A stretch of DNA of 64,000 nt, taken from contig CALVDF010000013.1 of assembly GCA_944326245.1 (NCBI GenBank), forward strand, positions 2,713-66,712. The letters run 5' to 3'. Below the pieces are notes generated by a model. That model did not search any database. It was not told the origin of the DNA and saw only the letters and a list, made by a program, of their open reading frames with translations. The position numbers and the translations under genes are program-made. This document shows, piece by piece, positions 1-64,000 of the stretch. This DNA comes from an uncultured Bacteroidales bacterium. Lineage in GTDB: Bacteria; Bacteroidota; Bacteroidia; Bacteroidales; UBA932. Within the stretch, counting starts at the first letter, position 1. Each line of letters opens with the position of its first letter.

Positions 1-264
1 AAAATATCCAAGGAAGATTTTGACAGGATGATATCGGATTCCCATGAATTTGCCTGCTGGATGTATACAGTGGCGATACATCAGCTCTATGCCTGTGAGA
101 AAAAACTCAGTCTGATAAGCGGTACGGCTCAGGAACGGTATGTCGCCCTGATAAAGAACAGGCCCGATATTATCAGAAATGTTTCGATGAAGGACATTGC
201 CTCATATCTCGGGGTAACCCCGTCATATCTGTGCAAGTTAAAGCGCCGGCTTCTTGCCAAGTAG
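1..264 (+). CDS. Crp/Fnr-family transcriptional regulator, C-terminal part (5' end outside window)
   Basis: The frame is open from base 1 to the stop at 262-264. The tail VSMKDIASYLGVTPSYLCKLKRR resembles a Crp-type helix-turn-helix. Confidence 0.55.
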   Translation, partial: KISKEDFDRMISDSHEFACWMYTVAIHQLYACEKKLSLISGTAQERYVALIKNRPDIIRNVSMKDIASYLGVTPSYLCKLKRRLLAK

Positions 265-1173
265 TCTTCCCTGCCAGGTGTCGCGCTCCTCGAGACGGTT
301 TTCGAGCAGGCGGATGAGTTCGGCATTGCGTATGAGTCCCCATGGAGTGGAATTGACGAATCTGGGCGGGACTTCCCCGGCAATTCTTTCTATGTACAGA
401 TCCGGTCTGAGCCGTTCGAGGATGTCCGTCATGAAATCCAGGTACCCGTCCAGTGAAAATGTCACGAAATCGTCAGGATGTGATGCGAATTCCTTTTCCA
501 TGGCCGTGCCCTTGACTATCTGGAGCTGATGGAATTTGACTGAATGCAGGGGCAGTCTGTTGATGGCTTCCGTATATTCCATCATGTCAGCGATATTTTC
601 TCCAGGCAGACCGAAGATGAAATGTGCTCCCTGTCTGATCCCGCGTGAGGCTGTCATTTCCACAGCCCGAACGGCATCGGCAAATGTATGTCCCCTGTTG
701 ATGCGGGCGAGTGTCCTGTCATGGCATGACTCTATGCCGTATTCGATGATGACGATATGCTTTTCGGCCAGCGATGCGAGATAGTCCAGTATGGCATCAT
801 CGACACAGTCCGGCCTGGTACCTATGACAATGCCGGCAACAAGCGGATGCGAGAGGGCTTCTTCATAGATCCTGCGTAGTCTGTCCAGAGGGGCATAGGT
901 ATTGGAGTAGGGCTGGAAATACGCCAGAAACTTTTCCGCCTTGCGGTACCGTACCCTGTGGAATGTGATGCCCTCGTCTATCTGTTTGTAAATAGGTATG
1001 CCGGGAGTGCTGTATCCGGGGTGGAAGGCAGCATTGTCGCAGTATGTACATCCTCCTGTAGCGACACGGCCGTCACGGTTGGGACAGGTGAACCCTGCGT
1101 CAATCACGACTTTCTGCAGGCGCTCACCGTAGGTGGCCCTGAAGTAGCCTATGTAGGAATTGTACCTTCCCAC
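238..1173 (-). CDS. TIGR01212-like radical SAM protein
   Basis: 311-aa ORF with N-terminal GFTCPNRDGRVATGGCTYCDN (a radical-SAM Cys cluster as in the YhcC/TIGR01212 family). The start appears to be GTG. Its 3' end overlaps the convergent regulator by 27 nt. Confidence 0.8.
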   Translation of the reverse strand: MGRYNSYIGYFRATYGERLQKVVIDAGFTCPNRDGRVATGGCTYCDNAAFHPGYSTPGIPIYKQIDEGITFHRVRYRKAEKFLAYFQPYSNTYAPLDRLRRIYEEALSHPLVAGIVIGTRPDCVDDAILDYLASLAEKHIVIIEYGIESCHDRTLARINRGHTFADAVRAVEMTASRGIRQGAHFIFGLPGENIADMMEYTEAINRLPLHSVKFHQLQIVKGTAMEKEFASHPDDFVTFSLDGYLDFMTDILERLRPDLYIERIAGEVPPRFVNSTPWGLIRNAELIRLLENRLEERDTWQGRLLGKKPAL

Positions 1174-1175
1174 TG

Positions 1176-1622
1176 TTACAGCCTCACTTTGAATACAGCC
1201 TTGCGGATGGGCCCGTTACCAATCAGAGGTGCATGGCAGTCCTGGGGAAAGCAGATGACGAAATTGTCATCGGAGTAGCTGACATAGGCTTCCGGCCTCT
1301 CCTTGAGAAATGCGGTGTCTGTGGCCTCATCGTATTTGACTTCTACGCCAAGGCATTTTGAACGGTCCCGGAATCCGATGATCTCGCTTCCTTCCAGTAC
1401 TACATGAATGTCTATGAATGAGTCGTGGACTTCGAGTTGCACGTCCGCTTCGTCCTTGCCTTCCGTAATGGATACGGTGCACCATATGTTGTTCTCTTCG
1501 ATGATGTACTTGCCTTCCCCGATGGAGTGCAGGTCGTTCTTTTTCAGGAATTCCAGCACTTTGCTGAAAGAAGCATGGATGTTGAGGTACCTTTCGAAAC
1601 TTTTTATTGAATCAAGTATCAT
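1176..1622 (-). CDS. YhcH/YjgK/YiaL (DUF386) family protein
   Basis: Trimmed to the ATG at 1622 (MILDSIKSFERY...). HDSFIDIHVVLEGSE and CFPQDCHAP resemble the EbgC/TabA-like cupin family. Confidence 0.65.
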   Translation of the reverse strand: MILDSIKSFERYLNIHASFSKVLEFLKKNDLHSIGEGKYIIEENNIWCTVSITEGKDEADVQLEVHDSFIDIHVVLEGSEIIGFRDRSKCLGVEVKYDEATDTAFLKERPEAYVSYSDDNFVICFPQDCHAPLIGNGPIRKAVFKVRL

Positions 1623-1645
1623 TGTATCAGAATGTTGAAGTGTTT

Positions 1646-2791
1646 TCAGTATTTTCTGTAGATGGCCCTGCGGCTCAATGCCATGAGCACTGTAAGCAGG
1701 ATGATTACGGCTGCTGCCGGATGCAGTGTCTGGGGAAGAATCCAGGAGAATATCAGGCACAGGGCGGAAACGGCGGCAAGAATGTCTATGATGAGGTTCT
1801 TGGCCCAGGAATCAGGCATGAATACAGGTATGAGGAAGATGGGGTTCATCCACATCAGGTTCCAGTTATTGGCGGTCCATACATGCTCGGTGGCAAACCA
1901 CATCAGGCAGATGATGACGCCTCCCAGGCCCAGGACAATGTACAGGACAGTGGAGCAGATGCTCATGAATTTCCATTTGTTGCGGCTGCGCAGGTACAGC
2001 ACGAGATAGAGCACAAACAGGACGGTGAAGATGGAGAAAGGGCTAGTTGCCTTCGACAGGATCCTTGCTGCCTTGCCAGGCCCGGGAGCCGGCTCGGACA
2101 ATACCGTTGAAGATGTCATGAGCCTGCAGTCCAGAGTGTCGTTCCTGTATGAGGCTAGTATCGGGGACAGCCGGTCCGGCAGAAATTCAGATTCCCTTAC
2201 CGTGATCCTGCGGTCGACTTTGGCTCCCAGTATGAGGTCGATGCCGAACATCATCCATCGCCTGTCTCCGACCAGCCGTGTGAGCTCTTCGCGGTAAGTC
2301 AGGTCTGAAAGTGTATCGTCGAAGCTGAATCCCGGAGTGGTTTCGAAGATGTCCCTTATGCGCGTGGCGCAGTTGTCCTGAAGAAAGTCGTATAGATAAA
2401 ATCTGTTTGCGGGCTGATAGTTCTGCAGAAGGAATGCGTATATTTCCGATGCCTGTGCGGGAGTAAGGTTCATGTCCTGTTCCGTGATTCCGCGCCCGGC
2501 TTTGTCGTAGGAAACTTTGAAATTTTCAAAAGAATTGACGGACAGGCAGTAATTCAACTCTCCGCGCAGGAATTTCAGCATGAAGTGCGGTTCGTTGAAA
2601 CTGAATGTGCCATAGTTGAAAACCATGTCCCTGCCGTGGCGCAGATCCTTTACCCTCAAGGCGGAATGCCCGAATGCAGAGGCGATGTCATCTCCCTGGG
2701 AACATGTGAGCAGGGAGACGCTCAGTGAGTCCTGGGCTCTTGCGGATGCGGCAGCGGCGACCAGAATAAAAACAAGTAGAATCCGTTTCAT
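1646..2791 (-). CDS. DUF4105-like (Lnb N-terminal domain) membrane protein
   Basis: Trimmed to MKRILLVFILVAAAASARAQ (signal peptide). It has a periplasmic N-domain followed by several C-terminal hydrophobic helices. Confidence 0.55.
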   Translation of the reverse strand: MKRILLVFILVAAAASARAQDSLSVSLLTCSQGDDIASAFGHSALRVKDLRHGRDMVFNYGTFSFNEPHFMLKFLRGELNYCLSVNSFENFKVSYDKAGRGITEQDMNLTPAQASEIYAFLLQNYQPANRFYLYDFLQDNCATRIRDIFETTPGFSFDDTLSDLTYREELTRLVGDRRWMMFGIDLILGAKVDRRITVRESEFLPDRLSPILASYRNDTLDCRLMTSSTVLSEPAPGPGKAARILSKATSPFSIFTVLFVLYLVLYLRSRNKWKFMSICSTVLYIVLGLGGVIICLMWFATEHVWTANNWNLMWMNPIFLIPVFMPDSWAKNLIIDILAAVSALCLIFSWILPQTLHPAAAVIILLTVLMALSRRAIYRKY

Positions 2792-2837
2792 AATAAATAA
2801 TTTCAAAAATACGAAAAACTCGCCTATATTTGCAGGA

Positions 2838-3806
2838 ATGAAGAAAGTTTTGTTCATAATTCTGTCTGTGGCCCTCATTTCCGTGTCAATGCTTCCGGCT
2901 GCCGCCAGGAACAGCATGGGCCTGATTTCTGTGTCAGTGACCGATATGAAGAAAGCCCCGGACTATCAGTCCGAGACTGTCTCCCAGGCGACTATGGGCA
3001 CTCCGGTAGAAGTGACAGGCAAGGAAGGGTACTGGTATTCGATCATTACTCCTGAAGGGTATACGGGCTGGACGACCGAGCAGAACATAGCGTTGTTGTC
3101 CGACGGGCAAATGGAGGCGTGGAAAAAGTCAGTGCGCCTTATCGTGAAGGATTATTTTGCAATTGTAACGGCTTTGCCTGAGGAAGGGGCCCCCGTGGTC
3201 TCGGACTGCGTGATGGGCAATATTATCGGGAAGGGGAAGGCACAGTCCGCGGCCGGTTTTACTGCTGTGGTTCTGCCTGACGGCAGGGAAGGATTTGTTC
3301 CTTCCGGAAGTGTAGTCCCGCTGCGGGAATGGATGGAAAGTGTCTCGTCTCCTGATGGAGAGGACATTGTGGCTACGGCCCGTCTTTTCCTGGGATTTCC
3401 TTACCTGTGGGGCGGACTTTCCCCCAAGGGACTTGATTGCAGCGGACTGGTCAAATTGAGCTATTTCCTGAACGGAATAATCGTCCTCAGGGATGCCTCC
3501 CAGCAGATCGGGACAGGGGAAAGCCAGGACTGCAGCCGGATAACGGAGACTCTTCAGCCGGGGGATCTGGTGTTTTTCGGCCGCGGTGCGGCAGACAGCC
3601 GCGGGAGAAGTGTCAGCCATGTGGGCATATACGCAGGTGACGGCATGATGATCCATTCCTCCCTTCGGGTCCGTATGAATTCACTGCTGCCCGGACTTGA
3701 GGATTCCTATACGAGCAAGCAGATCGTAGGGGCAACGCGCATATTGGGATGTCAGGACAGGGAACCGGGTATAGTGACGGTCCTGAGGCATCCATGGTAT
3801 TTTTGA
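2838..3806 (+). CDS. NlpC/P60 (C40) peptidoglycan peptidase with SH3-like N-domain
   Basis: Start set at MKKVLFIILSVAL (signal peptide). GLDCSGLV (catalytic Cys) and SHVGIY (His) motifs are present. Confidence 0.85.
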   Translation: MKKVLFIILSVALISVSMLPAAARNSMGLISVSVTDMKKAPDYQSETVSQATMGTPVEVTGKEGYWYSIITPEGYTGWTTEQNIALLSDGQMEAWKKSVRLIVKDYFAIVTALPEEGAPVVSDCVMGNIIGKGKAQSAAGFTAVVLPDGREGFVPSGSVVPLREWMESVSSPDGEDIVATARLFLGFPYLWGGLSPKGLDCSGLVKLSYFLNGIIVLRDASQQIGTGESQDCSRITETLQPGDLVFFGRGAADSRGRSVSHVGIYAGDGMMIHSSLRVRMNSLLPGLEDSYTSKQIVGATRILGCQDREPGIVTVLRHPWYF

Positions 3807-3843
3807 ACAAAGTGAATGTAAAACAATATAAATCGCGATTATT

Positions 3844-4125
3844 ATGAATCTCAGAGTTATCAAAAAAGACATCAACTACATGGTGAACGAGTTCGTATCG
3901 GACGCAGTCATCAGCATGAGTTTCCATGAAGACAAGGAAAAGGCAGAGCAGATAGTGGCTCTCATCAACGATGTTCTCGATCTGCGCGACGAGACACTCT
4001 CCAAGGTCAGCCATCCTGAAGGGGACAAGAAGGCCTATTACCGCAACCTCACCGACGAGCTGCTCAGCGCTCTCGATGTAAAGTACGACAATCTCAGTGC
4101 AATAGTGGCCAAGAAAGCCGAGTAA
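3844..4125 (+). CDS. hypothetical small protein
   Basis: 93-aa ORF with an ATG start in an otherwise non-coding gap directly upstream of guaB. I recognise no motif. Confidence 0.45.
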   Translation: MNLRVIKKDINYMVNEFVSDAVISMSFHEDKEKAEQIVALINDVLDLRDETLSKVSHPEGDKKAYYRNLTDELLSALDVKYDNLSAIVAKKAE

Positions 4126-4143
4126 CCAATAGGAACGGCCGCT

Positions 4144-5613
4144 ATGCAGATATATACCAATTCCCCTATAGTGGAGGGCCTCACATTTGACGATGTCCTC
4201 CTTATCCCTGCCCATTCTGACGTATTGCCGCGTGAGGTGGATGTTTCCACCAAGCTGACCAGGGAAATATCTCTTCATACTCCTATCGTGTCCGCAGCCA
4301 TGGATACTGTCACGGAGGCCGATCTTGCTATCGCAATAGCCAGGGAGGGCGGTATAGGCGTAATTCACAAGAATATGCCTATAGAGGTCCAGATGGAGCA
4401 GGTGCGCAAGGTAAAGAGGGCTGAGAACGGCATGATCTATGATCCGGTGACCATCAGGGAGAACGCAACTGTAGCCGATGCCCTCAATCTCATGCATGAG
4501 AACCACATCGGGGGCATTCCTGTTGTAGATGAGCACGGAATGCTCTGCGGTATTGTCACCAACCGTGACCTGCGCTTCCAGGACAATCTCAAGACTCCGG
4601 TGAGTGAAGTGATGACCAAGGAGAATCTTGTGACCACTACTGACGGTACCAATCTCAAGGAAGCTACCGAACTCCTCCGCCGCTACAAGATAGAGAAGCT
4701 GCTTGTAGTCGACAAGGTGGGTCATCTGGCAGGACTTATCACCTACAAGGATATAATGAAAATCAAGGACAATCCTACTGCCAGCAAGGATTCCAAGGGA
4801 CGTCTTCTCGTGGCTGCAGCTGTCGGCATCAACTCCGAAAGTGTGCAGAAAGTGGAGATGCTCATGAGTGTCGAGCCGGACGCGCTTGTTTTCGATACGG
4901 CACACGGACATTCAGAAGGTGTCCTCAGGGTATTGAAGACAGTACGCAAGAAATTCCCTGATCTTCAGATTATTGCAGGAAACATTGCTACGGGTGAAGC
5001 CGCTCTGGCACTCAAGGAATGCGGAGTGGATGCAGTAAAGGTGGGTATAGGTCCAGGTTCGATCTGCACTACCCGCATCATCGCCGGTGTAGGTGTACCT
5101 CAGCTGTCTGCCATAATGATGGTTGCAGAGGCCCTGAAGGGTTCAGGCATACCTGTAATCGCAGACGGAGGTATCCGTTATTCGGGAGATATAGTGAAGG
5201 CTCTGGCAGCCGGAGGCGATACCATCATGGCCGGCTCCCTCTTTGCCGGAGTCGAGGAGTCTCCTGGAGAGACCATTATCCTCAACGGGCGCAAGTTCAA
5301 GTCATACCGCGGAATGGGCTCTCTCGAAGCCATGCAGCTCGGCTCCAAGGACCGTTACTTCCAGGACATGGAGGAAGACATCAAGAAGCTGGTTCCGGAA
5401 GGTATCGTGGCTCAGGTCCCGTACAAGGGAACGCTGGCGGAAGTGGTTTATCAGCTGGTTGGCGGTCTGCGTTCGGGTATGGGTTACTGCGGTGCCCACA
5501 ATCTCGCGGAACTCAAGAAGGCCCGTTTTGTACGCATTACAGCCGCCGGTATGGCCGAAAGCCATCCGCACGATGTGACCATCACGCGTGAGGCTCCAAA
5601 CTACAGCAGATAA
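4144..5613 (+). CDS. guaB: IMP dehydrogenase
   Basis: 489 aa with a CBS pair inserted in a TIM barrel. [11 protein letters not shown] (catalytic Cys loop) and [10 protein letters not shown] are present. Confidence 0.97.
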
Positions 5614-5628
5614 GAGCCCCTGTCAGCC

Positions 5629-6480
5629 ATGAAAAAGTACGTGTGGCTGCTGGCACTCTGTATTTCGGTTTCGTCCTGCCGGCTCTATGACAGTCTCTTC
5701 AAGGGGGATGTAGTCGCCAGAGTCGGCAAGGATGTGTTATACAGCAGTGATATAGAGAATCTGGGCATACGTGGTTTTTCGCGGGAGGACAGCGTGGAAA
5801 TGGTCGGACGCTATATCCGTTCCTGGGCCAAGGACCGTCTTCTGCTTGACATAGCGGAGAGCAGGCTGTCCAAGGCGGACCGCGATGTCACAGCCCAGCT
5901 TGAGGAGTACCGCCGTCAGTTGCTGGTATACCGCTACGAGCAGCAGTATGTGGTGCAGCGCCTTGATACAGTCATTACGGAACAGGAAAGCCGGGAATTC
6001 TACGAGGCGAACCAGGAAAGCTTTATCACGCATGTGCCTCTTATGCGGGGCAGGTATATCAGGATAAGTGAAAATTCCCCCAACCTCAATCCTGTCAGGA
6101 GCCTGTACCGCTCCGGCAGCATCGAGGACATCGACCGTCTGGACCAGCTTTGCCATTCGTCTGCAGACAGGTATTGGATATTCGAAGATTGGGTGTCAGT
6201 GGATGTCTTGCCGGACGGAACCGGGATGGAGCTGTCCGAGCTGGCAGCAGCATTGGAGGAAAAGTCCTATTTGGAAAAGAGTTATCTTGGGTATACCTAT
6301 CTGGTGAAGGCCGATGATTATGTGCCTGCAGGCCGTGTAGCTCCGTATTCTTACTGCACGGCCCTTGTACGGGATGCAATCCTCAGCCGAAGAAAGCAGG
6401 CTCTTCTTACCAGTTTGGAACGAAATCTGCTTAATGATGCAATAGCATCCGAGAAATTGAAAATTTATACCAACGAATGA
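5629..6480 (+). CDS. SurA-N-like periplasmic chaperone lipoprotein (hypothetical)
   Basis: Signal peptide with lipobox (LALCISVSSC). It sits in the guaB-PPIase-OstA arrangement common in Bacteroidales. The sequence assignment is weak. Confidence 0.45.
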   Translation: MKKYVWLLALCISVSSCRLYDSLFKGDVVARVGKDVLYSSDIENLGIRGFSREDSVEMVGRYIRSWAKDRLLLDIAESRLSKADRDVTAQLEEYRRQLLVYRYEQQYVVQRLDTVITEQESREFYEANQESFITHVPLMRGRYIRISENSPNLNPVRSLYRSGSIEDIDRLDQLCHSSADRYWIFEDWVSVDVLPDGTGMELSELAAALEEKSYLEKSYLGYTYLVKADDYVPAGRVAPYSYCTALVRDAILSRRKQALLTSLERNLLNDAIASEKLKIYTNE

Positions 6481-7838
6481 ATAGACTCAGAATCATACTG
6501 ACCGTTCTGGTCCTGACCTTTTTGCCATTTGCCGGCATCCATGCCCAGAAGTACGACGGTGTTATAGACAAGACTGTTGCCCAGGTAGGCAACAGTGTAA
6601 TCCTCCTTTCCGACATAGAGGAAGGTGTGGATATAATGAAGTATCAAGGCTATGTGTCGGACCGCAACCTCAGATGTGTGGTCCTGGAGAACAGTCTGGT
6701 GTCCAAACTGTTTTATACTCAGGCTCTCCTGGATAGTCTTACCGTCAACGAAGACATGGTCAACGCTGCTCTCAACGAGAGGATAAACGGCATTCTTTCG
6801 CGCTTCGGAGGAGAGGAAGCGACTGAGGATTTCTACGGCAAGCCGCTCCACAAGCTCCGTCAGGAGTGGCGGGAGATGTTCATGGAGCAGAACCTGGTGC
6901 AGGAGATGCAGCGCAAGATTGCGGGAGGCATTTCCGAGGTGACTCCGAAGGAAGTTCAGCAGTTCTACCGCAAAACGCCGAAAGACAGTCTTCCTGTCAT
7001 ACCTGTCCAGTACCAGTATAGCCAGATAGTGATATACCCCAATGTGGAAAGGGCCAATATGGCTGTCAGGGAGCGGTTGCTGGAGTTCAGGCAGAGGATA
7101 CTGGACGGGGAGAAATTTTCCCTGCTGGCGACTCTGTATTCGGAGGACAACAGCGCTATGCGCGGCGGTGAGTTGGGAATGAGCTCCAAGGACGTGTTCT
7201 GGCCTGCGTTCAGTGATGCCGCGATGGCCCTCAAGGAGGGACAGGTGTCACCTATCGTCGAGACTCCGGACGGTTTTCATCTTATACAGATGATCGAGAA
7301 GAAGGGGAATATGTTCAATGCCAGGCATATCCTGCTGCGTCCCAGATATACGGCAGAGGACAGGGATTCGGCTTTTGCCAGACTTGATTCCATACGGACT
7401 GTCATACTTGAGGACAGTATCACTTTTGAACTTGCGGCCAGGAAGTATTCCCAGGATACCAAGAGCCGCACCAACGGCGGTATAGTTTCGGACCCCAATA
7501 CCGGTTCCCCGTCATTCGACGTGGACAGGCTCAAGCCGGCCGATTACAGAATGCTGTCTACGATGAAGGAGGGGGAAATATCGCAGCCGTTCGAATCGGT
7601 GGACGACGAAGGGCGCAACGGTCATACCGTATATAAAATAGTCCGCCTGGACAAGGTCCGTCCGTCGCATACGGCCACTTATGAAAACGATTTCAACGTC
7701 CTGCTGGAGGTGGCCACCAATCACAAGACGATGGAAGCGATGGAGAAGTTCATCAGGGACAAGCAGAACACGACGTACATCGTGATAGATCCGATGTTCA
7801 GAGGTTGTGATTTCGAACGGGAAGGCTGGATCAAATGA
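6477..7838 (+). CDS. SurA-like peptidyl-prolyl isomerase (parvulin type)
   Basis: 453 aa with a signal peptide and two parvulin-like segments (GGELGM...FHLIQM; NGGIVSDP...). The start overlaps the upstream stop. Confidence 0.75.
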   Translation: MNRLRIILTVLVLTFLPFAGIHAQKYDGVIDKTVAQVGNSVILLSDIEEGVDIMKYQGYVSDRNLRCVVLENSLVSKLFYTQALLDSLTVNEDMVNAALNERINGILSRFGGEEATEDFYGKPLHKLRQEWREMFMEQNLVQEMQRKIAGGISEVTPKEVQQFYRKTPKDSLPVIPVQYQYSQIVIYPNVERANMAVRERLLEFRQRILDGEKFSLLATLYSEDNSAMRGGELGMSSKDVFWPAFSDAAMALKEGQVSPIVETPDGFHLIQMIEKKGNMFNARHILLRPRYTAEDRDSAFARLDSIRTVILEDSITFELAARKYSQDTKSRTNGGIVSDPNTGSPSFDVDRLKPADYRMLSTMKEGEISQPFESVDDEGRNGHTVYKIVRLDKVRPSHTATYENDFNVLLEVATNHKTMEAMEKFIRDKQNTTYIVIDPMFRGCDFEREGWIK

Positions 7839-9997
7839 GACGGGAATTACTGATAGCGGTGCTGTTGGGCCTGTTTACGGCTATGCCGCTGGCAGCAGTG
7901 CCTAGGCAGCAGGAAGACAAGGATTCGCTTGTCCGTCTGATAACTGCAGACAGGGCCCGGCTGGTGGAAATCGGCGGCCAGCAGTACAGAAAGGTGGTGG
8001 GCAATGCTGTATTTCTGCATAACGATACGTACCTGTACTGCGACAGTGCGTATTGGAACGTTGACAAGGAATATATTGATGCTATCGGGCATGTGCGTAT
8101 AGAACAGGAGAATACGGTCCTGACAGGGGACAGTCTCAAATATGTCATCAATGAGAATACGGCCAAATTCAGGGGACATCTGGTGGAATTGACGGACAGG
8201 GACAGTAATGTGTTGAGGACCAATTTCCTGGATTACAATACGAGGGACAGTGTCGCGGTTTTCTACCGCGGTGCTGCGATGAAGGACCATGACGGCAATC
8301 TTATAGAGAGCATCACTGGGAGGTATCAGTCCAGACTGGAAAGATTCGATTTCATAGGAAGGGTGGAAATGTTTTCCGATTCCCTGTTCTTCTCGTGTGA
8401 TACCCTGGTGTATGATGCGCGGATGGATATAGCGCATTTCTATGGCGATACCAGAGGCTGGTACGACCGTAACTGTATTTCGTCGGGATCAGGCCGATAT
8501 GTAAGGCCTGAAGAAAAGTTCTATTTCCGCAAGGATGTCCATATTCTCACCGAAGACCATGAGCTGTGGTGCGATTCCCTCTACTATGACAGGATGAAAC
8601 AGTATTCACATCTGCTGGGCAATGTCCAGCTTCTCGATACAGTGGACAATGCTCTGGTCCTTGGCGGGGAGCTCCGCTACTGGAATGACCCGCGGAGGGC
8701 CGAAGTATACCGGGATCCTGCACTTGTCATGCTTGAGGAGGCTGAAGACGGTGGGGTAGACTCTCTGTTTATGGCTGCGGACATGTTGCTGTATTACACT
8801 CAGCGCATGTTTGAAGTGGACAGCGCGATCGTGGCCTATGCCAAGGAAAGATATGAGGACGCTCTTGTTGATCCTCTGGCTGAGAAAAAGCAGAACAGCC
8901 AGACTTCAGGAGGTGGAGCTCCGTCCGGAGCTGCATCCGGCGGGACCCGGGGAGCCGGGACCATGGGAGGAAGTACTGCCAGAGGGACCGGTGCCCAGGG
9001 CTCCGGTGCTGTCGGAAATACAGCCCGTACCGGTGGCGGAGCGGCCGGCGGACTTCAGGGTGCCGGGGTTAAAGGCGGGCAGGCGGCCGGGGAAGTCAGG
9101 AATGCCGGAGGCACGTTGCCGTCTCCTATCCCTCCGGATACCGATACTGTGTCCACAGCAGCAGGTGATACGACGGCAGTCCGCGACATGCCGTCTCCGA
9201 TACCGGTATCTGATTCCGTATCGGTTGCGGATTCCATGACAGTCGCTGATTCCGTCGCGGTACCTCCCCCTCCTGACACGACACAGGTTTCCTTTGTAAG
9301 GGCTTTCCATGATGTGCGCATATTCAGGGAGGGAATGCAGGTTCTGTGTGATTCCGTAGAGTTTACGTCCATAGATTCACTGGCGAGACTTTACGGAGCT
9401 CCGGTGATATGGTATGAAATCAAGAGTCAGATAACGGCAGACAGCATGCAGTTCCTTGTCCGCAACCAGGTTCTGGACAGGGGATACCTGTTTTCCAATG
9501 CCTATGTCATATCAGAGGAGGAACCGGACAAATTCTATCACCAGATCAAGTCTCCGGAGATGATAGGCTATTTCGACGGCAACAGGATTTCAAGGTTCGA
9601 TGCGCTTGGAGGGGTGACTGCCATGTTCTATGTCGCCGAGGATTCCCTGATAACTACCATGAACCAGAAGGAGTGCCGTCTGATGACAGGCCGTCTTAAG
9701 GATGGCCAGCTTCAGCGTATCGTATATATGGAAAACGTCAAAAGCGACGCATGGCCGATAAGGGATCTGACTCTGGAGAAAAGCCGGCTTAGGGACTTCA
9801 ACTGGATGCCTGACCGTAGACCGGCTGATCGTTTTGATGTAACTACCTGGCCGATACGAGCTTCCAGGAGATCGGAAATGACGCCGTCTCCATATTTCCC
9901 CAAGTTCAAGTACGCTGAAAAGTACTTTGAAGGGTACATGAAACATATTATGGCGGAAATAGAGAGCAGAAAGCCCTTGATATGGGTGGAGCGATGA
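7835..9997 (+). CDS. OstA-like (LptD N-terminal-like) protein with a long low-complexity insert
   Basis: 720 aa with a signal peptide. It has OstA-like beta-jellyroll repeats at both ends and a Gly/Ala/Ser/Thr/Pro-rich insert encoded at about 8885-9285. Confidence 0.55.
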   Translation: MRRELLIAVLLGLFTAMPLAAVPRQQEDKDSLVRLITADRARLVEIGGQQYRKVVGNAVFLHNDTYLYCDSAYWNVDKEYIDAIGHVRIEQENTVLTGDSLKYVINENTAKFRGHLVELTDRDSNVLRTNFLDYNTRDSVAVFYRGAAMKDHDGNLIESITGRYQSRLERFDFIGRVEMFSDSLFFSCDTLVYDARMDIAHFYGDTRGWYDRNCISSGSGRYVRPEEKFYFRKDVHILTEDHELWCDSLYYDRMKQYSHLLGNVQLLDTVDNALVLGGELRYWNDPRRAEVYRDPALVMLEEAEDGGVDSLFMAADMLLYYTQRMFEVDSAIVAYAKERYEDALVDPLAEKKQNSQTSGGGAPSGAASGGTRGAGTMGGSTARGTGAQGSGAVGNTARTGGGAAGGLQGAGVKGGQAAGEVRNAGGTLPSPIPPDTDTVSTAAGDTTAVRDMPSPIPVSDSVSVADSMTVADSVAVPPPPDTTQVSFVRAFHDVRIFREGMQVLCDSVEFTSIDSLARLYGAPVIWYEIKSQITADSMQFLVRNQVLDRGYLFSNAYVISEEEPDKFYHQIKSPEMIGYFDGNRISRFDALGGVTAMFYVAEDSLITTMNQKECRLMTGRLKDGQLQRIVYMENVKSDAWPIRDLTLEKSRLRDFNWMPDRRPADRFDVTTWPIRASRRSEMTPSPYFPKFKYAEKYFEGYMKHIMAEIESRKPLIWVER

Positions 9998-10007
9998 TAT
10001 TTTTTTG

Positions 10008-10015
10008 TACATTTG
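10008..10015 (+). promoter_or_regulatory. -7 promoter box TACATTTG (TAnnTTTG) for hutH
   Basis: Exact match to the Bacteroidetes -7 consensus, 31 nt upstream of the ATG at 10046. It lies inside the TTG-extended ORF, which argues for the shorter start. Confidence 0.55.
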
Positions 10016-10045
10016 TCAGTTATTCGATTTAATAACTACAAATGT

Positions 10046-11542
10046 ATGATACAGTTTGATATAGACCCCCTTAAGCATTCCTTCGAAGAAGTGAGGAATC
10101 TGCTGGACCCTGAGTGCCGTCTGCATCTGGGCGAAGCTTCGCGCAAAAGAATTGAAAAATGCCGCAATTATCTGGACGAGCGCATGAAGAACCAGAAGGC
10201 ACCGATATATGGAGTGACTACCGGTTTCGGTTCGCTTTGCAATGTATCTGTGGACAAGGATCAGCTGTCGCAGCTCCAGAAGAACCTTGTAATGTCCCAT
10301 TCGTGCGGAGTCGGAGAGGAAGTACGCCCCGAGATTGTACGCCTGATGCTGGCCCTTAAGGTAAAATCCCTGTCTTACGGTTATTCCGGCGTTAGAGTCG
10401 AGACGGTCGAGAGGCTTGTGGATTTCTTCAATGAAGGAGTTGTTCCTGTAGTATACCAGCAGGGATCCCTTGGAGCTTCAGGCGACCTGGCCCCGCTGGC
10501 CAACATGTGCCTGCCTCTGCTTGGTCTGGGAGAGTTTGACTACAAGGGCAAGCGGTATCCCGGTTCGGAACTGGAGAAGATGTTCGGATGGAAGCCTCTT
10601 ACACTGGCCTCAAAGGAAGGTCTGGCCCTTCTCAACGGTACCCAGTTCATGCTGGCCCACGCAGTATGGTGCCTGGTTCATGCCAGACATATCTCTGCCG
10701 TCGCTGACAAGATAGCCACAATGTCCCTCGAAGCTTTCAACGGACGTAAGGAGCCGTTTACCCCCGGTGTCCATGCCGTACGTCCCCATAAGGGACAGAT
10801 GGAGACTGCCCGCGTGATCCTCGGCTACCTGCAGGGCAGCCAGCTTATAGACGGCCCCGGCAAGGAGGTGCAGGACCCTTATTCGTTCCGCTGCGTACCT
10901 CAGGTGCACGGAGCATCCAAAGACGCGATAGACTATGTGGCAGGAGTCTTCATGACAGAGGTCAACAGCGCCACTGACAATCCTACTGTACTTCCCGATG
11001 AGGATCAGGTGATATCGGCCGGCAATTTCCACGGTCAGCCCCTGTCCATCACTCTGGATTTCCTGGCTATAGCTCTTGCTGAACTGGGCTCCATATCAGA
11101 GCGCAGGACCTACCAGCTCATATCCGGAAAGAGGGGACTGCCTTCATTCCTGGTTGCCAAGTCCGGTCTCAATTCAGGGTTCATGATTCCACAGTATGCG
11201 GCAGCTTCCATCGTCAGCCAGAACAAGCAGCTGTGTACTCCTTGTGTTGTAGATACCATCGACTCTTCTCAGGGACAGGAAGACCACGTCAGCATGGGTG
11301 CCAACGCTGCGACCAAATGCGTCAGAGTGGTGGAGAATGTAGAGAAGATACTGGGTATCGAGATGTTCAATTCGGCGCAGGCCCTGGAATTCAGGCATAA
11401 GGCAGGTGCCGGAAAATCTTCTGCGGCGATAGAGAAATTTTTCGAGGACTTCCGTCGTGAAGTGCCTTTCGTCGAAGAAGACACCGTGATGTATACCAAT
11501 ATCCGCAAGTCGATTGATTTTATAAGGAATACAGAAATCTAG
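10046..11542 (+). CDS. hutH: histidine ammonia-lyase
   Basis: GSLGASGDLAPL (the MIO-forming ASG motif) is present. The ORF-track start at 10013 is a TTG; I use the in-frame ATG at 10046. Confidence 0.95.
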   Translation: MIQFDIDPLKHSFEEVRNLLDPECRLHLGEASRKRIEKCRNYLDERMKNQKAPIYGVTTGFGSLCNVSVDKDQLSQLQKNLVMSHSCGVGEEVRPEIVRLMLALKVKSLSYGYSGVRVETVERLVDFFNEGVVPVVYQQGSLGASGDLAPLANMCLPLLGLGEFDYKGKRYPGSELEKMFGWKPLTLASKEGLALLNGTQFMLAHAVWCLVHARHISAVADKIATMSLEAFNGRKEPFTPGVHAVRPHKGQMETARVILGYLQGSQLIDGPGKEVQDPYSFRCVPQVHGASKDAIDYVAGVFMTEVNSATDNPTVLPDEDQVISAGNFHGQPLSITLDFLAIALAELGSISERRTYQLISGKRGLPSFLVAKSGLNSGFMIPQYAAASIVSQNKQLCTPCVVDTIDSSQGQEDHVSMGANAATKCVRVVENVEKILGIEMFNSAQALEFRHKAGAGKSSAAIEKFFEDFRREVPFVEEDTVMYTNIRKSIDFIRNTEI

Positions 11543-11545
11543 AAA

Positions 11546-12805
11546 ATGTCCCTTTTTATAAAAAATATCAAAAAGCTTGTCAATGTAAGGCAGCGGCAGC
11601 CGGAGTCCCCTCTTGGAGGGCAGGATATGCTGTCCCTGCCTTGCATGGAAGGGGCCTGGCTGAAGACAGAGGGGGACCGTATCGCCGGCTTCGGCCTTAT
11701 GAAGGATCTTGATGCCGGGGAGCTGGAGGCTATGGAGCTGAGTGCGGATGAAGTGGTGGATGCAGACGGCAGGATGGTGTTCCCGTCGTATTGCGATTCC
11801 CATACCCATCTGGTCTATGCCGGGAGCAGGGAGATGGAGTTCATGGACAAGCTGCGCGGGCTCTCCTATCAGGAAATAGCCCGTCGCGGCGGCGGTATCC
11901 TCAATTCAGTGGAGCTGCTGCACAATACTTCCGAAGATGAACTGTTGCGCCAGACACTGGAAAGGGCATGGGAGATAATATCCCTCGGAACAGGGGCCGT
12001 GGAGATCAAGAGCGGTTACGGACTCACGGTAGAGGACGAGATAAAGATGCTCAGGGTTGCGCGCCGGGTGGGGGAGGAGACTCCTTTGAAGGTGCGTACC
12101 ACTTTCCTGGGTGCCCATGCGGTGCCGGCCCGCTACAAGGGCGACCGCACCGGTTATGTGGATGAAATAGTACGGGATATGATACCCGCAGTAGCTGCGG
12201 AAGGCCTTGCGGACTATGTGGATATATTTGTGGAGGAAGGATTTTTCAGTGTAGAGGACGCATGCCGGATTTTCGGGGAGGCCGTGAAGTACGGCATGGT
12301 TCCTAAAGTACATGCAAACCAGATGAGTTTTTCCGGAGGTGTGCAGGTCGGAGTGCGATACGGAGCCGCTTCCGTCGACCATCTGGAATTTACCGGACCG
12401 GAAGAGTTCAAGGTGCTTCAGGGCAGCGGAGCGATAGCAACCCTTCTGCCGGGTGCGACATTTTTCCTGGATATGGATTATCCCGAAGCCAAGGAGATGC
12501 TCGAATACAACCTGCCGCTGGCAATTGCTTCCAACTACAATCCGGGGTCCTGCCCTTCAGGGGACATGAAGTTCATGATGGCGCTGGCCATGATAAAGAT
12601 GCGCCTTACTCCCGAGACAGTGCTCAATGCCGCTACGGTCAACGGTGCGTTTGCAATGGGCGTGGCCGGAGACTACGGCTGCATAGCTACTGGCAAGAAG
12701 GCCTCTCTGTTCATTACCAAGCGGATACCCTCCTACGAGTTCGTCCCCTACAGCTTTACTTCGCAGCTTATTGATACCATAATATTAAACGGCAAGCAAT
12801 ATTGA
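11546..12805 (+). CDS. hutI: imidazolonepropionase
   Basis: 419 aa, amidohydrolase fold with CDSHTHLVYAG metal-binding motif. It is adjacent to hutH. Confidence 0.93.
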   Translation: MSLFIKNIKKLVNVRQRQPESPLGGQDMLSLPCMEGAWLKTEGDRIAGFGLMKDLDAGELEAMELSADEVVDADGRMVFPSYCDSHTHLVYAGSREMEFMDKLRGLSYQEIARRGGGILNSVELLHNTSEDELLRQTLERAWEIISLGTGAVEIKSGYGLTVEDEIKMLRVARRVGEETPLKVRTTFLGAHAVPARYKGDRTGYVDEIVRDMIPAVAAEGLADYVDIFVEEGFFSVEDACRIFGEAVKYGMVPKVHANQMSFSGGVQVGVRYGAASVDHLEFTGPEEFKVLQGSGAIATLLPGATFFLDMDYPEAKEMLEYNLPLAIASNYNPGSCPSGDMKFMMALAMIKMRLTPETVLNAATVNGAFAMGVAGDYGCIATGKKASLFITKRIPSYEFVPYSFTSQLIDTIILNGKQY

Positions 12806-12831
12806 TTACAAAACACTAATATCAGATTTAC

Positions 12832-14532
12832 ATGACACGAAAACTTATTGAATGCGTCCCCAATTTCAGCGAGGGACGTGATATGCAGATTATCAAACAG
12901 ATTACCGATGCAGCCGAGAGCGTTGAAGGGGTAAGGCTCCTTGACGTGGATCCGGGTGCGGCGACCAACCGTACAGTGGTCACCTTTGTCGGAGAGCCGG
13001 AAAAAGTGATGGAAGCGGCTTTCCGCGCTGTCAAGAAGGCCTCCGAGCTGATCGACATGCGCCATCATCACGGCGAACATCCCCGTATGGGAGCCACAGA
13101 CGTGTGCCCTCTCGTCCCCATTGCAGGAGTGACTATGGAGGAGTGCGTGGAGTATGCCCGTACCTTGGCCAAGAGAATCGGTGAGGAACTGGGTATCCCT
13201 GTGTTCTGTTATGAAAGTGCTGCATATGTCCCTGAACGCAGGAATCTGGCTGTATGCCGCAAAGGTGAATACGAAGGTCTGGCGAAGAGGCTTGAAGATG
13301 GTGAGAAGCCTGATTTCGGACCTGCCGTCATCGATGACTATACTGCCCGTACAGGTGCAACGGCTGTAGGTGCCAGGGATTTCCTCGTGGCCATCAACTA
13401 CAATCTCAACACCACGTCAACCCGCCGTGCCAATTCTGTGGCCTTCGACGTCCGTGAAAAAGGACGCAAGAAGAGAGAGGGTGATCCCATCACCGGCAAG
13501 GTGGTCAAGGATGCCGAAGGCAATGTGGTCTGGGTTCCCGGTACTTTGAAGGGCTGCAAGGCTATAGGCTGGTTTATAGAAGAATACGGTATAGCCCAGG
13601 TATCCATGAATGTGACCAATATCAACGTTACGCCTGTGCATGTGGCTTTCGACGAGGTGTGCGATAAGGCTCATGCCCGCGGGCTGAGGGTAACAGGTTC
13701 CGAGATAGTCGGACTGATACCGAAGAAGGTGCTGATAGATGCCGGAAAATATTTCCTGGCAAAGCAGAACCGTTCCTGCGGTATCCCTGAAGAGGATATC
13801 GTGAAGATAGCGGTCAAATCAATGGGACTGGATGATCTCAAACCTTTCAACCCCCGCGAAAAAGTCATTGAATACATCCTCGAAGACAGCGACAGGACTC
13901 CCAAGCTCGTGGACCTTACAGTACGCGGTTTTGCGGAAGAGACTTCCCGTGAGTCTCCGGCTCCCGGCGGCGGATCGATTTCTGCATACATGGGGTCGCT
14001 CGGAGCGGCTCTCGGAGCCATGGTCGCCAACCTTTCGTCCCACAAGAGGGGCTGGGATGACCAGTGCCCCAAATTCTCCGTATGGGCAGAGAAGGGACAG
14101 GATCTGATGTACGAACTGCTTCATCTGGTAGATGAGGATACGGCTGCATTCAACCGTATCATGGATGCGATGTCCATGCCCAAGAAGACGGACGAGGAGA
14201 AAGCGGCCCGTGCAGCTGCCATGCAGGATGCAACCCTCTATGCTACCGAGGTGCCTCTCAGGACGATGAAGGCATCCTTCAAGGTCTTTGAACTGGTGGA
14301 GGCAATGGCTTCCGAGGGCAATCCCAACTCGGTCTCCGATGCAGGTGTAGGTGCCCTTGCGGCCCGTTCGGCAGTCCTGGGTGCTTTCCTCAATGTGAAG
14401 ATCAATGCTTCAGGCCTGAAGGACCGCGAAAAGGCTGACGCTCTGGTGGCGGAAGCAGCAAAGATAGCTGAAGAGGCTGTAAGGCAGGAATCCAGGGTTC
14501 TTGCAATAGTGGATTCCAAGATCGGTCAGTAG
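12832..14532 (+). CDS. ftcD: bifunctional glutamate formimidoyltransferase / formimidoyl-THF cyclodeaminase
   Basis: 566 aa. The N-terminal LIECVPNFSEGRD is typical of formiminotransferases. The helical C-terminal domain (PAPGGGSISA) is typical of the cyclodeaminase. Confidence 0.9.
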   Translation: MTRKLIECVPNFSEGRDMQIIKQITDAAESVEGVRLLDVDPGAATNRTVVTFVGEPEKVMEAAFRAVKKASELIDMRHHHGEHPRMGATDVCPLVPIAGVTMEECVEYARTLAKRIGEELGIPVFCYESAAYVPERRNLAVCRKGEYEGLAKRLEDGEKPDFGPAVIDDYTARTGATAVGARDFLVAINYNLNTTSTRRANSVAFDVREKGRKKREGDPITGKVVKDAEGNVVWVPGTLKGCKAIGWFIEEYGIAQVSMNVTNINVTPVHVAFDEVCDKAHARGLRVTGSEIVGLIPKKVLIDAGKYFLAKQNRSCGIPEEDIVKIAVKSMGLDDLKPFNPREKVIEYILEDSDRTPKLVDLTVRGFAEETSRESPAPGGGSISAYMGSLGAALGAMVANLSSHKRGWDDQCPKFSVWAEKGQDLMYELLHLVDEDTAAFNRIMDAMSMPKKTDEEKAARAAAMQDATLYATEVPLRTMKASFKVFELVEAMASEGNPNSVSDAGVGALAARSAVLGAFLNVKINASGLKDREKADALVAEAAKIAEEAVRQESRVLAIVDSKIGQ

Positions 14533-14537
14533 AATAT

Positions 14538-14576
14538 CCGGTGTGCCCTTAGGGGGTACACCGGTGTTTGTTTTTT
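14538..14576 (+). terminator. rho-independent terminator after ftcD
   Basis: CCGGTGTGCCC-TTAG-GGGGTACACCGG followed by TGTTTGTTTTTT. Confidence 0.7.
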
Positions 14577-14589
14577 ACTGCAAAATGTA

Positions 14590-14597
14590 TATTTTTG
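14590..14597 (+). promoter_or_regulatory. -7 promoter box TATTTTTG for the fab operon
   Basis: TAnnTTTG match 39 nt upstream of the fabH ATG. Confidence 0.55.
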
Positions 14598-14635
14598 CAC
14601 GATTATAGACAAACCAAAGTGACAATTAGAAGAAT

Positions 14636-15589
14636 ATGAGAATCATTGGAACTGGCAGTGCGCGTCCGTCCCTGGTAGTGACGAATGCGATGTTGGAAAA
14701 CTTTCTGGACACTAGCGATGAGTGGATTGTAACCCGTACCGGGATCCATGAGAGGCGTGTGATATCATCCGAAAGGCTGGAGGACCTGGCCGCAACTGCA
14801 TGCCGCAATGCGATGGAGAATGCCGGTGTGACGCCTGACCAGATAGACTACATCATCTGCTCCAACGTGGTCAATGAATATGTTACACCTGGTCTCGGCT
14901 GTGTGATACAGGGAATGATAGGAGCGACATGCCCGACTATGGATATCAACTGTGCATGCACAGGCTTCATATATGCGCTCGATGTAGCCGAGGCATTTCT
15001 GGCCACAAAGGACATCAGGAATATTCTTATAATATGTGCCGAGGAGCCTACGAGGATGATGAACTGGAAAGACCGTTCGTCATGCATCCTGTTCGGTGAT
15101 GCAGCAGGTGCGGTAGTGGCAACCAAGGGGGATGACCTCAAGGCCATCCGCGTATCCACCCATTGCAAGGTTGAGGCCCTGTACCAGAAAAGGAAGCTTC
15201 AGCCGACCCCGTTTGTCCGCAAGGAAGAAGAGGACGGTGGTGTGGTGATGAACGGACAGGATGTGTTCAAGCTTGCCGTGTCATCTTCCATCAAGGATAT
15301 AGACAAAGTCCTTACCATGGCCGGCATTACACCGGACGATATCAGCCTGTACCTCCTTCATCAGGCCAACGTCCGCATCATAGAGGCCATACAGCATTTC
15401 GTGCAGCAGGACAAGAGCAAGTTCCCTGTCAATCTCAGCAAGTACGGCAATACATCCTCTGCCTCGATTCCGGCGCTTATGGACGATCTTAATCGCGGCA
15501 ATCAGTTAAAAACAGGAGAATTACTGTTGCTAAGTGCCTTCGGGGCAGGTTTCACTACCGGGGCATGTGTTCTCCGTTGGTCAAAATAA
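14636..15589 (+). CDS. fabH: beta-ketoacyl-ACP synthase III
   Basis: 317 aa. It has the NCACTGF active-site Cys, HQAN and GNTSSASIP motifs. Confidence 0.9.
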   Translation: MRIIGTGSARPSLVVTNAMLENFLDTSDEWIVTRTGIHERRVISSERLEDLAATACRNAMENAGVTPDQIDYIICSNVVNEYVTPGLGCVIQGMIGATCPTMDINCACTGFIYALDVAEAFLATKDIRNILIICAEEPTRMMNWKDRSSCILFGDAAGAVVATKGDDLKAIRVSTHCKVEALYQKRKLQPTPFVRKEEEDGGVVMNGQDVFKLAVSSSIKDIDKVLTMAGITPDDISLYLLHQANVRIIEAIQHFVQQDKSKFPVNLSKYGNTSSASIPALMDDLNRGNQLKTGELLLLSAFGAGFTTGACVLRWSK

Positions 15590-15600
15590 AACAAAACGAT

Positions 15601-16866
15601 ATGGAAAAAAGAGTAGTAGTGACAGGACTTGGAGTAGTCTCCCCTGTCGGTAACAATGTAGAGACATTCTGGAAGAACATCGTGGACGGAGTCTGCGGTA
15701 TAGATTTTATCAAACAGGTTCCTACCGACGGTCTTTCCGTCAAGATAGCCGGTGAGGTCAAGGACTTCAGGCCTGCCGATTACGGAATAGAGCCGAAAGC
15801 CGCCAGAAAGTTCGACCGTTTCTGCCTTTTTGCCCTTGCAGCGGCCAATCAGGCAGTGGCCATGAGCGGACTCAAAGTCACTGACGACGAGGAGGACAAT
15901 ACTCCAGGATACGTTCATTCGGACCGTTTCGGAGTCTATATCGGATCAGGAATAGGCGGAATGCATTCTTTCGTCAACGAGACTGCCAAGATGCTGAAGG
16001 ACGGCCCGCAGTGGATATCCCCTCTGTTTATTCCTACAATGATCGCCAATATCGCGGCAGGAAACGTGGCCATAGCCCACAATGCCCGCGGCGTATGCCT
16101 TCCTATAGTGACGGCCTGTGCGACAGGTACCCACTCGATCGGTGAGGCCTACAGGGCCATCAAGTTCGGCTATGCCGATGCCATCATCGCCGGCGGTACC
16201 GAAGCTGCCATCAATCCTCTGGCAATAGGCGGTTTCTCCAACAGCAAGGCTCTTTCCCCGGCATCCGATCCCATGGAGGCTTCACTTCCGTTCGATGCCC
16301 GTCGTCAGGGTTTCGTAATAGCGGAAGGAGCCGGTGTGGTCATTCTGGAAGAATACGAACACGCAATGGCCCGCGGAGCCAGGATATATGCAGAGATATG
16401 CGGCTATGGCAATACCTGCGACGCATATCACTATACTGCACCGCGTCCGGACGGATCGGTACCGGCAAAAGCATTCAGACAGGCTCTGACGGAAGCTCAT
16501 TACTCCACCTCCGACCTGCTGCACATCAATACACACGGTACCGGCACCCCTCTGAACGACAAGTCGGAAACAGCTGCCATCAAGTTGGCTCTGGGCGATA
16601 CTGAAGCCAGAAGGGCAATCCTTTGCTCCACAAAGTCCATGACCGGACACGCTCTCGGCGCTGCCGGCGGCATCGAGGCAGTAGCGGCTGTACTTGCGTT
16701 GAAGAACGGCATAGTGCCTCCTACCATCCATTACAAGGAGCCGGATCCCGAGTGCGATCTGGATGTCAATCCCAATCATGCCCGTGAAGCCAAGCTGACG
16801 ATCGCTCTGTCGTCGTCCCTGGGTTTCGGCGGCCACAATGCTGTACTCGCTTTCAGGCTGGTCTGA
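15601..16866 (+). CDS. fabF: beta-ketoacyl-ACP synthase II
   Basis: Start set at MEKRVVVTGLGVVSPVG. It has the ACATGTHSIG active-site Cys, the HGTGT and KSMTGH His residues, and a GFGGHN tail. Confidence 0.95.
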   Translation: MEKRVVVTGLGVVSPVGNNVETFWKNIVDGVCGIDFIKQVPTDGLSVKIAGEVKDFRPADYGIEPKAARKFDRFCLFALAAANQAVAMSGLKVTDDEEDNTPGYVHSDRFGVYIGSGIGGMHSFVNETAKMLKDGPQWISPLFIPTMIANIAAGNVAIAHNARGVCLPIVTACATGTHSIGEAYRAIKFGYADAIIAGGTEAAINPLAIGGFSNSKALSPASDPMEASLPFDARRQGFVIAEGAGVVILEEYEHAMARGARIYAEICGYGNTCDAYHYTAPRPDGSVPAKAFRQALTEAHYSTSDLLHINTHGTGTPLNDKSETAAIKLALGDTEARRAILCSTKSMTGHALGAAGGIEAVAAVLALKNGIVPPTIHYKEPDPECDLDVNPNHAREAKLTIALSSSLGFGGHNAVLAFRLV

Positions 16867-16892
16867 AATGTACTAACTAAACTATAATATTT

Positions 16893-17324
16893 ATGGATAG
16901 AGAAGAAATCAAGAAATTCCTGCGTCACCGTGAGCCCATGCTGCTCGTGGACGAGATGGAACTTCAGAATGACGGTACGGAGTGTATCGGCAAGTATCAT
17001 GTCAGAGGGGATGAATTCTTCCTGCAGGGCCATTTCCCCGGCTATCCTGTGGTCCCTGGTGTCATTCTATGTGAGATCATGGGGCAGTGCAGTTCGCTGC
17101 TCATAAAGGATTACCTGGTAGGGCACACGACCCTCTTCACAGGTATCGACAAGACCCGTTTCAAGCGTCAGGTACATCCCGGTGACACTGTAGAGGTGCA
17201 TGCCCGCATTACCAACCACAGGGCTATGCTTTTCTTCATTGAGGCCAAGGCTTTTGTTGACGGCGAGCTGTGCGTCGAGGCCAGCCTCTCGTTTGCAGTT
17301 ATTCCTAACGATAAAGTAAAATAA
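16893..17324 (+). CDS. fabZ: 3-hydroxyacyl-ACP dehydratase (stand-alone FabZ type)
   Basis: 143 aa hotdog fold with the LQGHFPGYPVVPGVILCE motif. Confidence 0.85.
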   Translation: MDREEIKKFLRHREPMLLVDEMELQNDGTECIGKYHVRGDEFFLQGHFPGYPVVPGVILCEIMGQCSSLLIKDYLVGHTTLFTGIDKTRFKRQVHPGDTVEVHARITNHRAMLFFIEAKAFVDGELCVEASLSFAVIPNDKVK

Positions 17325-17329
17325 AGACT

Positions 17330-18079
17330 ATGTTAGAAGGATTATTACAAGGAAAGGTAGCTCTGATTACAGGAGCTGCCCGCGGTATCGGCAAAGCCAT
17401 AGCCATGAAGCTGGCTTCGGCCGGAGCGAATATCGCCTTTACCGACCTCAAGGAGGATGACAATTTCAGGAACACTGTAGCCGAGATTTCCGCCCTTGGT
17501 GTGGAATGTCGTGGCTATGCATCGAATGCTGCCGATTTTGCGGAGGCTCATGCTACCGTAGAGCAGATCCACAAGGATTTCGGACATATCGACATTCTGG
17601 TCAACAATGCCGGAATTACCCGTGACGGTCTTATGATGAGGATGTCAGAGCAGCAGTGGGACAGTGTCATCACTGTCAACCTCAAGAGTGCGTTCAACTT
17701 TACCCATGCCCTGACTCCCATAATGGCGCGTCAGAGAGGTGGCAGCATCATCAACATCTCTTCAGTTGTCGGTGTGAACGGCAATGCCGGTCAGTGCAAC
17801 TATTCGGCATCCAAGGCCGGTCTTATCGGACTTGCCAAGTCGATTGCCAAGGAAATGGGTTCCCGCGGCATCCGTGCCAATGCGATAGCACCGGGCTTTA
17901 TCATCACGGACATGACCAATGCCCTGCCGCAGGAGGTACGTGACGAGTGGAACAAGAAGATACCTCTCCGTCGTGGCGGTACTCCCGAGGATATAGCCAA
18001 TGTGGCCCTGTTCCTCGCATCGGATCTGTCTTCGTATGTGACAGGTCAGGTAATCATCTGTGACGGAGGTATGCTGTAG
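17330..18079 (+). CDS. fabG: 3-oxoacyl-ACP reductase
   Basis: 249 aa SDR with TGAARGIGKA, NNAG and YSASKAG motifs. Confidence 0.93.
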   Translation: MLEGLLQGKVALITGAARGIGKAIAMKLASAGANIAFTDLKEDDNFRNTVAEISALGVECRGYASNAADFAEAHATVEQIHKDFGHIDILVNNAGITRDGLMMRMSEQQWDSVITVNLKSAFNFTHALTPIMARQRGGSIINISSVVGVNGNAGQCNYSASKAGLIGLAKSIAKEMGSRGIRANAIAPGFIITDMTNALPQEVRDEWNKKIPLRRGGTPEDIANVALFLASDLSSYVTGQVIICDGGML

Positions 18080-18104
18080 GGTTTTCCTTGCGTTACGGTG
18101 AAAA

Positions 18105-18144
18105 AGAAAAGAGGGGCGACTGAAAACGGTCGTTCCTCTTTTCT
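18105..18144. terminator. bidirectional hairpin terminator between fabG (+) and smpB (-)
   Basis: GAAAAGAGGGGCGAC-TGAAAAC-GGTCGTTCCTCTTTTC, with T/A runs on both sides. Confidence 0.7.
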
Positions 18145-18168
18145 TTTCTCTTTCGGTCCTGGTCCGGT

Positions 18169-18615
18169 TTATTCCGGGGAATATCTTCTGAGATCTTTCT
18201 CCTTTATGGACTGGCGTTTGTCGTATTCCTTCTTGCCCCGTGCCAGGGCGATGTCCAGTTTGGCATAGCCGCTTTCGGCTATGAACAGGCGTCTGGTCAC
18301 GATGGTCAGTCCTTTCTCCTTGACGGAGCGGGCCAGTTTCCGGAGCTCGCGGCGGTTGAGCAGCAACTTTCTGTCGCGTTTCGGATCATGGCGGTTGAAG
18401 GTGCCCCACCAGTATTCGGCGATATGCATGTTCTTGACGTAGAGCTCTCCGCCGGAGAAGTAGCAGTAGCTGTCGACCAGAGATGCCTTGCCGGCACGGA
18501 TGGATTTTATCTCCGTGCCGGTAAGGACTATTCCTGCCGTATAGTTCTCAAGAAACTCGTATTCGAACGAGGCTTTCTTGTTGCGGATTTCTATTTTGCT
18601 CTTTGCTTTTGCCAT
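18169..18615 (-). CDS. smpB: SsrA-binding protein
   Basis: 148 aa. [10 protein letters not shown]...GTEIKSIR...[11 protein letters not shown] is typical of SmpB. Confidence 0.95.
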
Positions 18616-18642
18616 AGGGGCGGCAAAGATACGAAATAATTC

Positions 18643-21390
18643 TTATTTGAGCACCTTCGTACTCCAGTCCGTCCAGTCCGGGGATACCAGTACCTGCGGA
18701 GACTGAAGCTTGCCCGAAACGGCTGTTGCGGCTTCCACTTTGTCGCGGGTCCTGTTGTACAGGTCTCCGAGGGAAATGTTGCCGTTGGCTTCCTGTATGT
18801 TCTTGATAAGATAATAGGTGAAGTATCCCTGGCGTTTGTCGTAGTATACGCTGGAGGTCTGTTCCCCTGAACTGGACGAGAAGCATATCAGGTTGCCCCC
18901 GATGACGGAATATTTGGGGACTACGCGTACTCCTTTCTGTGCAACCAGAGGCTCCTTGCTCTTGTATCCTCCGCTGAAGCAGGCATCCAGGAATACGTAC
19001 GATGCCTGGCATGGCACTGCGGAGAGATTTGCATACAGGTCGTTGAGGGAGATGCCCAGCTTGATGTATTTGCCTGTCACGTCGACAGGAAGCAGATACG
19101 GTTCGCGTGTGGCCTCATCGTTGCTGCCGTGTCCCGAATAGTAGAAGAACAGTTCAGCATCGGGATTGGCCTTGCCGATATTTATGAGCCAGTCTATGGA
19201 TTCACGCATGATTCCTGCCGTGGCATTGTCTATGTAACGTATGTGTTCCAGAGGTATCCCGAAAGTGCGGAGGCAGTATTCCTTGAACACTATTGCATCG
19301 TTGCATGCAAACGGCACATTGATCTCTGCGCTTCCGCCCACTATCGAGTAGTCCTCGTTGCCGATGATGAGGGCATATCTGTTCGGGTGTGGCGTGCCGG
19401 CAGGTACGTTCTCTAGCAGTTCGGATTCCATGGCAATGGAGTAGCCGGTATTGACCGCCGGACGTTCATCCAGTTTGCCTTCGATGACTATCTTGTTGGC
19501 GGTAGAGAGGTATTCTCCCAGTTTTACCTTGAAAACATCCTGTACCACGGCAAATGTGGAGCCTTCGGCAATCTTTACGCCGATGGGAATGGAATCAAGC
19601 GCAAATCTCTTGTTGACCAGAAAGTCGAATGTCAGGGGAACTATCTCTCCAGGCTGTATGGAGTCAATGGATATTTCGATGTTGTCGGTAGCTATGATGT
19701 TGGAAGGACACTCGAAGCTGATTTTGGTATTCATGGCCGGAAGGCGTCCCGCGTTCTGAACGGCTACAATGAGCTTTCCCCTGTCTCCCAGAGTTATGGA
19801 TGTCCCTCGGGCAGACATGTACTGGTAGTCGGCTATGAGCAGGCGGGGACGTGCCATTTCCTGGATGTTGACGAGCAGACTTGTCGGATCGGCGTCCATC
19901 CCGCTCTCCTCCAAGGTGTAGACGGTTATGTTCGCTTCAGCTGTAGGGGCTTTTTCGTTGAGGGTGTACCGGAATGTGTAGTGTTTGGTCTCTCCGGACT
20001 TTATGATGCCGGCATCGATCTCCCTGCTTCCTTCGAAGAATCGGTCCATGCCGCTGTTTTCAGAAAGGAGTATCTTTACGTTATGGGCATCGCCCATGCC
20101 GCTGTTCTGCACGGCGACATCTATCGAGAAACTTTCACCGGCATCGATGACACTGTTGGAGTTGGTCTCCGAAAAGCCTGTGATCATGGTTGTCAGTCTG
20201 GGGGGGTCTCCTGCCAGGACGGCGGAGGCTCCCTCTGTATCTGTAGAGACTGCGTTGACAGCCAGCTGACTGTAGCTTTTGAGTTTCTCCTCGAACTGGT
20301 CGTATGAGCCCCGGTCTGCTATGATACTGAGAAGGACTGTGGCTTCTGCCGTCATGTCCATGAATTTGTAGCATTCTTCCAGACCCTTCATGTACACGGC
20401 CGAAGTGGGCTCATGCCTGAGTATGCGTTCGAAGTATATGCGTGCATCATACAGATAGGGGTATGCTTTCTGCCTGAGTTCCATCCCTTCCGCTTCATCG
20501 ACTACGGCGTATGCCCGGTTGTTGATTTCCGAGCCTATCTTGAAACTGCATTTTGCGACTCCCTTCATTATGGCCAGGTCATCGGGAAAGAATGAAAGGA
20601 GCCTGCGGTAGAGTTTCAGGGCTTCCTCCACATTGCCTGAAGCTTCTTCCATGCGTGCCTTGATGGGCAGAACGTTTATGTCGTTGGGATCGACTGTGAG
20701 TACCTTGTCAATCGTCGCCATGAGGCCGTGTTGATTCCCTGTAGAGATGTACAGGTTGATGAGGTTGTAGTAGAAATCCATCGTGTTGGGGTATTCCGAG
20801 ATTGCACGCTGGAGGATTTTTTCCTGTTCCGCGTAGTCGTGGCGGGACATGTATATCATGTTTAGGAAAATGATGCAGTCCTTGGCCCTGTCCGGTTCTC
20901 CTGTCGAGAGGTATTCGTTGAAGCAGGTAGCCGCGTCATCCATATTCTGCAGTTTGTAGGCGGATATTCCGGTGTTGTATACTATCTGGGGGTACACTTC
21001 ATCGGTGCGGAGGACTCCCCCTGTAAATGCCTGGTTCTTCGGAAGCAGGATGTAAGCCATTCCGAATTGGTGGGCCATCTGCGTGTTGTTCATGTTTGAG
21101 AAAAACATGGCGGCGTTTTTCAGGGCCGGGTAGATCTGGATCAGTCTGTTTCTGGCCGCTTCCATGGCATTGGGATCGGCAAATGCATCCAGCAGACTGG
21201 AGTAGAGGGTGTAGCTTTGGTAGAGATGGTCATACATCTCTGTGCTGTTGTCGCCCTTGGCATTCTCGTAGAGGACATACTGCTGGTTGGCCCTTGCCAG
21301 CAGTTCCTGGGAGTTCTGGGCGCGCAGGACCGTCACTGTGCTTCCTAATGCCAGAAGCAGCAGGACCGTCAATATGTGTTTCATGTGCAT
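18643..21390 (-). CDS. secreted TPR-repeat / Ig-like / caspase (peptidase C14) domain protein
   Basis: 915 aa with a signal peptide (MHMKHILTVLLLLALGSTVTVLRAQ). It has N-terminal TPR-like helices, two Ig/CARDB-like segments, and a C-terminal caspase fold with YYSGHG (His) and FLDACFSGG (Cys). Confidence 0.8.
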   Translation of the reverse strand: MHMKHILTVLLLLALGSTVTVLRAQNSQELLARANQQYVLYENAKGDNSTEMYDHLYQSYTLYSSLLDAFADPNAMEAARNRLIQIYPALKNAAMFFSNMNNTQMAHQFGMAYILLPKNQAFTGGVLRTDEVYPQIVYNTGISAYKLQNMDDAATCFNEYLSTGEPDRAKDCIIFLNMIYMSRHDYAEQEKILQRAISEYPNTMDFYYNLINLYISTGNQHGLMATIDKVLTVDPNDINVLPIKARMEEASGNVEEALKLYRRLLSFFPDDLAIMKGVAKCSFKIGSEINNRAYAVVDEAEGMELRQKAYPYLYDARIYFERILRHEPTSAVYMKGLEECYKFMDMTAEATVLLSIIADRGSYDQFEEKLKSYSQLAVNAVSTDTEGASAVLAGDPPRLTTMITGFSETNSNSVIDAGESFSIDVAVQNSGMGDAHNVKILLSENSGMDRFFEGSREIDAGIIKSGETKHYTFRYTLNEKAPTAEANITVYTLEESGMDADPTSLLVNIQEMARPRLLIADYQYMSARGTSITLGDRGKLIVAVQNAGRLPAMNTKISFECPSNIIATDNIEISIDSIQPGEIVPLTFDFLVNKRFALDSIPIGVKIAEGSTFAVVQDVFKVKLGEYLSTANKIVIEGKLDERPAVNTGYSIAMESELLENVPAGTPHPNRYALIIGNEDYSIVGGSAEINVPFACNDAIVFKEYCLRTFGIPLEHIRYIDNATAGIMRESIDWLINIGKANPDAELFFYYSGHGSNDEATREPYLLPVDVTGKYIKLGISLNDLYANLSAVPCQASYVFLDACFSGGYKSKEPLVAQKGVRVVPKYSVIGGNLICFSSSSGEQTSSVYYDKRQGYFTYYLIKNIQEANGNISLGDLYNRTRDKVEAATAVSGKLQSPQVLVSPDWTDWSTKVLK

Positions 21391-21405
21391 ATATTTTATT
21401 TTTAT

Positions 21406-23553
21406 TTAGTTAAGGACATCCTTGAATTTGATGTTGACAATGATTCTGCGGAATTCACCTCCACGTACGTCACTGACTTCGGTACGGAACCTGTACGTGC
21501 ATTTGTCCTTGTTGTCGCGGAGCTCCGGAACTTCATTTTCCAGCCATACCTTGACACCGGCAGCGCGTATGAACGCAAGCTGTTCGTTGTTGCGGATGTC
21601 GGTCTCGTCCGTGACAGTCATGCTCGACAGCTCATCCTTGGCGTAGTATGGGGTCTCGCGGAATTCCCCGCAGCTGCCGTCATATGGAATTCGTCCTACC
21701 GGGATGGCATCGGCTGTACCTGTGATGGTGATTTCTATGTTTTTGGCTTCGTCTATGTATTTTTTCATGTCTCCTGCCAAGGCTGTCTTGATGGCTTCCA
21801 GCATGGTGAGGGCGGCATTTGATTCTGATACGGTAAATTTCCCGGGACCGAAGTCTTCCTGGTATGAGAATCCTTCCGAGACGTCGTACCGGTAGCCCAG
21901 ATTGTAGTTGTATATCTTGTTGCCGTCGGCATCGAAGTCGCTTTCGATTTCAGAGTCTATGGTTATGGCGGTCTTGTCCGTGATGACGTTTTCCTGCTTT
22001 TTCTCCTCCATGATTTCCTCTGTCTGCTGCTGGAGTGCCTCCATTTCCATGTTTACGGTCTGGAGCATGGAGACGGGTATGTAGTCGATGTCATCGTCCC
22101 CGAATTCTATTTCTCCTATGATGTAGTTACGTTTGTCGAAGATGTATGTCTTGTCTGTGGTGCGGTTGACTACCTCGAGGTAGACCAGCTGGAATTCGTC
22201 CATGTCGTCCAGGGTGTAGATAGGATTTTCGTAGGAAAGGTCTCCGTTCCTGACTTCCTGGAATTCGTTCTCGGGCACTTCCAGCTTGATGGCATCGAGC
22301 TGTCCGAACTTGATGTCGATACTGTGGTTGTCCATGTCGTACTCCTCGGCGATAAAGGGGTCTTCCAGGGTGATGGTCTTGGTGGCTATGGCTGTTGCGG
22401 CCTGGTCCAGCAGCATGGCTTTCTGGCGTGCAGCATTGTCGTCGGTTACCCTTACGCGGTATTCGTCCATGGATTCACCGTCCATCTGGCGGATCCAGTC
22501 AGACATCAGTTTGTCGACTTCTTCACTCAGCTTGGAGCGGTATAGCGGCGGCAGGGATGACATGTCCCAGAAGAAGAACTTTTCGCCGGAGTTGTGCCCC
22601 AGGGTTGTGATGTTGTTTACCGTGTTGAAGTTGAAATTGACTGTCAGTACGTTGGACATGGGGGCGCCGCCCGCCTCCCCCAGACGGCATACAGCCTTGT
22701 GGTTGATAAGGTTGTATACTATGACAGAATCCTCCTTGGCGTACGCGATGTATTTGCCTTCAGGATGGAAAGAGGCCTGCCGTACATTTTCAATGCCGGT
22801 GGATACGGCAAAGCGGTGATGGTCAATGGCGTTGACTATCTGCAGGCCAGCCGTGTCGCAGCTGACCGCTATCTCCCTCGAGTCGGGGGAAAAAGTCATG
22901 TGGTTGATGTTTCCGGCGAAGTGGAGTATGCGTTTGATGTCCGAGGTCTCCACGTTCCATATGTCCATTTCCTTGCCGTATGCCGCAGCGATGAAGTATC
23001 CGTTGGGGCTAAGGGCTATGTAATCGTAGACCTTGCCGGCATCTATGATGGACGAGATCCAGTATCCGTCGGTGGAGTATGTTATGATTTCACCGAAACT
23101 GTTGGCGGTCAGGATTTCCCTGGCATCGGTAGAGTATGCTATGGCTGTGACCTGAGGTACTCCCTTTCCTCCCTTTCCGTCGAACGGGTCTGTCTTCTTG
23201 TCCCCTTTGATGGACTCGAGGATCTGGTCCTTGTTCCGGTTGGAGATGATGTCTACGGTCCTGCCGTTGCGCAGGAGGATGGCTATGGAAGCTCCTGTAG
23301 GATTGATGCAGAAGTCGGAGACTGAGCCGCTGTATACATTCCGGTTCATCATGTTGTAGAGGGTATGGTCCTCGCCCTGGTAGATGCCGGTGAAGCGGAC
23401 TATCCTGAAGTTTTCATAGGGCCTTGTGATTTTGAATGATGACCTTTCGGTGATGCCGTCAGGGGCTTGCTGTGCGGACTGTGCGGCTGCGGACAATGTT
23501 ACTGTCAATGCAGAGAGGGCTGCAAGAAGAGTCTTGAAGTTCTTAGGTGTCAT
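21406..23553 (-). CDS. secreted WD40/PD40-like beta-propeller protein with C-terminal OmpA-like domain
   Basis: Start set at MTPKNFKTLLAALSALTVTLSAAAQ. Blade-like motifs repeat (LSPNGYFIAAA, FSPDSREIAVS, FHPEGKYIAYA). The C-terminus ITGTADAIPVG...NNEQLAFIRAAGVKVWL...FRRIIVNI resembles a degenerate OmpA_C fold. Confidence 0.55.
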   Translation of the reverse strand: MTPKNFKTLLAALSALTVTLSAAAQSAQQAPDGITERSSFKITRPYENFRIVRFTGIYQGEDHTLYNMMNRNVYSGSVSDFCINPTGASIAILLRNGRTVDIISNRNKDQILESIKGDKKTDPFDGKGGKGVPQVTAIAYSTDAREILTANSFGEIITYSTDGYWISSIIDAGKVYDYIALSPNGYFIAAAYGKEMDIWNVETSDIKRILHFAGNINHMTFSPDSREIAVSCDTAGLQIVNAIDHHRFAVSTGIENVRQASFHPEGKYIAYAKEDSVIVYNLINHKAVCRLGEAGGAPMSNVLTVNFNFNTVNNITTLGHNSGEKFFFWDMSSLPPLYRSKLSEEVDKLMSDWIRQMDGESMDEYRVRVTDDNAARQKAMLLDQAATAIATKTITLEDPFIAEEYDMDNHSIDIKFGQLDAIKLEVPENEFQEVRNGDLSYENPIYTLDDMDEFQLVYLEVVNRTTDKTYIFDKRNYIIGEIEFGDDDIDYIPVSMLQTVNMEMEALQQQTEEIMEEKKQENVITDKTAITIDSEIESDFDADGNKIYNYNLGYRYDVSEGFSYQEDFGPGKFTVSESNAALTMLEAIKTALAGDMKKYIDEAKNIEITITGTADAIPVGRIPYDGSCGEFRETPYYAKDELSSMTVTDETDIRNNEQLAFIRAAGVKVWLENEVPELRDNKDKCTYRFRTEVSDVRGGEFRRIIVNIKFKDVLN

Positions 23554-23592
23554 GTTCGGTCGGTTTAGGATGTGAATAAATTGTTCAGAATG

Positions 23593-23600
23593 CAAAAATA
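23593..23600 (-). promoter_or_regulatory. -7 promoter box (TATTTTTG on the minus strand) for the propeller/caspase operon
   Basis: The reverse complement of CAAAAATA is TATTTTTG. It overlaps the upstream alternative start at 23595, which supports the 23553 start. Confidence 0.5.
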
Positions 23601-23660
23601 CAAATTAGCCGGCACGTTTGCAACAATAATGTTTTTATTCTTTCTTTTCGGGGATTTTGA

Positions 23661-25526
<1,866 letters not shown>

Positions 25527-25534
<8 letters not shown>

Positions 25535-26672
25535 GGAAGCGATATACAGGATGATAACGGCATCTGTCGTGGCGGTCTTCCTCGTGATGATGCCGCTGCG
25601 GACGCTTTCGGCGATGCCGCCGGCCGCGCCCCGGACGGATACTTCCGCCGTCGCGGATACTGCGGAGGAGGTGGATGTCAAGGCCATTGTCCTGGAGCAT
25701 CTGAATGACAGCTACTGGTGGCACATAGGCACTTTCGGAGAGCGCAGCGTATCCCTCTACCTGCCGGTAATCGTGCGTTCTTCGGCGGAAGGGGGCGGCT
25801 GGCACTGCTTCTCCTCGCGTCATCTGGCTGACGGAGCCTCATGGCAGGGCTTCAGCATTGCCGCGGAAGGACAATACGAGGGAAAGATAGTGGAGACTCT
25901 GCCCGACAGCAGCACGGTCCGCCCGTTCGACCTGTCCATTACGCGGACAGTGGCTGCCCTGCTGCTCAACAGCGCAATAGTCCTGCTGGTGATACTCATA
26001 CCGGCCGGGTGGTACCGCCGTCACCGGGACGTGAAGGAGCATCCGAAGGGTTTCACGGCCTTTATGGAGATGGCCATCGAGGGACTGGAGGACGACTTGA
26101 TAAAACCTTGTGTCGGAGAGAACTGGAAGCGGTTCTCGTCCTTCCTGCTGACAGTGTTTTTCTTTATTCTCGTATGTAACTTCATGAGTCTGATTCCGTT
26201 CTTCCCGGGCGGAGTCAACGTGACCGGCAACATAGCCGTGACGTTTGTCCTGGCCCTGGCCTCCTTCCTGGTCGTCAATATTTTCGGAGGCCGTGCCTAC
26301 TGGAAGGACATCTTCTGGCCCGACGTGCCGACCTGGCTCAAGGTGCCCGTGCCCTTCATGCCCGTGATTGAGTTCATCGGAATATTCACCAAACCGTTCG
26401 CCCTGATGATCCGACTCTTTGCCAACATGGTCGGCGGGCATGCGGCTATTCTCTGCCTGGTGTGCATAGTGTTTGTCACAGCCGGTATGGGAGCGGCGAT
26501 GAATGCCTCGATGACTGTGGTCTCGGTGCTGTTCACCGTGTTCATGAACTGTCTGGAAGTCCTTGTGGCCTTCCTGCAGGCGTATGTGTTCACCATGCTC
26601 TCCGGTGTGTTCATAGGACTTGCGCAGGAGGGCAAAAAATCGAAAAAACTGAAAAAATATAAAAACGTTTAA
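25527..26672 (+). CDS. atpB: Fo ATP synthase subunit a (long Bacteroidetes-type N-terminal extension)
   Basis: Start set at MNREAIY. The C-terminal helices carry LMIRLFANMVGGH (the conserved Arg helix). Confidence 0.88.
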
Positions 26673-26900
<228 letters not shown>

Positions 26901-26912
26901 AATTTCTGAGTC

Positions 26913-27413
26913 ATGGGACTGTTGCAACCGGAACCGGGACTGCTTATATGGATGACGCTGGCCTTCGCTGTCGTGTTCATCCTGCTGGCCAGGTTCGGCT
27001 TCCCTGTGATACGGAAGTCGGTGGAAAGGCGGAGGGAGTATATTGACTCCTCTCTGGCTGCCGCCGGTGAGGCACAGAAGAAGCTGGATGACCTGCAACA
27101 GGAGATGGAAGCCGTACGCATGGACGCCGAGAGGCAGAAGTCGGAGATACTCCGCTCGGCAGTACAGACCCGTGAGCAGCTGATCGCCGAGGCCCGTAAG
27201 AAGGCCGGGGAGGAGGGAGAGAAGATAATCGCCGCGGCCAAGGCCAGTGCCCGGCTGGAGAGCGATGCCATCATCCGTGATGCCAGACATCAGGTGGCCC
27301 TGCTCTCGATAGCTGTCAGCGAGCGCCTGCTGCGCGAGAAGCTTTCCGACACCCGGAGCCAGACCGCCCTCGCTGAGCGCCTGTTGGAGGAGATTGACCC
27401 TGAAAAGAAGTAG
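26913..27413 (+). CDS. atpF: Fo ATP synthase subunit b
   Basis: 166 aa: one N-terminal TM helix followed by a long charged coiled coil, in the expected operon position. Confidence 0.85.
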   Translation: MGLLQPEPGLLIWMTLAFAVVFILLARFGFPVIRKSVERRREYIDSSLAAAGEAQKKLDDLQQEMEAVRMDAERQKSEILRSAVQTREQLIAEARKKAGEEGEKIIAAAKASARLESDAIIRDARHQVALLSIAVSERLLREKLSDTRSQTALAERLLEEIDPEKK

Positions 27414-27418
27414 AGTCT

Positions 27419-27973
27419 ATGGATACCGGACTGATATCGAGACGTTATGCCAAGGCCCTGGCGGAGTATGCGGCTTCCCTCGGAGAAGAGGATCTTGTGT
27501 ATGAGCAGCTGCATCCTTTTTCGGGACAGTTCGACTACATCCCCCGGATAAGGGAGGCGGTTCTCTCGCCGGCATTGCCCGATGATGAGAAGGCGGCAGT
27601 GATATTCGGCCTGCTCAAAGAGGAACCCTGCCGTTCCCTGCGGGATTTCGTGTATCTTGTGCTGCGCCATCACCGGGAGTCCTGCTTCTTCATCATGCTC
27701 CATTCATTCCTTGCCCTTTACCGTCAGAGGCATAACCTCAAGGAGGCAGTGCTGACGACGGCCGTGCCTCTCGGAAAGGATGTCGAGGACATTATCAGGA
27801 CCCGGGCACGGGGTGTGGACCATTGTACGGCAGTCATCACCCGCAAGGTGGATCCATCCATTATCGGAGGTTTCATTTTCCGTATGGAAGACACTCTGAT
27901 AGACGCCAGCACCGCCTCCCAGATCAAGCTGCTGCGCAAGAGGCTGGGGACGGAGCCGCTTAGGAAAATATAA
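27419..27973 (+). CDS. atpH: F1 ATP synthase subunit delta (OSCP)
   Basis: 184 aa. The N-terminus [13 protein letters not shown] is typical of OSCP/delta, and the operon position fits. Confidence 0.8.
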
Positions 27974-28001
27974 TGTAGAATCTGTTGAAAACCATATAGA
28001 C

Positions 28002-29591
28002 ATGAGTGATAAACCCAATAAGATAAAGCCTTCGGAGGTGCCTCAGATACTGCTCTCCGAACTGCAGGGCATCGACCTCGAGGCCCAGTATTCCGAGGTC
28101 GGGACTGTGCTCCAGGTGAGTGACGGAGTGGTGCGCATCTTCGGGCTGCGCAATGCCGAGGCCAGCGAGATGCTGGAGTTTGACAACGGTATGAAGGCCG
28201 TGGTGATGAACCTTGAGGAGGACAATGTGGGTGCCGTGCTGCTCGGACCCACAGATCTGGTCAAGGAAGGCGACATGGTGCGGCGTACCGGCCGTACTGT
28301 CTCCATAGACGTGAGCGAGGCTATGCTCGGCAGGGTGATAAATCCTTTGGGAGAGCCGATTGACGGAGGCGGGGAAATACTGGGTGAAAAAGTGGAGATG
28401 CCGCTGGACCGCAAGGCCCCTGGAGTGATTTTCCGTCAGCCGGTGAGCGAGCCGCTGCAGACAGGCCTGAAGGCGATAGATGCGATGATACCTATCGGAC
28501 GCGGACAGAGGGAACTGATTATCGGTGACCGCCAGACCGGAAAGACGGCGATAGCTGTGGATACAATCATCAACCAGAGAGCTTGCTATGAGGCGGGAGA
28601 GCCTGTCTACTGTATCTACGTGGCAGTCGGGCAGAAGGCTTCCACTGTGGCTGCGCTGGTGGATACCCTGAGGAAATACGGGGCGATGGACTATACGGTG
28701 GTGGTGGCGGCTATGGCTGCCGACTCGGCCGCGATGCGTTACTATGCTCCGTTTGCCGGGGCCGCGATAGGAGAGTATTTCCGCGATACCGGACGGCATG
28801 CGCTGGTGGTGTACGACGACCTCTCGAAGCAGGCCGTGGCTTACCGCGAGGTGTCGCTGATACTGCGCAGGCCCTCCGGACGTGAGGCCTATCCCGGTGA
28901 TATCTTCTACCTGCACTCCCGCCTGCTGGAGAGAGCGGCCAAGATTATTGCCCAGGAGGAGGTGGCAAGACAGATGAACGACATACCGCCTGCATTGAAG
29001 GACAAGGTGCGCGGAGGCGGCTCCCTGACTGCCCTGCCCATCATAGAGACCCAGGCCGGGGACGTGTCGGCATATATCCCGACCAATGTGATTTCGATTA
29101 CCGACGGACAGATATTCCTGGACACGGACCTCTTCAACAGCGGCAGTCTGCCGGCGGTGGATGTGGGTATCTCCGTCTCGCGTGTCGGCGGCAATGCCCA
29201 GATCAAGGCGATGAAGAAGGTGGCCGGCACCCTTAAGATAGACCAGGCCCAGTACCGGGAGCTGGAGTCATTCTCCAAGTTCAGCAGTGACATGGATCCG
29301 GTGACAGCCGCAGTGCTGGACCGCGGGCGCAAGAACACCCGCCTGCTGGTACAGCCCCAGTACAGTCCCATGCCTGTGGGCGAGCAGATAGCAGTGCTCT
29401 ACTGCGGTACCCACGGACTGCTGAAGGATGTGCCGCTGGAGCATGTCTCCGATTTCGAGCGGCTGCTTATAGAGTCGCTCAAGCCTGCCGGAGTGTTTGA
29501 GACCCTCGTCTCCGCAGGACTTACCGAAGATGCGTGCAGGACTATAGAGAAAGCTGCCGCAGAGGTGGCCGCCTCCCTTAAAATCTCGTAA
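28002..29591 (+). CDS. atpA: F1 ATP synthase subunit alpha
   Basis: 529 aa with GDRQTGKT Walker A and the typical [13 protein letters not shown] motif. Confidence 0.97.
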
Positions 29592-29596
29592 AGGTC

Positions 29597-30568
29597 ATGG
29601 CTGCGCTGAAAGAGTTGAAGGAGCGTATCGCTTCCGTGCAGAGCACATTGAAGATTACCTCGGCGATGAAGATGGTCGCTTCGGCCAAACTGCTGAGGGT
29701 ACAGTCATCGATGGAGGCTCTGGCTGAATATGAGAGGCGTTTCTCCGATATCGTGGCGGCTCTGGTCAGCGACCCTGATGTGGAGGTTGCCTCGCCGCTG
29801 ACTCTGGATCACGGGGAGAAGCGGAGGGCCTGTCTCGTGGCTCTCGCCTCGGACAGCTCGCTCTGCGGGTCTTTCAATGCCAATGCCCTGCGAGAGGCCG
29901 TGGCGGCTGTGGAGGAACTGCTCGCCGAAGGATTTTCCCGGGTTACGGTCTATCCCATAGGCGAGAAGATGGTGCAGGGAATGAGCCGGTATGTCGCGGC
30001 ATACGGGAAAAAACCGGCAGTCGGCCCGTCCGGTCCCTCCGGCTCAGGCCGTGATGCCGGTATTGCCTCCGGGTCGGAGATGCCTGCTTGTCCGGTGGAT
30101 GTCTGTACGGATTTCCGCTTTCTGGTCGGAAAACACTCATTTGACGGGATAATCCCCCTTGCGGATATGCTGATGAGCGACTTTCTGGCCGGACGGTGCG
30201 ACCGGGTATGCATTGCACGGTGCCATTTCCACTCGATGGGAAGACAGGTGCCCATGCGTGAGCAGCTGCTGCCCTTCAACCGCGTGAGCCGTGCCAACGT
30301 GGACCGCACCACTGCCGTCGACTATATCCTCGAGCCCGGTCCCGATACGCTGCTGGACGCCCTGCTGCCCTCGTCGATCCGCATTATCCTGTACAATGCC
30401 CTGCTCGACAGCATAACCGCAGAGAATGCGGCCCGTATGGTAGCCATGCAGACCGCAACCGACAATGCCAAGGAACTCTCCGACGACCTTACCCTCGAAT
30501 ATAACAAAAACCGCCAGCAGGCCATTACAGCCGAACTGGCGGATATCACTTCATCTTCCGAAGGCTGA
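29597..30568 (+). CDS. atpG: F1 ATP synthase subunit gamma (with a Gly/Ser/Pro-rich insertion)
   Basis: 323 aa. The N-terminus LKELKERIASVQSTLKITSAMKMVASAKL and the C-terminus NKNRQQAITAELADI are typical. An extra segment is encoded at about 30000-30120. Confidence 0.9.
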   Translation: MAALKELKERIASVQSTLKITSAMKMVASAKLLRVQSSMEALAEYERRFSDIVAALVSDPDVEVASPLTLDHGEKRRACLVALASDSSLCGSFNANALREAVAAVEELLAEGFSRVTVYPIGEKMVQGMSRYVAAYGKKPAVGPSGPSGSGRDAGIASGSEMPACPVDVCTDFRFLVGKHSFDGIIPLADMLMSDFLAGRCDRVCIARCHFHSMGRQVPMREQLLPFNRVSRANVDRTTAVDYILEPGPDTLLDALLPSSIRIILYNALLDSITAENAARMVAMQTATDNAKELSDDLTLEYNKNRQQAITAELADITSSSEG

Positions 30569-30600
30569 CGCCCGGGGTTGAGTTGCTCGTTGCTCAGAGT

Positions 30601-31197
30601 CTACAGCATGATTGCCTGTGCGATTTTCCGGGCAGTGCCTTCACCGGAGATCAGCTCCAGAATCTTGAGACCGAAATCTACAGCGTGACCTGCACCGCTG
30701 GCCGAGATGATGCCCGCATCCGCTACGACGCCCTGGCGCTGGTCCACTACCGTGACGCCTTTGGCTGTCAGGTACGGCTCGAAACCTTCGTAGCAGGTCA
30801 TCTTGAGACCGCCTCTTGCGCGTACTGTCTCTTCGAGAGGCAGCAGTGAGAGTACAACAGCCGGTGCCGCACAGATGGCGGCTACGGTACCGCCTTCGGC
30901 ATAGTGGCGCTGCATGCGGTTCACCAGCGGGGCGCAGGCGGCGAGGTTGGTCGAGCCGGGCATACCGCCGGGGAAAATCATGATGTCCTCTGTCCGGATA
31001 TCGTTCAGAGGGTATTCGTCCAAGGTAAATTCAGCATTGACACTGATGCGCTGGGCGCTGGTCACTATGTGGCTGTCGCTGATGGAGATGGTGTTGAGTT
31101 CGATGCCGCCCCTGACCAGGATGTCGGCGGGAGCCATTGCCTCGGTGATTTCAAAGCCGTCGGCAAGGAAGAGAAATGCTCTGGACTGTGTGTTCAT
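30601..31197 (-). CDS. DJ-1/PfpI family protein
   Basis: Start set at MNTQSRAFLFLADGFE. AAICAAP (nucleophile-elbow Cys) is present and the size of about 198 aa fits. Confidence 0.85.
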   Translation of the reverse strand: MNTQSRAFLFLADGFEITEAMAPADILVRGGIELNTISISDSHIVTSAQRISVNAEFTLDEYPLNDIRTEDIMIFPGGMPGSTNLAACAPLVNRMQRHYAEGGTVAAICAAPAVVLSLLPLEETVRARGGLKMTCYEGFEPYLTAKGVTVVDQRQGVVADAGIISASGAGHAVDFGLKILELISGEGTARKIAQAIML

Positions 31198-31216
31198 AAT
31201 GTCGGAGTTTAAGTGG

Positions 31217-31534
31217 TTAGAAAAGTGTAGCGACAATCGCTGAGGAGACACCTGCCACGCCTATCGCGGCCGCTATCATTGCGAACACGAAGAGAATCAT
31301 TATCAGGCCCAGCAGGGAAATGACGAATCCGGCGATGGCCAGGCCACGCGGGGCCTTGAACATGCCGATGAAGGAAAACAGAAGCCCCAGGGCCCAGGTA
31401 AACCATCCGAAGACAGGTATCCATCCCAGGACTATAGTGAGTACAGCCAGGATAAAGCCGGCTGTGCCTAAACCGTTTGTACGCCTTTCCACATATATGG
31501 GGCGGTTGTTGTAATTTCTGTCGTAGACTTCCAT
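31217..31534 (-). CDS. small integral membrane protein (DUF4190-like)
   Basis: 105 aa with a short polar N-terminus followed by 3 hydrophobic helices rich in G/A/I/L. Confidence 0.5.
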   Translation of the reverse strand: MEVYDRNYNNRPIYVERRTNGLGTAGFILAVLTIVLGWIPVFGWFTWALGLLFSFIGMFKAPRGLAIAGFVISLLGLIMILFVFAMIAAAIGVAGVSSAIVATLF

Positions 31535-31605
31535 AATCTATTGTTAAGAACCTATGCAAATATAACTAAATTTCAATAAATTTGTGTCCGAAACAAGAAC
31601 AGCCG

Positions 31606-32454
31606 ATGAACAAATCATTTTATACTGATGCGCCTGGAATACAGTACGGCGAGTCTGACCTTAAGGATCTTGTGTCCAATCCGTGCCGTTTCGGATGCGA
31701 TGTCCAGCTTGTGTGTACTGACGGGAATGCCGAAATATCCACCGGCATTCAGAGTTATGGCATGCACCGGGGCTGCGAGCTTTTTCTTCTCGGCGGCTGT
31801 CTTATTCAGGTCAACAGTCCCAGTGCCGATTTCAATGTGAGAGTGTTGCTGTATCCCAAGGACGTGGTTATGAAGGCACTGCTTCCGCTGGATACGACTT
31901 TTCTCAACTATCTCCACGAGTATCCGTATTTTGACCACCTCGAGGAAGGGGCAGAAGATGACGAGTGGGAAAATGTCATGCAGTGGATGGATATGGCCAG
32001 ACTGTTGTTCTCCCGTCCGATTCCCAATTTCAGGCGGCATATAGAGCATAATTTCCTGCAGACCATGCTTATGTGCCTGTACAACCATATCCCGCGCAAA
32101 TTTATGGAAGAAAGGAGGGAAAGCAGCCGCAAACACCTGCTGTGCCATCAGTTTTTACGTCTGGTCAGAGAGAACAGTGCCAGGGAACATCTGGTGCCGT
32201 TCTATGCCGACAGACTCTGTATCTCCGCACGGTATCTGGGAGACATCGTGGCCGAGAACTTTGACGGGCATACTCCGAAGCAGCTGATAGACAAGCAGCT
32301 GACGACTGAAATAAAAGTGCAGCTTGACAATACAGCCATGACTGTAAGCGAGATAGCCGAAAGTTTCAACTTCCCTGAGCATACCTGCATGAGCCGCTTT
32401 TTCAAGCGCAATACCGGCATGACTCCCAAGGAATACCGTTTACGGCGCAAATAG
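31606..32454 (+). CDS. AraC-family transcriptional regulator
   Basis: The ORF-track start at 31582 is a TTG, so I use the ATG at 31606. The C-terminal double HTH (VSEIAESFNFPEHTCMSRFFKRNTGMTPKEYR) is typical of AraC. Confidence 0.8.
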   Translation: MNKSFYTDAPGIQYGESDLKDLVSNPCRFGCDVQLVCTDGNAEISTGIQSYGMHRGCELFLLGGCLIQVNSPSADFNVRVLLYPKDVVMKALLPLDTTFLNYLHEYPYFDHLEEGAEDDEWENVMQWMDMARLLFSRPIPNFRRHIEHNFLQTMLMCLYNHIPRKFMEERRESSRKHLLCHQFLRLVRENSAREHLVPFYADRLCISARYLGDIVAENFDGHTPKQLIDKQLTTEIKVQLDNTAMTVSEIAESFNFPEHTCMSRFFKRNTGMTPKEYRLRRK

Positions 32455-32467
32455 ACAGATAGACAGG

Positions 32468-33451
32468 ATGATGAATTACGATATCGACAAATACAGACTG
32501 ACTGTGGTCCTGGGACCTACGGCCTGCGGCAAGACACGTTTCGCCGTGCAGCTGGCCGGAAAGTCCGGGGCGGAGATCATATCTGCGGATTCGCGTCAGA
32601 TATACCGGGGAATGGATATAGGTACAGGCAAGGATCTGGGCGAATACGAATGGAACGGCCGGCCGGTCCCGTATCATCTGATAGACATCGTGGATGCGGG
32701 AGTCCGCTATGACATCTACAGGTACCAGAGGGATTTTGCTGCCGCGTACAATGACATAGTGTCGCGTGGGAATCCGGTTATACTGTGCGGCGGGTCGGGG
32801 CTGTACATCGAGTCGGTCACGAGGAACTATGCAATTCCGGACGTGCCTGCCGACCCGGCCCTGCGTGCCGAACTGGAGCAGTACAGTGACGAGTATCTGA
32901 TAGGCCTGCTTAAGTCTCTGACCACTCCTCACAATACTACTGATTATGACACCCGCAAGCGCCTTATCCGGTCCATAGAGATAGCCATGTACCAGAAAGA
33001 ACATCCGGACGACACCGGAATATTCCGCGCCGGCGGGGCAGAAGACCCGGCGGACGGTACATGCAGGCCATGCCGTCAGACCGTTCCGGTGGCTTCGGAG
33101 GAGTGTCCGCCTTCCCTGGTCCGTTTCGCTCCGGAAGATGTCCATTATATCGGATTGTCTGTCAGCCGGGAGGAACGTATCGCGAGGATAGACCGGCGTC
33201 TGGATGCCCGTCTCGGCGAAGGTCTGGTGGAAGAGGTCCGCAAGCTGCTGGACAGTGGCCTGTCGCCCGAGGACCTGATATATTACGGGCTGGAATACAA
33301 GTTCGTGACCCTTTATCTCATCGGTCAGTTGAGTTATGACGAGATGCATGACCGTCTTGCCATAGCCATACATCAGTTCGCAAAGAGACAGATGACCTGG
33401 TTCCGCGGTATGGAACGCCGCGGTATGCATATTGACTGGGTTGAGGTCTGA
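32468..33451 (+). CDS. miaA: tRNA dimethylallyltransferase
   Basis: GPTACGKT P-loop and ISADSRQIYRGMDIGTGK are present. It carries an insertion of about 35 aa (see findings). Confidence 0.9.
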   Translation: MMNYDIDKYRLTVVLGPTACGKTRFAVQLAGKSGAEIISADSRQIYRGMDIGTGKDLGEYEWNGRPVPYHLIDIVDAGVRYDIYRYQRDFAAAYNDIVSRGNPVILCGGSGLYIESVTRNYAIPDVPADPALRAELEQYSDEYLIGLLKSLTTPHNTTDYDTRKRLIRSIEIAMYQKEHPDDTGIFRAGGAEDPADGTCRPCRQTVPVASEECPPSLVRFAPEDVHYIGLSVSREERIARIDRRLDARLGEGLVEEVRKLLDSGLSPEDLIYYGLEYKFVTLYLIGQLSYDEMHDRLAIAIHQFAKRQMTWFRGMERRGMHIDWVEV

Positions 33452-33483
33452 TGTGCCCTGCGTCAGCCCCGGTCAGGATCCAG

Positions 33484-33978
33484 TCAGAGTTCTTCCCATT
33501 CCCCGCCCCATAGCTCTATGAAGCGGTACATGTCGTCGCGGGATATTTCCAGCGATGCCGTATTGTCATTGGGATGGAACGTGACCCGTTCTGCCTGCCG
33601 CAGATCCTTGTCCAGATAGAGCTTTACCTGATGTTCCGGGTCGTTGATGAGACCGAACAGGGACACTGATCCGGGAACCGTGCCCAGATATTTTTCCATC
33701 CTTGGCTCCGATGCAAATGACAGCTTGCCCTGATGCAGCTGATGCTCCAGGCCGTGGATATCCATCTGCTTGTGGCACTCGAGTATCACGAGGTAGTGCC
33801 TGTTGCCCTTGTGGTTCCTGAAGAACAGATTCTTGCAGTGGGTAGAATCGAAATCCTTCCAGTATTTCATGGCCTCTTCAATGGTCGGCAGAGGGGGATG
33901 TTCGTGGATGACATAGCTGATACCCCATTCGTTGAGCCTGTCCAGAACCTTCTGTCTTCTTGTTGCTGCATCTTCCAT
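33484..33978 (-). CDS. prolyl-tRNA editing domain protein (YbaK/ProX family)
   Basis: Start set at MEDAATRRQKVL. CKNLFFRN, the later SFASE segment and HPNDNTAS resemble the ProX/YbaK deacylase fold. Confidence 0.75.
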   Translation of the reverse strand: MEDAATRRQKVLDRLNEWGISYVIHEHPPLPTIEEAMKYWKDFDSTHCKNLFFRNHKGNRHYLVILECHKQMDIHGLEHQLHQGKLSFASEPRMEKYLGTVPGSVSLFGLINDPEHQVKLYLDKDLRQAERVTFHPNDNTASLEISRDDMYRFIELWGGEWEEL

Positions 33979-34002
33979 ATCTGCGGTAGAATAAAAACGG
34001 CG

Positions 34003-34010
34003 CAAATATA
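34003..34010 (-). promoter_or_regulatory. -7 promoter box (TATATTTG on the minus strand) for the ProX-like gene
   Basis: The reverse complement of CAAATATA is TATATTTG. It overlaps the longer alternative start at 34005, which favours the 33978 start. Confidence 0.5.
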
Positions 34011-34011
34011 G

Positions 34012-34019
34012 TATTTTTG
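34012..34019 (+). promoter_or_regulatory. -7 promoter box TATTTTTG for glsA
   Basis: TAnnTTTG 25 nt upstream of the ATG at 34044. It is back-to-back with the divergent box at 34003-34010. Confidence 0.55.
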
Positions 34020-34043
34020 CCGGCTCAAATCAGTGCAGAGAAT

Positions 34044-34958
34044 ATGGATTATCAGAAAGTCATAGACAGAATTCACGGTGAACTGCTGGAACTGTGGGGG
34101 CAGGGCAAGGTGGCGGATTACATTCCGGCTCTGGCCAAGGTGAATCCCAGGCAATTCGGTATAGCCCTGATTACCCTGGACGGTCAGGAATTCCTCAGCG
34201 GTGACGCAGGAGTGTGCTTTTCGGTGCAGAGTATATCCAAGGTCTTTACTTTGGCTATGGTGACAAGGCATATCGGAGACGGGATATGGAAAGCTGTCGG
34301 CCGTGAGCCGTCGGGAAACCCGTTCAATTCGCTTGTACAGCTCGAGCATGAACAGGGCTTTCCGCGCAACCCGTTCATCAATGCCGGAGCCCTTGTGGTC
34401 ACTGACCGTCTGATATCCCTGTATCCGCATCCCAAGGACGCCATTCTGGAGTTTGTCCGCGGACTCTGCGGCAACGACGACATTTATTACGACAAGGAAA
34501 TAGCCCGTTCGGAGCTGGATCATGCCGACCGCAATATGGCTTTGGCCTACTTCATGAAGAGTTTCGGCAATATAGAGAATGACGTGGATATCCTGCTGGA
34601 TGTCTATTGCCATCAGTGTGCGATATCGATGTCGTGCGAGGATCTGGCCAGGGCGTTCCTCTTCCTTTGCAACCGGGGCACCAATCCCCTGAACGGAGAG
34701 CAGGTGCTTACGGTAAGTCAGGCCAAGCGTCTCGGAGCCCTGATGCTTACCTGCGGTTTCTACGACGAGTCGGGAGATTTTGCATTCCGCGCCGGTCTGC
34801 CTGGCAAGAGCGGGGTAGGAGGCGGAATAGCCGCATACATTCCCGGAAACCTGTCCGTGACTGTATGGAGCCCGGAGCTCAACCGCCACGGCAATTCGCT
34901 TATCGGCATGGAAGCGCTCGAGCGTCTCACCACCGACATCGGCAACTCCATTTTCTGA
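34044..34958 (+). CDS. glsA: glutaminase A
   Basis: The ORF-track start at 34017 is a TTG, so I use the ATG at 34044. SVQSISKVF (active-site Ser-x-x-Lys), LPGKSGVGGGI and the size of about 304 aa fit. Confidence 0.93.
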   Translation: MDYQKVIDRIHGELLELWGQGKVADYIPALAKVNPRQFGIALITLDGQEFLSGDAGVCFSVQSISKVFTLAMVTRHIGDGIWKAVGREPSGNPFNSLVQLEHEQGFPRNPFINAGALVVTDRLISLYPHPKDAILEFVRGLCGNDDIYYDKEIARSELDHADRNMALAYFMKSFGNIENDVDILLDVYCHQCAISMSCEDLARAFLFLCNRGTNPLNGEQVLTVSQAKRLGALMLTCGFYDESGDFAFRAGLPGKSGVGGGIAAYIPGNLSVTVWSPELNRHGNSLIGMEALERLTTDIGNSIF

Positions 34959-34980
34959 CGAGCTGTCCCCGGATGGCGGT

Positions 34981-35212
34981 GGGGTGTGGCAGTATTGTGC
35001 TTGCCCTGCAGTTCATTGTCCTGAAGCGTGTGCTGTCAGTCTGTTGTATTCCTGCTTGGTAGGAAATTGATGTCTGAATTATGAAACACCGCTTGTTTTC
35101 TAATTGCCTGATAATAAGTGCTCTGTAAAACAGTTGGTGTTTGAAGAGGCCTTTTTTCGGGTCAAGAAACACCTATGACTTTAACAAGTTGCTGAGCGTC
35201 ACTTGTTTGGCA
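34981..35212 (+). repeat. degenerate remnants of the 168-bp repeat family (copy D)
   Basis: 34981-35005 (GGGGTGTGGCAGTATTG) resembles the right-end block GGGGTGCGTCAGTACTT. 35080-35212 shares the ordered blocks GTAAAACAG / TTTTCGGG / GCGTCAC with copies A-C but is shorter. Confidence 0.35.
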
Positions 35213-35291
35213 TTTATGCCGGTGTTTGATAATTCAAGACAGGATGGTATCGGTACCCGTCTCAGGTTTTTGCGCGGCCGGAGATTTTTCC

Positions 35292-35299
35292 TATATTTG
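35292..35299 (+). promoter_or_regulatory. -7 promoter box TATATTTG for RAYT-like gene 1
   Basis: TAnnTTTG 28 nt upstream of the ATG at 35327. Confidence 0.5.
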
Positions 35300-35326
35300 C
35301 GTAGACAATAATGAGGGAGGAAGGAT

Positions 35327-36181
35327 ATGAAGAAGTATTGGCATGTGTGTACTGAAGGGTTGAAGCAGGGAGTTATCTTCAGTGACAGGGAGGATTTTGT
35401 TTTCGGGATGAACGGTATCCCGGTGTGTGCTTTGAAGCATCGTATTCTGGTGCTTGCTTTCTGTCTGATGGACAATCATGTACATTTTATTGTGGCCGGT
35501 GAGGAGCAGGACTGCCGCAAATTTGCGTTTTCGTACAGACGCAGGCTGTCTGTCCTGGCGGACATGGAGGGTTCGGATGTGTGCATGAAGGCTATCGGAG
35601 ACATGGAATATCTCCGCATGGCTATCGGATATGTGCTCCGCAATCCGATGGATGCAGGCGGAAAGGAATTGCCTTTTTACTATGAATGGGGTTCGGGGGC
35701 GTTGTATTTCAGAGGTGACGTGTCCGTGCCGTCCCGAGGCCGGAACTCTCAGTCTGTAGCAGATGTGGGCCCCAAGAAAATGCGTGCACTTCTAAAGTCC
35801 AATTTCATTCTTCCGGACCATTATGTGGTTTCACCGGAAGGTATGGTATTGCCGGAAAACTATGTCAGGGCCGATATCGTAGAGCGTGTGTTCGGGCTTC
35901 CTGTCCGTTTGATCTACAGTGTCCTTCGCAATGATACAGTAGAGATGGAACTGGCAGGGGAGGTACTGCGCAAGGTCCGTTACACTGATATGGAGCTTGC
36001 CGGCTCCGTGAAAGGTCTATGCAGACAGAAGTTCCGGGCGGAATCTCCCGAAAGCCTTGCCGTGGAGGACAGGTGCCGTCTGGCAGACTTGCTGAGGAAG
36101 AGGTACGGTATAGGTATCAAGCAGATATCAAGGCTTACAGGTGTGAATCCGGAAATTTTGTCGAGGATGTTCGGGCGTTGA
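35327..36181 (+). CDS. RAYT-like HUH/Tyr (IS200-type Y1 transposase fold) protein with C-terminal HTH-like tail, copy 1
   Basis: 284 aa. The HUH motif is CLMDNHVHFIV. The Tyr motif AIGYVLRNPMDAG compares with E. coli RayT DYIYINPVKHG. The C-terminus is RYGIGIKQISRLTGVN. Confidence 0.65.
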   Translation: MKKYWHVCTEGLKQGVIFSDREDFVFGMNGIPVCALKHRILVLAFCLMDNHVHFIVAGEEQDCRKFAFSYRRRLSVLADMEGSDVCMKAIGDMEYLRMAIGYVLRNPMDAGGKELPFYYEWGSGALYFRGDVSVPSRGRNSQSVADVGPKKMRALLKSNFILPDHYVVSPEGMVLPENYVRADIVERVFGLPVRLIYSVLRNDTVEMELAGEVLRKVRYTDMELAGSVKGLCRQKFRAESPESLAVEDRCRLADLLRKRYGIGIKQISRLTGVNPEILSRMFGR

Positions 36182-36188
36182 AACAGTT

Positions 36189-37145
36189 CTACAGTCTGAT
36201 GGCAAAGCGCTTGAGGCGCGAGTCCAGCATCTCTTCAGGTACTGTCTGCCTGATGCAGCCGGTGATGACGTTGAGGAGGCGTTCGCGGACGAAGTCCTCG
36301 CGGATGACGAGTGAGACTTCGCGGACGGGAACACAGGCGGGGCATCCTGAGGCCGGTGCTCCGTTGTCCCTGCGGACGATGGGCCTGAGGTTCCGGTGCT
36401 GCTCTTCGGTAAGGAAGGCGGTGTGCATTTCGGGGATGACAGTGTAGCCTCCGTTGGCGTCCACGATGCGTACCAGAGTGTCAATGCTCCCGGCCTGGTA
36501 TTCGGGACGGTTGTGCCTGCGGCTGTGGCAGAAGTTGAATACCTGGCTGCGCAGGCAATGGCCCTCTTCCAGGATCCACAGCCGGTCTGAGGACAGCCTG
36601 TCGGCAGGAATTTCATTCAGGTTATAAAGTTCGTCGGACGGGGAGATGTACGCCACGAATTTCTCATAATATAAAGGTATTTCCAGCAGGTATTTCTGTC
36701 CCAAGGGGGTGGCGAGTATGGCCATGTCCAGTTCGGCGGCGAGCAGCTTTTCGATGATGAATTTTGTGCGCATCTCCGAGACTTCCAGGTGGACGGCGGG
36801 ATGGCCGGAGTGGATGGTTCTGAACAGTCCCGGCAGGATGTAGGGGGCGATGGTAGGGATAATGCCGATGGTGGCCTTGCCGCTCTCGTCTCCCTTTTCT
36901 ACGGCTACAAGTTCTTCTATCAGCGAGGCATTGTGCAGGGTCTTCCTGGCCTGGCCGATGATCCTTTCACCCAGGGCTGTGGGGCGTACGGGATGTGCCC
37001 CGCGGTCGAAGACTGTCACGTCCAGGGCCGACTCGAGGCTGCGAATGCCTGCGCTCAGGGTAGGCTGGGTGACTCCGCAGGCTTCGGCTGCCCGGACGAA
37101 GTTGCGGTAGGTGTCGACCGCAACAATGTAACGGAGAGATGTCAT
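36189..37145 (-). CDS. oxyR: LysR-family hydrogen-peroxide-responsive regulator (OxyR-like)
   Basis: Start set at MTSLRYIVAVDTYRNFVRAAEACGVTQPTLSAGIRSLE (LysR HTH). An in-frame extension to 37244 is possible. The gene is divergent from a peroxiredoxin. Confidence 0.8.
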   Translation of the reverse strand: MTSLRYIVAVDTYRNFVRAAEACGVTQPTLSAGIRSLESALDVTVFDRGAHPVRPTALGERIIGQARKTLHNASLIEELVAVEKGDESGKATIGIIPTIAPYILPGLFRTIHSGHPAVHLEVSEMRTKFIIEKLLAAELDMAILATPLGQKYLLEIPLYYEKFVAYISPSDELYNLNEIPADRLSSDRLWILEEGHCLRSQVFNFCHSRRHNRPEYQAGSIDTLVRIVDANGGYTVIPEMHTAFLTEEQHRNLRPIVRRDNGAPASGCPACVPVREVSLVIREDFVRERLLNVITGCIRQTVPEEMLDSRLKRFAIRL

Positions 37146-37257
37146 GCTGATGTTGGCTGATGCAGCAAGTTCCGGAGTGGCGGTTTGTGCCAGGTTTGTC
37201 TCCCGGTTTCCGGTTGTGTCCTGTTTCTTCATTGTATGTCTCATTTGTCCCTGTCTG

Positions 37258-37265
37258 CAAATATA
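37258..37265 (-). promoter_or_regulatory. -7 promoter box (TATATTTG on the minus strand) for oxyR
   Basis: The reverse complement of CAAATATA is TATATTTG. Confidence 0.45.
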
Positions 37266-37300
37266 TAGAAATTATCAATAACAGTATAAAAAATATCGAT
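37265..37300. promoter_or_regulatory. candidate OxyR operator (ATAG-N7-CAAT-N6-ATAA-N7-CGAT)
   Basis: Four tetranucleotides spaced like the enterobacterial OxyR consensus ATAG-N7-CTAT-N7-ATAG-N7-CTAT. The site lies between the divergent oxyR and prx -7 boxes. Confidence 0.4.
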
Positions 37301-37323
37301 TTGATTTATAAAAATCGCTGCCA

Positions 37324-37331
37324 TATCTTTG
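37324..37331 (+). promoter_or_regulatory. -7 promoter box TATCTTTG for the peroxiredoxin-thioredoxin operon
   Basis: TAnnTTTG 51 nt upstream of the ATG at 37382. Confidence 0.55.
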
Positions 37332-37381
37332 CACCGTAAAACAAAACACAACGGAATATTAATCATTAAAAAGTAATAGTT

Positions 37382-38119
37382 ATGGACAGCAACAACAACA
37401 TTCAGAATCAGACACAGCAGCAGTATTATCCCATGCCCCGCATCGGCGATCAGGCTCCCGCTTTCGAGGCCGTGACCACCCAGGGCAGGATAAAGTTTCC
37501 CGAGGATTTCAAGGGCAAATGGAAGATTCTCTTCAGCCATCCCGCCGACTTCACCCCCGTCTGCACCTCCGAGTTCATGACCTTCGCCTCCCGCGCCGCC
37601 GAGTTCGAGGCCCTGGGTACCCAGCTCATCGGCCTCTCCGTGGACGGACTCTACAGCCACATCGCCTGGCTGCGCACCATCCAGGAGAAGATTCAGTACA
37701 AGGGCATGAAGAACGTCGAGGTGAAGTTTCCTCTGATCGAGGACATCACCATGGACATCGCCCGCAAGTACGGCATGATCCAGCCCGGTGAGAGTGCCAC
37801 CCAGGCCGTCCGCGCCGTCTTCTTCATCGATCCGAAGAACGTAATCCGCACCATTATCTACTATCCCCTCTCGCTTGGCAGGAATTTTGATGAGCTTAAG
37901 AGAGTGCTGGTGGGCCTGCAGACCGCCGATGAGTTCGGTGTCGCCCTGCCCGCCGACTGGCAGCCCGGAGACGAGGTGATAGTGCCCACGGCCGGTTCCT
38001 GCGGAGTGGCCAAGAGCCGGATGGACGGAGACGACAAGGACCTGAAGTGCTACGACTGGTTCTTCTGCACCCGTCAGCTCCCCAAGGAGAAGATAGAGGA
38101 CAAAATTTACAGAAAATAA
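37382..38119 (+). CDS. peroxiredoxin (Prx6/1-Cys-like)
   Basis: FSHPADFTPVCTSE contains the peroxidatic Cys. The Prx6-like length is about 245 aa. An alternative start exists at MPRIGDQAP. Confidence 0.9.
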   Translation: MDSNNNIQNQTQQQYYPMPRIGDQAPAFEAVTTQGRIKFPEDFKGKWKILFSHPADFTPVCTSEFMTFASRAAEFEALGTQLIGLSVDGLYSHIAWLRTIQEKIQYKGMKNVEVKFPLIEDITMDIARKYGMIQPGESATQAVRAVFFIDPKNVIRTIIYYPLSLGRNFDELKRVLVGLQTADEFGVALPADWQPGDEVIVPTAGSCGVAKSRMDGDDKDLKCYDWFFCTRQLPKEKIEDKIYRK

Positions 38120-38592
38120 TGAAACGGATAGCGACAACACTGCTTATGGCCGGAACCCTGCTTCTGTCCGCCCTGCCTCTGACGGCATACGGACAGGAGA
38201 GGGAGTCCGGAAAAAATGAGGAAAAAATGGAAACAGGAACAATACATCTGACCAAAGCGGAATTTCTGCAGAAAGTGTGGAACTACGAGACCGATTCCCA
38301 GGCCTGGAAATATGAGGGGACCAAGCCCGCCATCGTGGACTTCTTCGCCACCTGGTGCGGCCCCTGCAAGGCCCTGAGCCCCGTGCTCGAGGAACTTGCG
38401 AAAGAGTACGGAGACAGACTCGTAATCTACAAGGTGGACGTGGACCAGGAGCGCGATCTCGCCGGAGCCTTCGGAATCCGCTCGGTGCCCACCCTGCTCT
38501 TCATCCCCGCCGACGGGGAGCCGTCGATGAGCCCGGGTGCTCCGTCAAAAGCCCAGCTCAAGCAGATTATCGACGAGCATCTGCTGAAATAG
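38119..38592 (+). CDS. thioredoxin with signal peptide (exported)
   Basis: Start set at MKRIATTLLMAGTLLLSALPLTAYG, overlapping the prx stop (TAATG). FFATWCGPCK is the active site. Confidence 0.85.
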   Translation: MKRIATTLLMAGTLLLSALPLTAYGQERESGKNEEKMETGTIHLTKAEFLQKVWNYETDSQAWKYEGTKPAIVDFFATWCGPCKALSPVLEELAKEYGDRLVIYKVDVDQERDLAGAFGIRSVPTLLFIPADGEPSMSPGAPSKAQLKQIIDEHLLK

Positions 38593-38629
38593 TTGCCCCA
38601 GCGGGCTATCCGCAAAAACATGAAGAAAG

Positions 38630-38658
38630 GCCGTGCCGGAATCCCGGTGCGGCTTTTT
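38630..38658 (+). terminator. rho-independent terminator after thioredoxin
   Basis: GCCGTGCCGG-AATC-CCGGTGCGGC (10 bp including two G.U pairs) followed by TTTTT. Confidence 0.7.
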
Positions 38659-38825
38659 CCGTAAGTACTGCAGCGGGGGTGTTTTGTAAACGCTCAGTGA
38701 TCAGTTAGTTACAAAACAGAGTGTTCTTTCGGGTGGCTCTGAACCCGACTAAAGTTACTCGTGACTTTTGGAATGTCTTAATTTACAAGCCTTTCTGAAA
38801 AAGGGGTGCTCGCCTGCTTACCGTT
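38659..38825 (+). repeat. 168-bp REPIN/MITE-like intergenic element, copy A
   Basis: It aligns end to end with copies B and C. The left end is CCGTAAGTAC... and the right end is ...CTGCTTACCGTT (inverted termini). It lies between the trx terminator and the porin 3' end. Confidence 0.7.
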
Positions 38826-38834
38826 GGCCTTGTA

Positions 38835-39938
38835 TCAGAAGCCGACCTGGAGCTGCGTGATGATCATGTGCGAGGAGGGGATGCCGCTGAAGACCCCCTG
38901 ACTGTTACTGGAGCGCTGCTGGTAGACGTACTGCGCCTGGAGGCGGCATTTGCGGTAGAAGTTCCACTGCAGTCCGAAGATGTAGCTGCACTGCCAGTCG
39001 CTCAGGGCGATATTCCGGTCCAGATAATCCACCGATGCCACGATGTCGAGAAAATGAGTGGCGGAGCCCACGAGGGTGGCGTAGGCGCCCCGGCTCCGGA
39101 CGGATGCGTCGAGACCTTCCATATATTCGCTCCTGAGATACATCGGTCCTGCCTCCATCTCCAGGCCTGCGCTCCACCTGTCCCTGCGGTATGTATCCCC
39201 GGCCTTGAATGTCCCGTAGGGGCTGTCCGCCTTTGCGGTGCCCTCTCCGAAGTAGACGGAGCCGTGCACCTTGAGGAAGCTGACCGGCCTGAGGGCGAGG
39301 CTTGCTACTACGTCCTTCCGGTTGTTGGTCTCGGCCGTATTGGACGGCTCGCCGCTGAAGACGCCGACCCTGTATTCTATCAGATTGCGGTTGTCCTTGC
39401 CTATTTTCAGAAATGCGCCTCCCACTTCCAGACCCAGGTCCCTGCCGGCTCCCGCTCCGAAGCATACGTCCGAGCCGTCGATACCCGCGAGATACTGGAC
39501 TGCCTGGGCGCCCTTTATTATTTCCAGGACGGAGGGAGACATATTGCTCTCAATCGTGAAAGGGGTCTTGTACTGCCCGAGCCGGATGTAGAACGCATCT
39601 ACCGGACGGTATCTGACGAAGAGCTCATGCAGCTTGAATTTGGACACGTCGGCCATGAAGTAGAGGTCCAGATGCCTGACGGGTCTGATGTCGGCGATGA
39701 TCATTGCCCTGTACAGATTGAACTTGTTGAAGGCTCCGTCATGTGCCATGTCGTAGGTGTCGTACTGGTATCCGGCCTGGGCATAGCCGCTTACGCTTAC
39801 CTTTTCCGAAAGGAAACGGACCAGCTTGCTGTCCTTCCGGTCATCTGTTACGGTGCTGAGGGTGTCGGTGGCCGCAGAGGAGCTGATGCATGCAGCGGCG
39901 GTCAGGATCAGGGTGAGGATGGTGGCCTTGAGGTGCAT
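38835..39938 (-). CDS. outer-membrane porin (Porin_O_P-like)
   Basis: Start set at MHLKATILTLILTAAAC (signal peptide). RLGQYKTPFTIES, alternating beta-strand pattern and a C-terminal ...QLQVGF are present. Confidence 0.7.
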   Translation of the reverse strand: MHLKATILTLILTAAACISSSAATDTLSTVTDDRKDSKLVRFLSEKVSVSGYAQAGYQYDTYDMAHDGAFNKFNLYRAMIIADIRPVRHLDLYFMADVSKFKLHELFVRYRPVDAFYIRLGQYKTPFTIESNMSPSVLEIIKGAQAVQYLAGIDGSDVCFGAGAGRDLGLEVGGAFLKIGKDNRNLIEYRVGVFSGEPSNTAETNNRKDVVASLALRPVSFLKVHGSVYFGEGTAKADSPYGTFKAGDTYRRDRWSAGLEMEAGPMYLRSEYMEGLDASVRSRGAYATLVGSATHFLDIVASVDYLDRNIALSDWQCSYIFGLQWNFYRKCRLQAQYVYQQRSSNSQGVFSGIPSSHMIITQLQVGF

Positions 39939-39991
39939 GGCTGTAGTGTGTTGTAGCTGAGTTGATGAATCGGTTTCGTGTTTTAGGGCGG

Positions 39992-39999
39992 CAAAAATA
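39992..39999 (-). promoter_or_regulatory. -7 promoter box (TATTTTTG on the minus strand) for the porin
   Basis: The reverse complement of CAAAAATA is TATTTTTG, 54 nt upstream of the ATG at 39938. It lies inside the longer ORF-track extension. Confidence 0.5.
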
Positions 40000-40038
40000 G
40001 GAAAAGACTCCGGAATATGCAACAGCCCTGCCGCGGCC

Positions 40039-41124
40039 CTACATCCTCAGCCGTCCGAAGTGCAGTGTGCCTTCAGCGTCCTCAGTCAGGGCGTAGACGG
40101 TGTTCTCAGTCCCGTCATAGCACAGTTTCACGATTGTCATGTCTGTCCGTATGAGTTCCAGTGGACGGCCCTCACGGTCGAACACGGCGATGTCTGAGTA
40201 CATCTGTCCCATGTCAGGCGTATAGTCGTCGTAGTATCTCTGTACGGGAGTGTGTCCGTCGTAGGAGGTGTAGATCCTGTCGTCGGTGCAGCAGATGTCG
40301 GCGAATCCTGCGATGGTGTTCTCGTTGAAATCATAGGTGTACTCCAGCGCCTCGATGTCCGGCTTCACGAAGTACCGGATGCCTGTGGGTTCCAGCCGGT
40401 CATCCTCTATGGAAAATATCTGCAGTACGGCTCCGTAGAACGTGCCTATGACGCACCGGCTGCCGTCGGGCGAGAGGTCCATTACGGAATTCCAGTACAG
40501 GTATTCGTTCATGCGTCCGGTTTCGTCCGGTATTTCCTGGAGAGTGTGCCGGGACAGAACGTTTCCGTCAAGGGTCTGGAGCAGCAGTTCTATCGGGAGC
40601 TCATCGTCCAACGGGGCGGTGAACCCGGCCTTGGATGTCTGGTTGAGCAGGATGCCGTCTCTGATGTAGATGCATCGGTTTGTCCTGCCGGTCCCCTCCA
40701 TTTTTATCTCCCTGACGGGATAGCTGCTGTGAATGAGCGAGTCCACCGGGAAGCACTGCATGAGGTTCTGCGTCAGGTCGTAGTAGTACAGAGTGTCGTT
40801 CCGCAGGGACGGTGCCCTGTCCCCCTGGATGGTCTCGCCCGGTCCGCGTCCTTCCCGGATGGCACCGGCGACCGGAGCACCTGTGTGCTTGTCGTAGATA
40901 TGCAGCGTTTTCCGGGTCTGCATGTTGAGTGCAGGCAGCACTAACCAGTCCTTGTATACGTAAAGATCCTGAGCGGTATTGAAGAGCAGCCCGTCACCGA
41001 GTATCTCGAAACAGGCCTCCCTCTCGACAGGAAATACGGGCGGCTCGTATCTGATATTGTTCCGGCCGCAGCCGGTCAGGAGCAGTGATGTCACCAGAAG
41101 TGCGGGTGTGAGCAGACGTTTCAT
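40039..41124 (-). CDS. beta-propeller-type lipoprotein (Bacteroidales 6-bladed propeller-like family), paralog 1
   Basis: 361 aa with lipobox MKRLLTPALLVTSLLLTGCG. It has a repetitive beta-strand-rich body and is a paralog of the next gene. Confidence 0.6.
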   Translation of the reverse strand: MKRLLTPALLVTSLLLTGCGRNNIRYEPPVFPVEREACFEILGDGLLFNTAQDLYVYKDWLVLPALNMQTRKTLHIYDKHTGAPVAGAIREGRGPGETIQGDRAPSLRNDTLYYYDLTQNLMQCFPVDSLIHSSYPVREIKMEGTGRTNRCIYIRDGILLNQTSKAGFTAPLDDELPIELLLQTLDGNVLSRHTLQEIPDETGRMNEYLYWNSVMDLSPDGSRCVIGTFYGAVLQIFSIEDDRLEPTGIRYFVKPDIEALEYTYDFNENTIAGFADICCTDDRIYTSYDGHTPVQRYYDDYTPDMGQMYSDIAVFDREGRPLELIRTDMTIVKLCYDGTENTVYALTEDAEGTLHFGRLRM

Positions 41125-41155
41125 GTTCGTAGGAGTTTTTTTAAGTGAATATTTT

Positions 41156-42214
41156 CTATAGCCGTCCGAGGCGGAGTCTGCCGTCGGTGTCCGTGACTAT
41201 GGCGTAGACGGTGCCTTCTGCCTCGTCGCAGCACAGCCTGTTGATGCTCAGGCCGGTCTTGATCAGCTCTAAAGGCCGGCCCTCCCAGTCGAAGACGGCG
41301 ATGCGGGTGAAGAGCGGATGGTCCTCGGGCATGAATTTGATTATGTTGATGCCGTCGTATGCAGTGTAGATTCTCTCATTCCCGGCGTAGATGTCCTGAA
41401 AGCCGAGTCTGGACCGGTCCGTGTGTTCGTAGTGATGGTTGCGGCTGTGGCGCAGCAGGATCTTCACGAGCGGCTCGATGTAGTAGTTGAGGCTCCTGAG
41501 CCGGAGCGTGTCCCCGATGTCGTAAGTCTCCAGGATGGCTCCCCTCCATGTCCCGAAGACTGCCCGGCTGCCGTCGGGCGAGATGTCGCCGCGGGAGGAG
41601 CGGTAGACGCATTCTCCTAAGTACGGATTCTCAATGGGATGAATGTCGCAGGCGGCGGTGATTCTGCCCTGAGCCTTGTCGTACAGCTCCAGCCGGGATG
41701 TCCCGGAGAGGGAGTCGGTGTAGCTGTTGTTGTGGTACAGGTACCGGTCTCCGAGGTCCCAGGTCCTGAGATTGCTTCCGGGCAGCAGGACCGGACTCTG
41801 GCTGACGGTAGGAGTCTCCTCGTCCAGCATGTCGTTTACGCTGAAGACCAGCTCAGTCTCCAGCAGACCGTCGATATACCGCATCCAGCCGTCCATAAGG
41901 GTGGTCATGGCGTATCCGTAGTAATTCCGGCCCGGGGCCTTGCCGAACTGGATGGAACCGGTCACTTTCTCTCCGCTGGTCTTGTCGAATATGTGGAACG
42001 TGTTGCCGCTCAGGGTGTCGTGTCCGCAGACCAGCAGGTAAGGGCCGTAGACGTAGATATCCCCGGCATCCCGCAGGGTCAGCGGCTCTCCGATGAGTTC
42101 GAAGCGGGCGCTCCGCTCTGTGGGGAATTCGGGCTCCCGGTATCTGTCCGTGCCGCCGCAGCCGGTCAGGAGCAGAACTGTCATTAGAAGTGCGGGTGTG
42201 AGCAGACGTTTCAT
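41156..42214 (-). CDS. beta-propeller-type lipoprotein, paralog 2
   Basis: Start set at MKRLLTPALLMTVLLLTGCG. It shares the AVFDxEGRPLELIxT and SPDGSR blocks with paralog 1. Confidence 0.6.
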   Translation of the reverse strand: MKRLLTPALLMTVLLLTGCGGTDRYREPEFPTERSARFELIGEPLTLRDAGDIYVYGPYLLVCGHDTLSGNTFHIFDKTSGEKVTGSIQFGKAPGRNYYGYAMTTLMDGWMRYIDGLLETELVFSVNDMLDEETPTVSQSPVLLPGSNLRTWDLGDRYLYHNNSYTDSLSGTSRLELYDKAQGRITAACDIHPIENPYLGECVYRSSRGDISPDGSRAVFGTWRGAILETYDIGDTLRLRSLNYYIEPLVKILLRHSRNHHYEHTDRSRLGFQDIYAGNERIYTAYDGINIIKFMPEDHPLFTRIAVFDWEGRPLELIKTGLSINRLCCDEAEGTVYAIVTDTDGRLRLGRL

Positions 42215-42235
42215 GGCAGTTTTATTGTTATTCGC

Positions 42236-42243
42236 CAAATTTA
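42236..42243 (-). promoter_or_regulatory. -7 promoter box (TAAATTTG on the minus strand) for the lipoprotein pair
   Basis: The reverse complement of CAAATTTA is TAAATTTG, 22 nt upstream of the ATG at 42214. Confidence 0.45.
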
Positions 42244-42269
42244 GCGATTATTTTCCATATTTTCGCGTC

Positions 42270-43154
42270 ATGGAAAAAAGAGGTCTGTTGATTTACCCCT
42301 CGACGACTCCCCGGGGGAACAATGCTTTCGGCTGGTTCCGGGAGGCGGCTGCCCGTCACGGGATGTCGGTCGAGGTGCTGTTCTATGACGCTCCGGCGGC
42401 TGAGGCTCCCGCGGGCGCTCCGGCCTGGAAGCCGGATTTTGTCCTGATGCGGGGGTACAATATCGCCCTGTCGCGGTGGTACGGGGGGCAGGGTGTGCCG
42501 GTGCTGAATGCCCCCGAGGCGATGATCCTCTGCCGGGACAAGCTCCGCTGCGGGGAGGTCCTGGCCGCTGCCGGGGTGCCGGTGCCGGGGGCATTGTCCC
42601 CTGAAGAGGCTGGGAGCGGGGACGCATTTCCATTTATCCTCAAGCTCAATTTCGGGTCGAAGGGGGAGAATGTCTTCCTCGTCCGCGATGCCCCGGAATA
42701 CCGTTCCGCGTTAGAGGCGTGCCGGCGGGAGGAGGTTCTGCGCTTAGAGGCATTGTCCCGTGGAATCAGTGAGTTCGGGGAGACGCCGGAGGAGGTCCGC
42801 CGCGGCTGTGTGCCTGTCCTGCAGGAGTTCGTGGCCACGAGCAGCGGACGGGACATCCGGGTGTGGGTGACGGGGGACGAGGTGGCCGGTCATGTGCTGC
42901 GGTACAATCCCTCGAGCTTCAAGTCCAATTTCGCCGCCGGGGGCTCCTTCCGTCAGATTCCGCTGCCTCCCGCCGCTGCTTCTCTTGCCGTGGCCGCTGC
43001 CCGTGCCTGCGGGCTCTTCTTTGCGGGGGTGGACCTGCTGTTCGATGGTCAAAACGGCTTCAAGGTCTGCGAGGTCAATGGCAATGCCGGCTTCCGCACC
43101 GCCTCGGCCGACATTCCCGACGCGCTGTTCCGCAATCTCTCCCGCGTCCTATGA
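42270..43154 (+). CDS. RimK-like ATP-grasp ligase
   Basis: Start set at MEKRGLLIY (ATG at 42270). FILKLNFGSKGENVFLV, VLQEFV and CEVNGNAGF are typical ATP-grasp/RimK segments. Confidence 0.75.
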   Translation: MEKRGLLIYPSTTPRGNNAFGWFREAAARHGMSVEVLFYDAPAAEAPAGAPAWKPDFVLMRGYNIALSRWYGGQGVPVLNAPEAMILCRDKLRCGEVLAAAGVPVPGALSPEEAGSGDAFPFILKLNFGSKGENVFLVRDAPEYRSALEACRREEVLRLEALSRGISEFGETPEEVRRGCVPVLQEFVATSSGRDIRVWVTGDEVAGHVLRYNPSSFKSNFAAGGSFRQIPLPPAAASLAVAAARACGLFFAGVDLLFDGQNGFKVCEVNGNAGFRTASADIPDALFRNLSRVL

Positions 43155-43223
43155 CCAACCAGTGCGTCCTGAGATGGCCGGGAGTATTCCTTGTTCTGTA
43201 ATCTTGCCCACGCCCTCTGGCAA

Positions 43224-43391
43224 TGGTAAGCAGTGCAGCAGGGTGTTTTTGCAAACACTCAGTGATCAGAGAGTTACGGAAGAGCTGTGATCTTTTCGGG
43301 ATGTTGTGAGGGTGCGGAAAGATCATGCTTGATTCGCATTGTCTTGAATGTCAGTGTTTTGCAAAATAGGGGTGCGTCACATCTTACCGTT
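43224..43391 (+). repeat. 168-bp REPIN/MITE-like intergenic element, copy B
   Basis: TGGTAAGCAGTGCAGCAGGGTGTTTTTGCAAACACTCAG ... CAGTGTTTTGCAAAATAGGGGTGCGTCACATCTTACCGTT. The left and right ~45 nt are imperfect inverted repeats of each other. Confidence 0.75.
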
Positions 43392-43456
43392 GCGGGAACT
43401 GGCGGCTCTGAGCCGGATTTGGGCTTCTATCCTTGAGGGTTGTGATCCTGGCTGTT

Positions 43457-44377
43457 CTATGCCAGTCCGTTCTGCACCGGACTGTTCTGGCCTGGAGCGC
43501 TTTGGCCGGGATGGAAGACTTGTCCGAGCAGACTGATGCTGGTGTGGGTGAGGCGTGCCAGCTGCTTGATGCCCAGGCCGTATTGTTTCCGGAGGATGTC
43601 TGCCAGCTGATACTTCTCGTCTATGCTGAGCGCATCGGGAGAAGACTTGCTGAATATTTCGCTGCAGAGGTTCGTGACGGTGGAGGCCATCTCGCTGTCA
43701 GTGTAGCGGGCCCGCCGGAGGATTCCGGATGTCAGCTCCATCTCCATACTGTCGTTGCGCGAGAGGAAGTAGAGCATCCTGACGGGGCTGCGGAATATCT
43801 CCTCGACGGCGCGGTAGTCAACGTAGCATCCAGGGCAGATGAGTCCGTCGGCCGTTACGGTGTAGTGTCCAGGCAGCTGTCCGCGGGTGCGGAACAGTTT
43901 CTGCCGCCGCCGCTTGCTCATGTGTGCGATATCTGTGACCGGCCGGTTGGCTGTCAGCGTGTTGCCGTCGTTGAAATACAGAGGACCGGAGCTCCATCGG
44001 TAATGCGTCGGGAGGACGGCCAGTCCGGCTGCGGGAGGGTTGCGCAAGACGTAGGCAATCGCCCGTTTAAGGTACTCGGTATCGTCAATTTCTTTCATGC
44101 AGATGTCTGCGCGGCTCATGTCGGCCATGGTGAAAAGTCGCTTCCGGTAGGCCTTGATGAATCCACCGCAGTCCTCTTCGGTGCCGTGGGCTATGAAATG
44201 GACGTGATTGTCCATCAGACAGAAAGCGTGCATGGATATGTCTCTGTCAGCCATGCATGCCGGAATGCTGTTCATCCCGAAAATGTAATCGGCGTCAGTC
44301 TTGAAAATGATTTCTTTTTCCAGTCCGGCTGTGCAGATGTGCCGGAAATTTTTCTCCTGCTCCATAATCTTTCGCAT
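43457..44377 (-). CDS. RAYT-like HUH/Tyr protein with C-terminal HTH-like tail, copy 2
   Basis: 306 aa with FCLMDNHVHFIA (HUH), AIAYVLRNPPAAG (Tyr motif) and QYGLGIKQLARLTH. It is roughly 40% identical to copy 1 by eye. An alternative ATG lies at 44365. Confidence 0.65.
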   Translation of the reverse strand: MRKIMEQEKNFRHICTAGLEKEIIFKTDADYIFGMNSIPACMADRDISMHAFCLMDNHVHFIAHGTEEDCGGFIKAYRKRLFTMADMSRADICMKEIDDTEYLKRAIAYVLRNPPAAGLAVLPTHYRWSSGPLYFNDGNTLTANRPVTDIAHMSKRRRQKLFRTRGQLPGHYTVTADGLICPGCYVDYRAVEEIFRSPVRMLYFLSRNDSMEMELTSGILRRARYTDSEMASTVTNLCSEIFSKSSPDALSIDEKYQLADILRKQYGLGIKQLARLTHTSISLLGQVFHPGQSAPGQNSPVQNGLA

Positions 44378-44397
44378 CTATCGGTTAATGACTGCCT

Positions 44398-44405
44398 CAA
44401 AGTTA
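44398..44405 (-). promoter_or_regulatory. -7 promoter box (TAACTTTG on the minus strand) for RAYT-like gene 2
   Basis: The reverse complement of CAAAGTTA is TAACTTTG, 21 nt upstream of the ATG at 44377. Confidence 0.45.
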
Positions 44406-44431
44406 GGAATTATATTCTGACTGTGCAACAA

Positions 44432-44599
44432 CGGTAAGCAGGGACGCGGGTACTTTTTGTAATCGCTCGGAAGTCAGAGGGTTAAGAAAGAGGGGTGTGC
44501 TTGTCGGTGGGTTGTGAAGGTGCGAAAGATTCTCGTTGTATTGGTAATGCTGTGAAAAATAGTTGATTATGAAAATGGGGTGCGTCAGTACTTACGGTT
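44432..44599 (+). repeat. 168-bp REPIN/MITE-like intergenic element, copy C
   Basis: CGGTAAGCAGGGACGCGGG ... GTTGTGAAGGTGCGAAAGAT ... GGGGTGCGTCAGTACTTACGGTT. It is in the same orientation as A and B. Confidence 0.75.
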
Positions 44600-44696
44600 A
44601 ATCCTTCGTAGGCTCGGACGCGGGTGTTTGCATACCTTTCTAGATGCTGGCTGCCTGTCGGTTCTACCCGGTCGTGTGGGCTGAACAGCAGGAAAC

Positions 44697-45455
44697 TCAG
44701 GGATTGAGCATGATGGTGTTGACGGTACGGCCGCAGGAGGGGCCTTCGCGGCGGGCTGAGAAGAAGCCGGGGTGGGAGTAGGTGTCGATGCCGGAGATGA
44801 GGATGTTGGGGTCATGGACACCGGCCCGGATGAGGGTCAGGCGGACGGCTTGGGGAAGGTCTATGTGGAGGCCGCCGGACATGGAGCCGGGGATGCGCGG
44901 GCCGCGGTCGGTGATAAGGCGGACAACGGTTTTGCCGGTGCTGGCCGTGCCGTAGTCATCAGTGTCCGGCCGGGACCATGTCTCAGGAAATCCGGCGGCG
45001 AGGAAGGCTTCGGCGACTTCCGGACCGACCTGGAAGCTTTCCGGGCCGATGCCGGGACCGATTACCGCCAGGATGTCGGCGGCGCGGGTGCCGTACTTGG
45101 AGGCCATCACAGCCAGGGTCTTGGCTGCGATTTTCAGCACCGTGCCCTTCCATCCGGAATGTACTGCCGCCACGACCCGCCGCACCGGATCGTACATCAG
45201 CACCGGTATGCAGTCAGCCGTCCGGGCCCCTATCGCAACGCCCGGCACGTCAGTTACCAGCGCGTCATAGCCCTCCAGCTCTTCCCGTGTAGTACCTGCC
45301 GAAGTCACCACGGCCACCCGGTCTCCGTGCACCTGATGTGCCTGCACCACCCTCATCGGCAGCACGGCGTCCCTCAGCGGGGAAAATGCCGTAACTTCAG
45401 GGGCTATGTCATATTTCAGCAGGCCGTCGGAACCGCTCGGGAAAATCTGTCTCAT
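44697..45455 (-). CDS. pgeF: polyphenol-oxidase/laccase-domain protein (PgeF/YfiH family)
   Basis: QAHQVHGDRV, ADCIPVL and HSGWKGT motifs are present. The ORF-track start at 45470 is a TTG, so I use the ATG at 45455 (MRQIFPSG). Confidence 0.85.
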   Translation of the reverse strand: MRQIFPSGSDGLLKYDIAPEVTAFSPLRDAVLPMRVVQAHQVHGDRVAVVTSAGTTREELEGYDALVTDVPGVAIGARTADCIPVLMYDPVRRVVAAVHSGWKGTVLKIAAKTLAVMASKYGTRAADILAVIGPGIGPESFQVGPEVAEAFLAAGFPETWSRPDTDDYGTASTGKTVVRLITDRGPRIPGSMSGGLHIDLPQAVRLTLIRAGVHDPNILISGIDTYSHPGFFSARREGPSCGRTVNTIMLNP

Positions 45456-45477
45456 CTCAGGCAAATACAATTTTCAG

Positions 45478-45485
45478 CAAAGTTA
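45478..45485 (-). promoter_or_regulatory. -7 promoter box (TAACTTTG on the minus strand) for pgeF
   Basis: The reverse complement of CAAAGTTA is TAACTTTG, 23 nt upstream of the ATG at 45455. Confidence 0.45.
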
Positions 45486-45509
45486 GGATACTTCTTTGAA
45501 AAATTTTTC

Positions 45510-45517
45510 TAAATTTG
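45510..45517 (+). promoter_or_regulatory. -7 promoter box TAAATTTG for the metX operon
   Basis: TAnnTTTG about 215 nt upstream of the metX ATG, which implies a long 5' leader. Confidence 0.5.
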
Positions 45518-45527
45518 TCTCCGCAAT

Positions 45528-45606
45528 GAGAAAGCACTCCAACATATCCATGATGTCCATGCGAATGCATCGCTCTTCGATGCATGGCTTTCTCTTTTGC
45601 CGGTAA
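45528..45606 (+). promoter_or_regulatory. candidate Met-rich leader ORF (45550-45606, MMSMRMHRSSMHGFLFCR) embedded in a nested terminator-like hairpin
   Basis: 5 of 18 codons are ATG. There is a perfect 8-bp hairpin at 45565-45585 and an outer 8-bp helix 45528-35/45587-94, followed by TTTT. It lies immediately upstream of a Met-biosynthesis operon. Confidence 0.45.
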
Positions 45607-45731
45607 GTCAAGCGGGATGCGGGCTCCGGCGTATTAATCCGAAAACATATCAAGTTGACTCCACAGTCCCGAATCTGCCCCGGGGCTGAGAATGGATTTG
45701 ACGTCAGGGCATCAATGGACATCGACAATCA

Positions 45732-46745
45732 ATGATACAGGCGGAATATATCCACGAAGAACCGTTCCGGTGCGAGGCCGGAGGTACAATCGACAATCTC
45801 AGAATAGTCTATCACATATCAATGCCGGGCGGCGGGCCCAGCAAGGTCATCTGGATCTGTCATGCGCTGACAGCCAATTCGGACCCGGAGGAATGGTGGC
45901 CGGAGATGGTGGGTCCGGGCCGGCTCATAGACACGGACCGCTACACGGTGGTCTGCGCCAATATGCTCTGCTCGGCCTACGGCTCCTCCGGTCCGGCGCA
46001 TGGCAGGTTCCTGGATTTCCCGAAGGTGACTGTCAGGGACATCGTCCGCACCGAGGCTCTCCTGCGCAGGCATCTGGGCATAGGCCGGATAGACCTGCTG
46101 ATAGGCAGTTCCATCGGCGGTTTCCAGGCTCTGGAATGGACGGTGATGGAGCCGGATGTAATCGCGCGGGCGGCTATCATGGCCTGCGGCCCCCGGGTTA
46201 CGCCCTGGCTGACAGCATCCAACGAGGCCCAGAGGATGGCCATCGAGGCCGATCCTACGTTTCGCGAGTGCCGCACCCTGAAAGGCGGAGCGGCAGGACT
46301 CCGTACGGCCAGGGCCATAGCCCTCATCTCGTACCGCAGCTATCGGGGCTACAACACCACTCAGAATGAGGAGGATCCCGACACCCTTTTCGCCACCCGC
46401 GCCGCCTCCTACGAGCGGTATCAGGGCCGCAAGCTCTCCGACCGTTTCGACGCCTATTCCTACTGGTACCTGACACATTCCGTGGACAGTCATAACATCG
46501 GCAGGGGCCGCGGAGGAGTGGAGGCAGCTCTCAGGAGCATCAGGACCCGCTGTGTCATCGTCGGCATAGACAGCGACGCCCTTTTCCCGACTCAGGAGCA
46601 GAAGTTCATGGCCCGCAACATCCCCAGGGCCGAGTATCACGAGATAACCTCGGCTTTCGGCCACGACGGCTTCCTGCTCGAATACGGCCAGATATCGGAG
46701 ATTCTCAGGCCGGAGCTGGAGGCTCTGGGAGGTAATCAAAAGTAA
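45732..46745 (+). CDS. metX: homoserine O-acetyltransferase
   Basis: 337 aa alpha/beta hydrolase with HALTANS, GSSIGGFQALEW (nucleophile elbow) and SAFGHDGFL motifs. Confidence 0.92.
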   Translation: MIQAEYIHEEPFRCEAGGTIDNLRIVYHISMPGGGPSKVIWICHALTANSDPEEWWPEMVGPGRLIDTDRYTVVCANMLCSAYGSSGPAHGRFLDFPKVTVRDIVRTEALLRRHLGIGRIDLLIGSSIGGFQALEWTVMEPDVIARAAIMACGPRVTPWLTASNEAQRMAIEADPTFRECRTLKGGAAGLRTARAIALISYRSYRGYNTTQNEEDPDTLFATRAASYERYQGRKLSDRFDAYSYWYLTHSVDSHNIGRGRGGVEAALRSIRTRCVIVGIDSDALFPTQEQKFMARNIPRAEYHEITSAFGHDGFLLEYGQISEILRPELEALGGNQK

Positions 46746-46764
46746 AATCAATAAAATCAAGTTT

Positions 46765-49227
46765 ATGCAGGTATTGAAATTCGGCGGCACATCTGTCGCA
46801 AACGCAGAGAATATGTCAAGGGTCGCGGATATAGTGACCAAGGCTGTGGACCGGGACAGGACCATTCTGGTCTGTTCGGCCATCAGCGGCTTTACCGACG
46901 CCCTCATCCGGACCGGCCGTCTGGCTGCGGCGCGGGATGAGGCTTACAAGAGTATCATAGACGAGTATCAGGAGAAGCATTACCGGATCATTCACAGCCT
47001 GATCCAGGCGGACAAGCAGCGCGGTACCCTAGAGGCGTGCGATGCGGTGTTCGAGTCGCTCAGAGGCATCGCCAGAGGAGTCTGCCTGTTGGGCGAGCTG
47101 AGCGAGGCCAGCCTGGATGCGATACAGGGCTGTGGAGAACTCCTGTCAACCAGGATAATGGCCGTCCGCCTGGCCTCGGAGGGTATTCCGGTCAAATGGG
47201 TGGATTCCCGCGAGATAATCCGGACAGTGCGCAAGGACGGGGTGAATGTGGTGGATACGGCTGTCAGCTACGCCAACATGGCGGCTATGCTGGAGCGCAA
47301 CCCGGTGACTTCCCTGTTTGTCCTTCCCGGATTTATTGCCTCCGACAGCCACGGCCGCACCACGACCCTGGGCCGGGGCGGCTCCGACTACTCGGCCTCC
47401 CTGCTGGCCGTGGGCTGCGGAGTGCGCCGGCTCGAGATCTGGACGGACGTGACAGGGATGATGACCGCCAACCCGAGGATTGTCCCCTCGGCCCGGACCA
47501 TCAGCAACATATCCTACCGTGCGGCTCTGGAACTCTCCCATTTCGGCGCGAAGGTCATCTATCCTCCGACCATACAGCCGGTGGTGTCGGAGGGCATTCC
47601 TATCTATGTGAGGAACACATTCTGTCCTGACGCCCCGGGCACCCTGATAGAGAAGAACCCGCCCCGGAGCAAGGAGAGGCTCGTGGGCATTTCCAATTCC
47701 GACAAGATAGCCCTCATCTCCCTGGAAGGCAGCGGTATGGTGGGAGTGCCCGGCTTCTCCGCCCGCCTTTTCGAGAGCCTGAGCCGCAGCGGGATAAGCA
47801 TCATCCTCATCACCCAGGCATCTTCGGTGAACACTATGTGTGTGGCCATATCGGAAAAAGACGCTGCAAAGGCCAAGGAGGCGGCCGACAGCTGCTTTGC
47901 CTACGAGATATCCCTGGGCAAGCTCAATCCGCTGAAAGTCGAGAAGGGCTTCTCGATAGTCTGTCTGGTGGGGGACGACATCATGAGCCAGTGCGGCACT
48001 ACGGGCCGGATGCTCGCCGCTCTTGGACGTCACGGCATATCCATAAGGGCCACGGCGCAGGGCTCTTCGGAGCGGAACATCTCCGTGGTGGTGCGCTCTG
48101 AGGAGGCGGACCGGGCCATCCGCTACATCCACAACGAGTTTTTCGACAGGACTCCGGCCCGGGACATCAACCTCTTCATCGCCGGTTACGGTACGGTCGG
48201 CAAGGCGCTGGTGGACATCATCCGCCGCAACGGAGACGCAATAGCAGCCCGCACCGGCAAACGGCTGCGGATCGCGGGCATTTCCAACAGCCGCCGCTAT
48301 GTGCTGGATACCGAGGGCATTTCTCCCGAGTGGACAGGTGAGCTGCTTGAAGGAGGGGTCAGTGCTGCGGACGATGCTTATTTCGAGGCTCTTGCCCACA
48401 CGTCTCTGGAAAACTCCGTGTTTGTCGACTGCACTGCCAGCGAGGATGTGGCCTGCAAGTATCCGCTGCTTTTCCAGCACGGCTACTCGGTGGTGGCCTG
48501 CAACAAGATAGCCTTCTCGTTCCCGTACTCCCAGTACCGTGCTATCCGCAGCTCGGCCTTGGAAAACGGCGTGAGCCTCAGATATGAGACAGCTGTCGGG
48601 GCGGCCCTGCCCGTGCTCGATGCCGTATCCCGGTGTGTCTGCAGCGGTGACCGGATTCACCGGATAGAGGCCGTGCTGTCGGGGACGCTCAACTATATTT
48701 TCAGTACTTATGACGGCGGTGCGGCGGTGACATTCGCCGATACCGTGCGGCAGGCTGTGGCTGCCGGATACGCCGAGCCGGACCCCCGCATTGACCTCAG
48801 CGGACGGGACGTGCTCCGCAAGCTGCTGATCCTCGCCCGGGAGGCCGGATTGCCTATAGAAGAGGAGGATGTGGCGGTGGAGCCCCTGCTGCCGGCAGAA
48901 TATTTTGAGGGCGGCACGGAGGATTTCTACCGCAGGCTGCAGGAGCATGAGCCGGAACTGGCGGCCCGGTACAGGGATGCTGCGGAGAAAGGGCTGCGGC
49001 GCCGGGTCGTGGCCTTACTGGAGCATTGCCCCGATGCGGCGACCGGGTACCGCGCCTCCATTGTCCTGAAGGAGGTGGGGGAGGACCATCCCCTGTTCAA
49101 CCTCTCCGGAACGGACAACGCTGTTCTCCTGGAGACGGATTTTTATCCCTCGCCGCTGGTGATTCAGGGTGCGGGGGCGGGAGCATACCAGACGGCTTCC
49201 GGTATATTGAACGATATTTTAAAATAA
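46765..49227 (+). CDS. thrA: bifunctional aspartokinase / homoserine dehydrogenase
   Basis: 820 aa. It has the MQVLKFGGTSVA kinase N-terminus, ACT-like middle segments and a homoserine dehydrogenase C-terminal half (GAGAGA...). Confidence 0.92.
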   Translation: MQVLKFGGTSVANAENMSRVADIVTKAVDRDRTILVCSAISGFTDALIRTGRLAAARDEAYKSIIDEYQEKHYRIIHSLIQADKQRGTLEACDAVFESLRGIARGVCLLGELSEASLDAIQGCGELLSTRIMAVRLASEGIPVKWVDSREIIRTVRKDGVNVVDTAVSYANMAAMLERNPVTSLFVLPGFIASDSHGRTTTLGRGGSDYSASLLAVGCGVRRLEIWTDVTGMMTANPRIVPSARTISNISYRAALELSHFGAKVIYPPTIQPVVSEGIPIYVRNTFCPDAPGTLIEKNPPRSKERLVGISNSDKIALISLEGSGMVGVPGFSARLFESLSRSGISIILITQASSVNTMCVAISEKDAAKAKEAADSCFAYEISLGKLNPLKVEKGFSIVCLVGDDIMSQCGTTGRMLAALGRHGISIRATAQGSSERNISVVVRSEEADRAIRYIHNEFFDRTPARDINLFIAGYGTVGKALVDIIRRNGDAIAARTGKRLRIAGISNSRRYVLDTEGISPEWTGELLEGGVSAADDAYFEALAHTSLENSVFVDCTASEDVACKYPLLFQHGYSVVACNKIAFSFPYSQYRAIRSSALENGVSLRYETAVGAALPVLDAVSRCVCSGDRIHRIEAVLSGTLNYIFSTYDGGAAVTFADTVRQAVAAGYAEPDPRIDLSGRDVLRKLLILAREAGLPIEEEDVAVEPLLPAEYFEGGTEDFYRRLQEHEPELAARYRDAAEKGLRRRVVALLEHCPDAATGYRASIVLKEVGEDHPLFNLSGTDNAVLLETDFYPSPLVIQGAGAGAYQTASGILNDILK

Positions 49228-49236
49228 ACATACCTT

Positions 49237-50538
49237 ATGAAAAGAAATTACAGATTCGAGACCCTGCAGGTCAGGGCGGGACAGGAGATTGATCCGGTGT
49301 CCAAGGGCACGGCTGTGCCTATCTATCAGAGTACTGCATACGTTTTCGACGACATGGAGTACGGCAAGGAACTGTTTGAGCTCAAGAAGGCGGGCAATAT
49401 CTACACCCGCATCACCAACACTACCAACGAGGTGTTCGAGAAGCGCATGGCGGCTCTTGAAAACGGCGTGGCGGCCACGGCGACGGCTTCGGGGCAGTCG
49501 GCGGTGCTGCTGAGCATCCTCAATATCGCCGGCCCCGGGGACAATGTAGTGACCTCCCCCTTCCTCTACGGCGGCACCTTCACCATGTTTGCCATCACCC
49601 TCAGGGACATGGGTATAGAGATGCGTTTCGCAGCCAGCGACAGGACGGAGGACCTGGAGGCGCTGGTGGACGGCAGGACCAAGGGCATCTTCATAGAGAA
49701 TCTGGCCAATCCGGCGTTCAGCATCCCGGACTTCGAGCCGATAGTGGAGATGGCCCGCCGTCACGGTATCTGCGTTCTGGTGGACAATACCTTCGGTATG
49801 GCCGGGTGGCTGCTGCGGCCGGTGGACTGGGGCTGCAACGTGGTCATCCATTCGGCGACAAAATGGATCTGCGGCCACGGTACGGCTCTCGGCGGAGTGG
49901 TAGTGGACGGCGGCAATTTTGACTGGACTCCGGAGAAATACCCTCTGCTGGCGGCTTCCTCGGAGAGCTATCACGGGGTGGTGTACACCGATGTGTTCGG
50001 GCGCGGGGCCTTCGCCGGCAGGGTGAGGGTGGACGGCCTGCGCAATCTCGGCCCGGCTCCCTCCCCGTTCAACTCCTTCCTGATGCTCCAGGGCCTGGAG
50101 ACTCTCTCGCTCAGGGCAGAGCGCTGCTGTGACAATACCCTCGAGGTGGCCCGTTTTCTCCAGCGTCATCCGGCTGTGGAGAGTGTCAACTACCCCGGGC
50201 TCGAGGACAATCCCTATCACGCACTGGGCTGCAAGTACCTCCGGGGCGGCTTCGGCGGAGTGCTCACTTTCAGGGTCAAGGGCGGATTCGACGCCGCCGC
50301 GGCTCTGGTGGACCGTCTGGAACTGATCCTGCACGTGGGCAGCGTCGGGGATGCCAAGTCCCTGATAGTGCATCCGGCCTCGACGACCCACTCCCAGCTG
50401 AGTCCTTCCGAGCAGGTGGCCGCCGGGGTATATCCCAACATGCTGCGGCTGTCGGTCGGTATCGAGCATGTGGATGACCTGATCTATGATCTGGAGAATG
50501 CGTTGAACTCTTTGGGAAAACAGGAGGTGCGGAAATGA
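49237..50538 (+). CDS. metY: O-acetylhomoserine aminocarboxypropyltransferase (sulfhydrylase)
   Basis: 433 aa PLP enzyme. HSATKWICGHG contains the PLP Lys, and the Cys/Met-metabolism family N-terminus FETLQVRAGQ is present. Confidence 0.92.
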   Translation: MKRNYRFETLQVRAGQEIDPVSKGTAVPIYQSTAYVFDDMEYGKELFELKKAGNIYTRITNTTNEVFEKRMAALENGVAATATASGQSAVLLSILNIAGPGDNVVTSPFLYGGTFTMFAITLRDMGIEMRFAASDRTEDLEALVDGRTKGIFIENLANPAFSIPDFEPIVEMARRHGICVLVDNTFGMAGWLLRPVDWGCNVVIHSATKWICGHGTALGGVVVDGGNFDWTPEKYPLLAASSESYHGVVYTDVFGRGAFAGRVRVDGLRNLGPAPSPFNSFLMLQGLETLSLRAERCCDNTLEVARFLQRHPAVESVNYPGLEDNPYHALGCKYLRGGFGGVLTFRVKGGFDAAAALVDRLELILHVGSVGDAKSLIVHPASTTHSQLSPSEQVAAGVYPNMLRLSVGIEHVDDLIYDLENALNSLGKQEVRK

Positions 50539-51527
50539 AAGTGGCAGTAGTAGGCGCCACCGGACTGGTAGGCGCTGTTATCCTGAAAGTATTGGAAGAA
50601 AGACAATTCCCGGTCTCGGAGCTGCTGCCGGTGGCTTCGGAGCGGTCGGTGGGGCGGACGGTGCGCTTCGCCGGCTCCGAAGTGCCGGTGGTGAGTGCGG
50701 AGACAGCCCTGGCGGCCCGGCCGCAGATAGCCCTTTTCTCCGCCGGGGCCGCGGTCTCCCGGAAGCTGGCTCCCCGTTTTGCCGCCATCGGATGCCGGGT
50801 GGTGGACAATTCCTCCTGCTGGCGGATGGACCCCTCCGTCCCGCTGGTGGTGCCTGAAATCAACGGCGATGTGCTGGGTGCGTCGGACATGATCGTCGCC
50901 AATCCCAATTGTTCCACGATCCAGATGCTCCTGCCCCTGGCGCCCCTGCACCGCCGCTGGGGTATCCGCCGTATCGTGGTCTCCACCTACCAGTCGGTCT
51001 CCGGGACGGGTTACAAGGCCCTGGCGCAGATGGAGGCTGAGCGGGCCGGCCGTCAGTGGGGAGAGTATCCGGCGGTCTATCCCCATCCGATAGACCTGAA
51101 CATCCTGCCGCATATCGACGATTTTCTGGACAGCGGCTACACCAAGGAGGAGATGAAGATGGTCAATGAGACGCATAAGATCCTGGCCGATCCCGGTATA
51201 GCCGTGTCTCCGACGACAGTCAGGGTACCGGTTACCGGAGGTCATTCCGAATCCGTCAACGTGGAGCTGTGCCGGGATTTCGACCTTTCCGAAGTGCGTT
51301 CCGTCATTGCTTCCGCCCCCGGCTGCGTCCTGCAGGATGACCCGTCAGCCGCCGTTTATCCTATGCCGTTGTACGCCCAGGGGCGGGACGAGGTCTTCGT
51401 AGGCCGCATCCGCCGCGACCCTACCGTCCCCTACGGCCTTAGCCTCTGGTGCGTAGCCGACAACCTCCGCAAGGGGGCCGCTGTCAATGCCGTGCAGATT
51501 GCCCAGCTGCTGTTGCAGTACGTGTAG
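50535..51527 (+). CDS. asd: aspartate-semialdehyde dehydrogenase
   Basis: 330 aa with MKVAVVGATGLVG (Rossmann fold) and NPNCSTIQM (active-site Cys). The start overlaps the metY stop. Confidence 0.95.
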   Translation: MKVAVVGATGLVGAVILKVLEERQFPVSELLPVASERSVGRTVRFAGSEVPVVSAETALAARPQIALFSAGAAVSRKLAPRFAAIGCRVVDNSSCWRMDPSVPLVVPEINGDVLGASDMIVANPNCSTIQMLLPLAPLHRRWGIRRIVVSTYQSVSGTGYKALAQMEAERAGRQWGEYPAVYPHPIDLNILPHIDDFLDSGYTKEEMKMVNETHKILADPGIAVSPTTVRVPVTGGHSESVNVELCRDFDLSEVRSVIASAPGCVLQDDPSAAVYPMPLYAQGRDEVFVGRIRRDPTVPYGLSLWCVADNLRKGAAVNAVQIAQLLLQYV

Positions 51528-51569
51528 GAAATTTTGCTAACTTGCAGGAAATTTCAAGTACTACCTATT

Positions 51570-52601
51570 ATGAAAAATCTGTTTTCAGCAGCATTTATCG
51601 CAGCCGCGGCCGTTCTGTTGTCCGGCTGCACATCTGGGGGCAAGTATGTAATCGAAGGCTCAGGTGACCAGCTGGTGGACGGGCACTGGATGTATGTCAC
51701 TGACGGAGTGGACTGGTCGATGCTGGACTCGGCGCTGATAGAGAACGGGGTGTTCAGGATAGAGGGGGCGGACATGGGCTCGGGTGTGGCCATGCTTTAT
51801 ATGGGGGCCAGTTCCGCGCCTTCGGGACTGTATCAGATGAGCGAGATGATTTTCCTCGAGCCGGGAACCGTGTCGTTAGAGTATATCCCGGACTATGAGA
51901 TGTATTTTGCGCATGGAACACCTATGAATGACCTCTACTATGAGCTGTCTTTCGGAGACGCCGGGGATTATGAGGATCCGCTGGACATCATCCGGGCCAA
52001 TCACAACGTGCTGGGTCTTACACTCCTGCAGGGTATGCTTGCAATGTCCTCCAAGCCGGAGATCGAGGCGGTCCTGGCGGAGTTCCCGGAGAGCATGAAG
52101 ACACATCCGCTTTATATCCAACTGGAGGAGATGCTCGAGCCGATCAAAGCCGACCTCGGAATGCCCTACTGGGACATCGAGGGCAAGGATGTGGAGGGCA
52201 ATGCGGTGCGGCTCAGCGATGTGGTGGAGCGTGACGGCGTGCGCTACGTGCTGCTGGACCTGTGGGCCTCGTGGTGCGGTCCGTGCCGGGAGGAGAATCC
52301 CAATCTGGTCAAGCAGTATTCCCGTTTCCGCAGCTCAGGTTTCGAAATATACGGAATGTCTTTCGACAGTGATCCTGAAAGTTGGCGTAAGGCGTTGAAA
52401 GAGTTCGGCATGAACTGGACCAATGTCATTACGGAATTCCCGGGAGGTCCACGTACAAGCCCTATCTGGACCGGCTACGGCATGGACGGCATCCCCTGGA
52501 ACTACCTCATCGACGCCTCCACCGGAGAGATCATCGCCAAGAACCTTCGCGGTGAAGCCCTCGCAGCCGAGCTTGAGGCCCTCTTCACAGAACAAAAGTA
52601 A
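51570..52601 (+). CDS. TlpA-like thiol:disulfide oxidoreductase lipoprotein
   Basis: Start set at MKNLFSAAFIAAAAVLLSGC (lipobox). The C-terminal thioredoxin fold carries LWASWCGPCR. Confidence 0.8.
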   Translation: MKNLFSAAFIAAAAVLLSGCTSGGKYVIEGSGDQLVDGHWMYVTDGVDWSMLDSALIENGVFRIEGADMGSGVAMLYMGASSAPSGLYQMSEMIFLEPGTVSLEYIPDYEMYFAHGTPMNDLYYELSFGDAGDYEDPLDIIRANHNVLGLTLLQGMLAMSSKPEIEAVLAEFPESMKTHPLYIQLEEMLEPIKADLGMPYWDIEGKDVEGNAVRLSDVVERDGVRYVLLDLWASWCGPCREENPNLVKQYSRFRSSGFEIYGMSFDSDPESWRKALKEFGMNWTNVITEFPGGPRTSPIWTGYGMDGIPWNYLIDASTGEIIAKNLRGEALAAELEALFTEQK

Positions 52602-52607
52602 ATCGTT

Positions 52608-53600
52608 ATGAATAATTCCCTAAAGCTGTTTTTCACAATCACGATATTATTGTCAGTGTCTATGCTCATAGTGTCAGCTCAGACGCCTGTCCCGGAGTCT
52701 GAGCTGATAATATACAAAATGCAGAATTACCGTGACCACAATCCCCTGTATTTCATGGAGGCGGATGAAGTCTACAGAGGTGTGAGGATGATGGCCGACA
52801 GCTCATACTCGGCTCATAAGGACAGTCTCGGTAATCTCGTCCTGGACCGCAAGCGCGGCGGTAATGAATATACCTATGATACACTTGGACGTATAACCTC
52901 CAATCCCGGAGTTTGGGTCAGCTATCAGTACGAGGGTAATGTTCTGGAAATTAAGGGAGTGGCGAAAGAGGACTGCCGCCTGTCTTTCAAGTATAGGATA
53001 GAATATGCCGGAAAGTATCCGGTCCGCAGGAGTATGGTCCATATCAATTATAAGGGAGATGAGGTAAAATCGGAGGAGTGGTGGACCTATGACCGGTTCG
53101 GCAGAATGACAGGATATACGGTAGTGGATGAGGGATCGACATTGTCTGATTCCATTTACGCAGTGATAAGTTATAACGGTTATCACACCTATGACCGCAG
53201 GAATATAACTGTGTGTCTAAGTGAGGGTCTGCTGTACTACAACCGTCTTGACCAGTATGATGACGCCGGCAGAATAATCCGCTCGTACATATGCGATGAA
53301 TATGACTGGACGCAATGTGTCGAGGAATACGAGTATGCGGACAGTCTGAATGCTGCGCCCTATGTCCGGACCACCTCTATCATTCAAAGCAGCTCTCATC
53401 CCGCCAATAAGAAAATCAGGGAGACCTATGACTCCAACGCTTGGCTTGTCCGTGTCGAGGAATCGGAAGACGGGGTGATGCCATTTTCAACCAAAGAGGA
53501 AATCAAAATAGAATACGATGACAGGGGCAATGTCGTAAAGTGGTTCTTTATCTCCCCTTGGTGGTGTCAGTGCGATTTTGTCGAGTACGAGTATTATTAG
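52608..53600 (+). CDS. secreted hypothetical protein with YD-repeat-like motifs
   Basis: It has a signal peptide. YxYDxxGR-like motifs recur (YTYDTLGRI, WTYDRFGRM, QYDDAGRI, EYDDRGNV). It appears more AT-rich than its neighbours by eye. Confidence 0.45.
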   Translation: MNNSLKLFFTITILLSVSMLIVSAQTPVPESELIIYKMQNYRDHNPLYFMEADEVYRGVRMMADSSYSAHKDSLGNLVLDRKRGGNEYTYDTLGRITSNPGVWVSYQYEGNVLEIKGVAKEDCRLSFKYRIEYAGKYPVRRSMVHINYKGDEVKSEEWWTYDRFGRMTGYTVVDEGSTLSDSIYAVISYNGYHTYDRRNITVCLSEGLLYYNRLDQYDDAGRIIRSYICDEYDWTQCVEEYEYADSLNAAPYVRTTSIIQSSSHPANKKIRETYDSNAWLVRVEESEDGVMPFSTKEEIKIEYDDRGNVVKWFFISPWWCQCDFVEYEYY

Positions 53601-53650
53601 AGTTGTTGATGCGTAGGTCAGGATGTATGGCAGGGCATGGCGGTAAATCC

Positions 53651-53938
53651 TCAGTGCAGATATGACTTTAATGCTTCGACGTACGCGGCGAAGGCACGCG
53701 CCCCCGTCTCCGTTATCCTGCACACCGTCCGCGGCTTCTTCCCCGCAAACCCTTTCTCGACAGAGATGTACCCTGCCTCGGAGAGCTTGTCGATCTGCAC
53801 GCTCAGATTGCCGGCAGTGGCTCCGGTGGCCTCGCGCAGGTACACGAAGTCGGCCTCTTCCATGGTCAGCAGGGTGGACATGACGGCCAGACGCAGTTCG
53901 GAGTGCAGCAGCGGGTCGAGTTTCGCAAATTCTCCCAT
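53651..53938 (-). CDS. winged-helix transcriptional regulator (small, ArsR/MarR-like)
   Basis: 95 aa. LHSELRLAVMSTLL...AGNLSVQIDKLSEAGYI is a typical wHTH. Confidence 0.7.
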   Translation of the reverse strand: MGEFAKLDPLLHSELRLAVMSTLLTMEEADFVYLREATGATAGNLSVQIDKLSEAGYISVEKGFAGKKPRTVCRITETGARAFAAYVEALKSYLH

Positions 53939-53943
53939 GGCTG

Positions 53944-54543
53944 TTACTGCAGTTTACTGGTTTGACGGTTGAATATCAGGCCTGGGATGACCAGGGTCAT
54001 CAGCGCTGCGACGGCCATGATCAGCGGAGTGGGTATGTTCAGGAAGTAGTCGCAGGGCAGTCCCGCTATTCCGCAGATAATGCTGAGAATGAATACGGTC
54101 CATGAGCTGCAGAGGACCCCGGTGACTGCACCGGCCATGCCCAGAAGCAGTATTATGACACCGTTTGTCGGTATGGGAATGAAGAACGCCATGATGCCGA
54201 CGGCTATTGCCAGGATTCCGAATATGCCCCATACGATGCCCACGGACCTGGATACGAAATTCTCGCCCTTCCCCTTGCTCTCGATGCGTTTGAATACCAG
54301 CTGATTCAGAGGCCAGCCGATAAATGGAATCAGAAACCAGGCCAGGTTCCACAGATGATTGTTGTCCGAAAGTGTCAGCCCCAGCAGGACGATACCGGAT
54401 ACGAGGATTACGGTCGTTCCCCAGATGAGCATTGCGGTGCCGCCGCGCCGCTGAAAGTCCTGCCGGCTGTTGTTGATGGCCTCAGAGATGATTTCCAATG
54501 ACTTTTCTACTGAAAGTCCGTTTTTGTCGAAGTTGTTTTCCAT
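53944..54543 (-). CDS. integral membrane protein (hypothetical), co-oriented with the wHTH regulator
   Basis: Start set at MENNFDKNG (ATG at 54543). It has 5-6 hydrophobic helices, and there is a 5-nt gap to the downstream regulator. Confidence 0.5.
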   Translation of the reverse strand: MENNFDKNGLSVEKSLEIISEAINNSRQDFQRRGGTAMLIWGTTVILVSGIVLLGLTLSDNNHLWNLAWFLIPFIGWPLNQLVFKRIESKGKGENFVSRSVGIVWGIFGILAIAVGIMAFFIPIPTNGVIILLLGMAGAVTGVLCSSWTVFILSIICGIAGLPCDYFLNIPTPLIMAVAALMTLVIPGLIFNRQTSKLQ

Positions 54544-54865
54544 TGCTTTAAAATACTTTAAAAAATAAACCAAGTTCTGCAAAAAGAAGAGGGGCGCCGG
54601 TCTCCTCTCTTTGTTTACGATGCAAATATAAACCGATTTATTTTATAAACCAAATTTTATGAAAAATTTTTCGCAAATTTGCGGAAAGAGAAAATGTCCT
54701 ATGATATCAAGAGTAAAAAAGTATTCAATGGAAAATGAATGGCCGGGCAGTCCGTGTCTTATCCGATTTGGAAACCGACAGGAATGCGGGTATGGGAAGT
54801 ACAATGCAGATGGAAAGTATGAGCCGAGTGAGAAGAATATCCGGTCTTTCAGGCGGAACTTCGGT

Positions 54866-57379
54866 ATGGTGGCGCTCGCCGTTGTGGCAGCCCTGTCCTG
54901 CGTCGGAGCTGATGTGGTGTGCGCCCAGACTTCTTCCGGGGATGTGCGGGTTGCGTCCGGGCAGTCCGTGGCTTCGGGTCAGGACCTGGAATCTGCCGGG
55001 GTGAGACCCGGATGGCGTCTGGTATGGGAGGAGAATTTCGAGTCGGAGAGGATGGACTGGAGCGTGTGGAGCAAGACGGTGCGGGGGACGGCGGACTGGG
55101 CGGATACTCAGTCGGCGGATGAGCGCTGCTACGGTTTCCGGAACGGCAATCTCATACTCAGGGGAATAATCAATGACGACCTGGAGGCGGACACGGCCAG
55201 GTATCTGACCGGCGGGGTGGTGACGCAGGGGAAAAAGGCATTTGCCTTTCCGGGCCGAATCGAGGTCCGGGCGAGGCTGCAGGCGGCTACCGGAGCCTGG
55301 CCGGCTATATGGCTGCTGCCCTCGGATCCCGCTGTCCGCTGGCCTCAGGGCGGAGAGATAGATATCATGGAGCGGCTTAATTATGACGGTTTCGTGTACC
55401 AGACTGTACATTCGAACTACACTTACGTTCTCGGCCACAGGGACGAGCCGGCCAATTACAGTACGATGGAGATAGACCCGGAGGGATTCAATACCTATGG
55501 CGTGGATGTCTTCCGGGACAGCGTGGTGCTTTATGTCAACGGAGTCCGGAATTTCTCGTATCCGAGGGTGCCGGATGCCGCTGACACCTTAGGGCAGTTT
55601 CCGTTCTTCCAGCCGATGTACCTGCTGATAGACATGCAGCTCGGCGGCAGCTGGGTAGGAGAGACGGACCCGGAGGACCTTCCCGTGGAGATGGAAGTGG
55701 ACTGGGTACGCTATTATGTGCCGGAGGACGGGCGCCCGGACAGTCCGGAGATCCGCCCTGCGGTGAGCATTGTGCCCCGGCCCGCTGTAATGCGCCTCTC
55801 AGAAGGAGCGCCGCTCCGTATTTCCTCCCACAGACTGTCGGTCTATGCTTCGGACAGACAGCTCCGGAGCACCGTGCGGACGTGGGCCGCATCGCTGGAG
55901 AAGCCTTACGCTCCCGGTGTCACAGAGCTCCAGACAGGCTTTACGAGAGTGGTCTCCGAAACCGTCCTTCCCGGAATACGCCTGACTGCTGCTGAGGAAA
56001 AGGCTGATATCATATTGTCCCTGGACAGGTCCCTGCCGGAAGAGGGATATGTCCTGACCGTTACCGCTGAGGGGATCCGGATTACCGGAGGAGATGCCGG
56101 CGGAGTGTGGTGGGGACTGCAGAGCCTCTCGCAGATACTGGTGCAGAGTGCGGCTGCCGCTCATCCGGGAGATTCCCTTTCTCTGCCCCTGCTGTATGTC
56201 GAGGATGAGCCTGTTTTCGGATACAGGGGCGCGATGCTGGACTGCTGCCGTCATTTCTTTACTGTGGACGAGGTGAAGCAGTACATCGATATGCTGGCCC
56301 TGCACAAGCTCAATGTGTTTCACTGGCACCTTACCGATGACCAGGGCTGGCGGATCCGGGTCCGGGAATACCCGCTTCTGACCCGGACCGGCTCTGTCCG
56401 GAAGGAGACGAAGACCGGACATTACGGGGATGCGGCGGCCGGATATGACGGCACTCCCTACGGTGAGGGCTGCTGGTATTCCCCGGAGGATATACGGGAG
56501 GTGGTGCGGTATGCTTCGGACCGCCATATTACGGTGATTCCCGAGATAGAGATGCCGGGACATGCGCTGGCTGCTCTGGCGGCGTATCCGTGGTTAGGAT
56601 GTACGGGCGGTCCCTATGAGGTGAGGACTACATGGGGGATAAGCGACGATGTGTTCTGCATCGGCAAGGAAAGTATTTTCGGGTTCCTGACGGATGTCCT
56701 GGACGAGGTGTGCCGGCTTTTCCACGGGGAGTACGTGCATGTGGGAGGAGACGAGGCTCCCGCAGTGCGGTGGAAGACTTGTCCGGACTGTCAGGCTCTG
56801 ATGCGCAGGGAACAGCTTGCGGACGAGAGGCAGCTGCAGGGCTATCTCCTTCACAGGATAGAGGAATTTCTGAACGCCCGTGGAAAGAAGCTCATCGGCT
56901 GGGACGAGATACTGGAGGGAGGCGTGACACCCGGAGCTACCGTTATGTCCTGGAGAGGACCGGAAGGGGGTATCAGGGCTGCCGGCCAGGGCAATGACGT
57001 GGTGATGGTGCCCAAGCGCTATTTCTATTTCGACTACTATCAGACCGCATATCCCTCTGCCAACGGAGAACCGCTGGGAATCGGAGGCTATGTCCCGCTG
57101 GAGAGGTGTTACTCCTTTGATCCGTTCGACGGCCTGGACGGGGAGGCAAGAACGCATATAAAAGGTATTCAGGCCAATACCTGGACGGAGTACATCCCCT
57201 GCTTCGACCATGTCCAGCACATGGACCTGCCGCGTCTTTCGGCTCTTTCGGAGGTGGCGTGGGGCAGGTACGGAGCGGATTACGGCGACTTCACGCACCG
57301 CCTGGCATCCTCGATGAAAGCCATGTACGAATATTATGGCTGGATATACGCTCCGTATGTGTTTGATGGTGTGAAATAG
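54866..57379 (+). CDS. GH16 glucanase-like domain fused to GH20 beta-N-acetylhexosaminidase
   Basis: Start set at MVALAVVAALSCVGADVVCAQ (signal peptide). The GH16 motif GEIDIME is at 55353-55373. The GH20 motifs are HWHLTDDQGWR and HVGGDE (56738-56755). Confidence 0.8.
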   Translation: MVALAVVAALSCVGADVVCAQTSSGDVRVASGQSVASGQDLESAGVRPGWRLVWEENFESERMDWSVWSKTVRGTADWADTQSADERCYGFRNGNLILRGIINDDLEADTARYLTGGVVTQGKKAFAFPGRIEVRARLQAATGAWPAIWLLPSDPAVRWPQGGEIDIMERLNYDGFVYQTVHSNYTYVLGHRDEPANYSTMEIDPEGFNTYGVDVFRDSVVLYVNGVRNFSYPRVPDAADTLGQFPFFQPMYLLIDMQLGGSWVGETDPEDLPVEMEVDWVRYYVPEDGRPDSPEIRPAVSIVPRPAVMRLSEGAPLRISSHRLSVYASDRQLRSTVRTWAASLEKPYAPGVTELQTGFTRVVSETVLPGIRLTAAEEKADIILSLDRSLPEEGYVLTVTAEGIRITGGDAGGVWWGLQSLSQILVQSAAAAHPGDSLSLPLLYVEDEPVFGYRGAMLDCCRHFFTVDEVKQYIDMLALHKLNVFHWHLTDDQGWRIRVREYPLLTRTGSVRKETKTGHYGDAAAGYDGTPYGEGCWYSPEDIREVVRYASDRHITVIPEIEMPGHALAALAAYPWLGCTGGPYEVRTTWGISDDVFCIGKESIFGFLTDVLDEVCRLFHGEYVHVGGDEAPAVRWKTCPDCQALMRREQLADERQLQGYLLHRIEEFLNARGKKLIGWDEILEGGVTPGATVMSWRGPEGGIRAAGQGNDVVMVPKRYFYFDYYQTAYPSANGEPLGIGGYVPLERCYSFDPFDGLDGEARTHIKGIQANTWTEYIPCFDHVQHMDLPRLSALSEVAWGRYGADYGDFTHRLASSMKAMYEYYGWIYAPYVFDGVK

Positions 57380-57421
57380 AGTAATTATGATTATCTTTGG
57401 ATGCAATTAATCCGGAAGAAT

Positions 57422-58531
57422 ATGAAAAGACTGTTGCTCATAATCATGTCTGTCGTCCTGCTGGCCTCCTGCGGGGAGGGACAGAAGATAAAAGTGGCTG
57501 TGTTCCAAGGAGACGGAGGTGCCGCGACGTGCATCCGCGAGACGATGGCGGCTCTTAGTCTGGACGAGGATATGGAGGTGAGGATAGTGCACAGCAGCGA
57601 TATCGCGTCCGGAGTGCTGGACAGTCTGGATGCAATAGTGATTCCAGGAGGAGGCGGAAGCCGTCAGTATCTGAATTTGGGTCAGACCAATATGGCGCTG
57701 ATCAAGGATTTCGTGCACCGCGGAGGCGGGGCGGTGGGGATCTGTGCAGGTGCCTACCTGTTTTCGAATACCCCGGACTATACCTGCATGGCCCTTACCG
57801 GTGCCAGGGCAATTGACCGCGAGCATGACAACAGGGGCCACGGTATGGCCAAGATGACTCTGAACAAGGAGGGCAGGAAGATATTTCACGAGCTGGCCAA
57901 GGAGGATACATCCTATGTGTTCTATTACGAAGGACCTGTATTCGTGGATAGCGATGTCCCCTTCACTTCTTTCGGTACAATGGAAAGCGATGTGCATGAG
58001 GAGGGCGGTGCGCCTGCCGATATGACCAACGGCAAGCCCTTTCTGACGGGCAATGACTACGGCAAGGGCAAGGTGTTTACGGTGGTGGGGCATCCAGAGG
58101 CCACTCCCGGCAAGATGTGGATGGTGCCGCGGATGGTGCGCTGGACTCTCGGCAAGCCGCTAAAGACATATCCCCGGGAAGTTCTGACTCCGCCGGTTGC
58201 TCCGGAAGAGATCCTTATGAGCGTGGATGACCTGCGCTACGAGTCGCAGTGCTTCCAGACTTTCCTGTACGGAACGGCACAGGAGAAGGTGGCTGCTCTC
58301 GGCTGGCTGGAGGACCACTATTCATGGGACTGCAAGACGTGGCTGCAGGGACTGCTTTACGATGCTTCCCCGCAGGTGAGGGCGAGGGCTGCAAAGTATA
58401 TAGGAGAGATTCAGTATCTGCCCTACGAGGCTGACCTGAATGCCGCACTGCTGAGGGAAAATGATGCCAGGGCGCGTGCGGCTATGCAGCAGACTCTGGA
58501 CGCTCTGGCAGCCCTCAGACCATGGCTTTAG
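57422..58531 (+). CDS. BPL_N / class-I glutamine-amidotransferase-like lipoprotein with C-terminal HEAT-like repeats
   Basis: It has lipobox MKRLLLIIMSVVLLASCG, GICAGAY (nucleophile elbow) and a C-terminal LLYDASPQVRARAAKYIGE. Confidence 0.55.
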   Translation: MKRLLLIIMSVVLLASCGEGQKIKVAVFQGDGGAATCIRETMAALSLDEDMEVRIVHSSDIASGVLDSLDAIVIPGGGGSRQYLNLGQTNMALIKDFVHRGGGAVGICAGAYLFSNTPDYTCMALTGARAIDREHDNRGHGMAKMTLNKEGRKIFHELAKEDTSYVFYYEGPVFVDSDVPFTSFGTMESDVHEEGGAPADMTNGKPFLTGNDYGKGKVFTVVGHPEATPGKMWMVPRMVRWTLGKPLKTYPREVLTPPVAPEEILMSVDDLRYESQCFQTFLYGTAQEKVAALGWLEDHYSWDCKTWLQGLLYDASPQVRARAAKYIGEIQYLPYEADLNAALLRENDARARAAMQQTLDALAALRPWL

Positions 58532-58567
58532 TATCGGATTTTTAACAATACTTAATATATAACAGAT

Positions 58568-59959
58568 ATGATCAAACGTCTTTTAACCATCTGTGCTGCT
58601 ATGTCAGTAGCAGCCGCCGCCATGGCTCAGGGCGGTATCACTGACGAGATGATGGACCGGATCCGTCAGGGCTGGCAGGGAACGCCCGAGGAACTGGCCC
58701 TGCAGAATGCCATTTCTGCCAATGACATCAACAAGCTCTCCGTGAAGCAGGGTATTGAGGCCACCTACGACTACTACTTTTCTGACGAGGTGAAGTCCAA
58801 GGGTATCTCCGACCAGCAGTCCAGCGGACGCTGCTGGCTGTTTTCCGGGATGAATGTACTTCGTGCCAGGATGATAGAAGAATATGACCTGGGACCGTTC
58901 CAGTTCTCCCAGAACTATATCTTCTTCTATGACCAGCTGGAAAAGGCCAATCTCTTCCTCCAGGGGATCATAGATACGCGCGGGCTTCCTATGGATGACC
59001 GCAAGGTGGAGTGGCTTTTCCGCCATACCATAGGGGACGGGGGCCAGTTTACTGGAGTATCGGACCTGATCACAAAGTACGGGCTGGTGCCTTCGACCGT
59101 GATGCCCGAGACCTGGGCCAGCAACCATACTTCGGGAATGTCCCGCCTGCTGGACCTCAAACTCAAGGAATTCGGACTGGAGCTCCGGGAGATGACGGGA
59201 CCGAAAAAAGAACTTCCGGCTCTTCTCGAAGCCCGCAAGGTAGAGATGCTGGCGTTTGTGTACAGGTTCCTGGTGCTGAATCTCGGAGAACCCCCCGTGG
59301 AGTTCGAGTGGACTATGTACAATGCGGCGGGAGAGCCTGCAAGTACGAAAATGTATACTCCTAAGTCATTCTATGAGGAATATGTGGGTGTAGACCTGAA
59401 GAACAGTTATGTAATGCTTATGAACGATCCCACCCGCGAGTTCTACAAAGTCTATGAAATAGAATACGACCGTCATCAGTATGACGGAGAGAACTGGCTG
59501 TACATCAATCTTCCCATCGACGAGATAGAAAAGATTGCGATAGCTTCCATCAAGGACGGTACGATGATGTATTTCTCGTGTGACGTCGGCAAGTTCCTGG
59601 ACCGTCAGAACGGGGTACTGGATGTGGACTATTACGATTATGGCTCCCTTATGGGGACTACATTCGGCATGGACAAGAGGGAGCGCATCCTGACAGGAGC
59701 CAGCGGCTCGTCGCATGCCATGACACTGATGGCTGTGGATCTCGACGGGAACGGCAATGCGAAGAAGTGGAAGGTTGAGAACTCCTGGGGTATGACGGGC
59801 CATGAAGGTCATCTGGTGATGACGGATGAATGGTTCGAGGAGTACATGTTCCGCCTGGTAGTGGAGAAGAAGTATGTACCGGAGGATATCCTCAAGCTTC
59901 TTGAAACCGAGCCTGTCATGCTTCCCCCCTGGGATCCTATGTTTGCTGAAGAACTGTAA
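58568..59959 (+). CDS. pepC: aminopeptidase C (C1-family, bleomycin-hydrolase-like)
   Basis: 463 aa. QQSSGRCWLFSG contains the catalytic Cys, and HAMTLM and NSWG are present. Confidence 0.9.
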   Translation: MIKRLLTICAAMSVAAAAMAQGGITDEMMDRIRQGWQGTPEELALQNAISANDINKLSVKQGIEATYDYYFSDEVKSKGISDQQSSGRCWLFSGMNVLRARMIEEYDLGPFQFSQNYIFFYDQLEKANLFLQGIIDTRGLPMDDRKVEWLFRHTIGDGGQFTGVSDLITKYGLVPSTVMPETWASNHTSGMSRLLDLKLKEFGLELREMTGPKKELPALLEARKVEMLAFVYRFLVLNLGEPPVEFEWTMYNAAGEPASTKMYTPKSFYEEYVGVDLKNSYVMLMNDPTREFYKVYEIEYDRHQYDGENWLYINLPIDEIEKIAIASIKDGTMMYFSCDVGKFLDRQNGVLDVDYYDYGSLMGTTFGMDKRERILTGASGSSHAMTLMAVDLDGNGNAKKWKVENSWGMTGHEGHLVMTDEWFEEYMFRLVVEKKYVPEDILKLLETEPVMLPPWDPMFAEEL

Positions 59960-59971
59960 CGGAGCGGTATC

Positions 59972-60178
59972 ATGGAGAGGCTGCGTAAAATATGGCTTTT
60001 CTACTATGAAGGTTTCCGTGGCATGTCCTCACTGGGACGGACCCTTTGGGTGGTGGTGCTCCTGAAACTCTTCATCATGTTTGCCATCCTCAGGGTGTTT
60101 TTCTTCCAGCCTGCCCTGTCGGACTGCGCTACTGATGCCGAGAAGAGCCGTACTGTGATAGAGAACCTTACGAAATAG
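59972..60178 (+). CDS. DUF4492-like small membrane protein preceding cydA
   Basis: 68 aa with one hydrophobic helix. This position immediately upstream of cydAB is typical of Bacteroidetes. Confidence 0.65.
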   Translation: MERLRKIWLFYYEGFRGMSSLGRTLWVVVLLKLFIMFAILRVFFFQPALSDCATDAEKSRTVIENLTK

Positions 60179-60211
60179 AATAAATAACTTACTTACTAAA
60201 ACCTCAAGCAG

Positions 60212-61771
60212 ATGCTTTTGACAACACTTGTAGACCTGTCAAGGTGGCAGTTTGCCGTGACCGCAATGTACCATTGGCTGTTTGTCCCCCTGACTCTCGG
60301 TCTGGGCTTTCTGATAGCCTTTATGGAGACCCGGTACGTAATGACCGGGGATGAATTCTGGAAAAGGACTACGAAGTTCTGGATGAAACTCTTTGCCATC
60401 AATTTCGCAATGGGTGTGGCAACCGGTATTATCCTGGAGTTCGAGTTCGGTACCAACTGGAGCAACTACTCATGGTTTGTAGGCGACATTTTCGGAGCGC
60501 CGCTGGCCATAGAGGGTATTTTCGCATTTTTCATGGAGAGCACTTTCTTCGCCGTGATGTACTTCGGGTGGAACAAGGTGAGCCGCAAAGCCCATCTGGT
60601 ATCCACATGGCTTACGGCCATAGGAACCAATCTTTCTGCCGTATGGATCCTCATCGCAAACGCGTGGATGCAGTATCCGCTGGGCATGGAGTTCAACCCG
60701 GACACTGCCCGCAGCGAGATGACGGATTTCTGGGCTGTAGTGTCCTCCCCTGTAGCCATCAATAAATTCCTGCATTCGGTGACCAACGGCTATGTGCTGG
60801 CATCCGTATTCGTGATAGCAGTCTCGTCTTGGTTTCTGCTCCGCAAGAGGGAGCAGACCCTGGCCAGAAAGTCTATCCGTGTAGCTTCCGTCTTCGGAAT
60901 CATTTCGCTTGCAGTATTGATTGCGACGGGAGACGGCTCGGCATACAATGTGGCCAAGGTCCAGCCCATGAAACTGGCAGCGATGGAGGGACTGTACGAC
61001 GGCTCTGAGAAGGCTCCTCTGGTTGCAGTAGGAGTCCTCAATCCGGACAAAGTCCCTGGGCCGGAAGGGGCTGACGAGGATCCCTATCTGTTCGAGATAT
61101 CATTTCCGAGCATGCTGTCCTATCTGGCGACCCGTCAGGCAGACGGTTTCGTGCCGGGAATCAACGATATCATAGAAGGAGGCTATGAGTTTACGGACCG
61201 TCAGGGCAATACCTATGTCGAGCCTTCGTTCTATGAAAAGAAGGCCCGTGGAACTGCAGCGGTGACAGCTCTTGCTGACTATCAGGCTGCCAAGGAGGCC
61301 GGGGATACTCTGGCAATGGGTCAGGCAAAGGCCATGCTTGAACAGAATTTCGATTACTTCGGCTATCACTATGTAGAGGAACCGGAGGATCTGGTACCCA
61401 ATGTTCCGCTGGTATTCTACGCGTTTCACATCATGGTAGCCTTAGGCATGTTCTTCATCCTGCTCTTCGTGCTGTTCATTGTGTTCGAGTGGAAGAATCT
61501 TATAGTAAGGGAAAAACACAAGTGGCTGCTGTGGCTGGGTATCATCAGCGTGCCCCTGGTGTACATCTGTTCCCAGTCCGGCTGGATCGTCGCCGAAGTA
61601 GGCCGCCAGCCGTGGACCATACAGAACCTGCTTCCTGTCAATGCCGCAGTCTCGGGAGTCGAGCCGGGCAACGTCCTTACCACGCTGGTCATCTTCATCT
61701 GCCTCTTCACGGCCATGCTCGGTGTGGAGATAAGTATCATGCTCAGACAAATCAAAAAAGGAGGAGAATAA
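60212..61771 (+). CDS. cydA: cytochrome bd ubiquinol oxidase subunit I
   Basis: 519 aa. The N-terminus DLSRWQFAVTAMYHWLFVPLTLG, the Q-loop and GWIVAEVGRQPW are present. Confidence 0.95.
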   Translation: MLLTTLVDLSRWQFAVTAMYHWLFVPLTLGLGFLIAFMETRYVMTGDEFWKRTTKFWMKLFAINFAMGVATGIILEFEFGTNWSNYSWFVGDIFGAPLAIEGIFAFFMESTFFAVMYFGWNKVSRKAHLVSTWLTAIGTNLSAVWILIANAWMQYPLGMEFNPDTARSEMTDFWAVVSSPVAINKFLHSVTNGYVLASVFVIAVSSWFLLRKREQTLARKSIRVASVFGIISLAVLIATGDGSAYNVAKVQPMKLAAMEGLYDGSEKAPLVAVGVLNPDKVPGPEGADEDPYLFEISFPSMLSYLATRQADGFVPGINDIIEGGYEFTDRQGNTYVEPSFYEKKARGTAAVTALADYQAAKEAGDTLAMGQAKAMLEQNFDYFGYHYVEEPEDLVPNVPLVFYAFHIMVALGMFFILLFVLFIVFEWKNLIVREKHKWLLWLGIISVPLVYICSQSGWIVAEVGRQPWTIQNLLPVNAAVSGVEPGNVLTTLVIFICLFTAMLGVEISIMLRQIKKGGE

Positions 61772-61774
61772 ATC

Positions 61775-62875
61775 ATGGATGCACTGTATTTTCTGCAACA
61801 TTACTGGTGGGCGCTTGTAGCCCTTCTGGGAGCGATTCTGGTATTTCTGCTTTTTGTCCAGGGAGCCCAGGGCCTCCTGCTGCGTACAGCCTCCTCCGAG
61901 AGCGAGAAGGATCTGGTTGTCAAGTATGCCGGACACAAATGGGAAATAACGTTTACCACACTGGTTACCTTCGGAGGTGCCGCCTTCGCATCGTTCCCTC
62001 TGTTCTACTCTACCAGTTTCGGTGGGGCGTACTGGCTCTGGATATGCATTCTGCTGCTGTTCGTGATTCAGGCCTTTTCGTTCGAATACCGCAAGGATGC
62101 CGGCAATATATTCGGCGCAAGGACATTTGAAATATTCCTGTTCCTCAACGGCACGCTCGGGACATTCCTGCTCGGAGTAGCTGTGGGAACATTTTTCACA
62201 GGTGGGGCTTTTACTGTGGACAAGGTTTCCATTACCGATGCGGCTTCTCCGGCCATATCCAGATGGGCCAACGGCTGGCATGGACTGGATGCTCTTGCCG
62301 AGCCCATGAACCTTCTTTTGGGTGTGGTAGTATTCCTTGCAGCCAGGACCCTCGGCCTGCTGTACCTGCTTACGAAGCCCGATGTAGGGGAATTTGCCGC
62401 CAAGTGCCGCAGGCGTCTGGCAGTGACAGCTCCTGCATTTGTGCTTACGTTTGTGGCTTTTGTAGTGTGGATGTTCCTGAAGACCGGTTACGGGGTTGAT
62501 CCTGCCTCTGGAGAAATATTTGCAGAACGGTTCAAGTATCTCCACAACATGCTCCATGTCTGGTGGATAGCTGTGGTCTTCCTGCTGGGAGTGGTTCTGG
62601 TTCTGGCCGGGCTTGCGAAACATTTTCTGGACAAGGGTACAAGAACCAACTTTTACATGGTGGGCGCAGGGGCCCTGCTGGCAGTGTGGGCCATACTGCT
62701 CTGTGCCGGATTCAACGATACTGCTTACTATGTATCGACCGTTGATGTCCAGGATTCCCTTACTCTCTACAACAGTTCTTCCAGTCTTTTCACACTTAAG
62801 GTGATGGCCTGGGTGTCGATTGCGATACCGTTCGTCATAGCCTACATCGTGTGGATGTGGCGCAAGATGAGGTAG
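61775..62875 (+). CDS. cydB: cytochrome bd ubiquinol oxidase subunit II
   Basis: 366 aa polytopic membrane protein directly following cydA, with a typical CydB N-terminus (LQHYWWALVALLG). Confidence 0.92.
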   Translation: MDALYFLQHYWWALVALLGAILVFLLFVQGAQGLLLRTASSESEKDLVVKYAGHKWEITFTTLVTFGGAAFASFPLFYSTSFGGAYWLWICILLLFVIQAFSFEYRKDAGNIFGARTFEIFLFLNGTLGTFLLGVAVGTFFTGGAFTVDKVSITDAASPAISRWANGWHGLDALAEPMNLLLGVVVFLAARTLGLLYLLTKPDVGEFAAKCRRRLAVTAPAFVLTFVAFVVWMFLKTGYGVDPASGEIFAERFKYLHNMLHVWWIAVVFLLGVVLVLAGLAKHFLDKGTRTNFYMVGAGALLAVWAILLCAGFNDTAYYVSTVDVQDSLTLYNSSSSLFTLKVMAWVSIAIPFVIAYIVWMWRKMR

Positions 62876-62898
62876 CGAGGGACAGACAGATGTATGAA

Positions 62899-62957
62899 AG
62901 GAGGGTGACCCCGAAGCCATTCGTTTCTATGGCCCAAAGGGTTGCCCTCCTTTTTTT
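62899..62957 (+). terminator. two-tier hairpin terminator after cydB
   Basis: AGGAGGGTGACC (62899-62910) pairs with GGTTGCCCTCCT (62940-62951). An inner stem forms between GCCAT and ATGGC. A run of 7 T follows. Confidence 0.6.
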
Positions 62958-62970
62958 ACGGACAGTATTA

Positions 62971-63047
62971 CCGGTATTTCTCCGACCGGTATTTATCTAG
63001 CCGGGTATCTCATGAACCGGTATCTCACTGACCTCTATCCCACAGTA
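62971..63047 (+). repeat. tandem array of 15/16-nt direct repeats (CCGGTATYTMNYNNN x4, plus one degenerate unit)
   Basis: Units start at 62971, 62986, 63001 and 63017 (CCGGTATTTCTCCGA / CCGGTATTTATCTAG / CCGGGTATCTCATGAA / CCGGTATCTCACTGA). A weaker fifth unit CCTCTATCCCACAGT follows. Confidence 0.6.
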
Positions 63048-63202
63048 GGCCATACTTCAGACCATACATGAGGGCCTTCGCCACCCCATCAATATTCTTC
63101 GCGGAACGGTATTTTAGGGACTGTCGCAAAAAGACGAAAAGTTTGTAATAAATTGATTGCTAATATGATAGAAAATTCGTATCTTAGCAAAAGATAAAAA
63201 GA

Positions 63203-63242
63203 ATACCTCCAACTGCCCTCGAAAAGCTGAATTTGGAGGTAT
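63203..63242. repeat. perfect 10-bp inverted repeat (ATACCTCCAA ... TTGGAGGTAT) just upstream of the IS remnant ORF
   Basis: The arms are at 63203-63212 and 63233-63242, separated by a 20-nt spacer. Confidence 0.6.
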
Positions 63243-63259
63243 CGCAAAAATAAATTCGC

Positions 63260-63850
63260 ATGGCTAAGGTACAAAATTTTGCTGGAATATCACCCAATCT
63301 TCCGTTTACGGAGTATAATTTTTATGATTTGTATAGGCAGACGTTCGAGAACAGCGAGCTCGGAAAGATCAAGGCTAATCTGCCGCTGCGAGAGATGGCA
63401 GAGAACTTTGGTCTGACAAACAGGAGTATGAGACCGAAGGTTGGACGCAGATCGTACTTCACACCGGAAGGGAAAGTAGCACTTATGTTCCTGAAGATGC
63501 ACCGGAAGCTCTTCGGAGTGGACGCGAAGAAAGTCGGAGGGGATGCAGGCTATGCCGGCAACGCCAACAGGGAGTACTGCAGGAAGAGAGGGATACAGAC
63601 ATCATTCGTGAAGCGAGGCCGTCCTTCCTTCGTGAAGAAAGATAACGACATCATCCGCAACGAGCTGGCGAGGGTGAGGGCAACGAGGATGGAAGGCTCG
63701 TTCGGAACGCAGAAGGAACACTATGGCCTGAAACGCATCAAGGCAAGGACGAAGTTGACCGAAATCCTGTACATCTTCTTTGGCATCCACACGGCGAATG
63801 CAGTACAGCTCGTCCGGCGGGAAGTCAACGAAATTGCCCAGGCAGCCTGA
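63260..63850 (+). pseudogene. internally deleted DDE transposase (IS5/IS1182-like superfamily) remnant
   Basis: 196 aa. The N-terminal ~80 aa (SYFTPEGKVALMFLKM) look like the DUF772-type transposase N-domain. This is joined directly to a C-terminal DDE tail (GDAGYAGNANREYCRKRGI...RMEGSFGTQKEHYGLKR), so the central catalytic region of a transposase I recall being ~500 aa is missing. Confidence 0.55.
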
Positions 63851-64000
63851 TGTTCCACATGTGAAACGGAACCTTTACAGGAGTATTGGCTCCAGTTGTG
63901 TCCGAAAACGAAAAAATCGGCTCCGAAACGAAGCCGACGATATAAAAAACTATGAGTTCAAACGGGAAATACAGGGGCAGTCTGCCGGTTGACTCATATT

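Follow-up and report, generated by a model that had tools for sequence, protein, structure and literature searches.

A RAYT-related Y1/HUH gene between direct copies of a palindromic element in Candidatus Coprenecus (Bacteroidales)

The textbook example of a domesticated transposase is the RAYT/REP system, in which enzyme and repeats persist together in one lineage. To our knowledge, such systems are understood almost only in Proteobacteria. The locus described here comes from Candidatus Coprenecus (Bacteroidales) and lies in a stretch of 64,000 nucleotides, which was analysed as a whole and is called the window in the following. It consists of a gene, named Y1a, and two copies of one element:

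43457..44377, minus strand: Y1a, predicted Y1/HUH tyrosine-endonuclease gene (from the ORF, its motifs, the AlphaFold2 model, Foldseek and dN/dS)
43224..43392, plus strand: repeat B, near-palindrome of ~168 nt, 64 nt 3' of the Y1a stop codon
44432..44599, plus strand: repeat C, direct-orientation copy of the repeat B element, 54 nt 5' of the annotated ATG

With the REPtrons (RAYT/TnpA-REP plus REP-BIME/REPIN, as for E. coli YafM, 4er8, and the Pseudomonas RAYTs) Y1a shares the Y1/HUH fold and the motifs Y-x-x-x-N-P and W-S-S. One copy per type, vertical inheritance and purifying selection are further likenesses, as are the position of the gene amid palindromic doublets, additional extragenic solo copies mostly between convergent genes, and several distinct enzyme-repeat pairs per genome. 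In contrast, Y1a is about twice as long, with an extra C-terminal domain of ~170 aa, has no W[EQ] motif and stays under the NCBIfam and Pfam cut-offs. Its repeats are about five times as long as a REP (units of ~168 nt, not 20-40 nt) and contain neither a GT[AG]G foot nor a short hairpin footed by it. At least about 5-10 old copies stand against tens to hundreds of near-identical ones, and the host belongs to the Bacteroidales, not to the Proteobacteria.

The TIRtrons (TIRYT; TnpA-Y1 subclass 2.1) (Di Nocera 2013, PMC3733652; Quentin 2018, PMC6006769) resemble Y1a in NHVH, in Y[IV]xxNP and in a C-terminal extension of HTH type. They also have long non-REP flank repeats which form small families, and the G-run GGGGTGCG of the Y1a repeat fits seven of the eight positions of GGGGWSAS. 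However, the C-terminal domain of Y1a is larger and without a match to Bac_DnaA_C, HTH_23 or HTH_28, and Y1a lies between two copies, in direct orientation, of an element that is a palindrome, whereas a TIRtron has a single inverted-repeat pair. Quentin et al. 2018 (PMC6006769) detected no repeats in the vicinity of genes of subclass 2.1. TnpA-Y1 subclass 2.6 (Bertels group 5), mostly from Bacteroidetes, shares the phylum, NH[LIV]H and the SS motif; by description only, it differs in a length of ~179 aa, in W-Q and YIH[QN]NP, and in having no long C-terminal domain. The insertion sequences of the IS200/IS605 type (IS608, ISDra2) have the Y1/HUH fold as well and carry a hairpin-bearing sequence on each side in direct orientation. 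Y1a differs from them by the absence of multiple copies, of recent transposition and of tnpB, by Y...N-P instead of Y...Q, and by ends that are whole palindromes of ~168 nt.

The original prediction regarded the system as not known to be characterised in its phylum and the C-terminal domain as atypical for classical RAYTs. Both are less unprecedented than supposed, because RAYT-like subclasses with atypical flanking structures are known in Bacteroidetes and C-terminal HTH extensions in subclass 2.1 (PMC6006769). What stands is that our literature search found no paper on this Bacteroidales family and that the domain matches no described extension.

The Y1a gene and its protein

The 306-aa ORF 43457-44377 (-) is present in the window, as predicted with an HUH and a Tyr motif, and carries FCLMDNHVHFIA (residues 52-63), AIAYVLRNPPAAG (106-118) and GLGIKQLARLTH (267-278). 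Its ATG at 44377 is not kept among the orthologs, whereas the ATG at 44365 (MEQEKNF...) is conserved. Thus, the true start is probably ATG 44365, which gives a protein of 302 aa. A RAYT-like N-terminal core (about residues 1-130) is followed by the family-specific C-terminal extension, which terminates in a predicted helix-turn-helix (AlphaFold2 model). The neighbours of Y1a are ordinary housekeeping genes, and a scan of the whole window detected no tRNA or tmRNA. A putative promoter and a second gene of the same kind were located:

44399..44406, minus strand: TAACTTTG box, predicted promoter -7 element between repeat C and the start codon
35327..36181, plus strand: Y1b, paralog of 284 aa that shares 46% identity and the motifs with Y1a

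The box, which had been noticed before as the gene's own -7 element, fits the Bacteroidetes consensus TAnnTTTG. It is kept in 12 of 12 orthologous loci, also where the proteins are 73% and 88% identical, and may act as the promoter of Y1a; the spacer between repeat C and Y1a is likewise conserved in 12 of 12 orthologs. Y1b is not bracketed by the element of Y1a, for which nhmmer gave repeats A, B and C as the sole copies in the window.

The motifs were examined in 60 homologs. In the HUH motif NHVHF, located on strand E59-64 of the AlphaFold2 model, N57, H58 and H60 are invariant and V59 is nearly so. In the Tyr motif YVLRNP, Y109 and N113 are invariant; both lie within or beside helix H100-111 of the model. 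Hence, the conservation that had been asked of the HUH histidines and the catalytic Tyr was found. As is typical for the Y1 superfamily, the alignment and the model suggest Y109 as the single catalytic Tyr and N113 as the polar third metal ligand. The signature of class 2 (Y-x-x-x-N-P together with YRWSS) is conserved in the homologs, and Y-x-W-S-S, invariant in all 60, is common to the RAYT subclasses (Table 1, PMC6006769). The W[EQ] motif of beta4, whose region serves GTAG recognition in the E. coli RAYT, is missing; the corresponding columns ICMKEI are unconserved and without Trp.

The AlphaFold2 model of Y1a has a pLDDT of 89. In a Foldseek search against the PDB the top match was 4er8_A (E=2.5e-5, probability 1.0, TM 0.60, 129 columns), the E. 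coli RAYT-REP complex (YafM), followed by TnpA of ISDra2 and IS608, each with probability 1.0. Family models gave lower scores. Pfam Y1_Tnp (PF01797) matched Y1a with 12 bits at a gathering cut-off of 23 (E=0.23), and NCBIfam NF047646 (REP_Tyr_transpos) with 29.1 bits at a cut-off of 80 (E=7.6e-7). Of 20 relatives, 17 match Pfam Y1_Tnp weakly (E≤0.1, best 5.4e-7). A sequence profile of the family reached no solved Y1 structure in the PDB, and 4er8 was found by the fold search alone. Thus, the check by structure that had been proposed for Y1a was positive, while the Pfam and NCBIfam cut-offs were missed. For the C-terminal domain, a profile search against the PDB gave nothing significant; the best Foldseek match there had E=0.72, with DnaA at rank 41 (E=3.7), and 20 family members were without a Pfam match to Bac_DnaA_C, HTH_23 or HTH_28.

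Motifs and model together support Y1a as a Y1/HUH enzyme with the RAYTs as its closest relatives. The invariant catalytic H, H, Y and N across 60 divergent homologs argue for retained chemistry.

The flanking elements and their solo copies

Repeats B and C represent the same element (nhmmer E=1e-46 to 1e-50) and are 75% identical to one another. The gene was predicted to lie between them at distances of 65 and 55 nt; 64 and 54 nt were measured. Repeat B is located between Y1a and a convergent RimK-like gene and matches the element model on both strands. Two more sites in the window are related to the element:

38661..38826, plus strand: repeat A, solo copy of the B/C element family, 4.5 kb away
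53642..53655, plus strand: GGTAAATCCTCAGT, probable remnant or element junction, by comparison with species L021

Repeat A is flanked by convergent thioredoxin and porin-like genes and is kept at the orthologous position in other species. Since the copies found by nhmmer (A, B and C) are all on the plus strand, Y1a is flanked by direct copies. At the second site, L021 contains a full C-like copy exactly where the window has GGTAAATCCTCAGT. A clean empty site was considered for 53642-53655 and rejected, as the comparison with L021 points to a remnant or a deletion junction.

The termini of the element are inverted and conserved (TAACGGTAAGCAG...CTGCTTACCGTTA, with GGTAAG...CTTACC), with terminal inverted repeats of 13 bp (TAACGGTAAGCAG). 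The arms hold the motifs TTTTGYAA and TGATCAG-N4-TTAC, a hairpin is located at the centre, and TTTGCAAA and TGATCA form internal palindromes. By analogy, this architecture resembles a REP doublet (BIME/REPIN). Along the dyad 66% of the positions are paired, compared to 39-45% with slid register. Covariation was tested for the full-dyad structure with 16 paralogous element copies. Shuffles gave 66.2% pairing, just as observed for the real copies, and for covariation the score was 0.193 versus 0.191. The dyad symmetry is fully accounted for by conserved columns; thus, selection on base pairing is not demonstrated. A double-stranded, protein-binding role of the elements fits equally well. RNAalifold on three element copies was unconvincing.

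A pattern scan and nhmmer gave at least about 5-10 element loci per genome, all extragenic and, as solo elements, mostly between convergent genes. Paralogous copies are 50-78% identical within a genome, and each copy is old and fixed at its orthologous site; no recent-looking copy and no clean empty site were found. A replicating, REPIN-like population, as the original prediction had considered, is at variance with these few old loci at fixed positions, and an active REPIN swarm at the Y1a locus is not supported. Comparison between species shows the elements to be under sequence constraint; their identity stays near or above ~0.7 even at dS=0.55. B and C each track their own ortholog across species.

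Such conserved palindromes may be regulatory DNA or RNA of the host, i.e. bidirectional terminators, 3'-UTR stabilisers, sRNA genes or protein-binding sites. Y1a would then be a DNA-binding regulator minus its nuclease function, or the association would reflect gene insulation only. Solo copies at gene 3' ends between convergent genes, sequence conservation without compensatory covariation, internal palindromes that look like dimer-binding sites and the predicted HTH at the protein end agree with this, and so does the terminator-like GC-rich central hairpin with A and T runs beside it that many relatives have. However, the terminator scan was negative for A, B and C. With the gathering score as threshold, Rfam had no match anywhere in the window; with E≤1 there was none to B or C, the sole match being inside the ORF (E=0.51). 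The invariance of the catalytic residues argues against a mere regulator, and ordinary terminators of unrelated genes would not be expected to be 85-98% identical on either side of one gene at 35 loci, as described below for the relatives. Altogether, we regard a purely regulatory role as rather unlikely.

Inheritance of Y1a and the wider family

Loci were fetched from 15 GTDB species representatives, and each of them has Y1a between B and C. The gene is truncated in the short contig L025 and apparently frameshifted in one species (L010/L024). Among 23 same-species contigs in which the neighbouring gene is identical, six distinct contexts were shown; Y1a is present in each, without a case of strain-level absence. 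The gene is under purifying selection, as judged from its codons (dN/dS 0.11-0.28). Each genome has at least three Y1 paralogs, all ≤57% identical. For the other paralogs, orthologs that are ≥80% identical have, with few exceptions, both flanks in common; the pair L106/L112, at 86% identity, has neither. On these comparisons Y1a appears to be present as a single copy per type, to be vertically inherited and to resemble a housekeeping gene.

The Y1a family comprises 557 clusters (50% identity, E≤1e-30), carried by the abundant gut Bacteroidales Coprenecus, Cryptobacteroides, Merdivivens and Muribaculaceae; one homolog (P0091) is reported for Muribaculum sp. An289. In 35 to 37 of the 62 loci of relatives, the similarity between upstream and downstream flank exceeded the 99th percentile of shuffled pairs (score 16, with real scores up to 165). 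These repeats are mostly in direct orientation, with a median of 90 nt aligned at 85% identity; in some relatives (e.g. L119, L139, L141, L154) the two copies are 96-98% identical. They are paralog-specific and conserved along with the orthologous genes. For about 40% of the loci no flank repeat was detectable. Termini of the Y1a type (GGTAAG...CTTACC) are essentially absent near other paralogs, because those own different repeats. Thus, the proposed survey of homologs confirmed a neighbourhood of repeats for a majority of the loci, each with repeats of its own, and failed to do so for the others. In one relative (P0053) the gene lies between just two similar short hairpins; this evidence is weak.

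Flanks in direct orientation are also known from IS608 and ISDra2, where they are the hairpins of the left and the right end (PMC3333891). Accordingly arranged, element-gene-element would be an IS200/IS605-like insertion sequence with the direct copies as its ends and the gene as its own transposase. The flank copies of 96-98% identity and the L106/L112 orthologs without common flanks could be understood in this way. Near-identical gene copies, however, were not found, the within-genome paralogs being ≤57% identical. The position is fixed in 15 species with housekeeping neighbours, no context shown lacks the gene, and the Tyr motif is that of class 2 (Y-x-x-x-N-P), not the Y-x-x-x-Q of IS200 (PMC6006769). 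The solo copies are whole elements and not a left end plus a right end. We therefore consider an insertion sequence very unlikely.

Another use of direct repeats would be site-specific. The elements could be att-like sites, so that a circle of the gene and one element integrates into a solo element, or the enzyme could excise or rearrange DNA between element copies. Integration would leave the gene between direct hybrid copies, with the solo copies as empty or target sites. Direct repeats around the gene are found across the whole family, solo copies of the same element family exist, and some flank pairs are nearly identical. Synteny breakpoints between species and variable inserts adjoin the elements; in L019 the segment from an 'x' copy to C seems to have been deleted, and L022 has a 2.6-kb insert beside C. 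In a broader form, gut Bacteroidales would own a system for cassettes or genome rearrangement, driven by HUH enzymes on single strands, with one site family per paralog, and the solo elements and the synteny breaks would be its footprints. Yet no locus with a solo element in place of the gene was found, and none of the same-species contexts shown lacks the gene. B and C are only 75% identical and each track their own ortholog; hence, the Y1a locus has seen no recent exchange. Both the att-like sites and excision, integration or rearrangement by the enzyme are unlikely in our view.

Finally, the elements might be MITEs of an unrelated DDE transposon, with the Y1 gene adjacent by coincidence. 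Their 13-bp terminal inverted repeats and a TA often present at both outer ends, as a possible target duplication, agree with this, and their size is typical of a MITE. But two of the ~5-10 copies directly bracket Y1a in 15 of 15 species' loci fetched, and the relatives have the same layout with different repeats much more often than the shuffled control would give. The copies diverged long ago, and no matching transposase was detected in any fetched locus. This coincidence is highly improbable.

Proposed function and significance

The pairing of a RAYT with cognate repeats that had been predicted for the locus is borne out by the bracketing of Y1a in every ortholog and by 4er8 as top fold match. 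None of the findings named beforehand as speaking against it was made, i.e. a missing Y1/HUH match and fold, unconserved catalytic residues, or homologs elsewhere that are not associated with the repeats. We regard it as probable, with some reserve, that the locus is a REPtron/TIRtron-like system of a domesticated RAYT-type (class 2 TnpA-Y1) endonuclease and its cognate elements.

According to this explanation, Y1a would be a vertically inherited single-strand DNA endonuclease encoded between two direct cognate elements of ~168 nt, with a few further solo elements in extragenic DNA elsewhere in the genome. It may recognise the element as a palindrome hairpin extruded in single-stranded DNA, e.g. 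at replication forks, and could cut and rejoin there via a 5'-phosphotyrosine at Y109, with H58, H60 and N113 as metal ligands. The C-terminal helical/HTH domain might supply paralog-specific DNA recognition. In this way the elements would be maintained, rarely copied or recombined, the gene itself not being moved. We know of no family member with a known biochemical activity.

The locus belongs to a large unnamed family with several ancient paralogs per genome, most of which are bracketed by copies of a palindrome of their own. If the enzymes do not act on these elements, an HUH enzyme family would have been repurposed for something else. If they do, the synteny breaks in these genomes would be explained in part, and many natural enzyme-site pairs with differing specificities would be available. 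In that case, the family would also offer a second, independent setting in which to ask how such systems benefit their host.

The gene Y1a, its flanks and its product

Y1a, a RAYT-like Y1/HUH gene, and A, B and C, three copies of one near-palindromic element, lie in the window as follows.

43457-44377, minus strand: Y1a open reading frame, 306 aa
43224-43392, plus strand: repeat B, copy of the same element as A and C
44432-44599, plus strand: repeat C, copy of the same element as A and B
38661-38826, plus strand: repeat A, third copy of the B/C element
44399-44406, minus strand: TAACTTTG box, seen in the sequence

The reading frame of 306 aa, with all three peptide stretches quoted in the original prediction, the TAACTTTG box and the repeats on either side of the gene were confirmed; B and C are copies of one element. 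A profile of the three copies recovered A, B and C at E=1e-46 to 1e-50 and detected no further copy within the 64-kb window. All three are on the plus strand; Y1a is thus flanked by direct repeats, at distances of 64 nt (B) and 54 nt (C). The ATG at 44377 is replaced by AAG or TAG in most orthologs, while the ATG at 44365 (MEQEKNF...) is kept, and one public-contig gene call has 302 aa. Hence, judged from the sequence, the protein probably comprises 302 rather than 306 aa.

The neighbours are ordinary (RimK-like, Cu-oxidase_4/YfiH, thioredoxin, OxyR-like LysR). Two tandem paralogous lipoprotein genes at 40039-41124 and 41156-42238 (minus strand; 361 and 360 aa) have DUF5128 or TolB_like matches in public gene calls. 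Their 5' ends have a 61-nt stretch of 92% identity, the remainder being far more diverged, and in some species just one of the two is found (L012/L013 alignments).

Y1a is barely visible to curated family models. Pfam Y1_Tnp reached 12 bits (cut-off 23) and NCBIfam REP_Tyr_transpos 29 bits (cut-off 80, E=7.6e-7); weak Y1_Tnp matches were detected in 17 of 20 relatives. A word-indexed search yielded 357 homologs and a full HMMER scan 557, 5,579 and 19,396 clusters at 50% identity (E≤1e-30, E≤1e-10 and E≤1e-3), with database names such as 'hypothetical protein', 'transposase' and 'Transposase IS200-like domain'. N57, H58, H60, Y109, V110, N113, Y126 and W128 are invariant among 60 aligned homologs (identity down to 36%) so that the family has an HUH motif, a Y-x-x-x-N-P signature (class 2) and a Y-x-W-S-S motif. 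The latter occurs in the RAYT subclass listing of Quentin et al. (PMC6006769). The AlphaFold2 model (pLDDT 89) matched best with the E. coli RAYT-REP complex 4er8 (E=2.5e-5, TM 0.60, 129 columns), followed by ISDra2 and IS608 TnpA. The W[EQ] region of the E. coli RAYT touches the GTAG foot of REPs; a W[EQ] motif is absent from Y1a.

From residue ~130 onwards the protein consists of a family-specific domain with three short helices at its end (GIKQLARLT stretch), for which an HTH-like tail had been proposed. Weak fold matches to assorted HTH domains make this plausible at most, since no match in sequence or fold was significant: Pfam Bac_DnaA_C, HTH_23 and HTH_28 did not match in the family, a sequence search found no relative among solved structures, and the best fold match had E=0.72.

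The element and the layout of the family

The element is a near-palindrome of ~168 nt, and the profile matches every copy on both strands. Termini (TAACGGTAAGCAG...CTGCTTACCGTTA) are conserved, the arms hold TTTTGYAA and TGATCAG-N4-TTAC, and the central hairpin is longest, at up to ~20 bp, in the copies of highest symmetry. By this architecture it appears closer to a REP doublet (BIME/REPIN) than to a single REP. The dyad symmetry is real, with 66% of positions pairing over the full dyad in 16 paralogous copies versus 39-45% with slid register. Within-column shuffling of these copies also yielded 66% and their covariation score was no better than that of shuffles; thus, the test gave no sign of selection for base pairing beyond column conservation.

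When 185,579 genomes were scanned with a pattern and the matches searched with nhmmer, the family proved confined to Coprenecus and close relatives; ~20 pattern matches in unrelated taxa were dismissed as chance matches. Each genome has ~5-10 loci, a lower bound for a pattern-based scan: A, B, C and the further copy 'x' near Y1a, and D to G elsewhere. Each locus is kept at its orthologous position across species with ~90-97% identity, and paralogous copies are 50-78% alike. At the deepest comparison (dS=0.55) orthologous copies are 67-76% identical, the level of paralogous copies, so that about half of the positions look constrained. Solo copies are extragenic, mostly between convergent genes, and their 8-kb loci contain no Y1 gene. 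That the elements are regulatory or terminator-like and the protein a non-catalytic binder is unlikely, even as the weightiest of the alternatives; a terminator scan was negative for A, B and C, and no Rfam family matches the element.

For relatives of Y1a there are at least 446 matching stretches, and 80 loci were fetched from Bacteroidales (Coprenecus, Cryptobacteroides, Merdivivens, Muribaculaceae, rumen or caecal MAGs). In the 62 loci with both flanks, 480 nt upstream were aligned to 480 nt downstream, with 300 shuffled locus pairs as control (mean 10.6, 99th percentile 16). Similarity exceeded the 99th percentile in 37 of the 62, mostly in direct orientation and with scores up to 165; direct scores alone gave 35. 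The repeats of these 35 loci have a median aligned length of 90 nt (range 26-258) and 85% identity, several pairs being 96-98% identical, and 15 show significant self-complementarity. They vary by paralog on a similar plan, in which outer inverted repeats enclose A/T-rich arms (TTTTGTAAAC, ATCAA...TTAC) and a GC hairpin lies at the centre. The gene-between-repeats layout is a property of the family. The paralog-specific repeats match the RAYT rule of an own repeat for each enzyme (PMC6006769), and they are kept together with their orthologous genes; that the elements are unrelated MITEs is very improbable, the last in weight of the alternatives. In some Cryptobacteroides genomes such repeats are arrayed in tandem or present three times around the gene, recalling the variable BIME numbers of E. 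coli REPtrons.

L159, 2067-2359 and 3506-3791: repeat array
L165, 1664-1789, 2211-2376 and 3558-3699: repeat copies

At locus L085 two similar short hairpins (2768-2822 and 3911-3950; GGTGCC...GGCACCTTT, 75% identical) flank the distant relative P0053, and a cobalamin-riboswitch-like leader ahead of a TonB-dependent receptor gene was seen by eye at 4070-4300.

Inheritance and rearrangements

The window derives from an uncultured genus of chicken-gut Bacteroidales, Candidatus Coprenecus. Loci of 15 GTDB species representatives contain Y1a (protein identity 73-97%), bracketed by B and C wherever the locus was long enough to show both. The gene was present in all six distinct contexts shown from 23 same-species metagenome contigs with an identical YfiH-like neighbour, and dN/dS against ten orthologs was 0.11-0.28. 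Each genome has at least three paralogs, with identity never above 57% inside one genome; both flanks of the other paralogs are nearly always common to orthologs at ≥80% identity. This inheritance fits the profile described for RAYTs, which is distinct from that of insertion sequences (Bertels 2017, PMC5581495). An IS200-like unit of element, gene and element, third in weight among the alternatives, is quite improbable.

On the short contig CASGDV010000020.1 (L025/L073) Y1a ends at residue 125, joined to sequence corresponding to window 53614-52318; either the gene was truly broken by a rearrangement or the MAG contig is chimeric. In L010/L024 (one species, BRZ_BB bin35) tblastn gave two overlapping pieces in different frames at ~residues 111-119, an apparent frameshift, which means that the species has a pseudogene or that the assembly is wrong.

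35327-36181, plus strand: Y1b, second paralog, 284 aa, 46% identity to Y1a

Y1b adjoins the OxyR-like LysR gene at 8 nt. The element profile had no match in its 367-nt upstream spacer; an element-like stretch was seen there by eye at ~35060-35240 (TTGTTTTCTAA..., CTTTTTTCGGG and GAAACACC/GGTGTTT inverted pairs). Downstream there is too little space for a copy.

Synteny breaks between species and variable inserts coincide with elements. In L019 the region of window position 53651 is joined straight to the copy upstream of Y1a. At the position of a 330-aa gene in the window, an additional 'x' copy is found in L012, L013 and L024; L021 has a full C-like copy (1341-1508) at the exact site where the window retains only GGTAAATCCTCAGT (53642-53655). 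The 330-aa gene (52608-53600) is missing from L012, L013, L024 and L078, with a different 'x' copy instead; one site thus occurs in three states, GGTAAATCCTCAGT alone (window), a full C-like copy (L021) and 'x' without the gene (others). A 2.6-kb insert in L022 (1143-3735) abuts the outer end of repeat C (at the equivalent of window ~44640-44700); it encodes an XRE-type HTH protein, and two further ORFs in it resemble lipoproteins or membrane proteins. Among relatives, L096 and L097 (proteins 96% identical) diverge right upstream of the gene, and L106 and L112 (86%) have neither flank in common. These breakpoints are consistent with recombination at the elements; homologous recombination between dispersed repeats would produce the identical picture. 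Elements as att-like sites of a cassette or rearrangement system, second in weight among the alternatives, are improbable.

Relation to known systems

RAYT-like enzymes of Bacteroidetes whose flanking structures are 'atypical' (subclasses 1.2, 2.4, 2.6) have been published, as have HTH extensions at the C-terminus (subclass 2.1, TIRYTs) (PMC6006769, PMC3733652). A literature search found no paper on the Y1a family. The family is set apart from the described subclasses by its long C-terminal domain without known match, the lost W[EQ] motif, ~168-nt doublet elements as direct flanking copies, and several ancient paralog-repeat pairs per genome at very low repeat copy number. The self-maintaining REPIN population of the original prediction was not supported, because the copies found are few and of old date, and the search for insertion polymorphism yielded no clean case.

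Fold, motifs, inheritance, selection and layout are established. Of the readings considered, a REPtron/TIRtron-like system has the best support; in it a RAYT-like Y1 enzyme has been domesticated and is bracketed by its cognate palindromic elements, a few solo copies of which lie elsewhere. E. coli TnpA-REP binds and cuts single-stranded BIMEs (PMC3333891). By analogy, the Y1a enzyme would act on hairpins that the element extrudes in single-stranded DNA, and its C-terminal domain may give specificity.

Follow-up and report, generated by a model that had tools for sequence, protein, structure and literature searches.

A conserved Met-codon-rich leader upstream of the metX operon in uncultured Bacteroidales, probably a leader-peptide attenuator

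Introduction

Methionine genes are controlled by S-adenosylmethionine (SAM) riboswitches, T-boxes and proteins such as MetJ, MetR and McbR. Classical ribosome-mediated attenuators include the trpL, hisL, thrL, pheL, ilv and leu leaders and the Bacteroid-trp motif (RF01692). The locus described here raises the question of whether a ribosome translating a short leader ORF could also report on methionine. It lies in a stretch of 64,000 nt from an uncultured Bacteroidales bacterium (the window), in which a promoter box is separated from the metX start codon by a long leader. The carrier organism is known solely from metagenome assemblies. The original prediction, made from the window alone, proposed a methionine-responsive leader-peptide attenuator with a terminator-like hairpin and mutually exclusive folds.

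Results

The metX operon and its leader in the window

The gene upstream of the leader is pgeF-like and lies on the opposite strand, which places the leader within a divergent intergenic region (Table 1). The product of metX has MetX-like homoserine O-acetyltransferases as its top NCBIfam matches, but these fall under the equivalog cut-offs. The thrA product is identified as aspartokinase/homoserine dehydrogenase I with 851 bits against a cut-off of 726. The promoter box TAAATTTG and the metX ATG of the original prediction are both found where it had placed them. From the position of the box, transcription is predicted to start near G45523, so that the leader ORF, which opens at ATG 45526, would be nearly leaderless.

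Table 1. Coordinates of leader and operon features in the window.
Feature	Position	Strand	Basis or remark
-7 promoter box, Bacteroidetes-type, TAAATTTG	45510..45517	+	sequence match
P0 helix, 5' strand GCAAUGAGAAAGC, includes leader start codon	45523..45535	+	extends the originally predicted GAGAAAGC helix
Leader ORF, 26 codons plus stop, MRKHSNISMMSMRMHRSSMHGFLFCR	45526..45606	+	ORF reading and comparison
Anti-start strand UCCAUGAUGUCC, codons -5 to -2, two Met codons	45547..45558	+	pairs with 45707-45719
Internal Met codons of leader ORF	45550, 45553, 45559, 45565, 45580	+	
Hairpin 1 block CGA AUG CAU CG, loop, (C)GAUGCAU	45562..45585	+	8-bp stem 45565-45585
Pyrimidine/T-rich tract GCUUUCUCUUUUGC, P0 3' strand, possible terminator U-tract	45587..45600	+	
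Hairpin 2, GCCGG...CCGGC, apical loop C-GGGAU-G	45599..45630	+	about 20 lineages
Anti-start partner GGGCAUCAAUGGA, contains mini-ORF ATG	45707..45719	+	conserved island just 5' of metX
Mini-ORF, 6 codons, ATGGACATCGACAATCAATGA	45715..45735	+	TGA overlaps metX ATG 45732
metX operon	45732..51527	+	gene calls and profile matches
metX	45732-46745	+	ATG at 45732
thrA (aspartokinase/homoserine dehydrogenase)	46765-49227	+	
metY (O-acetylhomoserine sulfhydrylase)	49237-50538	+	
asd (aspartate-semialdehyde dehydrogenase)	50535-51527	+	

No known riboswitch or T-box of Rfam 15 matched the window at the gathering score, and the 421-nt region 45380-45800 gave nothing relevant at E <= 10. Eighteen related loci with the leader and 20 without it yielded no riboswitch, T-box or leader match at the gathering score, and only tRNAs and rRNAs were detected in these runs. 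The SAM-riboswitch and T-box models against which the original prediction was to be checked thus match neither the window nor any of the 38 related loci.

The original prediction contained an 18-codon ORF (MMSMRMHRSSMHGFLFCR-stop) at 45550-45606. This frame is present, but an in-frame ATG at 45526, 8 nt past the -7 box, opens it further upstream; it is this ATG, not the one at 45550, that is conserved in relatives, which moves the true start to 45526 and the length to 26 codons. A scan of the 64-kb window for further leader ORFs directly behind a -7 box returned nothing comparable, and an exact look-up of the leader peptide in a protein collection gave no match. The leader folds with a z-score of -0.84 as a single sequence, and a terminator scan found one site where 0.9 were expected (19 against 13.9 +/- 3.7 in 20 kb). 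A promoter scan was no more informative. No feature of the single sequence exceeds chance, and the case is decided by the comparison across genomes.

The stop codon of a second, very short frame overlaps the metX start codon, making translational coupling of this mini-ORF to metX possible. Mini-ORFs are also present in L111 and L118, and in L007-L009 the ATG matching that of the mini-ORF is in frame with metX.

A leader family upstream of metX operons

The leader is present at 27 of 80 metX loci from genomes and at 13 more distinct metagenome loci, and has been conserved across uncultured gut Bacteroidales, where about 31 distinct lineages carry it; these counts are not phylogenetically independent. 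A search with nhmmer found exactly one copy at each of these loci and none in the remaining 53. The operon downstream is metX-thrA-metY-asd, metX-metY-asd or metX-thrA-asd in every member with the sole exception of L094, in which the leader precedes a metY-like gene. A short ORF with clustered Met codons and a hairpin, whose conservation in related metX leaders the original prediction had made its first check, recurs upstream of orthologous operons.

The members share a common layout, in which the -7 box is followed after 8-10 nt by the ATG, about 12 codons and an invariant CGA-AUG-CAU-CG/GAUGCAU hairpin. A TAnnTTTG box lies 8-12 nt (mostly 8-10) 5' of the conserved ATG in about 27 of the 31 lineages; L022, L094 and L120 have no box at this spacing, and that of L086 is near-consensus and ends in A. 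The ORF of most lineages other than that of the window has 16 codons and a TAA stop inside the hairpin loop. Homologues of the MetY fragment of L094, which are only about 70% identical, and the best contig were examined for further Thr-rich leaders of the L094 type, and none carried one.

A gene for an Lrp/AsnC-type regulator was observed at or near metX in 15 of the 53 leader-less loci and in none of the 27 leader loci. This gene may constitute an alternative form of regulation in relatives that lack the leader.

Signatures of translation

Several comparative signatures indicate that the short upstream ORF is translated, one of them being the conserved spacing of its ATG from the -7 box. The ORF body contains no stop codon in frame 0 against 58 in frame 1, and its indels (+3, +3, -3, +12 and +99 nt) are all multiples of 3. 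A TAA is located in the hairpin loop of 23 lineages. In the six lineages without this TAA, a TAG directly 3' of the hairpin arm is always found, compared with none of the 23 that have it (Fisher p = 4e-5), which indicates that loss of the stop is compensated and that the stop codon is under selection. In several lineages, that of the window included, the stop is displaced by 3 or 10 codons. Some of what looks like synonymous variation changes in step with the metX start and consequently does not count as coding evidence.

Regulatory codons and the encoded peptide

All 62 internal ATG triplets, taken over all lineages, are in frame. Met accounts for 16-18% of ORF-body residues, Lys for 13-14% and Ile for 12%. 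Numbered relative to the invariant CGA, codon -1 specifies Met in 12, Lys in 11, Ile in three and Thr in two of 28 lineages, and codon -3 specifies Met in 20, Lys in four, Leu in three and Thr in one; the AUG directly after CGA is invariant. Met codons are swapped for Lys, Val or Leu in many lineages, three of which retain only the invariant Met. Two independent lineages with metY-less operons have no Met at -4, -3 and -1 (LL.I and IT.T). The L094 ORF comprises 49 codons, 12 of them for Thr and six for Ile, and ends in the same SMRMHR-stop hairpin. These compositions point to an enrichment of codons for pathway end products, namely Met, with Lys, Thr and Ile in variants.

The peptide itself shows an invariant Ser at -2, encoded with all four wobble bases, and an invariant RMHR. 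The RMH codons lie within hairpin 1, and the F-I-S codons lie in a helix with the metX start described below, where they covary with their partner. Part of the Met abundance could be structural, arising from AUG:CAU pairs in this helix and AUGCAU in hairpin 1. That Met richness may be a by-product of the hairpin was a caveat already attached to the original prediction.

Hairpins and the P0 helix

The perfect 8-bp hairpin ATGCATCG-CTCTT-CGATGCAT originally described at 45565-45585 was verified, as was the TTTT at 45595-98. Both arms of this hairpin 1 are identical in all 31 lineages, and its pair probability is 0.8-0.99. The loop varies in sequence and length, with a gap of 7 nt in the window clade as opposed to 5 nt in most lineages. 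The tract 3' of hairpin 1 is T-rich in 23 of the 31 lineages and not in the other eight; L101 and L120 have a canonical terminator, in which a 9-bp stem is followed by U5.

Hairpin 1 is enclosed by an outer helix, which the original prediction formed from GAGAAAGC (45528-35) and GCTTTCTC (45587-94). This pairing is present and recurs elsewhere with lineage-specific complementarity. In the extended form, named P0, cognate strands beat non-cognate pairs, and none of 5000 permutations was as good. Hairpin 2 exhibits compensatory changes at five stem pairs and a conserved loop. Hairpin 2 was rejected as a general terminator, with a T tract behind it in one clade only.

Neither the RNAalifold consensus nor constrained folds revealed a conserved antiterminator, and a search for other partners of the hairpin arms gave no convincing one. 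The best candidate, UGAUG:CAUCG, has 5 bp and is not universal. The alternative pairing of CCATGC (45557-62) with GCATGG (45582-87), which the original prediction took as evidence for exclusive folds, does exist in the window, but it needs an ATG at codon -1, which only 12 of 28 lineages have, and no conserved exclusive fold was found. The comparison does not support the mutually exclusive folds in the form originally predicted.

The ORF body pairs with the metX start

A second target of the ORF lies at the far end of the leader. When the ORF body is matched to positions -45 to +15 of metX, 18 of 29 lineages pair better than shuffled controls (p <= 0.05), and the other 11 are not individually significant. 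In the window, this anti-start helix comprises 12 bp with a pair probability of about 0.68 and is borderline against shuffles (p = 0.053). The partner island (45707-45719) is shared by the window and L007-L009 while the flanks diverge. The ORF body of L094 does not pair significantly with its metY start (p = 0.29).

Across lineages, leaders matched to their own metX starts outscored non-cognate combinations in 5000 of 5000 permutations. Compensatory changes were observed as UCAUAUCAAUG:CAUUGAUAUGA, UUCAUAUCUGUC:GACAGAUAUGG and CAUAACAAU:AUUGUUAUG, and CAUAUC of the leader pairs with GAUAUG of metX, covarying at wobble positions. In an ungapped alignment anchored only on CGA and the metX AUG, 57.1% of cells pair compared with 52.7 +/- 1.2% after shuffling (0/500), registers slid from the anchored one give 34-48%, and the covariation score is 0.138 against 0.097 (1/500). 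The register of the helix varies between lineages. GAT directly 5' of the metX ATG occurs in 10 of 29 leader lineages and in one of 32 non-leader loci (p = 0.002). Together, these comparisons support an RNA helix joining the ORF to the metX initiation region. This pairing was missing from the original prediction, and it suggests that the leader acts chiefly on translation initiation.

Discussion

A model for methionine sensing

The comparison of genomes revealed a conserved leader with signatures of translation, enrichment of Met codons, and predicted helices that covary. We propose that it encodes a leader peptide that senses charged Met-tRNA and acts mainly by unmasking the metX start, a model to which we assign a probability of about 0.5. 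Transcription would begin a few bases 5' of ATG 45526, and a ribosome would translate the short leader ORF. The body of this ORF shows complementarity to the translation-initiation region of metX, the partner in the window being the start of the mini-ORF that overlaps the metX ATG. With no ribosome on the ORF, the anti-start helix would keep metX initiation low. The Met codons are placed inside or just 3' of the anti-start strand, at -4, -3 and -1 relative to CGA and at the AUG after CGA, and some lineages present Lys, Thr or Ile codons at these positions. When charged Met-tRNA is scarce, the ribosome would stall at the Met codons and hold the anti-start strand in its mRNA channel, with stalls at -1 and +1 also holding the 5' arm of hairpin 1; the metX start would remain free during its transcription and the operon would be expressed. 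When methionine is plentiful, the ribosome would reach the stop at the hairpin and depart, the anti-start helix would form, and expression would drop. Hairpin 1 and the T-rich tract may add premature termination, which would be blocked by a ribosome stalled at -1 or +1.

The geometry of this model was computed for a ribosome assumed to cover about 12 nt on the 5' side of the P site and 15 nt on the 3' side. These sizes correspond to established ribosome footprint data. The anti-start strand is covered when the A site is at -4 or -3, and hairpin 1 is removed when it is at -1 or +1, so that a ribosome halted on the regulatory codons would hide the strand that does the sequestering. P0, which is made earlier during transcription, crosses the anti-start helix. 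The model does not explain why hairpin 1 and the CGA codon are invariant, and hairpin 2, though conserved, has no part in it. We infer where the transcript starts, that the ribosome stalls, the sign of the response, and the weight of translational against transcriptional control.

Alternative explanations

Two readings retain the translated ORF and change what it controls or senses. Classical transcription attenuation alone, in which hairpin 1 and the T tract form an intrinsic terminator prevented by a Met-codon stall directly or via an antiterminator, would restrict control to elongation. It accounts for the T-rich tract behind the hairpin in 23 of 31 lineages with its canonical form in L101 and L120, for the removal of the hairpin by an A site at codon -1 or the invariant AUG, and for the restriction of codon -1 to Met, Lys, Ile or Thr. 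Such control is nevertheless unlikely to be the whole mechanism. No conserved antiterminator was found, and plain occlusion of the terminator by a Met stall has the wrong sign, since stalls at 45550 and 45553, which are codons -4 and -3 and the most Met-enriched positions, leave hairpin 1 intact and would raise termination. The tract is lacking in eight lineages, its composition is partly due to P0 pairing with the purine-rich 5' end, and the terminator-like score is not above chance in the window genome; given known footprint sizes, a ribosome close behind the polymerase would also be expected to block the hairpin regardless of Met. Rather improbable, too, is a structured switch of P0, the anti-start helix and hairpins 1 and 2 that is worked by an RNA-binding protein, a small RNA or the general translation rate and not by aminoacyl-tRNA, the ORF being translated and its Met codons arising as by-products of AUG/CAU pairing. 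No candidate partner is known, the variable loop of hairpin 1 speaks against loop recognition, the stop codon is under selection, and the internal ATGs are in frame without exception, even at codons 2-3, where no helix requiring them was found. Such a switch would, however, account for hairpin 1 arms and a CGA that are invariant beyond the needs of coding plus pairing, for the conserved C-GGGAU-G loop of hairpin 2, for GAUG/CAUC boxes that recur upstream of metX as well as within the ORF, the hairpin arm and the loop of hairpin 2, and for the exchange of Met with Lys, Val or Leu.

The remaining readings depart further from tRNA sensing. TnaC with tryptophan and SpeFL with ornithine provide precedents for a nascent peptide that senses a metabolite, and the C-terminal F/Y-I-S-x-x-S-x-R-M-H-R-stop could in the same manner arrest the ribosome on the invariant hairpin with free methionine or SAM. 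The peptide is conserved across lineages whose MetX is only 55-65% identical to that of the window, with Ser at -2 and RMHR invariant and the stop kept at or within three codons of RMHR. If true, the methionine/SAM pathway would gain its first bacterial arrest peptide that senses a metabolite, and demands of the peptidyl-transferase centre and exit tunnel, not RNA pairing alone, would underlie the invariant CGA-AUG-CAU-CG. We consider it very unlikely, as the helices explain much of the nucleotide conservation (CAUAUC:GAUAUG, with wobble covariation), several lineages, that of the window among them, have the stop displaced by 3 or 10 codons, L094 retains just SMRMHR behind a different, Thr-rich peptide, and a ribosome arrested on the hairpin when ligand is high would open it, an effect of the wrong sign should the hairpin be a terminator. 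A T-box, or a riboswitch of a known or new class that binds SAM, S-adenosylhomocysteine or methionine, with the ORF incidental, would suit the gene context, which is typical of SAM riboswitches, and the covarying helices and conserved loops. Given that no Rfam 15 model was matched, not even when the 421-nt region was searched at E <= 10, and that translation signatures are not expected of an aptamer, this is highly improbable. The perfect and invariant inverted repeat near the promoter, ATGCATC-N-GATGCAT, also resembles a DNA operator, at which a dimeric transcription factor would act as a roadblock just past the promoter. This interpretation has next to no probability and was rejected: the change of the half-site gap from 5 nt in most lineages to 7 nt in the window clade alters the helical phase, conservation spans the whole transcribed ORF with codon periodicity, and each locus has a single copy of the motif, which is found nowhere else in the 64 kb.

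Significance and relation to known systems

Should sensing of Met-tRNA by the leader peptide prove correct, methionine, and probably other products of the aspartate family with it, would join the amino acids whose supply is read by a stalling ribosome, and the leader would show how such sensing is wired in Bacteroidota, a phylum without Shine-Dalgarno-led initiation. The Lrp/AsnC-type gene found in close relatives at the same place offers two alternative regulatory solutions for comparison. The leader defines an unannotated gene of 16-26 codons and a regulatory RNA of about 200 nt in abundant uncultured gut Bacteroidales, provides a compact, testable part for methionine-responsive expression in Bacteroides, and warns annotators that the long 5' region of metX is not empty. 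The literature search found no description of a methionine leader peptide or of a Bacteroidetes met attenuator, and the novelty suggested in the original prediction holds to the extent that no methionine leader-peptide attenuator was found in the literature searched.

The met leader is probably a leader-peptide (ribosome-stalling) attenuator of the methionine/aspartate-family operon. With the classical attenuators it shares a short ORF enriched in pathway codons and a hairpin with a T-rich tract before the first gene, and some variants combine several amino acids as the thr leader does (Thr and Ile). It differs in that no conserved antiterminator is found, the stop lies in the hairpin loop and not before region 2, a ribosome at the Met-richest positions would leave the hairpin unmasked, the ORF pairs with the start codon further downstream, and no Rfam leader matches. 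The ermC and cat leaders resemble it in that a stalled ribosome frees the sequestered start of the next gene; their stall is triggered by antibiotics, requires specific nascent-peptide motifs and operates through a chain of alternative hairpins (1:2, 2:3, 3:4), whereas the met leader ORF would pair with the start directly. As in the E. coli pyrBI leader, the ORF of the window clade spans the hairpin and T tract, where a close ribosome would prevent the hairpin; pyrBI, in contrast, senses UTP via polymerase pausing, and most met-leader lineages stop in the hairpin loop.

Two of the closest known systems are actinobacterial. In the LEU element, a run of Leu codons pairs with leuA's Shine-Dalgarno box (Seliverstov et al. 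2005, PMC1262725). The region of regulatory codons thus pairs with the initiation signal of the structural gene in both systems, with crossing, pseudoknot-like helices, although amino acid, phylum and sequence differ and the met leader pairs with the AUG and the bases before it instead of a Shine-Dalgarno box. In mycobacteria, ribosomes stalled on leaderless poly-Cys short ORFs are proposed to prevent mRNA folding that would otherwise hide the ribosome-binding site downstream (Canestrari et al., bioRxiv 10.1101/834739). The predicted met leader uses Met (Lys, Thr or Ile in variants) in place of Cys, disperses two to five such codons without a run, and adds an invariant hairpin with the stop in its loop, P0 and hairpin 2. 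Bacteroidota do not rely on Shine-Dalgarno pairing, and accordingly the region of the start codon itself would be sequestered. In both systems, a leaderless or nearly leaderless short ORF enriched in codons for the pathway product forms the first cistron of a biosynthetic operon, and a stall is proposed to free the start of the next gene by translational attenuation.

A conserved leader upstream of metX

The leader between the -7 box and metX is shared by about 31 distinct lineages. A scan for MetX relatives, with one genome per species, gave 80 metX loci; their genomes, assembled from gut and rumen samples, belong to Ca. Coprenecus, Ca. Cryptobacteroides and unnamed Bacteroidales. The leader is present in 27 of these loci, each with exactly one copy by nhmmer, which detected none in the remaining 53. 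Metagenome contigs, scanned for the pattern irrespective of any gene, yielded another 13 distinct members, along with near-identical copies and 13 chance matches. Lineages outside the window clade encode MetX proteins with 55–71% identity to the window protein, and the short ORF with clustered Met codons and its hairpin are conserved across this range. One locus (L041, BRZ_BR bin117) encodes a MetX 100% identical to that of the window over the part covered. Two others (L002 and L005) are the same leader-metX locus at the ends of URSC01000002.1 and URSC01000004.1, two contigs of one metagenome-assembled genome; such a duplication suggests an assembly repeat or mixed strains.

The family leader opens with a TAnnTTTG box, followed after 8–12 nt (mostly 8–10) by an ATG, about 12 codons, an invariant CGA AUG CAU CG(N), a 5–7-nt loop and an invariant GAUGCAU. 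The resulting hairpin 1 is completely invariant across the family, and in most lineages a TAA in its loop closes a 16-codon peptide, such as MKKSSFISMMSKRMHR. In the window clade this stop is lost and the ORF reads through the hairpin and T tract. The box, hairpin, enclosing helix, TTTT and alternative pairing of the original prediction all lie where it placed them. Its ORF (45550–45606) keeps the reading frame but not the start: the frame is already open further upstream, and the ORF therefore has 26 codons.

Features of the metX leader in the window
Feature	Position	Strand	Remarks
-7 box TAAATTTG	45510–45517		
Leader ORF MRKHSNISMMSMRMHRSSMHGFLFCR	45526–45606	+	26 codons; ATG 45526 only 8 nt past the -7 box
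Enclosing helix	45528–45535 with 45587–45594		
Leader strand of anti-start helix, UCCAUGAUGUCC	45547–45558		includes two Met codons
Alternative pairing	45557–45562 with 45582–45587		CCATGC with GCATGG
Arg codon CGA	45562–45564		precedes the invariant Met
Hairpin 1	45565–45585		perfect, 8 bp
TTTT	45595–45598		
Hairpin 2	45599–45630		
ACATATC, second copy	45645–45651		kept in four related loci (L006–L009)
GC-rich hairpin CAGUCCCG...CGGGGCUG	45657–45692		within a longer predicted stem, 3´ half of leader
metX strand of anti-start helix, GGGCAUCA-AUGGA	45707–45719		
Mini-ORF MDIDNQ-stop	45715–45735		6 codons; TGA overlaps the metX ATG

Taken singly, the window sequence is not statistically remarkable. 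A single-sequence scan found 1 terminator-like site versus 0.9 expected, and 19 over 20 kb versus 13.9 ± 3.7; the folding z-score of the leader is -0.84. The GC-rich hairpin in its 3´ half is partly conserved in the related loci L007–L009. A different covarying 7-bp hairpin is located about 15 nt upstream of metX in two lineages (L101 and L120). Most related loci share an A-rich RAAUCA motif, located between hairpin 2 and metX.

Evidence for translation of the leader ORF

Three patterns point to translation of the ORF. Across lineages, its body carries indels of +3, +3, -3, +12 and +99 nt, while the distance from box to ATG stays about constant. Stops number 0 in frame 0 versus 58 in frame 1. 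The stop itself is compensated: TAG directly follows the 3´ arm in 6/6 lineages that lack the loop stop, and AG occupies this position in 0/23 lineages that have it (p = 4e-5).

The leader ORF pairs with the metX start region

Codons -7 to -5, counted from the invariant CGA, are conserved at the nucleotide level as UUCAUAUC. In many lineages this motif complements GAUAUGA(A) at the start codon of metX. The flanks of this anti-start helix covary, as in L108 (UCAUAUCAAUG with CAUUGAUAUGA), L021 (UUCAUAUCUGUC with GACAGAUAUGG) and L095 (CAUAACAAU with AUUGUUAUG). Pairing between the ORF body and metX positions -45 to +15 is better than in shuffles in 18/29 lineages (p ≤ 0.05), and cognate exceeds non-cognate pairing in 5000/5000 permutations. 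On an ungapped alignment anchored only on the CGA and the metX AUG, the fixed-register helix pairs 57.1% of cells versus 52.7 ± 1.2 when shuffled (0/500), with slid registers at 34–48%; double-change cells number 34 versus 22.4 ± 3.6 (2/500), and the covariation score is 0.138 versus 0.097 (1/500). GAT directly precedes the metX ATG in 10/29 leader lineages and 1/32 non-leader loci (p = 0.002).

The window uses a different register. Its anti-start helix is in the minimum-energy fold with an ensemble probability of ~0.68, and is borderline against shuffles (p = 0.053). The metX-side strand forms a conserved island between diverged flanks in L007–L009 and holds the ATG of the mini-ORF. In L007–L009 the corresponding ATG shares the metX frame, and similar mini-ORFs are present in L111 and L118.

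The outer helix of the original prediction recurs as P0, a lineage-specific pairing of the 5´ end and start codon with the tract 3´ of hairpin 1. This pairing reaches p < 0.05 in 11/31 lineages, exceeds non-cognate pairing in 5000/5000 permutations, and shows compensatory changes among L062, L111, L118 and L109. P0 crosses the anti-start helix; the two are alternatives in the nested ensemble of the window (0.29 for P0 versus 0.68). Hairpin 2 follows the T-rich tract in ~20 lineages, with five covarying pairs and a conserved apical loop C-GGGAU-G. The loop has a complement, GCAUC, in the 5´ arm of hairpin 1.

Regulatory codons and operon context

Every ATG triplet between codon 2 and the CGA falls in the ORF frame (62/62), and the CAT triplets of the ORF sit in other frames. 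Met accounts for 16–18% of body residues, Lys for 13–14% and Ile for 12%. Met is the most frequent residue at codons -4 (M16/V6/L4/I2), -3 (M20/K4/L3/T1) and -1 (M12/K11/I3/T2), the AUG directly 3´ of the CGA is invariant, and several lineages carry additional Met codons at codons 2–3. Arg directly before the invariant Met is encoded by CGA in 31/31 lineages, never by CGU, CGC or AGA, and only about one lineage in four pairs the third base of this codon inside the hairpin. An I:A wobble in the P site delays the reading of the following codon in yeast; CGA read by such a wobble would sensitise the invariant AUG, which is a lead rather than a result.

The operon below the leader is metX-thrA-metY-asd, metX-metY-asd or metX-thrA-asd across the family, with one exception. 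In the window the products are a MetX-like homoserine O-acetyltransferase, encoded first, aspartokinase/homoserine dehydrogenase I, O-acetylhomoserine sulfhydrylase and aspartate-semialdehyde dehydrogenase; a pgeF-like gene lies upstream of the leader in divergent orientation. Two independent lineages without metY in the operon have no Met at -4, -3 or -1 (IALLSI, ITITST). In L095 (Ga0172377_10001939), the leader MMSSSHITITSTRMHR before metX-thrA-asd has Ile and Thr codons in place of Met codons, and the metX start shows substitutions that compensate for these nucleotide changes. The exception, L094 (metagenome contig OFJB01000128.1, minus strand of the locus), carries a 49-codon ORF, MHNKSLIEDLICGTTTASISFCMTTTLNTGITSNITTSATTIASMRMHR, ~130–290 nt upstream of a metY-like gene; it has 12 Thr and 6 Ile codons and ends in the same invariant SMRMHR-stop hairpin, whose loop contains the TAA. 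Further downstream, L094 has a possible terminator/antiterminator pair; the contig stops 614 nt past the hairpin. The codon pattern, from related lineages in small numbers, is what regulatory codons would be expected to look like.

A gene for an Lrp/AsnC-type regulator (155 aa; MEKLDKIDILILRELQKDAKLTTKELAAK...) is divergent from or close to the metX operon in 15/53 non-leader loci versus 0/27 leader loci, which suggests that leader and regulator are interchangeable regulatory solutions. The gene lies ~150–300 nt upstream of metX on the opposite strand in L015, L018, L019, L020, L026, L028, L031, L032 and L044, and near metX also in L035, L057, L059, L060 and L067. Operons with this neighbour have a short 5´ region.

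Termination or unmasking of the metX start

The original prediction combined a methionine-responsive leader peptide with a terminator-like hairpin and mutually exclusive folds. L101 and L120 have a textbook terminator in hairpin 1, and a T-rich tract follows this hairpin in 23/31 lineages. The tract is absent in 8, and neither the RNAalifold consensus nor constrained folding contains a conserved antiterminator. When a ribosome footprint is masked, hairpin 1 stays intact with the A site at -4 or -3 and is removed only by stalls at -1, the invariant AUG or the stop. A ribosome held up at the codon positions richest in Met would thereby promote termination, opposite in sign to what a biosynthetic operon needs. 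Moreover, known footprint sizes imply that a ribosome close behind the polymerase would block hairpin 1 whatever the Met supply. The terminator/antiterminator mechanics are unsupported as originally put, and the central idea of a methionine-responsive attenuator is probably right.

Most of the data fit a leader-peptide attenuator that would act mainly by unmasking the metX start, and we give this model about even odds (roughly 0.5). Scarcity of Met-tRNA would stall the ribosome at -4, -3 or -1, where it would cover the anti-start strand; in the variant lineages, tRNA for Lys, Thr or Ile would be limiting instead. In the footprint model, start unmasking would give the right sign at all enriched codon positions. 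A stall at -1/+1 would also open hairpin 1 and may relieve premature termination where this hairpin is a terminator. That the ribosome stalls, where the transcript starts, in which direction the operon responds and how the effect divides between translation and transcription are all inferred.

Comparison with known elements

Known riboswitches and T-boxes were searched for with Rfam 15. No family reached the gathering score in the window, nothing relevant appeared at E ≤ 10 in 45380–45800, and no match was obtained in 18 leader-bearing and 20 leader-free related loci, where tRNAs and rRNAs were detected in the same runs. The leader peptide has no entry in the protein collection searched, and a literature search found no paper describing it. 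Comparison among lineages shows the Met leader to be genuine and conserved, and it is best classed as a putative new methionine-specific leader-peptide attenuator of Bacteroidales. Precedents for an attenuator that unmasks a start are the leaderless poly-Cys ORFs of mycobacteria (10.1101/834739) and the actinobacterial LEU element (PMC1262725).
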